From the NCBI RefSeq assembly GCF_037042905.1, contig NC_087245.1:35528001-35592000 (forward strand): a stretch of 64,000 bases of DNA, written 5' to 3'. A model generated the notes under the pieces. The model saw only the letters and a program-made list of their open reading frames with translations, was not told the DNA's origin and searched no databases. Source of the DNA: Lytechinus pictus. Lineage: Eukaryota. How positions within the stretch are numbered: position 1 is the stretch's first letter; every line of letters starts with the position of its first letter. Shown here one piece after another: positions 1 to 64,000 of the stretch. A program made the translations under genes and the position numbers.

Positions 1-396
1 AATGGTGCAGGTTTAATTTATTAGCTCATTCAAACATCAGGATATGTACATACGCGCACCTAGCTCATTGCAGATTGGCTGACAGACCATTGGAAGCCCC
101 AAGCTATGGCTGCTATATTAGTTTTGCTCTAAGTTCAAATTGGTATATACCTCACATAAATCACACGAACACTCGCACTTGTTTCATTCAAACGTACGAG
201 CAATCGCATAATCTCACGTCGACTCTCACGACTATGCAATCACTCGTCCAACTATTGAGACTGATATCAAACCACTCGCAATCTTTCGTGCAACACTCGC
301 ATGTGATCGCACGAGCACAATACGAGCATATGCGACTTACTCGTGTAACGGGGTTTACTGGTTGTTTTTGTTGTACGGCAGCTGTTGCGGTGACCC

Positions 397-772
397 GACA
401 ATTGCTCCGCCGACAATTGCTACGCAAAATAAGACAACTGCTCCGGACAATTGCTCCGCCGACAGTTGCTCCGCCGATATTTGCTCCGTCGACACTTGCT
501 CCGCCGATATTTGCTCCGCCGATATTTGCTCCGCCGAAATCTGCTCCGCCGAAATTTGCTCCGCCGACATCTTCTCCGACTATACGACAATTGCTCCGCC
601 GACATCTGCTCCGATTATACGACAAGTGCTCCGCGACAATTGGTCCGCCGAAAATTGCTCCGCGACAATTGCTCCACCGATATCTGTTCCGCCGACATTT
701 GCTCCTTCAATATTTGCTCCGCCAACATCTGCTCCGCCGAAAATGGCTCCGGCGTAAATTGCTCCGATAATG
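397..772 (+). repeat. 15-bp minisatellite (unit ~ATTTGCTCCGCCGAC/T)
   Basis: Tandem near-identical 15-mers; explains the repetitive ORFs in all six frames. Confidence 0.9.
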
Positions 773-904
773 CGACAATTGATTTATTTATTCGTACTTT
801 CATGCGCATAACAATAATAGCACAGGCCGAAGGCGTCAATTTACAAATTTGTATATTATAATATATTGCAAAGTAAACTTAAACTATGCTTGCATGATAA
901 TACA

Positions 905-1074
905 CAGGGGCCGCGGAACGGTTTTCAAAGTGGGACTCTGAGTCAAAAGTGGGGGGCTGACCATGCTAAAAATCACAATCATATGGTAATTTTTACGCTT
1001 TTGCACACGGTTTTGGAAAAAGTTTTTTTGGGGGAGGGGCTGAAGCCACCCAGTCCCCGGTTCCGCGGCCCCTG
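905..1074. mobile_element. Small MITE, hAT-like ends
   Basis: TIRs CAGGGGCCGCGGAAC ... GTTCCGCGGCCCCTG; flanking 8-mers only imperfectly duplicated. Confidence 0.65.
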
Positions 1075-1918
1075 ATACATAACATAGAAAGAAATAGAAA
1101 AAAGGGATAAGCACAAAGGAGGGATAGATATTCTTAATTCTTATTCATGGGGGGGGGGGGGAGCATTTGTGTAAGTTTCATTACGCGCCTGGTGATTGAA
1201 ATGAAAAAAAAATACGCGTTTTCATGTAATTATTATGACAGTACAAACTTTTTTAGATATACCCCATTCTTAGCGTCAAAATCGCTCTGGCGATATATGC
1301 TCCGAAGTGGAGATATTTGCTCCAGGTGAAATTCAACGGTACCCCACCTTATTTGTCGAAAACCTGTACTGTAGTCACGCAAAATGTTTACTGTCGGCAA
1401 ATATTGTCCCACACAAACCTGACCAAGACATTCAGTAAGTAAACATTAATATTCATGAAAATACCAACTTGTGAAAGGCTATACTTCTCGGCACACCCCT
1501 CCACTCTGGTTTCCATATCCTATCGTATACACAGTGCTCTGGTCTCCACATCCACATCATGCAATATACACCGTAGAATTTTAGATAAATATGATAATAT
1601 ATAATAGTGAGTTGCTTTTGCGTTTTATGTTGATCATGATTGTTTTCTTCACTGATAGAAAAAAGGATAATTAAGTTTAAAAAAGATCCATAAATAAAAT
1701 CCATAAAAAATTATGGTCCGCCAATAGTCGAATTATATTCATTATGATGTTATAATGTAAGTAACAATTTGTTGTTGATGGGGAATATAATTTTACACGT
1801 AGTTTAAAAAATAAAACAAATCAATCAAACAAGATTTTTATACCTTCATCTGTATATGGCCGCCTATGTATTTTCCAAGAATGAACTTTATGAGAAGAAA
1901 ACGTGTGTTCATGTACTT

Positions 1919-2092
1919 ATTATCATTATCATTGTATCACCATTATCATCATCAGCATCATTATCCTCATCTTCATCATCATCATCGTCATCACCATCAC
2001 CACCATCATCATCATCATTATCATCATTATCATCATTATCATCATCATTGTTATCATCATCATTATCAACATCATTATCACCACCATCTTCA
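1919..2092. repeat. (CAT/TAT/CAC)n microsatellite
   Basis: Direct reading of the trinucleotide tract. Confidence 0.95.
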
Positions 2093-4724
2093 TGACTGTG
2101 GATGTGGAAGTGTTGTTGTTCTCTTTAAACATCATACATTACCTCTGCCGTTGCACATCTCGGGCAACCGTTGCCAAGGACCAAATGTTGGCCCTTACAT
2201 CATCCGTTGCATCGAGTAAGTGGTTTCCGATCAGCTGCGTGGTAGGGCCAGAGTTTATATCTTGGCCGCCCTTTTCAGCCCCTGCCTTATTACCTGCAGC
2301 ACTGCGGCGCGAGACTGATCCGGCGGGTGATTATGGGCAACACGCCCCTGGGGGTTGCCATAAGCTGGTGGTCCATCTGTGGTTATTGCCCCACTACAAT
2401 GGGAACTCCGCTGAAATTCGCACTGCCAGCGAATTTGTCCCGTTTGTACTGTGTAGGCTTCTTTTTTTACGTAAAGAAACCCTTCATGTCCGAGTTTGAC
2501 CCCCCCCCCTCTTCACGTAGACGTACACGCTGTGTAATGAAAATAACCCCCCCCCCCCTTCCGGCAACGCGGTTTAACACGCACGCCTATATCCCATCAT
2601 ACGTTCCTCGACCCTCCTAGAAAAAAAGGCGCAGTGGGGCGCCCCAGGTTCCAGGGAATATCATGGGCGTCCAATGGCGTATAGATGGGGGCGGCTTGGG
2701 GGCCATGTGCCCCCAAATGTTTCACGACCAAGAAAAAAAGAGAACAAGAAAGAAAATGAAATGGAAAGGGTGAAATATGGTATATCATTTTCTGGATATT
2801 ATGTCAAACTCTTTAAAAAAAAAAAAGATTTCTGTATTAAAAATGTCAAACATTTTTCTCGCTCGCTTCGCTCGCTCGCATCTTTAAAAAACTATAGTTC
2901 CATCAGCCATTTTGGCTCATTATGCCACTGTGAACGTCAAACCAGTAGGCCTATAAATGATCCCAGCTCGCATATCGCGCTATTAAGTAAGATACGGAAC
3001 ATGATTGTGCGGTTTTTTTAATGTTCCGTTTTCATAACCAATGAAAAAAAAAGTTTCAGCTTAGCTCCCCCATAATTTAATTGGCGAGATACGTATCCTT
3101 TTGATTAATTTCTGGAACAGATATCAAATAATATTGAAATATTTTTAAAAGATGAAAGGAAGGAATATGAAATATAATATAAATAATAATACTGCTATAC
3201 TAATAACAATAATGTTAATGTATTTTAAAGACGACTCGGCGATTTAAAATGATTTATTAGTCGGCGGACAAAGCCAGGTCATAAAGTTGGTTATAATTTG
3301 GGTTGGCGCGGTTGACGAGGCGACGCGTCATGAGCGCGCCAGTCTGTATTGTTAATGCGCAGAATGACAATAATCGGTACTGGGCGCAAGAAGTGCGCGC
3401 TTTGGTGAAGGCGCGAAAAATCCTTCGTTTTAGTCTTGGCTTTCAACGGAGATGAACGTGCGAAAGATTCGCTTGTAAATTTTCCCACCTCCCCAACAAC
3501 CACCAATGAAAACTTTACGTTTAATCACAATACAATGGTGGAACATTGTTTAAACACATGCAATGGAGATGGTTGAGAATCAGGGTGCTTTGAATATCAG
3601 CAGGGTTGATTTATGATTTTTGAAATGAAATAGCTGGTTTATAATCGTCAGATAACAATGTATTGAAGTTGGAAAATACTTTATATTCATGAATTAAATG
3701 TTCTGTTGATCTATATAGCGAAACACGAATACAAATCCGGGGGCAGTTTGCCTGGTCGCACAAACATCCAAACAATGTTGCGATTGTCGTGCATTTAGAA
3801 ATGTGGGCCGTAAGGGAATTTTCTCCTGACCTATTTTGGTTGGTGGTCAGGTGGGTTTTCTCCCTTACCCGTTTTTGGTATTGAGTGTTCTTTATAGTTA
3901 ATCATTAAATTATTTGAGTTGGCATAGATTTATATCGGCATGACATGTTTTTTAATCGAAAGGGTTCATTTTTGCAAGGTGTTTAAGGCATTGAATGATA
4001 TTTTCGCTTCGTTTTTGTACATTTTACACGTTTATGCCATGTATGTTGATTAATGTTTTATATTGATTCGGGTCCGCACTCGTAACCTCGACGAAGGTAT
4101 TGATTTATTTGCGTTTACATAGTACTTTATAGGAGCGCTATTGTAACATGATTGTTTGTCACGCTTTAAGTTTCAGTTTAGGCCTCACCTGATCTCAAAG
4201 GCGGGGAGGCTGGTATTCGGTATACATTTATATTTTTCGTGAAATTTAGGCCTCACCCAAGTTCTCATGCGGGAAGTCTGGTATGTGTATATGATATGAT
4301 ATATATATATTATATATGATAAGTATGCCATCTGTAATCCACCGATTTGCCGATAGTTAATAGCTGTGCTGGTATTCCTGTCCGGCTGGCAGAGAACCAG
4401 TGGGAAGCAGCCGCAAAATTTAACGTTGATTTTCTGGGAGGAGGGCCTTCTAGCCGGGGGTTTAACCCCCCTTCGGGGAGCTAAAACAAGGCTATCGGTT
4501 GGTTCCAGACATACATGTATGTAACTCTCTAATCAGAGGTATTGTGCATATTCATGTTTCATAGTTATGTCATTGTGACACCAGAATTCGAAAAGCGTTC
4601 ATGATCTCTGCTTAATAAAGCCACGACATAATCGCACATTATTTTGTTATTTCATTTTGTTCGACGAGAATAATAATAATAATGAAAATAGTAATAGTAA
4701 TAATAATAATTATGACAATCACCT

Positions 4725-6065
4725 GGTTATCTATAATGCGCTTGAGACATTGTATGTATCTAAGCGCTTACATATTTATCACCCCGGTCATCATTTTAAT
4801 CAGCTATTCCCGCACACAACGTGTGCACATCCTCCACTCCCTGGGGAGTATTCCAGCCTGCCACCGATGAGGCGCACACAAAGCAGGACAAGCTACAATG
4901 ACTTTCACATCTTACAATAAATTTAGCATGCACCTGGGTAGAATGGCAAAGTGTGGATTAACGACTTGCCAAAGGATGCTTCACCGCGGTGGGATTCGAA
5001 AACACGACCCTTTATAGGCCCCCTCACACCTAACCGAATTGCCTGAAATATGCCTTGCGATAGCTGGCGAAAGGCATTTTTTTTACAAAATCGTTTTCAA
5101 TGGTAGCTGATAGTAAATCATATTTACCCTTCGTGTTTGGGTTCGTACACCTTCTTAACTAACAGCTGCGATTATTCAGATTCGCGGGGAAATTTTGAAC
5201 ATGTTTAAAATTTCCCGACGAATTGAAAAATCGTTGGTCATCTGTTTGAATTCGCATCTCTTATTTAGTCTGCGGTAATCGTTCGTTTATCATCTTTATC
5301 ATTCGTGTTTTATCGTCATGCATAGTCCCTCATCGCGCTTATGCCAAAGTGGACCGATCTCGAAAGAACCCTTAACCATGTTAAAGGCCCCCTCACACCT
5401 ACCGAATTGCCTGAAATATGCCTTGCGATGGCTGGCGAAAGGCATTTTTTAAAATCGTTTTCAATGGTAACTGATAGTAAATCATATTTACCCTTCGTGT
5501 TTGGGTTCGTACATCTTCTGAACTAACAGCTGCGATTATTCAAATTCGCGCGGAAATTTTGAACATGTTTAAAATTTCCCGACGAATTGAAAAATCGTTG
5601 GTCATCTGTTTGAATTCGCATCTCTTATTTAGTCTGCGGTAATCGTTCGTTTATCGTTCGTGTGTTTTTGTCGCGCATAGTCCCTCTTCGCGCTTTTGCC
5701 AAAGTGGACCGATCTCGAAAGATCCCGTAACGAAGCAACACGATGTCACAACGAACAAGATTGCCTGATCTATTCCCTCGTCTTCGTTTCTGATCGCACG
5801 CCATATCAAACCATTGCTCACTGTTCCTTCGTCTTATTGGGTTATATCAACCATTCGCTCGCCTTCGGCTGCAATTTTCTCAAAGAGGTGAACCGAAAAA
5901 TCGATATCCTCTGCATGTCATATTCATCCTTCGCTTACCGTTCGTTGATAAAATTTGACAATAGTTACTACGTCACCCTTCGTCCGCCTATGTTCGGTCA
6001 GGTGTGAGGGGGCTTTTAAGTACAAGCCAAGAGTCAGAACCGCTACACCACACCACGACGCTTCC
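4725..6065 (-). mobile_element. tRNA-derived SINE split by a MITE (pieces ~4725-5014 and ~6016-6065)
   Basis: Minus strand reads GTGGTGTAGCGGTT (A box) ... TTCGAATCCC (B box) once 5017-6014 is removed, then a CCTTTGGCAAG...CACACTTTGCC...CCCAGGTG core and a GCGC-containing LINE-like tail. Confidence 0.7.
5017..6014. mobile_element. Non-autonomous TIR element (Harbinger/Kolobok-like) with duplicated left arm
   Basis: TIR GGCCCCCTCACACCTAACCGAA at 5017, a second near-copy at 5386, and right TIR TTCGGTCAGGTGTGAGGGGGC ending ~6014; T/A-rich target. Confidence 0.75.
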
Positions 6066-7322
6066 ACTTTAAACTTTTGTCTTTAGTTAGGACTAACCCT
6101 AAAAAGAATAATAATAAAAATCCGCTTTTAGCGGCTTATTGGCGAAAATGTGGATGAAAGTGTCGTTTCACCCCCAACCCTATTGGCGAAAGCTTGGTCC
6201 ACTCCTTGCATATGTCTCAAGTTCACGATCACAAAATGTCCCTTTTCTGGTAAATATATCCAAAATATTCATTTAGCGCATCGCGCTTTCATTTCTTTTA
6301 CGAGATATTCCCCCCCGAGATATGCTTCATGTTTACAATAAAAAAAAAAGCGTATAAATGTCCCCTTTCCAGGTCAATAACAGCTCGCGCTCCGTGCATG
6401 CTCGCATTATAAATTCAGTGAGATGCGTATTGGTTTTCATGAATTTGTAACTATATTATTACTGGTATATATACTATTGTCTTTTAAAAATAACATTATT
6501 TGTTTAGACGTTATGAGAGAGATACATACTCATTTAGTAAAATATATTCATATTGTCGTTATTGCACAGAATAGAAAAAAATATAACCGAAGTCTAGTTT
6601 TATAGTAACTCGCCAGTAGCGTAATGAGCCCCCCAAAAAATGGAGGGGGCCAGACAAGGATGACATTTCCTTTATTCTTTTTTCTCCATTGGTAGGGAGA
6701 ATGGGGGGGGGGGATATGTGACCCCTAGCACGCCCCTCCCCCATCTGTAAGCCAGTGATGATCATGCTTTCGTTTGAAACAAATTGAAAGAAAAAAAGGT
6801 GCAAGGGTAGATAAGACCCAAGACGTAATAAAAATTATTGATAAAAATATTCATAATTATAATGCTGATAAAATAATATACAATAAATCAAGCGGTCACC
6901 AATGAAAATAAACAGCGTGAAAGAACAAAACCAGAAAGAGGGAGAGAGAGAGGGGGAGGGGGAGCCCGCGCGAATGTGGTGTATAAGTTGCTGGAAAGCA
7001 GAAGAGATATTGTGTCCAGCACCCCCCCAAAAAAATTCTCTCCCTGCTCAAGACCGGAGTAAAACCAATGATAATAATATATCGAAAAAAATCCAATTTC
7101 AATGGGTAGTGCGTCATTCCCCTTCTCCGTTATAATTTGTCAAGTGGCAGCGGCAGGGAGGACAATTTGTTTTTTTGAAGCAGAAAGCTGTGATGATAGG
7201 GGGAGAATTAAATACATAAAACATTAACGAATAACAAGAACGAAACAACAACAAAACAATTTGTATAAGGATAAATTTCTTATCATTTTACATAGACCAA
7301 CTTGGAGAAATAAGATGTTCAT

Positions 7323-7605
7323 GCAATTGTCGTATAATCGGAGCACATGACGGGGGAGCAATTGACGGCGGAGTAATTGTCGTATAATCGGAGCAGATGT
7401 AGGCAGAGCAATTTTCGGCGGAGCAGATGTCGGAGGAGCAAATATCGGCAGAGCAATTGTCGTATAATCGGAGCAAATATCGACGGAGCAAGTGTCGACG
7501 GAGCAAATATCGACGGAGCAAATGTCGGCGGAGCAACTGTTCGGAGCAATAGTCGGCGGAGCAGTTGTCGTATTTTGCGTAGCAATTGTCGGCGGAGCGG
7601 TTGTC
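7323..7605 (-). repeat. 15-bp minisatellite, inverted relative of 397-772
   Basis: Reverse complement shares the unit and the leader GCTCCGCCGACAATTGCTACGCAAAATA. Confidence 0.85.
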
Positions 7606-8603
7606 ATGGAACCGCTGTTGCAACTGTGAAAGCCTCTGTGCGATCTTATGAGAAGAATAGCGATTGATGCATGTGGCAGCCAAAAGGTCGCAAATGGTCG
7701 TACTTCAATTGTGAAAGGGGCTTAAGGCGCGTGACTATACATGGAAATTCCGTGGTTCGATCCCCGGCCGCGGCACCTATGCCCGTGAGCAAGGCATTTA
7801 ATGTATATACAATGCTCTTTTATCCTGATTTCAAATAAATGGAAAACTATATGCATTATTGGTAACTAGGTGTGCACTTGAAAAAAAGTTTGGAATTTGA
7901 ACATGTTCAGATGCGACCAGTCACGACCACCTCGAATTCGTGCGATCGTCTACAACGACTGCGAGTGATCGCAAGACACCAAGAGATCGATCGTGCAGCA
8001 ACAAGAAAGAACTGTTGCAGGCGGTCGTAAACTGGTCGTACGTCAATAATTGTGAAAGGGGTTTAAGCTAAGCGCCCCTTAACACAATCTCCCAAGTACA
8101 GTACAACCCGCCCGCTCGCTCGCACGAAACCAAGCGCGAACTAACCTACGAGTTAAGCCCCTTTCACAAATGGTGGTGCGACTACAACCGTTGCGATTGT
8201 GTGCAATATATATCGCAAACGATCGCAAGAGCGATTGTAAAGGCCCCTTAAGTTGTCAATGGTCGAGTGTATATAGAAAAGCCAACAGCTGATAGACGGA
8301 CAGAGATTGAATTATCGCGGGCCATGGCCAGTGAGAGCGAAATTAGATCAATGTCGAAACAACGGGCGTAAAAAAGTGCGAAAGTCAAACGATTATAAAT
8401 TGATACCCTAAGCGTCAAAAATAAAATTTGTAATTAGCATTGAAGCTGAAAAACACCCCCTTTTTAAGGAAAACCTCGACGACGTCGAAGGGCTGAAAAC
8501 CCTTTTCGACGCTTTTTGTGGACGCGTGTGCGTCATACGTGATATGATGAGTGACACCCCCGGGTACAAAAATTGTTATAATCCTGAAATATGAGTGAAT
8601 TAC

Positions 8604-9176
8604 CGAATGGTCAACAGGAACATGGCCACACTCAACATTCTCCTCAATCTGCTTCCCGCCTAGCCCCTTGCTGAATTTACCAAGGTAGGTCTCTCGAGGC
8701 TGAAGTGTGTCCCTGAGGTTTTGTAGTTCGAACACAGCTTCGCTGGGTAAAGCCAATGTGACATTGATGCGGACATTCCCGGACCACTTTAGAGTAAAGA
8801 AGGCACTGTACTTTCCATTCCCAAGGTCAATGACCTCACCATCTGACCCAGAGCCTGCGGTGAATGAACTGTTTTGGGTGAAGATCTTGGCACGGAACAA
8901 ATCTCCGCCGTAAGTCTTTGACTCGTTGTAACCGTTCCGGGCTTCTATCAACAGTTCAAGTTGGTCGCATACTGCGTATATTTCCTTGGGATTGACTATG
9001 GTGAATCGGGAGAAGGTAGCATTGGTCGTATCCATTGATGTAACCCATTGCCTGGGCGTAGCTGGGGGATAAGAGAAATGGGGAAAATGTCTCCTTTTTT
9101 GATTGGGACATAAAGGGTGATGCCGCAAGGTTTCATTTCCTACAGACCACGTATCGAACAGGTTAGAGATGGCCAT
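8604..9176 (-). CDS. NXPE family (neurexophilin/PC-esterase) protein, internal exon with neurexophilin Ig-like domain
   Basis: Motifs KTYGGDLFRAKI, GEVIDLGNGKYSAFFTLKWSG, VTLALPSEAV typical of NXPE proteins; acceptor ttatttacag|, donor |gtaatt; 573 nt, phase 0/0. Confidence 0.85.
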
Positions 9177-9529
9177 CTGTAAATAAATCAATCACGTTAA
9201 TCAATAGGAGATAATTACCGAAACAATGAGCTCCGTTGCAACAGGGAAGCTTAAACGAGAAAAGTACACCATGAACGTATAAAAAAAAACTTTCATAATA
9301 ATGAAACCTCTTGAAAAGTTAGAGGATCGAGGCATTGCTCTGCATTTTCATTTTGCATACAATTACTTTCGGGCACCTTAAAGCATAGTCCCACAAGAGC
9401 CTGTAGAAGGTACCCCCGCCCTTATCTGTAGCTTGACTATTAAGATATCGTGCTTTTCGGAGCCCCAATGTGGTAAAATGTTGTTTTGGCTATGTATTTT
9501 TTTCCTTTAAATCACTTAGAGACAAAAGA

Positions 9530-10460
9530 GTAGGCTTTTCTCTATCAGCTACATATAAAGAAGTTAGGGCAGCATAGCAAAGCCTACCCCCTCAGGGGGC
9601 TGCCAAAGTCACCCAATCCCTTTTTCGTATTTTGCCCATTTCTCGGAAAATTCGCCATTTTGGAGAACCATTGAGGCAAAAGGTGTTTCTGCTTTGCAGT
9701 AAAGCCCTTTTATTGTTTTGTAACCTCATGGAGATGACAAAGTAGGATCTTCTTTATCCGCTACATATAAAGATGTGCTGGCACACCAAAGCCTTCCCCC
9801 TTCAGGGGCTGCCGAACTCTCCCCACTTTTTTTGCCCTTGTTCCCTCTTTATTGAAAAAAATGCAGTGTTTGAGCCCCCATTCAGGCAAAAGGGCATATG
9901 GTAAAGCTGTAGTTTTGATTGTGGAAACCACTTGCAAATGAAATAATAGGCTTTTTTTTCTATCAGCTACATGTAAAAAAATGCTGGCACATCGACTTCT
10001 ACCCTCTTCAGAGGCTCCAAAATTGGCAGATTTTCCCATATAATTGGAAAAATACGGAAAAGGGGTGGGTGAATTTGGGAACCCCCTGAGGGGGATAGGC
10101 GTTGCTGCGCAAGCACTTATTAGCAGCAGATATGCTTCAACGTGCCAGCACTTCTTTATATGTAGCAGATAGAGGAAACTCTACTCTTTTGTATCCATAT
10201 AGTTTCAAAACAAGAAAAGTGGCTTCTCTATATAGCAGAAACGCTTTTTGCCTCAATGGGGGTTCCAAAATGGCATATTTTCCCATAAATGGGTAAAATA
10301 CGTAAAAGGGGTGGGTAGCTTCGGCAGTCCCCAGAGGGGGTAGGCTTTGCTGTATACCAGCACTTCTTTATCTGTAGCAGATAGAGGAAACTGTACTCGT
10401 TCGTCTCCATATTGTTTAAAAACAATAAAAGTGGCTTTTCTACATAGCAGAAACACTTTG
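9530..10460. repeat. Fold-back array of diverged ~210-bp units (about three forward, then about two and a half inverted)
   Basis: Unit CTATCAGCTACATATAAAGAAG...CCTACCCCCTCAGGGG at ~9542, ~9755, ~9960; reverse-complement copies from ~10045 to ~10460. Confidence 0.65.
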
Positions 10461-11399
10461 AAAATAATGAATTTTCATTAAAAAAAAATCCAAGAGGGCC
10501 TCCAAAGATATCAATTTCGAACCCCGTGGACATCGTGGGACATGATTTTGCAAAGGGAACATCAAGATTCATTAACTAGACACTTAAGGCAATACAAAAA
10601 CGTTGATTAAAAATATATTATGATGGTGCACAGGAACTCCCATTTCCGACTCGACTACAATAATGCAGTCATACATGGTATAGGTTCGTTGTTGAAAACT
10701 AGGCTGAAAATGTAGCCTATAGACTGCCCAGTGGGCAATCAATCTTTACTGAAATCATTCATTTATTAGCAGAGACATAATGAAGATGAAAATATGCTGT
10801 TTTTTGAAGATTTGATATCATGTAAAATGCAGGAAACATCAATTAGGCATATCGTTCGCACACCTCAGCAATATGGTGAAATGGGCCCAAAAACGCACGA
10901 TTTCTATGTACGCACCATATTAAAAAGGGGGCTGAAATCACAGCCTATAATGTCAATTTCAATTACTGACATATATTTTCTAAAATTAGAGATATAGATG
11001 AAGAGAACGATATTATGATTGACAGGAAATATATCAAAGAAAGTACACTAAAAAAGAAAATAAATTTCTGAATCGATTTTCGACAATTTTTGATGCAAGA
11101 AATCTCCCAAACGAATGATATGCAAATTTCATGACGTAATTTGCATATGTAAACAATAATTTCTGTTCGTGATATTTTGCATGTCTCTTTTGCACTACTT
11201 GAACAATATATTTTGAAAGTTTCATATAAAACAAGCATGGTTTGGCTGAGAAATTCTCCCTTGACTTCATGTTGTGTGTAGAATGTCTAAAAAATGGTGA
11301 AATAGGGCCATTTTGTAGTGACGTCATATATTACGTCATTTCGGCGGGAAAACCACGGATAAAACCCGGCAGCAATGCATTTTTGTAAACTTCAGGGTC

Positions 11400-13825
11400 C
11401 ATGTCATCCAGCTATGGGGTCATTTGCTTGTCCGGCTTTTGGTTGAATAAATCTCATGGGCTGCCGGACAAATATACTTTCATAAGTTATGATGACATTT
11501 CAAAAACTTAATCTTCGGTTAAGATTTTGATGTTGATTCCCCCAACATGGTGTAAGTTCTTTGACCCTAAATGGCCTTTCACATTGGTCACGTGACCTAA
11601 AACTCTTGAAGGATATTAAGTAATACTTGATAACCATTATGTTTAATTTTCGTGAACTAGGCCAATGTATTTTTTAAGTTATGGTGGCATTTCAAAAGCT
11701 TTACCTTTGGTTGAGATTTGATGTTAACGACGCCGCCGCCGCACAGTGGGCCAGAATGAACCCAAAGTGCGCCAAAACCCATTATTCACAAATTTGTACG
11801 ATTAAATTTGGTACGTAGGGGTAATTTCACCCGTAGAATTCAATAAAAGTACTTTCAAATATTGATGACGTCGTTAAAATACTGTTTTCTGATTGGCTGT
11901 TAACATTTGAGAAGAAATTACATGTTTCTAATTCTACAATAGGTTTCAAATTTTCAGAAACTAGTTTTAGAAAAATTTCAGCAATAATTAAAAATATTAG
12001 CAAACAGCAAACACACAAACAGGCAAACAAACAAGAAAAGTCTGTGCTCGGGGTACAAAATTAATAATTCAATTGGTGACTTGAGTATCGCTTAAAGAGG
12101 GCGCCCTACCATGAATCCGGAATTGTAAAATTCAAAGTGAAATTGTAAAAAAAAATGAAAAGGAGTATTTTCATTCCCTGGGTACAGTGATTAACCACAC
12201 CTACATAAATTAAAATGGATTGATACCAGAAGTGGACAGTGAAATCTTTAAAATAATGATTCCAGTGATAAATAATAGAGGCCGGGTCCTCTGCAGGTTA
12301 ATTAGTACAAGGCCCTACAAGGCCTACCTATTTCACCAAAAACGGCGTATACAAAGTTATTCCGAATCAGAATCTCTCTCTCTATCTCACCAACTATTAT
12401 GTATTTGGTGAGAGGATCTTTTAGCATACTTTGAACATCAGGGGGAAGAGGCTGTGATTGTTGTACTCTTAAAAACTTGCTACTAATCACAATGTCACCT
12501 GTTACCATTAGTCTGTGGAAAACATATAAAGTCAATGAGAGTCATAAACCAAACAATCCTTGAAATGATAATATACACTTCCTTCCTGATCGATACTAAC
12601 GATTATAGCAAATTTAGAATGAGCCAAGAGATAAAGGAATTCATACGTGTATGTGAAGTTACAAACCCTTTTGGGGGGATAAATACTAATAATGATAATG
12701 CAACTTATACATGTAATAGAGCCCACGTATATCCCATCTCTGTCCTATACACATTTCATATTTTGTCAGAAAACTGCGTGAGACCTATCACATCCCTAGT
12801 CATGTGTGTTATAGCGATATAGAGTAGCCCCTACTTGGTTGATGAACAACAAAACAAATATATATAATCTACCCGGGAATCTTACCTTAAGAATTAATCT
12901 TCTCAGGATGACAGCATATCAGATATGGAACACGGGATGGAACAGTTTGGCATAAAAATGAAGTTGTGTTACATGTATTATCATACAGTTAGTGGAATTG
13001 GAAATGAAAGCTTGCCTTTACGGATGTTTAACGAAAATATTTCAAAGGCAGACACCAGTCACAGGAGCCAGACACTTGAGCCAGACACCCCCCCCCCCCC
13101 TATTTCTCTCTCCCAGCACGCGACGGGGAGTTTGTTTCTTGGTTTGTTTAGTCACCCGCAACGTTCGGCACGCGCATAATGGGACACTAACTTGGAACGA
13201 TTTTTGTGATAAATACGGCGAACATGTGGTTGAAAAATTGGTTATATCTCCAGAAAATGCACGTATATGCAGCTAAATGTGGTATCAGTGTAAAGCATAA
13301 ACTATAACAGAGACCGTCATGGTATTTACAGCGCAGCAATCGGCAGCAATTTGTAAAAGAAATGCTCATGAAAAAAAAAGTTGCTAAAACCCCCCATTGT
13401 GAAATGGTTTCGTCCAAAATTGCCTCTGAAGGGATTATCATTTTATCTTGAAAATCTTTGATCACTTAAAACAATCATTCATCAAAGAGCACCGTGAATT
13501 AGAAATAAATTAAGCAATCCGTTTTGTTAAAACAGTGAAATATCTAAAACGTGTCATTTACACATGCGGTAGCCGTAAAGAGTCATTTCCCGGTAATATT
13601 GAATAAAAATGGGCAACTAAAAATCAATTTAATGGAGAAATATTGTATGGAGGCATTCTACAGGTTCTTATCTTTGCTTAGAACATGAAAAAAACAAAAT
13701 TTGTTCCATGACCAAAAATTAGTTTTGGCGCACTTTTGCTCTCTCCTGGCCCACTGTGCGCCGTCGTCGGGAAAGCGGCGCATAATTATAGAATCTCGCT
13801 CTGCTATATGCAGGCGAGACAAAAA
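11400..13825 (-). mobile_element. Helentron-like non-autonomous repeat interrupted by the Transib-like element (left boundary approximate)
   Basis: TGACC-type motifs and (CGC)n on the left continue as CGTCGGGAAAGCGGCG...TCTCGCTCTGCTATATGCAGGCGAGACAAAAA on the right; related GTCTCGCCTGCA end at ~44185-44255. Confidence 0.5.
11742..13758. mobile_element. Non-autonomous Transib-superfamily element with RSS-like TIRs
   Basis: Both ends read CACAGTG-GGCCAG-N9-AAAGTGCGCCAAAAC; exact 5-bp GC-rich TSD CGCCG (11737-11741, 13759-13763); no transposase ORF inside. Confidence 0.85.
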
Positions 13826-14460
13826 CGGGACAACAAAAAGGAGAAATATACATAAATAGAAACATGACAGTTGCGGCCGAAAGAGAATAAACTAAATTAT
13901 CAAGACAAATAAAATTGAACTGTGAGCCCCGTTGCATAAAAGTCATCACCATTATTACTTCGCCATCCAATGGCAACTACCATGGTGACGATAATAATCA
14001 GCCAATCAAAATCAAGGACTCCATGCATGCAATTTACCACTGGATGACAAGGCCACCACAACGGCAACCTTCATGCAACGAGACAGTGGTCTGAGAGGGT
14101 AAATTAGTTTTGAAGACCTCTGTCGGATATAAGTATAAAAAAAGTTTTCATTTTAAAGTTTTCGTGTTTTTTTAAAGAATGCAGTGAAGGGCTTTTGCCG
14201 GGGGGTTCTTTGTGTAGAGTATGCTCATGAATACAGTGTTGCAATAACGAATTGACTAATTGAGTCATGCATGGTGTCAGTGGTACAAGGTATAGCAATA
14301 TAAAGACGAGGAGTGGACTTTTCATATTATGCTTTCTCAAGTTGCTATATTCAATGATTATTATTTTTTGTTTGGAAATAATAGATAGATGTTGTACCTC
14401 AATCACTGTATTCATAAAAAAATTGATACTGTTAAACAGAATAATGAGCAGTTATTCTAA

Positions 14461-15069
14461 AGGGATGGTCCGGGCTGAAAATATTTTTATCTAAATAAAT
14501 TGAGTAAAATTCACAGAGCAAAATGCTGAAAATTTCATCAAAATCGGATAACAAAGAACGAAGTTATTGAATTTTGAAGTTTATCAATATTTTGTGAAAA
14601 CAGTTATATGTACATCGTCATGAATATTCATTAGGTGAGCTGATGATGTCACATCCCCACTTTCCTTTTACTTTTGTTATTACATGAAATCACAAATTTT
14701 TCATTTTTCCAAACATGTGTAAATGGTGTGTCTCCATTCTGATGAAATAAGTTGCGGCAATAAATAACTGATGCACTTAATCAGTTGTCAATCCACTTGT
14801 TTTAGTTCTCGGTAGAATTTTTTTTAATAAACCTAATTTCATATAATAAAATACAAAAGAACAAGTGGGGATATGACTTCTTCAGCCCACCTAATGAATA
14901 TTCATAAAGACATGCCTAGCACTGTTTCACCGGAACAATGCAAATCTTTAAAATTCAATAACTTTGTTACGGTATTGGTTATCCCATTTTGATCACATTT
15001 TCAGCATTTTGCTCTGTGAATTTTGCTCTATTTATTGAGATATAAATATCTCCAGCCTGGACCATCCTT
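14461..15069. mobile_element. Kolobok-like MITE
   Basis: TIR AGGGATGGTCCGGGCTG / CAGCCTGGACCATCCTT, flanks CTAA and TTAA, long imperfect internal palindrome. Confidence 0.75.
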
Positions 15070-15318
15070 TTAAAGCTAATGTTTAGAGTATAGGATTGAC
15101 ATAGATGCAGTACATGACTTTGGATTTCAATTAGAATAAGGTACGAGTAAAGAATAAATGTAAAAGGAAGACATCATTGTGAAGTACTTCTTCATATATA
15201 TATCTTTAGGAGTGCCATATAACTAATGAATGAAATTCAATGAATTATGCCTGAACACTGTTAAAAAGTTAGCATGCATGCTAAGCATAGCATGGTCTAA
15301 TATTAGTCCATACTTCAA

Positions 15319-15473
15319 CTTCTTCTTCCTCCTCTTCTTCTTTTTCTTCTTATTCATCTTCTTCTTCTTCTTTTTTTCTTCTTCTCCTCCTCCTCCTCCT
15401 TCTTCTTCCTCTCCTTCTTCTTCTCCTCCTCCTTCTTCTTCTTCTTACACTTCTTCTTCCTCCTCCTCCTCCT
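15319..15473. repeat. (CTT/CCT)n microsatellite, continued at 16958-17020
   Basis: Direct reading. Confidence 0.9.
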
Positions 15474-16957
15474 CAGTGGCGTAACAGGCGGGGGGGCAGG
15501 GGGGGCAAGCTGCCCCCCCTGGCGAATTTTACCGGGAAAATAAAAGAAAAACGGGAAAAAGAAAAAAAGGAGAGAGAAAGAAAGGGAAAGGGGAAGGAAA
15601 GGGGAAAAGGAAAGGAGGAAAAGGAAAGGGAAAAGTGAAAAGAAAACGAAGAAAAAAATATTTTTTTCATGGAAAAGGAAGGAAAGCGGGAAAATCTACG
15701 AAAGAAGAACATTTGAGAAAGAACAAATCATTCCGAAATAGGCCTATGTAATGCGATAACACGGTGGGAAATAAATTAAAAGACGACAAAATGGCAAATA
15801 ATAGCGGGAAACGAAGGTAGAATGTAATTAATCAAAAGCTAAATTGGAAAACAAAGAAAAGGGACAAGAAAAAAAAACATAACACGACCGGGCTGCCGAT
15901 GATTGAAATTAAAGAGCGGAAAGAAAGATGAACTGCGTACAACATTGTGCTATAAGCTTGCTATATTTTATGCAAATAAGCTACCTGGGCTTTGCCCCAG
16001 ACCCTACGCAGTAGGGGCTCTTCATATATAACCTTCAATTGGCTCTATAACGCCCCCCCCCCCGTTCAATAAATTTCAATCACTGGCATACAGGCGCGCG
16101 GGGGGGGGGGGGGCTTGGTTCCACACCCAAGAGGAAATAAAATAAATTATAGGAGACAACGTGTAATGAAATGAATGGAAACAATGAAATGTGTTATTTG
16201 CTGAATATAATGGAAAATCTATCACATAATTAGAATTTAATTTCAATAGTCAATTTTTTTCCAGCTCGCTTTGCACGCTGGCGACTTTAGCGCAATTGGG
16301 TTGAATAAATTTGTTGTGTAAAAGCTATATTCTGTATATGCCCGCGATTTGATTAAAATAGCGGCAATCTGCGAGGCTTAAATGGCTTTGATGTCAAGAC
16401 CCCAACCGCACAGCACTGCGTATGGAATGGTTGGGTCATGGCCCCAAAAAGTTCTACAAACAAGAACAAAAAAAGGAGGAAAGAAAAGCAAAGGAAAAGT
16501 GTAGGATATGATTTTATTTACTGAATATAATGTCAAAAAATAGCTCAGAGTTAGATTATCATGAAAAGGTGATTTTTTCTCGCTCGCTCGCTTCGCTCGC
16601 TCGGGACTTATGTAAAGCAGCTTTTTAGCACATGTGCTATACTGCGCCCACAGTTCACAGTGGGGTTCAGACCACAAAAAAGGAATCTAAAGAGAGAAGA
16701 GTTAAATATATTATTCATTGGATATCATGTCAAAATCTATCACACAATTTGATTTTTGTATTAAAAAGGTCAAAATTTTTGCTCGCTCGCTTCGCTCGCT
16801 CGCAATTTTTTTAAAAGATAAATTCTGCCCGATACGCAATATCTGGCCTTCTCAAAATAGTCGCCTCATTACACAATTACGCCTGTTCATACCATGATGT
16901 GACCGGGAAATGTTTGGCTCTTGCCCCCCCTGGCCACCGACCCCTGTTACGCCGCTG
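15474..16957. mobile_element. Non-autonomous hAT-like element
   Basis: TIR CAGTGGCGTAACAGG / CCTGTTACGCCGCTG; 8-bp TSD CTCCTCCT (15466-15473, 16958-16965). Confidence 0.75.
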
Positions 16958-17717
16958 CTCCTCCTCTTCTTCTTCTTACAATTCCTCCTCCTCCTCCTCG
17001 TCTTCTTCTTCTCCTTCCTCTGCTTATATCTCACCTGCACGTGCACCCACATCTGCACCACTTCACCTGACCCCTTTACCCTCTCCCCCCCTTTTTTTTT
17101 TCTTAACATTTCAAATAATTATGTGACATTATTATAGACCCATGAATTTTTCTCTACAATGGTTTTCATGTAGCTGCCTTCCTCTGGCTGCTATTCTCTC
17201 AAGCATTTTGCTTATGATAGCTAGCCACTGCATTTTATTTTATATATTATTGCTTACATGTATATCTATGTAAATTATTCTTCTATTATGTAATCGTCGC
17301 AATTTGTAATTATTTCATTTATTTTTGTATTTCTTTATATTCATTATGATTACTGTGTTTCATATATTGAATTTTCAATAAATGCAGAAACACCTGCAAA
17401 AAAAAAAAAAAAAAAAATATCGGAGATCAACAGCAGGATGCTGCTTAAAAAGTGTCCATCAGCAGTTAATGATTACAGAGAGGAAAGAGATGTGATACGG
17501 CTAATACGTAAAGTATAAACATTTCTGAACGCAATTGTTTTGAAATATGTAAATAACGTCGATAACATTATATTGGCTGTCTAAATTCGAATTACCTTTT
17601 TAAAGAAGCATTTACGCACTGTGTACATTTAGCATACTGAACATTGGAGGATTGTCTTCTCCGACCGATGAAATGAATCCACCCTCAATCCTCTTAAAGA
17701 ATTTCGACCAGACTTAC

Positions 17718-17855
17718 CTTTCCATTAGGCCGAGGTTTGATTTCTTTTAGACGATTCAGTACCCTAAATTCGTGGTTTCCCCAGTACCACACGTTCCCAA
17801 TGATTCCAATAATGGCAGAAAGAAATAAGAAGCAGTATGGAGTATATCGCGTCAT
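17718..17855 (-). CDS. Probable first coding exon of the NXPE gene (type II signal anchor)
   Basis: MTRYTPYCFLFLSAIIGIIGNVWYW... hydrophobic anchor; strong donor AAG|GTAAGT in phase 0 matching exon 8604-9176; acceptor tgtttag| 10 nt upstream of the ATG. Confidence 0.6.
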
Positions 17856-18639
17856 CTCAGAATACCTAAACATGATTGTGAACAAACAGAAAAATGCGTT
17901 AACTTCAAGAATCAACTAGGACGAATTTACGTGAAATCATCATATTTGCGATTTTCGGCACAGTGAGTTAGCATAATACATACCAAAAATGGCAGAGATT
18001 CGAGGAAACTGGAAAGACTGTGTTATCATTATTTTGTGAGCTAGCATTTTGCCATGGTCATTGTCAATAACACATGTCTAATATTCCAGCAATTAAATGC
18101 TTTCCTCTATTATAATGAAGATTTTCAGGTAGCATTACATGTAGATCACCAGACATAAATGACTTGTTTTCAACTAAACCAGTCGAATCTGAAAATATCA
18201 TCCCGTTTCTGGCAACATATCACTTTATATCAGTCATTATTTAAGAAAATCAAACATTTCACCTTCTGTTAGTTGAAATATAATGGAAATGGTCAAATAT
18301 GATTATGAATTATAACGTATTACTTTGGCTATATTATGAATATTCAGTTTAAGAATATGACAAAAATATGGTAGTTTCCATGGAAAGTCATAAAACAACC
18401 CTAAATAGCCATAGCCGGTAAAGAAATTTGTATTATTTTTCAGCTATGACCTTATTCTCTCGCAAAATAAGTTGAATTACTAATCTTGTATAGCGATATG
18501 CGCATATGATTATGCGTATACTTGCGTTTCATTCATTCATGGCAATGCGAACGACCACAAATTTGTATGCGCATGCATACTCCTATTTGGAAGACGCAGG
18601 TCATGAATATTCATTTTGGGGTCCGAAACTGCGGTGGGA

Positions 18640-18725
18640 AAAATAATTTCGCTGCCGGCGGTGGGTACCCATTTAACACCTGGGTGGAGAGTAGCAAAGT
18701 GTGGATTGACGCCTTGCCAAACGCT
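18640..18725 (-). mobile_element. SINE core fragment related to 4725-6065
   Basis: Shares CACCTGGGT..AG....GCAAAGTGTGGATT.ACG.CTTGCCAAA with ~4930-4975. Confidence 0.5.
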
Positions 18726-20638
18726 AAGATGTACTCAAAACTTAAGGGCGACCCTCTAGAAAAAAAAAAGCAGCGGCCGATCCGAAAATGTGGATGAAAA
18801 TATTTTCCGCCTCATTTTTATTTGGAGAAAGCAGGATCGGTATACTACAAAATTCAGCTTGTGCTTTGCGCTCGCATTATTAATCTAGGCCTGACGAGTT
18901 ACCATTATCTTGTTTGTAAGAAGAAAAAAAAACAACCCTAAGATGTACTCAAAAGTTTAGTCTTTCGCAAGGACTAACCCATCAAGAAAAGTAGCTTTTA
19001 GCGGCTGATCAGGAAAAATGTACTTGAAAAATGTTTTCCGCCCCCTTCCCTCCATTGGCGATAGCTGGATCTGCCTCGATATTATGTTTTATTCTTATGA
19101 CTACAAAATGTGTCGTTATCAGGTCAATTATATCCAAAAATTTCTGCTCGCTCTTCGCGCTTGTATTGTTTTTTGTTTGTTTGTTTTAGTAAGACATGCA
19201 TCATCTTCATTATATTTCTCGTAAATGTCCGTAAAATATCACTTTTTAGTTTAAATATATCAAAAATATTTAGCAAGTGCATCGTGTTTGCATTTACCAC
19301 CGTCAAATTTTGCCTTTACATCCTTCTTAATCACATTTCTATTACCATTCACATTACATACTGTACATTAAGGTGTGTTAGTCATACCAACACAATCGAT
19401 GCGAGAGGCTGATCCAAGCTATTGTATTATTTGAATGACATACCATTCATCACTTTGCAATCGTTTTCATGGGTGTGACTGCCACACTGAGGTTGCTTTT
19501 TGGCATCACTTTAGCGCAAAATCGCTTAATACATTCAGCATATTTTCCTTTTATCTGAAGCAAATGAAGATACTTATGGTGGCATGAAGCCTGCCAATAT
19601 TCTCGTTGATACATCCTCTTTCATATCGAATGTTGAGATTGTGAATTTATTACTAACATTCATGATAAATCTGATCAATAACAGTGCATGTGCATTTTTT
19701 TTACCAAAAACATACAAATTTTGGCCAAAAGTCTTAATTCTTTCAAAATTTATATATCAACCGACTTTAAATCGAAGAATAAAGGGATTGTAGTAAATTC
19801 TACCAACAAAATAATATATAATTTCGCATTTTATTAAGGCCTATCTCCATTTTCTGGGTTGAAAATGTGACAAAATACATTAGTGTATCCAAGTCTCCGA
19901 TATGCAGTAAAAAAGCAAAATTTCTGAAAATTGAATTTTCAAGTTTGAGACATTATAAGTTTGAGACTAAAAACGATATCAATTTGGAATTGATTTCGCT
20001 TAAAAATTGTATATTAGGAAAGTTTTCTAGAAATTTTTGAGGCGATTCCTTTATTTTCTTTAGATTTATTGTAAATCATGTATTTCGCAAATTTTCAATT
20101 TTTTGGAAAAAATTCTCAAAATTGCACTTTTCTTATCAAAATCTCAGCCGAATTAGCTTTTCATCACTCATGAATAGTATCAACTTGTAGAAATTTTTTT
20201 TTATCTTTCATATAACACTAATTTTGTGGCAAATGAATGTTTGTGTCGGAATCTATGTACGAAAAACCAAATCCCATGAATATGGCGGCCATTTTGGACG
20301 CCATCTTGAATTTGAACCCCATGGGACAATATTTCGTTTTGGGAACATCAAAATTCATTCAATAGACATCTTACGGATTACAAAAAATGTAGGTTAAACA
20401 AATATATCATTCGGGTGCATGGAAACCCTATCTCTCTCCCCTACTAATAGGGCATGCATTTAGAACATGATGATGATGCACATCTTTTGTATAGCGCCAT
20501 ATATCTGTCAAAGACATTCAAAGAAACATTTTGGGAGGAGCCAGCCGAGCCAGCCAATCTGGGTCGCCTATAGAAGGGAGCACACACAGAACTGTGAACG
20601 GCAGGTCTCCCCTCACAAGAGATAATCAAAACACACCT

Positions 20639-20698
20639 TGTGCAGAGAAATGTCCTCCAGAACAGCTGGATCCTCAGTCGAGGTCCTCCTGCCAGCCA
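20639..20698 (-). repeat. 60-bp exact direct repeat, 3' UTR copy
   Basis: Identical to 24295-24354. Confidence 0.95.
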
Positions 20699-20779
20699 TT
20701 TCGGCCCATTATCCTCGATATGGCTATGTGGCAGGAGGCGGGCCAGCAGCATCAAGACAAGATGCCACCTCCAGCTGCT
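20661..20779 (-). ncRNA. Candidate pseudoknotted hammerhead ribozyme
   Basis: CUGAGGA, GAAA, AUA triplet, G10.1-C11.1 and Watson-Crick stems I (6 bp), II (5 bp), III (6 bp) plus three extra helices, folded by eye. Confidence 0.65.
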
Positions 20780-23700
20780 TGTTTGGTAAGTTGGCTTTAT
20801 ATTTATTCCAAATCCAGGCTGAGGACCTTGTGGCGATCTCCATTAAGTCCAAAGCCAGCTTCCTTCTGTTGGTTGTCCCCATTCTTGAGAGGAAGAAATG
20901 GAGAGACTTTGTCGCATAACCTCTGCAGCCAGTCTCTACTGGGTAGTAGTCTACCTTCCATCCCCTCTCCTTACATTCTAGGATAAGTCCGGCATATTTT
21001 GACGTCTTGTACTCATGGGCCGTCTCAATGTTCTCCTCCCATGGCACAGTCAGTTCACAGAGGATGACAGACTTGGACTGCTTCGACCAGACTACTATAT
21101 CTGGTCGCATGTTGGTAGTCGTAATCTCACTGGGAAAGGTCATCTGCTCATCCAAGTCTGAGACCAATTGCCAATCTCTTGCTAGACAAAGGAGCCTACT
21201 TGTGTGTTGTCTAGCTTTTCTGTTGGCTCCAGTACTTGTTCCAGCCTTCACAAATGAGATCATCGCTGGAGCTTTTAATGGCTTTGTCTGGTTTGCTTTC
21301 TCAATAGTGATCTTTAGGGCATTGCTCAGTTCTTTCAAGATCTCATTGTGCCTCCATGTATACAGGCCTTCTACCAGAGACACCTGACAATTTGATAGAA
21401 TGTGTCTGAGTGAACCCTTCTTTCCACATCTATGGCAATTCTCGTTCTCAGTCTTGGCCCACTTCTTCAGGTTATGAGGAGAAGGAAGAACGTCGTAGGT
21501 TGCTCGTAACAAAAATTTGAGTGTGCCTGATTCCATTTTCCATATGTCTTTCCAGGATAGGGACCTTGGTTCTACACACTCCCATCGACACCAAGCTCCC
21601 TGCTGCACAAGGCCAACTGCTTTAGCGACACGTCGTTCCTCCTCTTTGTGACGGATTTCGTCAGAAACCATCTTCCGCTTCATTTTTGTGCTTGCCTTAA
21701 AGAAGTACTGGGTTGGATTCATGCCTAGCCCTGCTCTATTGGTTTGTGTAGGCCCAACCATATCCTTGTGCCTCAGCCGAGATTCCATTTCCTCAACTTC
21801 TTGCTGGGCATTCCACTTGCGTCCTGTGCGAATGTCTGGCACAGTCCCCCTAACGACCTGGTCGCTGGAGTCCCTAAGTGTCGAGTACATGTGAGCCTTC
21901 TTCACTTTAAACTCCTCTGTAAGAGCGCTCAGGGGTAACTTCAGCTTTGTGGAATGGCCATAGAAGCTTATGTTTGTTGTGCATGGAGGGATGCCAAGCC
22001 ACTTCCGGGTGTGCACTGAGATTCTTTGCTCCATCCTCTCGACATGCGTCATTGCAATCTCGTACATCATCAATGGCCACATGATCCTTGGAAAGAGACC
22101 GAACTTTAGGCACCACAACTTGAGTTTATTTGGGAGGGTACATTTATCGATACGCTTAAGTCCATCCTCTACCATTGTTCGGATCTCATTTATCTGGTTC
22201 TTATCAGATAGCTCCTTTGTGAACCAGTGTCCTAAGCTCTTGACAGGGGCATCTGATATCGATGGAATGGCCTCACCACCAACGGTGTAGTGTGTCCTAT
22301 CATCTAACTTTCCTTTCTTCATGGTCAAACTCCTTGACTTCCTCGGTTTGAACTTCATCCTGCACCAGCTTATCAATTGACCCAGCCGTTCCAGAACCTT
22401 CTGTGCATCGGCTGTGCATGGATTGAGTAGGGTAAGATCGTCCATGAAGGCTCGTATCGGTGGCAGCTCAAGCCCAGGTTCGATCTCAACACCTCTACAA
22501 CTGGAACTTGCAGCTCTAGTTATGACTTCCATTGCCATGACAAATAGAATTGGGGAAATGGCACACCCCATCGGGATGCCTACCTCGAGGGGCTGGTAGG
22601 CTGTTGTATATTCCTTGGTAGAGAATCTCATCTTAAAGTCCTGAAAGTAACACTTTAGGAAATCACCAAGTTTCTCAGGAATGTAGAAGAAGTCCAAGGT
22701 AAACCATATCATTGAGTGTGGCAATGAACCGTATGCATTAGCCAAGTCCAGCCATAGAACTGATAGGTCCATCCTCCTCCTCTTTGCCTCTTGGATCGTG
22801 TGCCATATCATTGCAGAGTGCTCAACGCAGCCAGAAAACCCTGGAACTCCTGCCTTCTGGACAGATGCGTCAACAAAGCCATTTACGAGTAGGTACTTGG
22901 AAAGCCGCCCAGCGAGGATTCCCATCATGATCTTCCCGTCAATATTGAGGAGAGATATTGGACGGAATGATTCTATCCTCTCAGCATTCTTTTCTTTAGG
23001 TATGTACACACCTTCAGATTTATTCCATTCCTTTGGCACCACGTTATTTCGCCACAGTACCCTTAACAGTCTCCACAGTAGCCTCCTCATCCTGGTACAG
23101 TATTTAAATACTTTATATGGCACACCATTAGGTCCTGGGGATGAGCCAGCCCTTGCCTTCTTAACAAATCTTTCTACCTCAGATAGGCGTGGAGGGTCTA
23201 TGTCAAAGTTTTCACCTGGAGAAGTTGGACGTACCAAGTTTTCCATAGGAGGCAGGGGTAGGTTCCTCACACCGTCAGAGTAGGTGTTTTTCAGGTGGTG
23301 TTGTAACTCCTCTTTAGTGGCCTTCAGTTCACCAGATCTCACAGGGTTGAAAAGAGCTTTGGTGAAGGCAAAGGGATCTTCATAGAATTTCTGTAGTTTC
23401 TTAGCCCGTCCTTTCCTTTTCCTTCTAAGCTTCTCAGCCTTGGACAGAGCTCTCAACCTCCTTCTCTGCTCATCTCTAAGGTCATCTAGAGCTTTCATTT
23501 CAATAGCATTGTTATTCTTTCTTGCCTCCTTCCAACGCCGCTGTAGGGCTCGTACACTGTGTCGTATGTCATGGATTTCTTGCTGTCTTCTACTAAGCCT
23601 CGATGTAACCGCCTGTGGCTTCGTACTGGCACAACCAAAGTTGTCGACCCCGTACTGATATATTGCCTCCATCATAGAAGAGAGTCTCTCTTCGGCGTTT

Positions 23701-35815: not shown

Positions 35816-36847
35816 ACTAAAAAACCCTACATTAATAAGTACCTAGTACTAAAATGTAATACTTGAGAATCACTTTGGCAGCTAGGCAAAAGATAGGATA
35901 TCAATCAATCATTTAATTTTGAAACCACAGTATCGAGTTAATTAACTTGAATCCACGCTTGTAATCAAGTCAAGACTCCAGTCACCTACCAGTGACTCAA
36001 GCAGTTTTCAACGTTCACACATTGACATTTGTACAGTGACTGATTTGACTTAAACCCTAAAATGACTTTAATAACTTGATCAGAAATTTAGTGACGCGTT
36101 ACAACCCTGCCTGAATGACATAAAAGCATATTGAGTATAGCAATACATTACAAAATCTGGGATGATAAACACACAACAGGGAACAATTCATTACGTACTT
36201 GGTTATCATTGTGGTAATGAATTTAATGCATTTTTCATGAGTTGTAATTGAAATAAAGTTGGATTGAAAATTTCAGCTTTGTCACCATCCTTTGAGATAA
36301 CATTTGATATTGTCATGCTTAACAATAATAAGCAGGGCCCGCTGGGAGAACAGTTTTTTGGAACTGAAGTGGATACCCTGGGTAACATATGATATTATTA
36401 TTATTATTATCATTGGTGTGTAAAATATACATTGAGTGCAATTCCATGTGATAGTGGAATAAAAACCATTTTGTGGATAGGAGAGAGACTGACAAATTAG
36501 CGTACTTAGTATGCAATTTTATGTTGCAAAGACTGTGATGGTTGAGATATGATCATTTGAAGTATTTTTCTTACAGTTACAGAATAGCTTTGTAATTTTT
36601 ACGGAGCTAAGTTAGTATGAGAACATTTTTAATCACTTTATGCCCATTAAACTTTAGCTACCACTACTCATCATAAACCTTGATACCTTGAATACCTTGA
36701 AGGATTTGAACTTCCTGGAAGGTCATCTTTCTCATGTTGAGATTTCATGTGGCTCAAAACTCAAGGTCCTTGATGTATTGGTTCCTAAACAGTTGGGCAC
36801 ATTGCATTTTCGATGGCAGTGGAGTGGGAGTAGTCATGAATGAATGA

Positions 36848-36947
36848 TTAGCTGTTATTGATGTGACGTCTCCCAACAAAGTTATCCATAGCTTTGGCTG
36901 TCTCAAAGAAGTCCTCCATACTGAAAATGGCTTTCTGAGGTAACAAG
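36848..36947 (-). CDS. SDR16C/RDH10-like dehydrogenase, coding exon 5 (last)
   Basis: Acceptor ccatgcag|, phase 2; LLPQKAIFSMEDFFETAKAMDNFVGRRHINNS*, with the M..F.GR end typical of SDR16C proteins. Confidence 0.85.
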
Positions 36948-37126
36948 CTGCATGGGGATGATAAAAGGGATAAAAAAATATTATTGCACAAATGGTTGGT
37001 ATACTTTGTAGTAAGCTTGAAAAAGGCTCAAAAATTGGTCAAAATGTTCTTTGCGAACTTCAAGAAAGTATGAAATATATAAAGACAAATCAATGAGGAA
37101 TGCAGGAAAGATGCTGAGAGGGGACT

Positions 37127-39078
37127 TAAAGACGAAGCAAAGACTTGTTAAGGTGTGCTACCAGCTGCTGCCTGAGTCTTTGCTTTAATAAAGACAAGGC
37201 AAAGACTTTTTAAGGTGCACTACCAGCTGCTGCCTGAGTCTTTGCTTTGATAGAGACAAGGCAAAGACTTGTTAAGGTGTGCTACCCAGCTGCTGCCTGA
37301 GTCTTTTCTTTAATAAAGACAAGGCAAAGACTTGTTAAGGTGCACTACCAGTTGCTGCCTGAGTCTTTGCTTTAATAAAGACAAGGCAAAGACTTTTTAA
37401 GGTGCACTACCAGCTGCTGCCTGAGTCTTTGCTTTAATAGAGACAACGCAAAGACCTGTTAAGGTGTACTTCATAGCTGCTGCCCGAGTCTTTGCTTTAA
37501 TAAAGACAGGCAAAGACTTTTTAAGGTGCACTACCTAGCTGCTGCCTTAGTCTTTGCTTTAATGAAGACAGGCAAAGACTTGTTAAGGTGTGCTACCTAG
37601 CTGCTGCCTGAGCCTGCTTTAATAAAGACAAGGCAAAGACTTGTTAAGGTGTGCTACCTAGCTGCTGCCTGAGTCTTTGCTTTAATAAAGACAAGGCAAA
37701 GACTTGTTAAGGTGTGCTACCTAGCTGCTGCCTTAGCCTGCTTTAATAAAGACAAGGCAAAGACTTGTTAAGGTGTGCTACCAGCTGCTGCCTGAGTCTT
37801 TGCTTTAATAAAGACAAGGCAAAGACTTGTTAAGGTGTGCTACCAGCTGCTGCCTGAGTCTTTGCTTTAATAAAGACAAGGCAAAGACTTGTTAAGGCGT
37901 GCTACCTAGCTGCTGCCTGAGCCTGCTTTAATAAGGACAAGGCAAAGACTTGTTAAGGTGCGCTACCTAGCTGCTGCCTGAGCCTGCTTTAATAAAGACA
38001 AGGTAAAGACTTGTTAAGGTGCACTACCAGCTGCTGCCTTAGTCTTTTCTTTAATAAAGACAAGGCAAAGACTTGTTAAGGTGCACTACCAGCTGCTGCC
38101 TTAGTCTTTGCTTTAATAAAGACAAGGCAAAGACTTGTTAAGGTGTGCTACCTAGCTGCTGCCTGAGCCTGCTTTAATAAAGACAAGATAAAGACTTGTT
38201 AAGGAGTGCTACCCAGCTTTTGCCTGAGCCTGCTTTAATAAAGACATGACAAAGACTTGTTAAGGAGTGCTACCCAGCTGCTGCCTGAGCCTGCTTTAAT
38301 AAAGACAAGGCAAAGACTTGTTAAGGAGTGCTACCCAGCTGCTGCCTGAGCCTGCTTTAATAAAGACAAGGCAAAGACCTGTTAAGGCGTGCTACCTAGC
38401 TGCTGCCTGAGTCTTTGCTTTAATAAAGACATGACAAAGACTTGTTAAGGTGTGCTACCTAGCTGCTGCCTGAGCCTGCTTTAATAAGGACAAGTCAAAG
38501 AGTTGCTAAGGCGTGCTACCTAGCTGCTGCCTGAGTCTTTGCTTTAATAAAGACAAGGCAAAGACTTGTTAAGGCGTGCTACCTAGCTGCTGCCTGAGCC
38601 TGCTTTAATAAGGACAAGGCAAAGACTTGTTAAGGTGCGCTACCTAGCTGCTGCCTGAGCCTGCTTTAATAAAGACAAGGTAAAGACTTGTTAAGGTGCA
38701 CTACCAGCTGCTGCCTGAGTCTTTGCTTTAATAAAGACAAGGCAAAGACTTGTTAAGGCGTGCTACCTAGCTGCTGCCTGAGCCTGCTTTAATAAGGACA
38801 AGGCAAAGACTTGTTAAGGTGCGCTACCTAGCTGCTGCCTGAGCCTGCTTTAATAAAGACAAGATAAAGACTTGTTAAGGTGCGCTACCTAGCTGCTGCC
38901 TGAGCCTGCTTTAATAAAGACAAGGCAAAGACTTGTTAAGGTGTGCTACCTAGCTGCTGCCTGAGTCTTTGCTTTAATAAAGACAAGGCAAAGACTTGTT
39001 ATGATGCACTACCAGCTGCTGCCCGAGTCTTTGCTTTAATAGAGACAAGGCAAAGACTTGTTATGGTGCACTACCTAG
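37127..39078. repeat. ~59-bp minisatellite, roughly 33 copies, in the last intron of the SDR gene
   Basis: Unit AAAGACAAGGCAAAGACTTGTTAAGGTGTGCTACC(T)AGCTGCTGCCTGAG(TCTT/CC)TGCTTTAAT. Confidence 0.95.
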
Positions 39079-39916
39079 GCATGTCTTTGTGTCTTTTAGC
39101 AGGAATTCACTCAGTGCCTTTGTGATTTTTATTACATTGTTTTATCTTCATGCATGCTGAAATGAGGAAAACAGTGGAGAGAGGCTCTGCTGAAACAAGC
39201 AGCTCAGGACTTTATTGCATACAAGTTATTATTACAGTAACCTTACCATCCAATGGTAACTACACAATGCTCAACAGCCAAATGTAAATCAAGAAATACA
39301 AGATAGTTACTTTACCATGGGCGCAATGCTCAATAGCCAATCAGAGTCAAGAATTACAAGAAATTACAAATGGATGGCAACGTTACTATAAAACAATTAA
39401 GAGCTCTTGCAGCGCAGTAGATTATTACATACCCATAGTTACTGCTTCCATACTTCCAAATTTAAATCATCATTTTTCAGACATTATGTTTATATTCAGA
39501 CAGAGCACTAACATGGTCATGACTTGTGATGAATCAGCACTGGTGATCAAGGGACATTTTGACCAGGAAAAAAGAAATTATTATTCTTTTTATTTCGGAG
39601 GCTAATTTTCACAACCTTATGATTACTAACCCATTGCTTACGGGAACCGGGTGGTCCCTGTGTTAAACATATGGGATTCAAAGAATCTCGGAGGCAACGG
39701 GTTGAAATCCGCAACAGTGGATAAGTTTGATATTGCAGTTAATGGGCATTTTCCATGGCTCTTTAGAGCAATTCAGGGGGCAAATCACCCCAAGTCCCCA
39801 TGTAATTCTTTTCTTTGATTCAGACATGTGATCTATGACCACCGGTGATTGATAGCACTATCCATCGCCATCTGAAAAGGTTTTTTTTTTAAGGATTCTA
39901 AAAGCTGTAGACTTAC

Positions 39917-40042
39917 TCTTTCAGGAGCACCATGAGATGTAGTAAGACCGGTGTGCGCACCAATGCTGTTTGAGTTTGCACCGCTTCCACCACCTTCCCT
40001 GCCACATATTCCGGTTCCAGAGTAGGTACGATCATTTCATAT
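39917..40042 (-). CDS. SDR16C/RDH10-like dehydrogenase, coding exon 4
   Basis: gccacag| ... |gtaagt; YEMIVPTLEPEYVAGKVVEAVQ...LLHLMVLLK; 126 nt, phase 2/2. Confidence 0.9.
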
Positions 40043-41386
40043 CTGTGGCAATACAAAACAAGTCAGCAGTCATTTCTTATATCAATTATATCTGCTTTTA
40101 TATAGTGCTTTAATGAATCGAAACAATGTCTCAAAATCAGGCGTAATAATGGAGTGTTGCAAGAAATAGGAGTTGCATTTGCACGCAAATCACCAACAAA
40201 TTTGTGTTCTGATCACAGGGCTTGTGCTACATTTTGTGACTTCATCTTGAATTGGAACTAAGGTTTAGTTTCTAACAAAGCACTTTAAGGGCTGAAAGAA
40301 AATCATTTCACCAGGGCGAACAATCATATTCTGTAAGAATTGCTGGACTGGGTTTTCATCCTTCCTTCAAATGTTATTTACTTGTGATTACTTTTTTCCC
40401 TCTTATTTCTCAACACATATTCTTGCTTATTGCAATGTTTACTTGCTCATGTATCTTGAATGTTTTGTCTTTCTCCAGCTAATGAGGAAAGCCTTTAATA
40501 TAAATTTGATTTCTTTTGAAAATCTGCAGACATTAACTGGCGTTACTTTTTTGTGTTTTCTTACTCTTTAGTCATTCTACGTGGCATATTGCTGTGGCCA
40601 TTGCATCAATCATTGTTCTTGTATTTTGCTTTGCTCATTTTTATTGTATACACTGGAAATGAAAGGAAATTGATAAAAATAATGCAGACAATTTATTAGA
40701 AACAGTGTGTCGACTAAAATTTACAGTACACCAATCAGGACTTCAAGTATGCTATTAGTAGACCTTGGAATGTCATTTTTCCTGCTCAGTGGGGGCTTTA
40801 CATACACCATAATGTCAACACACCTGTTGAAGATGTTCCACTCATGTAATGCATTGATCCACATGAGAAACTTAACCTCTTGCTAAACAAACACATCCAC
40901 CTACATAACATGTTTCTCACCCCTGGGTAAACAAATAGAGAACTAGACTTATTAAAGAAAAAGAAAAAGAGAGACTTGTGATACAAGGCATTTGGGCACC
41001 GGTGCATAAAACTTAAGATTAAAAAGCATTTTATCGGTAGTAATTTTCGTGGAAACCTTGACTTGTTCTACTCATTGGGCATTCAACACTTACCACGGAT
41101 GGCAAAAGTTACATGTGCCATAATTAGTTCATTTTTAAAAGCTATATCAACATTTTGAAAAAAGCCAATATCTCTTTTGACATTCGCACCGTAATAGCAA
41201 AAGCCTTGTGCAAGTATAAAAATATTTCCATGATACTCCTATACCATGTAAATACAATTTTTTTTCAAATTTGTGTTCATATGTAGTTTTCTATTCATTA
41301 ATTCATTCATTCATTGAATTTTAATACAGGTTGTCAACTTAACCCCCCCCCCCTCAGATCTCAGCTGCAAAAGATCAAATATTTGA

Positions 41387-41772
41387 ACAAGTGTCGCTGG
41401 GCGAGCACATAATACGCCCAACTGTAATGCGGAAAATTGATTTATTGGTCAAACAAGAAAAGTGGAAGGTGGCAACTTGACCTTTGACCTTTTGACCTCA
41501 AAATCAATCAACCTGGGGTCCATGCTAGTATCATACACACCTAGTTACATGAGCCAAGGTTAAGTTAAACTGAAGCTATTGCATTTACAAGGACTTCAGA
41601 AGGGTAAGATGAAAACATGTCACTGTGACCTTGACCTTTGACCTCAAATTCGATAGCTACCTGGGATTTATGCTAGTATCATACACACCAAATCATATGA
41701 GCCTAGGTTAAGTTAAACTGAAGTTATGCGAGCGTGATACCATAATACGTCCCGTAGGACGGGCGTATAAAA
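41387..41772 (-). mobile_element. Helentron-like non-autonomous element (HINE)
   Basis: Minus strand starts TTTTTATACGCCCGT, has a subterminal inverted GGGCGTAT, a short 3' palindrome TCGCCCAGCGA and a CTTGTT end; internal TGACCTTTGACC motifs. Confidence 0.6.
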
Positions 41773-42380
41773 ATGAACTATGCAAATAAGATGCACACAT
41801 TTCAAAGAAACAAATAAAAATATATCTATATTTCCTTCATATTAAGTGTTTTGGTTCAAAGTCTTAAGCACGATTTGGTGAAAAGAATTTCAAAGATTAA
41901 CATTTAGAAAAAAATGTCAAACTTGAATTGATTCTTTTGTTATCTATCGTTTAATTTATTTCCTAAGCATTTTACTGTTTTTTTATTTTATTCTGAAATA
42001 CATAATTTTTGTGATTGGAGGTGTTTAAAATCAATTGTGATAAAATCTGAATGAGAAAGTATCATACAAATGGTGTTGGATGTGAAATTAGCAGAGTTAT
42101 TCAGCAATTTTATGACGATCATTATTTCCAATCTTTTGCACACAAATACCTGAAAATCGCAAGTTTGTTAAAGCCATTATGAAATTACAAAATGAGCCAT
42201 GATTCTGCAACCCCTTGTCTGACTTAAAAAATAAAACACTTGGTACCATAAGACACGCAAGATATTTTCTTGCTTTCAGTATCCATCAATCAGAATACGA
42301 TATTCCCAATCGGAAAGATGCTACTGGAATCTAGAAAGACATCTCTGACACGACTGGGCCCTGCCGCAAGCTCTAATTAC

Positions 42381-42625
42381 CTGATCTTTGTCCCTGCAAA
42401 CATGCCAGTGTTAATCATGTAGGGGTTGACTAACGTGAAATGGATTCCTGTTTTACCGGCAGCCCTCGTCTCTCGTAAGACCGATTCATGCAAACCTACA
42501 GCGGCAAACTTGCTCATACAGTACTCCGACATCCCTGCAGCGGACAGTTCGCCCATGATACTGGCGATGGTGACGATGTGACCGTGATCTTTCTTCATCA
42601 TGTCTGGAAGAAATGCTTTCAGAGT
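42381..42625 (-). CDS. SDR16C/RDH10-like dehydrogenase, coding exon 3 (catalytic Ser and YxxxK)
   Basis: TLKAFLPDM...GHIVTIAS...YCMSKFAAVG...INTGMF; ctacgcag| and |gtaatt; 245 nt. Confidence 0.95.
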
Positions 42626-43048
42626 CTGCGTAGAGGACAAAAAAACATTCAAAATATTCAATTCTAAAAATGCCATGGAAAAATGTGTTCAATCAGCCTC
42701 ATGTGTACCATACAGTATCATTTTTGCAACTCTGTAATTTTAAGACTTGAAGTGGAATCAGACAACATATATCTACACAGTTTATGATAAAAATCAATGA
42801 TTATACATACATTGTGCTGTTTATCAACTAAGAAGGATAGTTATATTTTTTTCAAATTAAAGTGGGACCAAAGGTCGTTTAAACCATCTCCTAACAAATT
42901 TATTCATTTGGTCAGATTGGAAAAAAAAAGAATAACCTAAATGCATAAGGAACATGTCAAATGTTCTATTCAGGTCCATAACTAGCAAGAATTACAATTT
43001 TTCGACTTTACAGAGGATTTAAAAAAAGATGATCCTTGGACGGCTTAA

Positions 43049-43454
43049 GGCCGCCGCACACCTTACGACTGGCTTGCGACTGAGGGAGTAGAGATGAATC
43101 ACAAGGTAGTCATAAGCCTCGACACCGCACACCTTGCGATCCGACTACCATGCCCTCTGCGACTCACGCATGCACTTTTTGCCATAGCAACTGAGAAATG
43201 GCGCTTACTAATGCATATGCCCGTTGTATATCAAATACGCATCGTGAAACTCTGCTGTCTGATTGGCTGGAAGTTTGATTGAGCTTGCAATCAAGTCATA
43301 ATGATTCGACATGTAAAATCCTAACAATTTTCCTTGCGTCTTGTCTCTGACCGGTCTGCGACTCTCAAGCTGACAAGAGCTGTGACGCCACATCTCCCCT
43401 CAATCAGTCGCAAGCCAGTCGTAGACCAGTCGGGTCGTAAGGTGTGCGGTGGCC
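43049..43454. mobile_element. MITE (Harbinger/Kolobok-like)
   Basis: TIR GGCCGCCGCACACCTTACGAC / GTCGTAAGGTGTGCGGTGGCC, TTAA on both sides. Confidence 0.8.
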
Positions 43455-43587
43455 TTAAGACAACATGTGATTTCGACAGGTAACTAGATTACAACCTCAC
43501 CCTACAATGGCCAGTTACTATAATATAGATTCTTAAATTGACAAATATACATGTACACTATGATATTTCTGAATAGTTTATCATTAC

Positions 43588-43823
43588 CCAGGCGTGTGCT
43601 AAAGCATTGACGTCCATGGTCCTCTGTATTGCATCGTCGGTCAGATTGATGAACTTTTGACCAGCGATGATCCCAGCGTTGTTGACGAGTATTGTGACCA
43701 TCCCAGCTTCTCTCTTGACCTTGGCTGCCACTTCGTACACCGTCTCCCTTTTGCTGACATCACAAACGTAGTACCAGGCTTTCCTTCCTGTTTTTCGGAC
43801 TAATTTTGCCGTCTCCTCGATTC
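43588..43823 (-). CDS. SDR16C/RDH10-like dehydrogenase, coding exon 2
   Basis: GIEETAKLV...YVCDVSKRE...ILVNNAGI...TMDVNALAHAW; ctccacag| and |gtaatg; 236 nt, phase 1/0. Confidence 0.95.
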
Positions 43824-44793
43824 CTGTGGAGATTTAAGACAAAATATGCAAAAAATGGAGACAGAGAAAGGCAAAAAGACAAGATACCCTGTTAATATCT
43901 ACCTCACTCGGTGTCACACCAGATGACCATCTGAGCAAAACACAGGATGGAAAAATATGTGAAAAAGATAATCAACACCATCACACTGGTATCAAAAGCA
44001 TGCAGAAAAACAGATGGGGTGGTTTGGATATTCTGATGTTGCTTATGTGTATGGGTATATGGTTGAGTGCTGTAAACACTTCTTTCATGTTACAGCTGAA
44101 GGCCAATTCCACCCCAACAACAAGGTGATTGATTCTGAATATAAGGAAGATATATAGAAAATAAATAAGGAAATATAAACACTAACAAGTGGAACGCCTC
44201 TGGCAGTCTCGCCTGCATTACGCATTTCGATATAGCAGCAGTGCTGACTTTGAAAACAGCTAATGACAAAAATTGATAGGAAGGTGGAGGGTATGTTGAG
44301 ATTGAGAAGTGGTAGCTATAAATTGACATGGAATTACAAGTAATGGAAAATCTTCTCATATTCTTAACCTTCCATCCTGATGCAACTCTTTCTTACGACT
44401 TTTCAGTAAAATATTTAGTTCCTTATCAACATACATGTATTTGCAGTGGTTCTACATACAACGGTTCCTTGAACGATACCAATGCCACAACAACAAAAAA
44501 GAGATTCCAACAACATTTTGCTATTAATGTTACCTGTGTTCAAAATATACATGTATGATTAAGCACCAGTATCTGTGAATAGTTGAGTTCATATTGGCAA
44601 TTAATACATGCATTTCAACTTATCTAAATATATCCACTGCACAAACTCTATAACAAAGTTTTGATGAATTCCCAAAACAGTGATGCATGTATATCTACGC
44701 ATCATATGGGCACTATGATAGACTTGTTTATTTCTCAATTCAGTTTTTTTTTTTGGGGGGGGGGTAGACCCGACATCAAAGGGCAACCTTTAC

Positions 44794-45022
44794 CTTTTGT
44801 GTTGATATCCCATAGTACAACATCGCATCCCACGGCAGCAAATTTAATGGCTTGAAGTCTGCCTATCCCACTCCCAGCTCCTGTGATCAGCACCAACTCC
44901 CCCTCGATGGACTTCTTGCGGAAAGCGGTTGGGACTAGGAACAGGACCAGGCTCTCTCCTATGTAGTACAGGACACTCAGGATCATCCAGACCAGGTCCA
45001 GCAGGAAATCTATAAGGATCAT
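44794..45022 (-). CDS. SDR16C/RDH10-like (epidermal retinol dehydrogenase 2-like) dehydrogenase, coding exon 1
   Basis: Hydrophobic N-terminus, [12 protein letters not shown] (TGxxxGxG), VLWDIN; donor |gtaaag. The five exons join in frame to 936 nt (311 aa + stop). An acceptor at 45073-45074 implies upstream UTR exon(s). Confidence 0.95.
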
Positions 45023-45652
45023 GTTGCTAGGTCAGGCAGACATCAAAGGAGTTGAGTACTGTGTAGGATAAGCTGCAAAAAGACAGGGAGAGTACAAAAT
45101 GGAAATGTGTTGTTGGTTGATATCAAGAAAGATAACCAAAGAGAGATTAAAAAACAACAACTAAACTTTCAATATACATGTAGGATGAGCTTTGGAACCT
45201 GCTGCATATGACACAAGCCCCCCCCCCCCCAAAAAAAAAAAGTTTGCAAGAAAACATACAGTATGAAAGACGACTTCTGATTGGTCCCTTTTAACTGTTT
45301 TCCACAACATGTACATGCAAGAGTGATCTTGATTAGCCATTTAGCAATTGATTATAATGTATTGTGCAATACAGAGCCCTGAGCGACACAATCGATGTAG
45401 GTCAGTCTGAAGTCTTGATTGTCAAACCATATCTACAGTTACAAGTTTATCACTTGATGAGAAAAAAACATGCAGTCCTTTAATAGTGTTATCAATTACA
45501 CAGGATAAAGGACTAAAAATACCATATTATCTTATGTTTGAGTTTCGGTTGATGACTTAATAAATCTTTTACCTGACTCTACAAGAATAAACAAGAGGAT
45601 CAAAGTCATCTACAGTGTTTCTCAGAAATAAAAGAAAACCAAGAATTGTTAA

Positions 45653-46242
45653 AGGAAAATGAAACCTTTGGACAAGATAGCTTGCACGAAAACAGAAAAT
45701 TCAAAGAAACGGATCAAAGAAAATTTGAGAAAAATTGAAATTATAATAAGAAAGTTATAAGCATTTGAAGTTTAGATCCTTATTGTAATGCAAATGTAGA
45801 TCCTCCCATAGGCAATGCAACAAAGATGTGTATCAATGTCACATGTGAACAACTTCCCATTACTTTTCTATATATTTCACTTCAACTACCTCTTTTATCA
45901 GTAGATCATATATTCTTTCTATAGGAGCCTAGGAGGGCATGTAATACAGATTTTCAAAGAACACATTATGGATAAAGAGTTGGTATCACTAGAAGAAAGA
46001 GCAAAAAGAGACATTTTGAGGGTATTTTATAGTCCATTAAAGGGAAAGTTGTTCACATGTGACATCACATATCTTTGTCGCATTGCCAATGTGAGGATCT
46101 CCATGGCATTAGTGATCGCAATATTCAAATGCTCATAACTTTCTCAATATTTGTCCGATTTTTCTCAAACCTTCTTTGATCTTATTCTTGGATTTTTTCT
46201 GTTTTCACACAAGCCCACTTGTTCCAAAGGTTTCATTTCCCT
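45653..46242. mobile_element. Kolobok-like MITE
   Basis: TTAA|AGGAAAATGAAACCTTTGG ... CCAAAGGTTTCATTTCCCT|TTAA. Confidence 0.85.
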
Positions 46243-49200
46243 TTAATGTTCTATCCTAACCTAATAATGAAAAGAATAGAGTTGGTTTGTTCATCTGGGG
46301 GCCATCTCAATAAGCACTGGAAAATAATGATATTTTATTCTTTAACTTAGCAAACATCACAATTATGGCAACTTTCCTTTAATATGGTCACTACCCTTGA
46401 TTCTGATTGGCTGTTGAGCCCTGTTAGTATGGAAATTACCATTACGGCAAAGTTAATATAAATGTTACTGGAAGTTCAATGGCCCCATAGTCACATGATC
46501 ATGCCTACCTGATATTAAAAAAATGGTGAGGAATGGAGATATACATGTTTAGCATATTAATTATCTGAATTTTAAAGAGAAAATAATACTCTTGATAGTT
46601 CCATGGATCGATCTGCCCTTTAAAGTGATACATGCCCCTGCATCGCAGAAAATGAACTGGAAATGTTGTTAATCTTCAATAATCTAAAGTGTTGGCATCC
46701 TGGTCATTCACAAACCAACAAGGACCTCCAAGGATGCCCAAAGCATCTACACAGATCTCTTTCCCCTGATCAACCTGGATCAGATCCGGGTGGTATGGGG
46801 TCTGTATGTGACCAGTGATTTATCATCATAGAACACTGAAACTTCTTGGTTTTTTTTTAGGATGCACTGAAGTGTTAGTAAGCCAACAATGTATAGTCAC
46901 AAAATAAACAAAGGTCAACTGCCAAAAGATACATGAACTTTATACACAAATTGCATATGAGTTTATTATACAACCCATCAAAACTTGAGTTAAGACTCTG
47001 TTCAATCTATTGCATATTTGGATGGGATATTCCAAATAGTTCAAAATCTGAGCCCATATTTGAAACGATATCACTCTGTTTCAACTTCTAGGTCTTGTAC
47101 CACCATTTTGAGGCTCCTGGGAGTTAGAGTTTAAAAAGACCTATTAAATATAATATCTAATTGTAAAATCAATAAACATACAAATCATGAATGTTTTTTA
47201 GTGCAATGGATCATCCATTTCCTCTTTCATCAAACAAAGTATTCTGTCCATTGCACAAATTAAAGTCATTATTTGGTTTTAATATATAACACCTAAAAAT
47301 AGATCCTTGTCATTTGAAATTTATTAATTTTGATGCAAAATATGCTCATTCTGAGTTCGGTCTGTTGATTGTCGCATACATACAATACACGTACTGCAAA
47401 CATGAATGTTTTTACTTGTGATGCCTGGGGTCTCAATGCGCGAGTGCAATGAACAAAATGGTTTGGATCCAAAATTGCATGATGAATGGATCTAAAATTG
47501 CAAGGATGTTGATGTCAGTGAAAAATGGGCTGAATGATCAATATCAAACAACCAATCAAATTACAAGGATCTATCTAGGTGTCATATATAAAAGTGTATT
47601 AAAAAGTGGAAATATAAGCTAATGTTAGTTAACAGTAATGATAGGTCCTTGCAATGGCAGACCTTGTATTCTGTATTGAAATAATTCATTTCTAAAGATT
47701 AATGATCGTTCTCTGCAACGGCTGGCTGTGTAGCTCATCAGAATTTTGCTATCCTTTAGTGGGAAATGAGTCTGCTATTCATATACATGTAAAGTCAAAA
47801 CATTTTGGATCACAGAACCTGATTTGATTTTTATAAAAGAGGAAATTAAAATGTTTTTCCTATTCACTGATTATTCAAATTAATGGAAAGTCAAATTTTT
47901 ACTTTATAAGTCTACTTTAACATGCAGATGGACATGTAATACCTGTATGACCGGATCGACCGCCCAGCTTGCTAATGTCTCACTAATTTTTAATTCAATC
48001 AATCTTTTATGTGGGGGGAAGTGGATTTTCAATGTTCCAGGTATTCTATCAGTAAAATCAAAGCCACCAAAAATTTATCTTGACTTGGAGATCTATACAA
48101 AAATGATATACATATAGTATACTCACAATTTTCCTAGTTTGGCATCCCAATGACCCCTCCCCCACCCTTTGGCAACAGTATAATACACAAAAACATAGCC
48201 CCCCCCCCCTCCACCCTACAACACAAAATGAAATCTACTACTCGAATATCCAATGCTATTTACATGTAAAGCAGTTGATTTCAGGATAGTGCATTCATAA
48301 ATAGGACACAAAGTAGGCAAGTCAAGATCAAGGACGAGTACTGAATAGAATTCCTATGTCCTTGTATACCATCGCCCACATTGGTCATTGGCATTGACCA
48401 GCTACATGTAGGGCGGATAATGTGACAACCATCTGCAGGAATATCTGTGGACTTTTTTTAAATAGTCAATATCAATGTTTACAACATAATCTAGGTTTCT
48501 TTTTCTTTGAATAGACCATTTGTACAGCAAACAATCACCACTGTTTAAAGGTGATGAGTACACCGTTACCTTTGAGGCAAACTGGATGTGGCTATCTTTC
48601 TGGAGCGAAGCTGAGAAATGAGACCGAGTACATCCAGGTTGCCGAGGAAATAAAGACAAAACTATTCAGGCCTATACTTAAGAAGACCAAAATACATGTA
48701 TATGTAATCAAGGGGCAATTATGCACTTTTATTATGTGTAAAGTTTTTCCTGCTCGCTCGGATGCATGCACACATACATCGTGTGCAAATGTCAGTGCTT
48801 GTGATGGAAAAGATGGACAAAAAATCAACAGGCACAGACCTTGTATTGCATGCATTGCAAACTCAAAATTATTCACACGTAGCAATGTTTCATGACTCTA
48901 CGGGCTGAAATGATCAGCTAAAATTGAATGTACCATCATCACAAGTGATGATTGATGGGGAAACGAGTATTACATGTAGTATCCCTAAATTAGACCCCAA
49001 AATGGCCAATCTGGAATAAAATTATTGGAAATGGTTTTTCAACTGATTTGAGTAGGTATGGGTGTCAACATTTACCCCAAAAAAGTAAGGAGGAATACGG
49101 GTTGGGGAAAGTGGTTTTTTTCAAGGTCAAAGGTCAATGACCTTGTATATACTGTATAATGGTATCTCTGAGATGGAAAGGCTGGTTGGTTGGTGATAAT

Positions 49201-51417
49201 GATGTCAATTATCTGAAACCAAGGAAAATGGTAATTGGGTTAAATGGCATTGGACCAAGTCCAAGTGGTTAGTAGACAAACTAAGATTAGGCCATAATGG
49301 ATGTAGTCTTTAAACAAGACCCTGTGTCTGTTGTGATATTTATATCACATACCTACCGACTGGAAAAAAGACATTTTGCAAAAAGCCGAGTGAGTGCGAG
49401 GATTTCTAACTCAGTCACAGGGCCTTTAGGAATCTGACTTGGATTACTTATGTTAACCATTGTTTCCGAATCCGAATCGTTACCTGAGAGGTAGTGGCCA
49501 ATCAGCGAGCGTATTGCTCGCATCAGTGAACCCTCAATGACCCTGTGCCGCAGAAGCGAACAAACCCAGTCCCATGACGTCATAGATACCGACGGTGCGG
49601 ATTGGCGCATCGGCATGCTCATGAATAATTCATATATTCACGTCTTCACCAGAATCAAAAAGGCCTCGCAACATTACCCCTCACTCTCGCGCTCACTCGG
49701 GTATCGCCAATTCTCATTGTCTGCCGCTATTCTCGTCTCAGTCATCGCGCTTGACGAGGAATGGAGCCAAGTTGCAAGGCCTTGTCAAAAGGCTGTATTG
49801 GATGAGACAAGCAGGTAAATACCGAGTGGCAATAATCAAGTGAAACAGTTTGAGTTGTTTCTATGAGATATTTCAACTGGGGTTTCATTCAAAGGCCATG
49901 ATAATGGCTATAACAATATTTGGGTTGGTTGGTCATGGGCTTACACGATGGAAAAAAAAAGGATAGGCCTACAAAGTTCATGGTACTGACAGCAAGAGGA
50001 AATATTTGACTTGAGCTCCTTGCTGATAAAGGGATATTATTAGACTACTTAGGTGATAACACAATATTCAAGTGGTCATTAAGGTGGGAAAATAATGGTA
50101 CATGCAAAAATATCTCGAGGTGGAAACAACATGTACAGTATTTCCTTTTCTCTCAAAAAGTTTATCGTAAGAATATGCAGAGCTCTGATACAACTAAAAA
50201 GGGGTACTCCAGGCTGAAAACAATGACTAGAATAGATGGAGTATTACAAGACAAAACAAAACACTAACAAGTTCATCAAAATATCAGACTAGGGATAAGA
50301 AAGATTAACATTTAAAGCTTTCCTTTATTTTGGTGAAATTAATAGTTACCACTCATGTCTTCATTAATGTAATGAGCAAGCTGATGATGTCATTCCTCCC
50401 TTATTCTTTTGTATTTAATCGTATGAAATTATATTCGTTCAAATTATGTCCACCAATAATGAAAAAAGATGGATTAATGTAGGTGGATATCTATTTTTTT
50501 GTTTTGTCACAAGGGAGGCATATTATATAGACACACAGAAGAAAATATTGAATAATTATGATTCCATGTGATATCATAAGAGGAAAGTGGGGACATGACA
50601 TCATCAGCCCACCTAATGAATATTCATGACGGCAAGCATATAACTGTTTCACATAATATTGTTTAACTTTGAAATTCAATAACTTCTTAATTTATCAAAT
50701 TTTGATGAACTTTTCAGCATTTTGCTCAATGAATTTTACTCTAATTATTTAGGTATAATTGGTTTCAATCCGCAGTGAGAGAATGGAATAACTTTATTAC
50801 TTGCTTCTGATGGGGGGGCGGGGGCCTTTTTATGTACCAGTATCATTCAATAAAAAACATTAGTAAATTTTAGACAAAATAAAATTCTTAAAATTCTAAA
50901 ACACAAAAATATCCTTAACCCCTGAAGGTAAAGGGGGGGGGGGGGGTGGTCTTAACATGGAGCTGTGCAATATGGGGTTAATGAAGTCTACATGTAACTA
51001 TTAAAGCAAATAGTAGGCGGTGCTGCACCAGCCCGAGTTTTCTCAATCTTGAGATTTCAGCTCGATCAGCCCTCTTTGCGATTAATCTTGAGTTTCAAGA
51101 AACCCCATCTCCACCAGGGCAAGAAGAGCAATTCTGGGGCGGGGGGGGAGGGGGTGCCAGTCAAATATATTGCTGTACATAAGCGTGACCAAAAAAAGCA
51201 TTTAAAGGGGTGTTTTTTTCAGTATTGGACGCGGGCCGCGTGTGATAAAGGGTATCAAAAACACTGATTTTCATAAAAGGGGTAGTTTTTAAAGACTGGT
51301 TCACCAATATGCACAGGCAATGCCTAAGAGCACCGCAGAGACAAAGTAGGCGCAGTTCATTTGATCAGGAGCCTGGGCAATCGAGGAATGCGTGTTTAAT
51401 TAAAAATTTGTACTAAT

Positions 51418-53708
51418 GGGCATTTTCACCACAGATGGACACAGAGGCAAAAAAATCAAGTTGATATTCATGTCAAATGCTTTATGTTTTTTAATAAAAC
51501 AAGACCTGAAGTTTCTGAGACAAATTTTTTTTCCGACTCTGGCAGCCATGTTTTATTTCAAAATGGCTGCCAAAGTATGGATACTAATTAGTGTTGAAAA
51601 TACTATATTGATACATATTTTGCTTTGACAGATTTTTAAAGAACAGGTTTGATCATGATGTTTTTGCCTGTGATTTAGCTTGCTATTATAACACTTTTTA
51701 AAATCCCACAGAAAGAAACACCAGTAATTCATTCATCTGATAAAAAAACATTGATGAAGTATGTGATATGGTATGTAATGTCAGTTACCGAAAACATGAA
51801 CTTTTTTTTCTCATTTCCTGGAAAAGAGGATATATTATATGAAACTTGGTAGATTTCCTCTCTAGGTAACACCCCTCCCTTCTACACCAAAATTAAAGAT
51901 TACCAATTAACAATGAAGCCATAGGGTACCATTAATGTATGTAATGTCAGTTACCAAATGGAAAATGTAATGTCAGTTACCGAGATGTAATGTCAGTTAC
52001 CATGATAAAACGTTGGTTACCAATATTGAAATGCAAATATGTGGTAAATTTTATGGTGAAGAAATATTGTATACTTGTTATTTAAGTCTTTCACTTTAAA
52101 AGTCACACCAGAAGGAGCTTGCTATTGACTTTTAAAAGGATTAGTTCACAAGGGATACTATATGAAATTATGAAGGAAGTTGCATTCCCATCATGCAAAA
52201 AAAATTACTATGAAATTGTTTTGTATCAGACAATTTTTTGTTTGGTTTGCGGGGGGGGGGGGGGGGTAAGGGGTATTTTCCCCAACCTATTGCCTAAATC
52301 TGCAACATTTTTTAAGCTTAACATTGTGATGAAGGGGATTTCCAGGGTCCCTTTTTTAGTTTCTAGGATTCTTTTGAGCATTGCCTCGCTAAAAGTAAAT
52401 TCCTGGTTTTTATACCTGTTAGTAGTGTGGATGTGTGATACAATTTTGTTTTTGGTTTACAAGTATAGATGAAAAGTGAAATTTGACAGTTCTGATCAAT
52501 GTTGCATGGATCTACTAAAACTGTGGGTTTTTAGTCAAATTTACAAATAGTTCAGTTTCAGTTTAGAAGCTGGAGTTTATTTTTTGTTGACAGCTTATAA
52601 AAGAAATTAGCAAAGAAAATGATTAAACAAATTATGAAGAGAATTGAAATCCGACAGATATGAACAAGCATTGCTTGCACTGACCAGAATAGAAATCAAT
52701 AAAACTACATGGCTGCATGAGATTCGGGGGAGGGGTACATGTAGCCTAGGGGAGGAGACCCTTATTCATTTTGCCTTTTTTGAGGGGAGGGGGAGGTTGG
52801 AGAAGGAAAAGGTTTAAAAAGTCAATATAAAACTGATGAATATATTATGGGTGTATAATCAGAAAAATCCATGTGTACAGTCAATGCAATATTAAATTAC
52901 TATAGGAAAACATGTAGCTGCTATGACCCCAACCCCCCCCCCCCCCCCGAGTAAGTAAAACATACATTTCTTATCTTTGGATAATTAAAAATGTGAAGTA
53001 TTATGAAACTTTTATGATTTTAAAAAGCCTTACATATAAGAACCAAGAAAATTATGCCTTTGAAAATCATATAGCACTGGTAAATGTTAATGTGTATTGT
53101 CAGTAATGATAAAAATGTTCAAATCAAAGAAAGGAATTAAGAAAAAGAAAAAGTTTTTTCATTGACATGTTCCTAAAAACTCGGGTATACTTCCACATCA
53201 AGCTCACTTTCATGTGAAGCCCTGCACAGAAGATACAATGCAATGATTCCACACATTTGACTTCCATGTGTTATCTCTATGGCAAATTAAGTGTAATGTC
53301 AGTTACCGTAATGTCAGTTACCAGCATGGTTGTGGAAAAATTATCATAGTCCCCAAAAGACAAAAACGAATTGTTTAATATTTTGACACATCTTAACCTA
53401 GTAACGGAGGTATATTTACATATTCAAATGATTACTCTATCTACTCAGAGACATGAGATATTTCAATTTTAATGAACACCCTGAAATTGCATGTCCTTTT
53501 GCGTAATGTCAGTTACCGACACATTTTTGCTTGCTGATGCATAAAAAAATGTGGTTACATAGGAAAACTTAGTATCGGAATATACAGCAAGGTTCACTTT
53601 ATTAACTCTATCAAAAGCAAACTCCCATCATTTGTTGTTTTAGAGATACACACAATGAAAGGTGTGAAAACATTGTGCCGTGTAATGTCAGTTACCGTGA
53701 AAATGCCC
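51418..53708. mobile_element. Non-autonomous TIR element, Sola-like (4-bp TSD)
   Basis: 12-bp TIR GGGCATTTTCAC / GTGAAAATGCCC; TSD TAAT (51414-51417, 53709-53712); eight copies of GTAATGTCAGTTACC. Confidence 0.7.
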
Positions 53709-55759
53709 TAATACGATTCTAAAGACAATTGAGAACAAACATGGAGGCCTTTGGCACATTTGTTTACCACAACGTAATATCTCTCCTGAAGCAGCCTCTC
53801 ATTAAATGCTTACCACAGGGGTAATAGTAGGTAGAAGTAGAATCATGATTACGGTACACATCAATCATAATAGGCACTTGGTTGAACTTTTGAACGTGAT
53901 CTCATGTTCCTGAAAGATGAAAACTGATAGGGAACATCGACCGCAAACAGGGTGATCTCATAATAGTTGTAATTTCCTCCGCGAGGCCATTCACATCTAG
54001 CCATCTTTTGATAGACCAGAAAGAACACGCAGACAGAGGGGAAAGAAAAATGTTATCTGGCAGAGGCTTTTGACTCCTTGTCCCTCCTTGTGTGCCGGAT
54101 AAATGCAGAGAGGATGATGATTGTTCATCAGATGTGATCAAATGTGAATGCATTTCTACGTTCCCTACAACAAATACTTGAAGAAAATATTTTGGTGTGT
54201 CTATCCCTTTTCATACCCATCACTAATAAATTTCAATGCAAATTGTTTAATCTAAAAAGCATTCTTCATGCACTTCTCCTACATGTAGGCTACATGAACA
54301 TGTACATGTAGGCCTACATGGTTGTGTATTTAAAAAAAAAATTAAAAATTTTTTTTTCTTCAAATTAATCAAGAATAAATCAGTTATTCAGTGCAGCAGG
54401 GAACTTGAAATATACAGAGGGCCCTGATTTTTTCTCCCTTTTAAAAAAAAGAGAATCCCTGAAAGTCTAATCTGTAGGGTCCAATGTGAACCCTGGCATA
54501 CGATAATGGCTAGGAAACTCAAAAAGTGTCCCTGGAAACAAAATCATTATTCTTCCATCTTTCATGAATACATTAATAACACATTGAAATGTAGAAAGGC
54601 CAAATAAATAAATAAAGATACATGAAATCTACTAGATTGAAGAGCGCCAACTTAACTCCAACACCAACCAACCAACCATATATAGCAATGTAGGCCTGTG
54701 AGTATGCTTTGATATTCAGATCAGCAATTTGAAGGCACAAATCCTCATTGAATATTGGATAGTATATTCACGAACTTGTACCAGGGGAATTAAAGAACTG
54801 TGGAGCTCAAGTGCAACGGAAAATGCATATTGGCTACCTACTGTAATAGTGACCAACCAAACACTGGACTTTGATTTGATTTTAAATAAAGCTTTAAAAG
54901 ATATAAATTCAAATCATTGGAGATTTGAAAAACAAATCCAGACTTTGGCTTGTAGATCCCCAGACCAGTACAAAACCCCTACCATAACCAGGAACTCCAG
55001 TGAGAAACATCCTCTACCCATAAATCCTCTAGAACGTTGAGTGCACCTCATAAATTACATTTCTTAATAAATGTGTCCTCACATAAGCTCCTTTTTAGAA
55101 TGATCCTCCTTTGACTACCTGTCTAAGAGTTTCAGAATATCAATCAAATTTGTATCTATAGACAAACTGGTGAATAGAAAGGCGGCCTCCTCAGAGAATC
55201 ATTCATGAGGTTCCACCTCCTCACCAGTTTTTATTTTAAAATCATCAAGTGTGAAGATCCTATTCCCAAGCTTTTAGAAGTATGAAGATGAATCAGAGAA
55301 GGTTTAGTCTACAACACACTGAGCCTTTTGCTCAGGTTATCGAAAATGAAATAGGTTAAATGGTGGTACAGAACAAATTTTGCACATCATTGTGTCGGTG
55401 CAAAAACATCCTTGCATCATGCACCTACGAATGCTGCTAAGATTGTTTTTGCGCACATACATGTACAATGTGCGAAAGTGTGGTGTTAAGGGCGTTCTTG
55501 CACCGACACAACATATGATGGAGTGACCATACATGTAAGTTGTGCACATTAAAAAAATTATCATGAAGTTGATATTCAATCAGGGTAAAATGAAATAAGA
55601 AAAGCAATATGCAAAAATACAAATTACATTGAAATCAGAATAAAAGAATGAGCAAAAAGTGGCTTATAATTGAACCTGATTCTATGCTCATATTAATTGA
55701 TAATTCACTTAATACACATGGAATATTCCTCATATTAGCAAAGAGCAAAAAACTTTGGA

Positions 55760-56100
55760 GGCAGCGTAGCTCAGTCGGTTAGAGCTTATGTTTCAGATAA
55801 GATCGTAGATCTCAACGTGAGGGGTTCGAGTCCCGCTCATGCCGAAACGCGTCTAACAAAAAGTCTGATGCTATAGCGTTGTGTGTTAGCGTGCCTCACC
55901 ACTGTATTCAGTGCAGGTGTGAATGCAGTTGGAAAACACTCCGTCCATCGGAAAGGACGCAAATGTTGGTCCCGTGTATAGGAGAGTCACAACCTATGCA
56001 CGTTAAAACCAATACACTATTCGTCAAAGAGTAGGGTTTCCACCCGGTGTATTGCACCTGCCGCGGTCGCGGCAAAATTCAGGTCAAGTCAATCTTGACG
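55760..56100 (+). mobile_element. tRNA-derived SINE, possibly with a Nin-type core
   Basis: A box TAGCTCAGTCGG, B box GGTTCGAGTCC; downstream GGTCCCGTGT...TGCACGTTAAAA...AAGAGTAGGG resembles the Nin domain (recognised from memory). Confidence 0.65.
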
Positions 56101-57730
56101 TTCATATGCCATAATAATCAATGTAATGATTGTGGGCATTAATGGAAAGAAGACAAGATATTATGCACTATACAAACATTTATCTTTTTTGTGGTCAAAT
56201 TTCAATGATATCGGTGCCTAGTATCAAGCCCATTGTCATTGCATCGTGCCTCCTGGAGAATTCTAATGAATGAATTCAAGTAATGGATGATTAAGAGCAT
56301 TCATTGATTGTGGCATAAAGTCACAGAGGGCTGCACATGGTAATGACTTACAGCTGAACTTGAAAATCTGTAAAATATACAATATGAACAGCTATTCTCT
56401 GGATGACCCAAGGTCCTTTTTTATTGATGGATTTTTCAAAAGAACTGCTGGTGGAAGCGATGCAAAGCCAATCATGTGTGACTATATCTCATGATGTGAG
56501 AGAGACAATGTGATAAGATTGCGCACAAGGTCACGCTATACAAGAAAATACAGTAGGGGAGTAATATTTGAACAAGTTTACATATAGGCATACATGTTGG
56601 CAGGCTTTTAATAATTAGGGCAAGACATCTTTTTCTCTACATTACAAATTAGGAAAAAAAAGGGCACAAAAATATCCAAGGCAAGCAGAAGGGGATTTAG
56701 AGGCCAATTATTAGGGCGCTTGGATTAATGAAAGACATTGATAGATCTCATCTAGGTCTATACATAATCATTTAATCTTTGATTGCTGAGTTAAGATTGG
56801 CTATTAATTAGAACATAGCCAATAGATGCAAATTTATATTCACCTAGTCTACAAGCAGATGGTCCTCCTATGCACAATGGTAGGAAATAATCTACATAGT
56901 TGCACAGCTGAATTTCATCAAATCTTTTTTTTAACTTTATTTAAATTGATTATGCTAAAAATCAATTTATTGTGTGAATTAGAATTTGGCTATAAATCAG
57001 AAATCTAAAGTAGTCTTTTAAACTTCAGTTTCAGCAAATCTTTGTGGGATGTTGATAAAATGCACATAAAAAAAATGTGGTGCCATTTTTTTTCGTATTT
57101 TTAAAAATAAATATTTTGCATTGTTTTTCTTGGACGAAACTGTTGACAATACTTTTTCAATCAAGAAATGGTTTTGATCAGTAAAACTATAATGATATAG
57201 GTTTGAATTCTAGCTAGACACATAATTTGCATTTGTACATGAAATCACGTTTTGAGCAATTTGGGTCTGACATGTGTTATTACGGAAGCACTTAGCAAAT
57301 GTTGTCTTGAAAGTTTTGTGAGACTACTGGGGGAAAAAAAAGTCACGAAGCAAACCTTTTGCATTACCGATTTATCGTGAAAAATGTTTGATAGGGCTCT
57401 CAGTTAAAGGGGATTATCTATCTTTTAAGAAGATGAATAAAAACAGTTCAATGCATGGGATTCCTTAAATTAATGGTGTTAAACTTTACTTTAAAAGCAC
57501 ATTTGGGGGAGTTCAGACAGCAAGCAAGAAAATTCTCTGCAAAATTCATCGATGCAAATTACATAATAAAATAAAAATTGTATTTCAGTTCTCCAAAAAT
57601 AGAATTTTATTTAAAAAAAAAAACATTCATGTAGGTTACATGTAGTCCTAAACAAAATTTGTACATACTCATTCAACGATATGAGGTGCTTTAAGACCCA
57701 CTTGATCACCCAAATACCCATATCTTTAAA

Positions 57731-58137
57731 GGCCACCGCACACCTTACGACTGTTCGCGATCCGATTTTGGAACAAATCGCATTTTGCTTATTTTCTGAA
57801 AATGTGAATGGGACATATCATTTTATTTGAGGTTGAAATCAATTGAAAGAATACTAATATAACCATTTTGAAAGATTGCAAGCTTTTATTTTTGAGTAAA
57901 GGCCAAATTAGTTTCAAATCGTAGTCAATCGTACGACTGCTATGACGTCATTACGACTAGATATTGAATTCGCTTTTATTCTAAGGAGGATGATAGCATA
58001 GTCACAGATTTGAACATTCGTACGATGATTTAAAACATTACACAGTAAGATATTCCAAGTCTCAATATTAGCATCAAATTCTACTACATTTTATTCTGAA
58101 ATCGAGTCGCCGACCAGTCGTAAGGTGTGCGGTGGCC
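57731..58137. mobile_element. MITE sharing TIRs with 43049-43454
   Basis: GGCCACCGCACACCTTACGACTG / CAGTCGTAAGGTGTGCGGTGGCC; TAA/TTAA target. Confidence 0.85.
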
Positions 58138-58322
58138 TTAAGAGATATTCATAATATGGGTCAACCTGAATAAACAAGTCGAAGTTCATTTTATGGAAGT
58201 GCAATGCAGTATGAGTAGCAGATGAGATGCATGCTTTCAAAACCATATTAGCTCACTTGAGCAAACCAAATGGCCCACAGCACCCACATCAAACGTGAAA
58301 AAGTTCTTGTAATTTTATTTAA

Positions 58323-58917
58323 AGGGGAATCCAACCCAAATAAAAACTTGTTTTTATAAGGAAAAGAAAATTCAGACAAGTTGATAGGTGAAAGTTTGAA
58401 CAATATTGGACAAACAACAAGAAAGTTATACATTTTTAAAAGTTGTAAATATTGGTAATCACTATACCAATGGAGACTTCAAATTGGCCGCATAAGGGTT
58501 GACATAGTGATGTAAGGCAAGGACTACTCTTCCATGTACTCCAATACATATTATGGCTAAAATGTCATTTTCCCCAAAAGTTTTATTTCAAATTATATTT
58601 TTCTTTCACGAGGACATAAAACAATATACTATCTGGGTTATATTTAGATTACTGCCCCAGGGGAATGGGTACTTAGGAGAAAACCACAAATCCCTGATAA
58701 TAAAGTACATGGCCTATGGGAAAGTTGTCCTTGCCCCTTGTCATAATTTACTTACCCAGTTGCCAATTTGAAATCTACATACAATTAGTGATCTCAATTT
58801 TAAAGCAGCTATAACTTTCTTATTGCTTGACCGATTTCTTTCAAACTTTCACCATTCAGTTTAACTTACTTTTCTCCTTCCCAACACAACATTTTATGGC
58901 CAAGGCTGGATTCCCCT
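58323..58917. mobile_element. Kolobok-like MITE
   Basis: TTAA|AGGGGAATCCAACC ... GGCTGGATTCCCCT|TTAA. Confidence 0.85.
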
Positions 58918-59428
58918 TTAACACAACAATAACAGTGATCTTGGAACAATCCCTGCAAGAATTAACTGAATTTTTAATCTATAGAACCTAGTTCAACCTA
59001 CGGAAATAAATTAGCTGGCATCTTCTTTCAGGGATACCACAGGAAGTCTGCTTTCACATCCTGGGTAAAAATACATGTGAGAGTTCTGCAGGGTAAATTC
59101 CCTGATCAGAAAAAAGCAGATATATTCAGTTTTCAAGTGTGGCTGAAAGCAAAGTGCCATAGAGAGCAAACCAGCTACGCCCATTAGTGACTACGTACAA
59201 TATCACTCCCGCTATCTGATCTTATATTCATTCATTTTACCTTCTTTATTGAACAGATCTATATCTTTTTACCTCCTTAAATACTCCTGTACTTTCACAT
59301 CTGCCTAATAAGAAAAAATCCTTCTGTATGCCCAATGCTGTAATTTTGTGATAATATCCCCAAACGGATAAAAGGATCAAAGCTTTCGCATGACTTACCC
59401 TTGGCTGCTAGGATATATTCAGTTTTAA

Positions 59429-59993
59429 AGGACAAGTCCACCCCAACAAAAAGTTGATTTGAAAAAAGGAGAAATATCCAACAAGCAAAACACTGAAAAT
59501 TTCATCAAAATCGGTTGTAAAATAAGAAAGTTATGACATTTTAAAGTTTCGCTTAATTTCACTAAACAGATAAATGCACATCCTGGTCGGTATGCAAATT
59601 GGCAGACTGATAACGTCACCCACTCACTATGTTTTTTTGTATTTTATTATATGAAATATTCTAATTTTCTCCTCCTTTTCTCCCTGAACATGTGGAATTA
59701 CCATTATTGCAATAGTTTATGGTTAAGTTAAGTTGGTCCTTATTGTCAAATCTGTAAAAATTGAAATATTGTATTATTCAAACAAAAGAAATAGTGAGTG
59801 ATGGACATTATCGACTCTCTCATTTGCTTATCGCTGAGTTGTGTATTTAACTGTTTTGTGAAAAATAAGCGAAACTTTAAAATGTCATAACTTTCTTATT
59901 TTACATCCGATTTCGATGAAATTTGCAGCGTTATTTTTGTTTGATTTTTCTCTATCGATTCAAATCAACAATTTTCTGGGGTGGACTTGACCT
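59429..59993. mobile_element. Kolobok-like MITE (related fragments ~28285-28640 and ~50195-50775)
   Basis: TTAA|AGGACAAGTCCACCCC ... GGGGTGGACTTGACCT|TTAA. Confidence 0.85.
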
Positions 59994-60373
59994 TTAACTA
60001 TAAGCCGAAAGTGGACTGAAGCCGGCGTCGGAGGTGGCTTGACTTGTCAGTTGTGTGAATCATCCCCTTTTTTTTTTTAAAACAAGACTAATGCTGGCCG
60101 GACTGAGACGGCTTCAGTCCACTTTTGACGTGTGTGTACATCACCACTCAAATTGCAGGAGTGAAGTCAAGCGGCTTCACTAATGCCGGCCAGCATTGAA
60201 AGCGGCTTCAAACCCGACTCATGTACATGTATATCAGGGGCCTTTCATGTGAGCCAAGAAAACTACGCACAACCTTTGCCACAGGAATGAGAAAGACTCT
60301 TTGCAAGCTTATGCAATAAAAATTTTAATTTCATTTGGTTTTATGGAGGTTTGAATGCAAAAAAAGGAGATCT

Positions 60374-60524
60374 GGGGCCCCCGTTTCATAAAGTTTCATA
60401 ACTTTGCCATAATGGCAACTACCATGGTAACAGGGCTCAGCAGCCAATAAAAATCAAGGTTTCCATGGTAGTTGCCATTATGGCAAAGTTACAACAGTTG
60501 CAAGTCCCTTATGACAAGGGTCCC
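60374..60524. mobile_element. Short palindromic MITE (relatives near 13925-14085, 39185-39410, 46370-46485)
   Basis: TTTGCCATAATGGCAACTACCATGG ... CCATGGTAGTTGCCATTATGGCAAA inverted arms with GGGGCCC/GGGTCCC ends. Confidence 0.65.
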
Positions 60525-62724
60525 TGGTGGTTGTTTCATTTCACTTTACAAGCGACTGCTGATCCTTTCTTAGATCTGAGCTTTTAACGCCAAAGAAATT
60601 TTGGTGCACACAATTTACGAGAGAGAGGACCACCAGTTGTTCATTCAGTCACTCATAACTTATTTAGCAGCTTTATGAAACACCCACCTGGTATAGTGAG
60701 GTCTGAGCAAGTTAATATTTCCAGTCAGGCAGGTGTGAACATAACTCCTGATACAACCCAAGATGTTATCTTGTGGCCCTGTGACACTAACAATAGATGC
60801 TATTTGATCAAACCCAATAGTAGGCTTGTAGATGTAAATCGCCCATGCAAGGCATCAGTGAATCATACGCAAGGGTAGTCTACAGTCAGTCTGATTAAAG
60901 GAGAGCTACATGTACACCCAGCTGAAATGAATTATCTTAGTTGAAAGAAGAAAGAATGCTTCTTGAAGAGGTATAAGAATCAACCCTCTTTCTAGTTTAT
61001 AATCCACAAAATATTGGACAAATGAACAGAAAGTATTTCATCCTAACAAAAACTCTTTTTTCTTAAATAACCAAATAAAAAATTAAAAGGAAAAATAATA
61101 TTGGTACTGAACATTTCATTTAAAATCATCATCATCATCATCATCGTTGTACAGAAGAAGTAGGTTTGTACGCCTACATGTAAAATAAGCTGTTAATACA
61201 GCAGTTGGTCTAATACCACATGGGCAAATAATCAAATTCCTACTCTCGATTTGGTATAATTTCTATTTGGTCTAAAATCCAGTATAATTTTCATTTAGTC
61301 TAATCAAGGAGGTATTTAATACTTATAAAGTAAAATCTCCTTGGTTTGATGCCCAGATGGCCATATTTCCATTTTGCCTACTTATTATTTTGCACTGTTT
61401 ATCAAACAGTTTGTCTGTAGAATCACATACTGCACACTATGACATGGTGGTAGACCAATGGGTAGGTACAATTAACATGTAGCCTAACTGGAAGAAATAG
61501 GTGAAATCTTTTTCTTATAACATACAAATAGTGAGTGGGTGATACCATCAGTAACCTCATTTGCATTTTATAATTGTGCATGAGATAAATGTCAGTTGTG
61601 TTAAAAGTTTCAAAATGAGTTTGTATGGAATCCAATATTTAAAGGGCAATTCTATAGTGGATGTACATGTATCAAACTCAGGGTGAAATTTCTGAATTCA
61701 TGGGCTAAACCTAAACTGGATATTATTTGAGGGCTGAGACATTGAATTGTCCAGATTTGTGACTTTCAAAATATGTCAAGGTCACCACTTCCTAGTTTAT
61801 TGGGACATTTAAGATACTTTGTTTTTCTTTACACAAGGTGTATCTGACATTATTTTGTCAGTTTTCCTAGCATTGCTTCATGGATTTTTTTCTCTCTTTC
61901 AAATGGTAAAAGTATGTTATATTCAGCACTATCATTTAAATGCCATTATATATAGGCCCGAGTCATGTCAGATTTTTTTGTTCCAGAATCCGCCGGTGTT
62001 GCACTGGTTAGAATCTGGTATCCCGTTAAATGAATTCACGAACGGGGAAGTACAAAGAAGTCACAGATTATACAATATTGATTTCATTTTTAAACAAACA
62101 TTCATTAAAAAAAACGAGAAAAATATTATAAGCTAAGCTACGAGACGCATATAGAGTCTGCCTCCCTCTATATGCGTCTCTTAGCTTCGCAGCTCAAATT
62201 ATGAAAATTCATGTTAGGGCTATACATGAAGTTCGAAATCTGTGCAAATGCGAGACGATCCCGATCTATAGACTATAGGCCTAGTCCCATCATGAATATT
62301 CATAAATCGAGCTGCGATTTCTGCGCATGCGCAATTTGCGTTTGGGATGTTTTGGAATCGGCAGTGGAATTAATATGTGTGAGGAACCCGATACTGGCTC
62401 TAAATCACCAATTTTGAGACTAACCGGAGGATGGATATGGAGTGAAATTAAAATGAAAAGTAGGAAGATATTAAGTTTTTATTCTTTTTAAAAATTGTGT
62501 TGGTGCATAAGTTTTATATTTCCCCCCATAAAATCCCACTTTTGTCACTGTACTCGGAGTATCAGAGCGAGTTAACTACCTTGATGTAGGCTCCACTCCA
62601 CTACCGCTAGTGAAAAGGAGTGGAGCCTACACGAACATCACAAGTTATGGTACGGTACATCTACCATTATCAAACCCGAACATGCCAAATGTTTTTTTGT
62701 AGATCTACAGTACGGTACCGAGTA

Positions 62725-63361
62725 TGATGGGGTGTCCAAACTTCGCGCACTTTTCAAAAATATTCATCAGGCTTAATTTTGTTCACAAAATATTCATAAT
62801 TTATACAAAACCAATTCAAGAAAAAGTTACCACATTGACGGCAAGATCGCAAACTATAAAATCATGGACGAAAATGTAAAGTAGGTCAAGGGGTTTCGCC
62901 GGTATCGCGATCTCAAAATTCTATTCCAATCAGCGAATGCGGCTGTGCTGGAAAACCGTTCAGAAAAAGTGTTACCTAACTTCGCGCACCAAAGCTTTTG
63001 TGGAGATTTAAACAAAAAATCAAGCTCAAAAAGTGAAATATTTATCTCAGATTGATGGCAAAATGCTATGGAATCGGTTAGTACCACATTTAACTCACAT
63101 TTTTGATGATTTCTGCTTGCAAAATGGTGATATCGTGATGCTTGTTGATTTCTTCAAAACGGGCGCTAGCGGTGACAAATTTGCCGATCTTTTGCCAATA
63201 TTTTCATGAATACTGAACTCATCCTAAAGAAATTTTCATTATAGGGCAATTTTAGATCGCTTTTCACGTTGATGATGTCAGATTTTAATGATATTGGCTA
63301 GTTTTTTAGATAATGACCATCCGCGAAGTATGGACACGCGCGAAGTTTGGACACACTGCCA
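62725..63361. mobile_element. Non-autonomous TIR element, TA target (Tc1/mariner-like)
   Basis: GTGTCCAAACTTCGCGC near the left end and GCGCGAAGTTTGGACAC near the right end; TA on both flanks. Confidence 0.6.
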
Positions 63362-64000
63362 TACTGAGTAGTCGACAGTGACAAGTGTATCTAATCGATT
63401 CATGACATTACAAAGCCTTTGACAAAGGTAAGCCCAAAATAATGTCAACAATGAATTCCTTGAGAAAGTAACTTAAATAAACTTACATCACCCTAAATTA
63501 GGCATAACGTTAACGTTATTATAACTTAATTAAGATTTAAGGCGTACGGTAGGTATAACTGACTCAGCTAGTATTTATATTAGCAAGAGAGCGACGGCAC
63601 ACTGCTCTCAGCTCAGTTCTGCCCGAACCTCCCCGCTATATAGCGCTACCATGCGTACCGTACCGCATTATCGCATGCAGAGTCTCAGTCTCATGCAAAA
63701 TAAACGATGGTTGGGAGAAAGGGGCTTACAATAAACAAACATGTAATGCTTGATACAATCTCAATAATAATATAAATTTACTTACAACATAAACGAGTCT
63801 GAGACAGCTGAGTAACACTCGCCAAGAAGGAGAGATGGAGGTAATATCAAATCCGCCTGCCTGTCGTGTCTGTGTCGTCTGCATGTTCGATGTACCGTAT
63901 GTGTATTGAAAGTCAAACAAAGGGGGCGTACTCTTCATGATTGAAATTGGCACGTCGTATTACCCCAGCATCACAGCTATGACTAAAAAATCATGTAAAA

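Follow-up and report, generated by a model that had tools for sequence, protein, structure and literature searches.

A putative hammerhead-type ribozyme with a core opened between A9 and G10.1 in the spacer of head-to-tail HERO/Zebulon-like retrotransposons

The minus strand of the window (the whole 64,000-nucleotide stretch of DNA analysed here) carries, across the end of the ORF of a HERO-like retrotransposon, a fold that appears to be a working hammerhead-type self-cleaving RNA whose core is opened between A9 and G10.1. Judging from the hammerhead core nucleotides and the covarying stems, the RNA probably cleaves after H17. The wider proposal is tentative, and we rate it a little short of evenly balanced: HERO/Zebulon-type LINEs would replicate through a ribozyme-made circular RNA and internal priming, and the A9/G10.1-opened, four-way-junction hammerhead would be a seventh natural connectivity with relatives of the unsplit SGC form.

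The ribozyme was found on the minus strand from 20779 to 20661, with every strand and coordinate exactly as the initial annotation of this DNA had parsed them. The fold comprises 120 nt and 45 bp and is monomeric and pseudoknotted. Its parts, in the 5' to 3' order of the RNA, are as follows.

20770 to 20779, minus strand: 5' strand of helix X, which pairs with 20661-20670 and is one arm of the predicted four-way junction that replaces the A9-G10.1 link.
20745 to 20769, minus strand: hairpin H, 9 bp, which adjoins X without an unpaired base and whose last base is joined to G10.1.
20740 to 20744, minus strand: 5' strand of stem II, beginning with G10.1; it is shifted to the front of the fold and pairs with 20703-20707.
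20730 to 20738, minus strand: 5' strand of helix E, which extends stem III and, as the interaction helix does in type SGC, bridges the distal ends of stems I and II.
20719 to 20725, minus strand: stem III strand ending in U16.1 (20720) and H17 (20719), with the predicted cut at 20719/20718.
20713 to 20718, minus strand: stem I strand after the predicted cut, with covariation in three families.
20694 to 20707, minus strand: block G, made of the stem II 3' strand, GAAA (20699-20702) and the stem III 3' strand.
20685 to 20693, minus strand: 3' strand of helix E.
20671 to 20683, minus strand: second strand of stem I (20678-20683) and the CUGAGGA core (20671-20677).
20661 to 20670, minus strand: 3' strand of helix X, directly after A9.

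Six helices of about 45 bp had been claimed, and the lengths (X 10, H 9, II 5, E 9, III 6, I 6) do add up to 45 bp. A custom descriptor of the split order gave one match in the window when both strands were searched, anchored at 20677 (CUGAGGA), 20702 (G12), 20720 (U16.1), 20744 (G10.1) and 20769 (hairpin start), with H17 at 20719. The nested part of the fold, that is X, H, E and III, is present in the minimum-free-energy structure (-61.7 kcal/mol, z -4.5, equalled by none of 200 shuffles), and stems I and II cross these helices as pseudoknots. A small competing hairpin in the nested fold of family A, the window's family, covers stem I and the core, and we count this against an active ribozyme. 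From the connectivity, X and H would stack into one helix with a nick at which A9 and G10.1 lie side by side, which makes a four-way junction. The stop codon of the ORF (20724-20726) stands 5 nt upstream of the predicted cut and the last 18 codons overlap the ribozyme; because the stop comes first, cleavage would spare the protein. Stem I lies wholly downstream of the predicted cut, and X, II, E and III span it with 30 bp. The two predicted cleavage products co-fold at -59 kcal/mol versus about -19 and -20 apart, and since these four helices would still join the products, ligation should be favoured.

The split fold follows the ORF in each of three families: family A (32 matches from 32 candidates), family B (about 50% protein identity to family A; 40 of 48 candidates scored) and family C (about 40% protein identity to family A; 16 of 16). 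With one representative per family, and hence three lineages, anchored on the core by a descriptor that itself requires pairing, all 29 compared stem positions in I, II, III, H and X are paired in all three families. Both partners differ at 17 of them and one partner at 2; the remaining 10 are invariant, and no pair is broken. Stems I, II and III together keep 17 of 17 positions paired, 10 with changes on both sides. Stem I keeps 6 of 6 pairs and helix X 6 of 6 junction-proximal pairs, each with five changed on both sides; stem II is nearly invariant, with four of its five pairs unchanged and one changing. Overall, the ribozyme regions of the three families are 52-61% identical. Families A, B and C are alike at the opened junction: X and H abut without an unpaired base, the first pair of H is G-U, H ends directly on G10.1, and A9 runs straight into X. 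Helix E has 9, 6 and 8 bp in the three families, and 6-10 bp across five lineages when two distant relatives (L077 and L085, described below) are included.

The core nucleotides that had been claimed to be in register are present in all five lineages. CUGANGA stands directly after stem I, GAAA lies between stems II and III, the A15.1-U16.1 pair is kept, and the NUH triplets read AUA, GUA, GUA, CUA and GUU. The catalytic positions (CUGANGA, GAAA, U16.1-A15.1 and H17) are thus fixed while the stems turn over. Covariation in the three families supports the two pseudoknots and the insertion of two helices between A9 and G10.1, both of which had been read from the window alone; together with the two unsplit relatives, it also supports the strand assignment, the predicted cut position and the HERO-like host. 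The split form was seen in one genome only.

It might be argued that the fold is chance pairing in GC-rich sequence, or an ordinary type I, II or III hammerhead, acting as monomer or dimer, that has been misread. The split-form descriptor gave no match in 25,124 dinucleotide shuffles of the 4.1-kb element (103 Mb), which speaks against chance. Genome-wide, the motif pattern gave 32 matches, all in families A, B and C, against 5 in a reversed control. The initial annotation had also predicted that standard hammerhead searches would overlook the motif, and with E values as high as 5 allowed, Rfam indeed recognised no hammerhead in 19500-26500. A stem II of at least 3 bp after A9 with any GAAA within 300 nt is impossible in families A and C, and family B offers a single unconserved 3-bp option, in one copy. 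We ruled out the ordinary or dimeric reading on the Rfam null and this lack of an alternative stem II after A9. Covariation refutes both versions of the argument, assuming that the three families are homologous at the ribozyme position, and we give them next to no credence. The stray genomic pattern matches L086 and L087 were rejected, having neither CUGANGA nor the fold. The bare motif pattern also occurs at 74 viral loci, none of which has the split fold, and two protein scans found no relatives in viral contigs.

The element that carries the ribozyme has the following further features.

20724 to 24275, minus strand: single ORF of 1183 aa with an N-terminal C2H2-like motif, RT, a CCHC knuckle and a PD-(D/E)xK restriction-like endonuclease.
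20619 to 20660, minus strand: tail to the usual insertion 3' end, the putative reverse-transcription priming site, 100 nt after the predicted cut.
24292 to 24354, minus strand: 5' direct repeat, 63 nt, of the 3' part of the ribozyme, beginning 20 nt after the predicted cut position.

One ORF with RT followed by CCHC and PD-(D/E)xK places the element in the R2 group (RLE), and the best solved relatives of the ORF protein are R2 proteins. The element does not have the GIY-YIG endonuclease and telomerase-like RT of Penelope-like elements. The protein is 41-42% identical over about 950-1,100 aa to the Tetraodon proteins AAN12398.1, which we take to be Zebulon, and BAC82599.1 (42%), presumably HEROTn. 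Proteins that cluster with its closest match bear the name Lytechinus pictus, which makes a sea urchin host very probable. The title of a 2003 paper by Bouneau et al. names a tandem structure for a Tetraodon element. HERO elements have been described as not site-specific. We observed no fixed target site: flanks differ among 30 fetched loci, some being microsatellites, and there is one clear 19-bp duplication. Copies at L009, L011, L085, L101 and L181 adjoin (TAG/TAC)n or (TA)n microsatellites, either a mild target preference or an effect of the tail. The window element is flanked at its 5' side by a 710-nt ORF fragment of another RLE family in the same orientation (24355-25061; 87-91% identical to L051, L053 and L059, with about 25% protein identity to the window element) and at its 3' side by a different repeat; we saw no evident target duplication. 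At 24228, close to where the frame starts, the window copy has a 1-nt indel relative to other copies. Elsewhere in the window, a minus-strand ORF at 8415-9191 matches the Neurexophilin family (E 1.9e-8) and is probably a host-gene exon. The genome (G000) holds several more RLE families (C7, C14, C17, C18, C21 and others) with ORFs of about 1,000 aa and 25-28% identity; at three loci of such families, no motif was found within about 250 nt after the ORF.

The window element is a head-to-tail unit, and the ribozyme lies in the spacer that separates each copy from the following one. The initial annotation had placed it at the 3' end of the element; in fact, it precedes the usual insertion 3' end by 100 nt. 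Among 28 other fetched copies of family A, 22 end at 20615-20622, 100 nt past the predicted cut, 2 continue into the 5' UTR, and 4 stop 10-30 nt earlier. The distance from the predicted cut to the insertion 3' end is about 95 nt in families B and C and about 110 nt in L085. All eight copies that include a 5' UTR start have it joined to tail or ribozyme sequence. Three of these are family-A copies (3 of 3: the window's, L061 and L062), and in family B the tail is included in 5 of 7 matches to a joint-to-ORF-start query, the other 2 beginning near the ORF start. No copy beginning cleanly at the 5' UTR was seen among the family A and B copies examined. In the window copy, the 5' repeat runs into the 5' UTR, and about 45 nt are absent from this joint, exactly across the usual 3' end and putative priming site. 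Circular permutation is seen in L061 and L062, which span the tail-to-5'-UTR joint and continue past the predicted cut by 0.8 kb and more; L062 is 264 nt short of one full unit, contains an internal deletion and has the same 6 nt at both junctions. The same joint occurs in a contig of run X18, and the unit in family A is 3,702 nt. L183, of family B, contains two complete ribozymes in a partial tandem, L077 is a closed contig of 4,403 nt with a 119-nt terminal overlap, and two family-B copies begin 21 nt apart. In a separate family-A fragment (L063:4820-5170), ORF position 23739 is followed at once by the last 12 nt of the usual 3' end, a skip of about 3.1 kb shortly after priming. Local alignment shows a conserved stretch shared by families A and B where their 5' UTRs start (L183:590-650 and the L062 5' UTR), with none of 5,000 shuffles scoring as well; it may be a signal for transcription (a promoter), for translation or for priming.

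These copies bear on how the ribozyme might serve its element. By hammerhead chemistry, the RNA would cleave after H17, at 20719/20718. A partial-tandem transcript with two ribozymes would then be cut to unit length (3,702 nt in family A), and the ends, held by X, II, E and III, would be ligated to a circle. The RT of the element would prime internally on this circle, about 100 nt past the joint, and copy to or beyond one round, leaving truncated, permuted and partial-tandem insertions. Priming at that distance past the joint would account for the narrow range of insertion 3' ends, for the permuted and partial-tandem copies and for the skip in the window copy. The predicted cut coincides with neither end of most insertions, which we count against this model. 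We regard this chain of cleavage, unit-length cutting, circle ligation and internal priming as about evenly poised between right and wrong.

Tandem and permuted copies could equally arise from uncut tandem transcripts or template jumps, and an active ribozyme might act without a circle. In that case, only the 5' ribozyme would cut, the template would be linear, and such copies would come from uncut read-through transcripts or template jumps of the RT. Three of the 32 family-A matches have real 5' ends inside the ribozyme, 6, 9 and 20 nt after the predicted cut, as expected for run-off at a cut 5' end, and no family-A match begins in the 30 nt or so of ribozyme that precede this cut. This is a weak hint, since there are only three such ends and the 5' ends in families B and C do not cluster at the predicted cut. 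The tight 3' ends of insertions also fit a linear template, as does the slow cleavage of assayed SGC ribozymes, 0.007-0.19 per min in the part of PMC10085705 consulted. Against it, L061 and L062 run past the cut site by the distances given above and L183 passes it twice, and two ribozymes of the same sequence, one upstream and one downstream, would need to act in different ways. We consider a linear template unlikely, though a serious competitor of the circle.

The preferred model of an active ribozyme gains support from distant relatives. In the accessible part of their 2023 paper (PMC10085705), Eckert et al. treat the hammerhead as three blocks, S, G and C. They demonstrate cleavage by type SGC and take it that block C, with its covalent A9-G10.1 link, cannot be interrupted; one extra unpaired base at the A9/G10.1 step of natural hammerheads is reported as tolerated in the portion of PMC4209133 available. 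Outside the genome, we found 12 related loci, 11 of them in prokaryote assemblies and presumably eukaryotic contaminants. Six of the 12 have at least 400 nt after the ORF, and two of these six carry an unsplit type-SGC candidate there.

L077:1140-1270: unsplit SGC candidate (III 7 bp, I 5, II 2, E 8) on an RLE contig in a prokaryote MAG.
L085:1180-1290: unsplit SGC candidate (III 4 bp, I 3, II 3, E 10) on an RLE contig in a prokaryote MAG.

Both were scored with an unsplit descriptor whose stem II was relaxed to 2 bp. Shuffles of the L077 and L085 spacers, regions chosen after the matches had been seen, gave no match in 75,443 and 111,015, and 2 of 25,124 element shuffles gave weak unsplit matches. 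A split-form parse of L077 (score 22) was weak and was dropped for the better unsplit one. The other four relatives show no such motif in the available 415-1,293 nt, and a metagenome scan returned one locus (L074), without a motif in its 415 nt after the ORF. In L077 and L085, block C is uninterrupted, with at most 1-2 bases inserted between A9 and 10.1; in families A, B and C it is interrupted. The unsplit SGC, the form shown to cleave, comes after the ORF in these two relatives, and this supports the preferred model.

The relatives also bear on a reading in which the split form is a fold derived from a hammerhead that does not cleave, or cleaves only with a protein, and is kept as a signal for RT binding or priming. 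The covalent A9-G10.1 link, assumed to be required in the part of PMC10085705 consulted, is absent from it, and the constant spacing of 95-110 nt between the fold and the insertion 3' end is what one would expect of a recognition element. Yet the catalytic positions stay fixed in five lineages despite the turnover of the stems, which a binding site would not obviously need, and the unsplit topology proven by assay stands at the same place in relatives. Such a recognition role seems improbable to us, clearly more so than a linear template.

Three RNA runs with the same species label were mapped to the element. With about 6% of each run read, 3, 5 and 5 of 30 element bins had any depth, and at this near-zero coverage there were no end pile-ups, so the runs are uninformative either way for cleavage in vivo. 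A very high-copy repeat just past the element, at 20467-20523 of the window, draws nearly all mapped RNA reads.

If the fold is a ribozyme, several consequences follow. Natural covariation breaks the stated rule that block C of the hammerhead is uninterruptible. Searches by descriptor or with Rfam are then blind to such forms, and many ribozymes in animal genomes may have gone unrecognised. RNA modules could be attached at the A9/G10.1 junction, a site that would be new for this purpose. Non-circularly permuted hammerheads, hitherto from environmental sequences, would now be placed in an animal genome with a host and a job. The results also bear on why HERO/Zebulon-like elements are head-to-tail and on whether circular templates are usable by an R2-group RT, a question relevant to gene insertion tools based on retrotransposons.

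The closest known system is type SGC (HRIMA-1 and variants), as far as the consulted part of PMC10085705 describes it. The block order S-G-C, site-GAAA-CUGANGA, is the same, so that the order itself, which the initial annotation had taken to be unprecedented, was already in print. Both ribozymes have two core pseudoknots, and in both the distal ends of stems I and II are held together by an interaction helix, here helix E. A linker of 5 nt leads from stem I to stem II in the window ribozyme, against typically 3 nt in type SGC. Unlike type SGC, in which the segment made of the 5' strands of stem II and helix E follows A9, families A, B and C have helix X after A9 and the stem II strand 5' of the cut site, so the segment stands at the front. 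On this connectivity, the split form is a type-SGC ring that has been closed and then reopened between A9 and G10.1; it either descends from type SGC or parallels it. The window ribozyme lacks the nested three-way junction and circular order C-G-S of types I, II and III, which the Rfam models describe, and because its block C is interrupted it falls outside all six named hammerhead types. What is new, as far as found, is that the core is opened at A9/G10.1 and that the host is an RLE element. In open full-text literature, we found no report of two helices at A9/G10.1, none of a hammerhead of this kind in an RLE retrotransposon, and no paper linking HERO or Zebulon to a hammerhead; the term type-SGC occurs there in a single paper. 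The HERO clade and Zebulon of Tetraodon resemble the window element in protein and in tandem structure, with no ribozyme reported in that literature.

The hammerheads of Penelope-like elements and non-LTR retrozymes likewise lie in the repeated end of a head-to-tail retroelement, according to the accessible parts of Cervera and De la Pena 2014 (PMC4209133) and the preprint of Li et al. 2026 (10.64898/2026.07.22.740005). For Penelope-like elements, cleavage, circularisation and more-than-unit reverse transcription are proposed there too, and the same model of cleavage, a circle and internal priming is found in the consulted part of PMC4209133. Those hammerheads are type I or minimal, often dimer-dependent, and belong to GIY-YIG elements, whereas the window ribozyme is a pseudoknotted monomer in an RLE element. 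The HDV-like 5' ribozymes of R2 and L1Tc, as described in the sources available in part, are also self-cleaving RNAs that free a non-LTR RNA from a longer transcript. They are of another ribozyme class, at the 5' end and downstream of their own cut, whereas the window ribozyme straddles its own predicted cut, 100 nt before the insertion 3' end.
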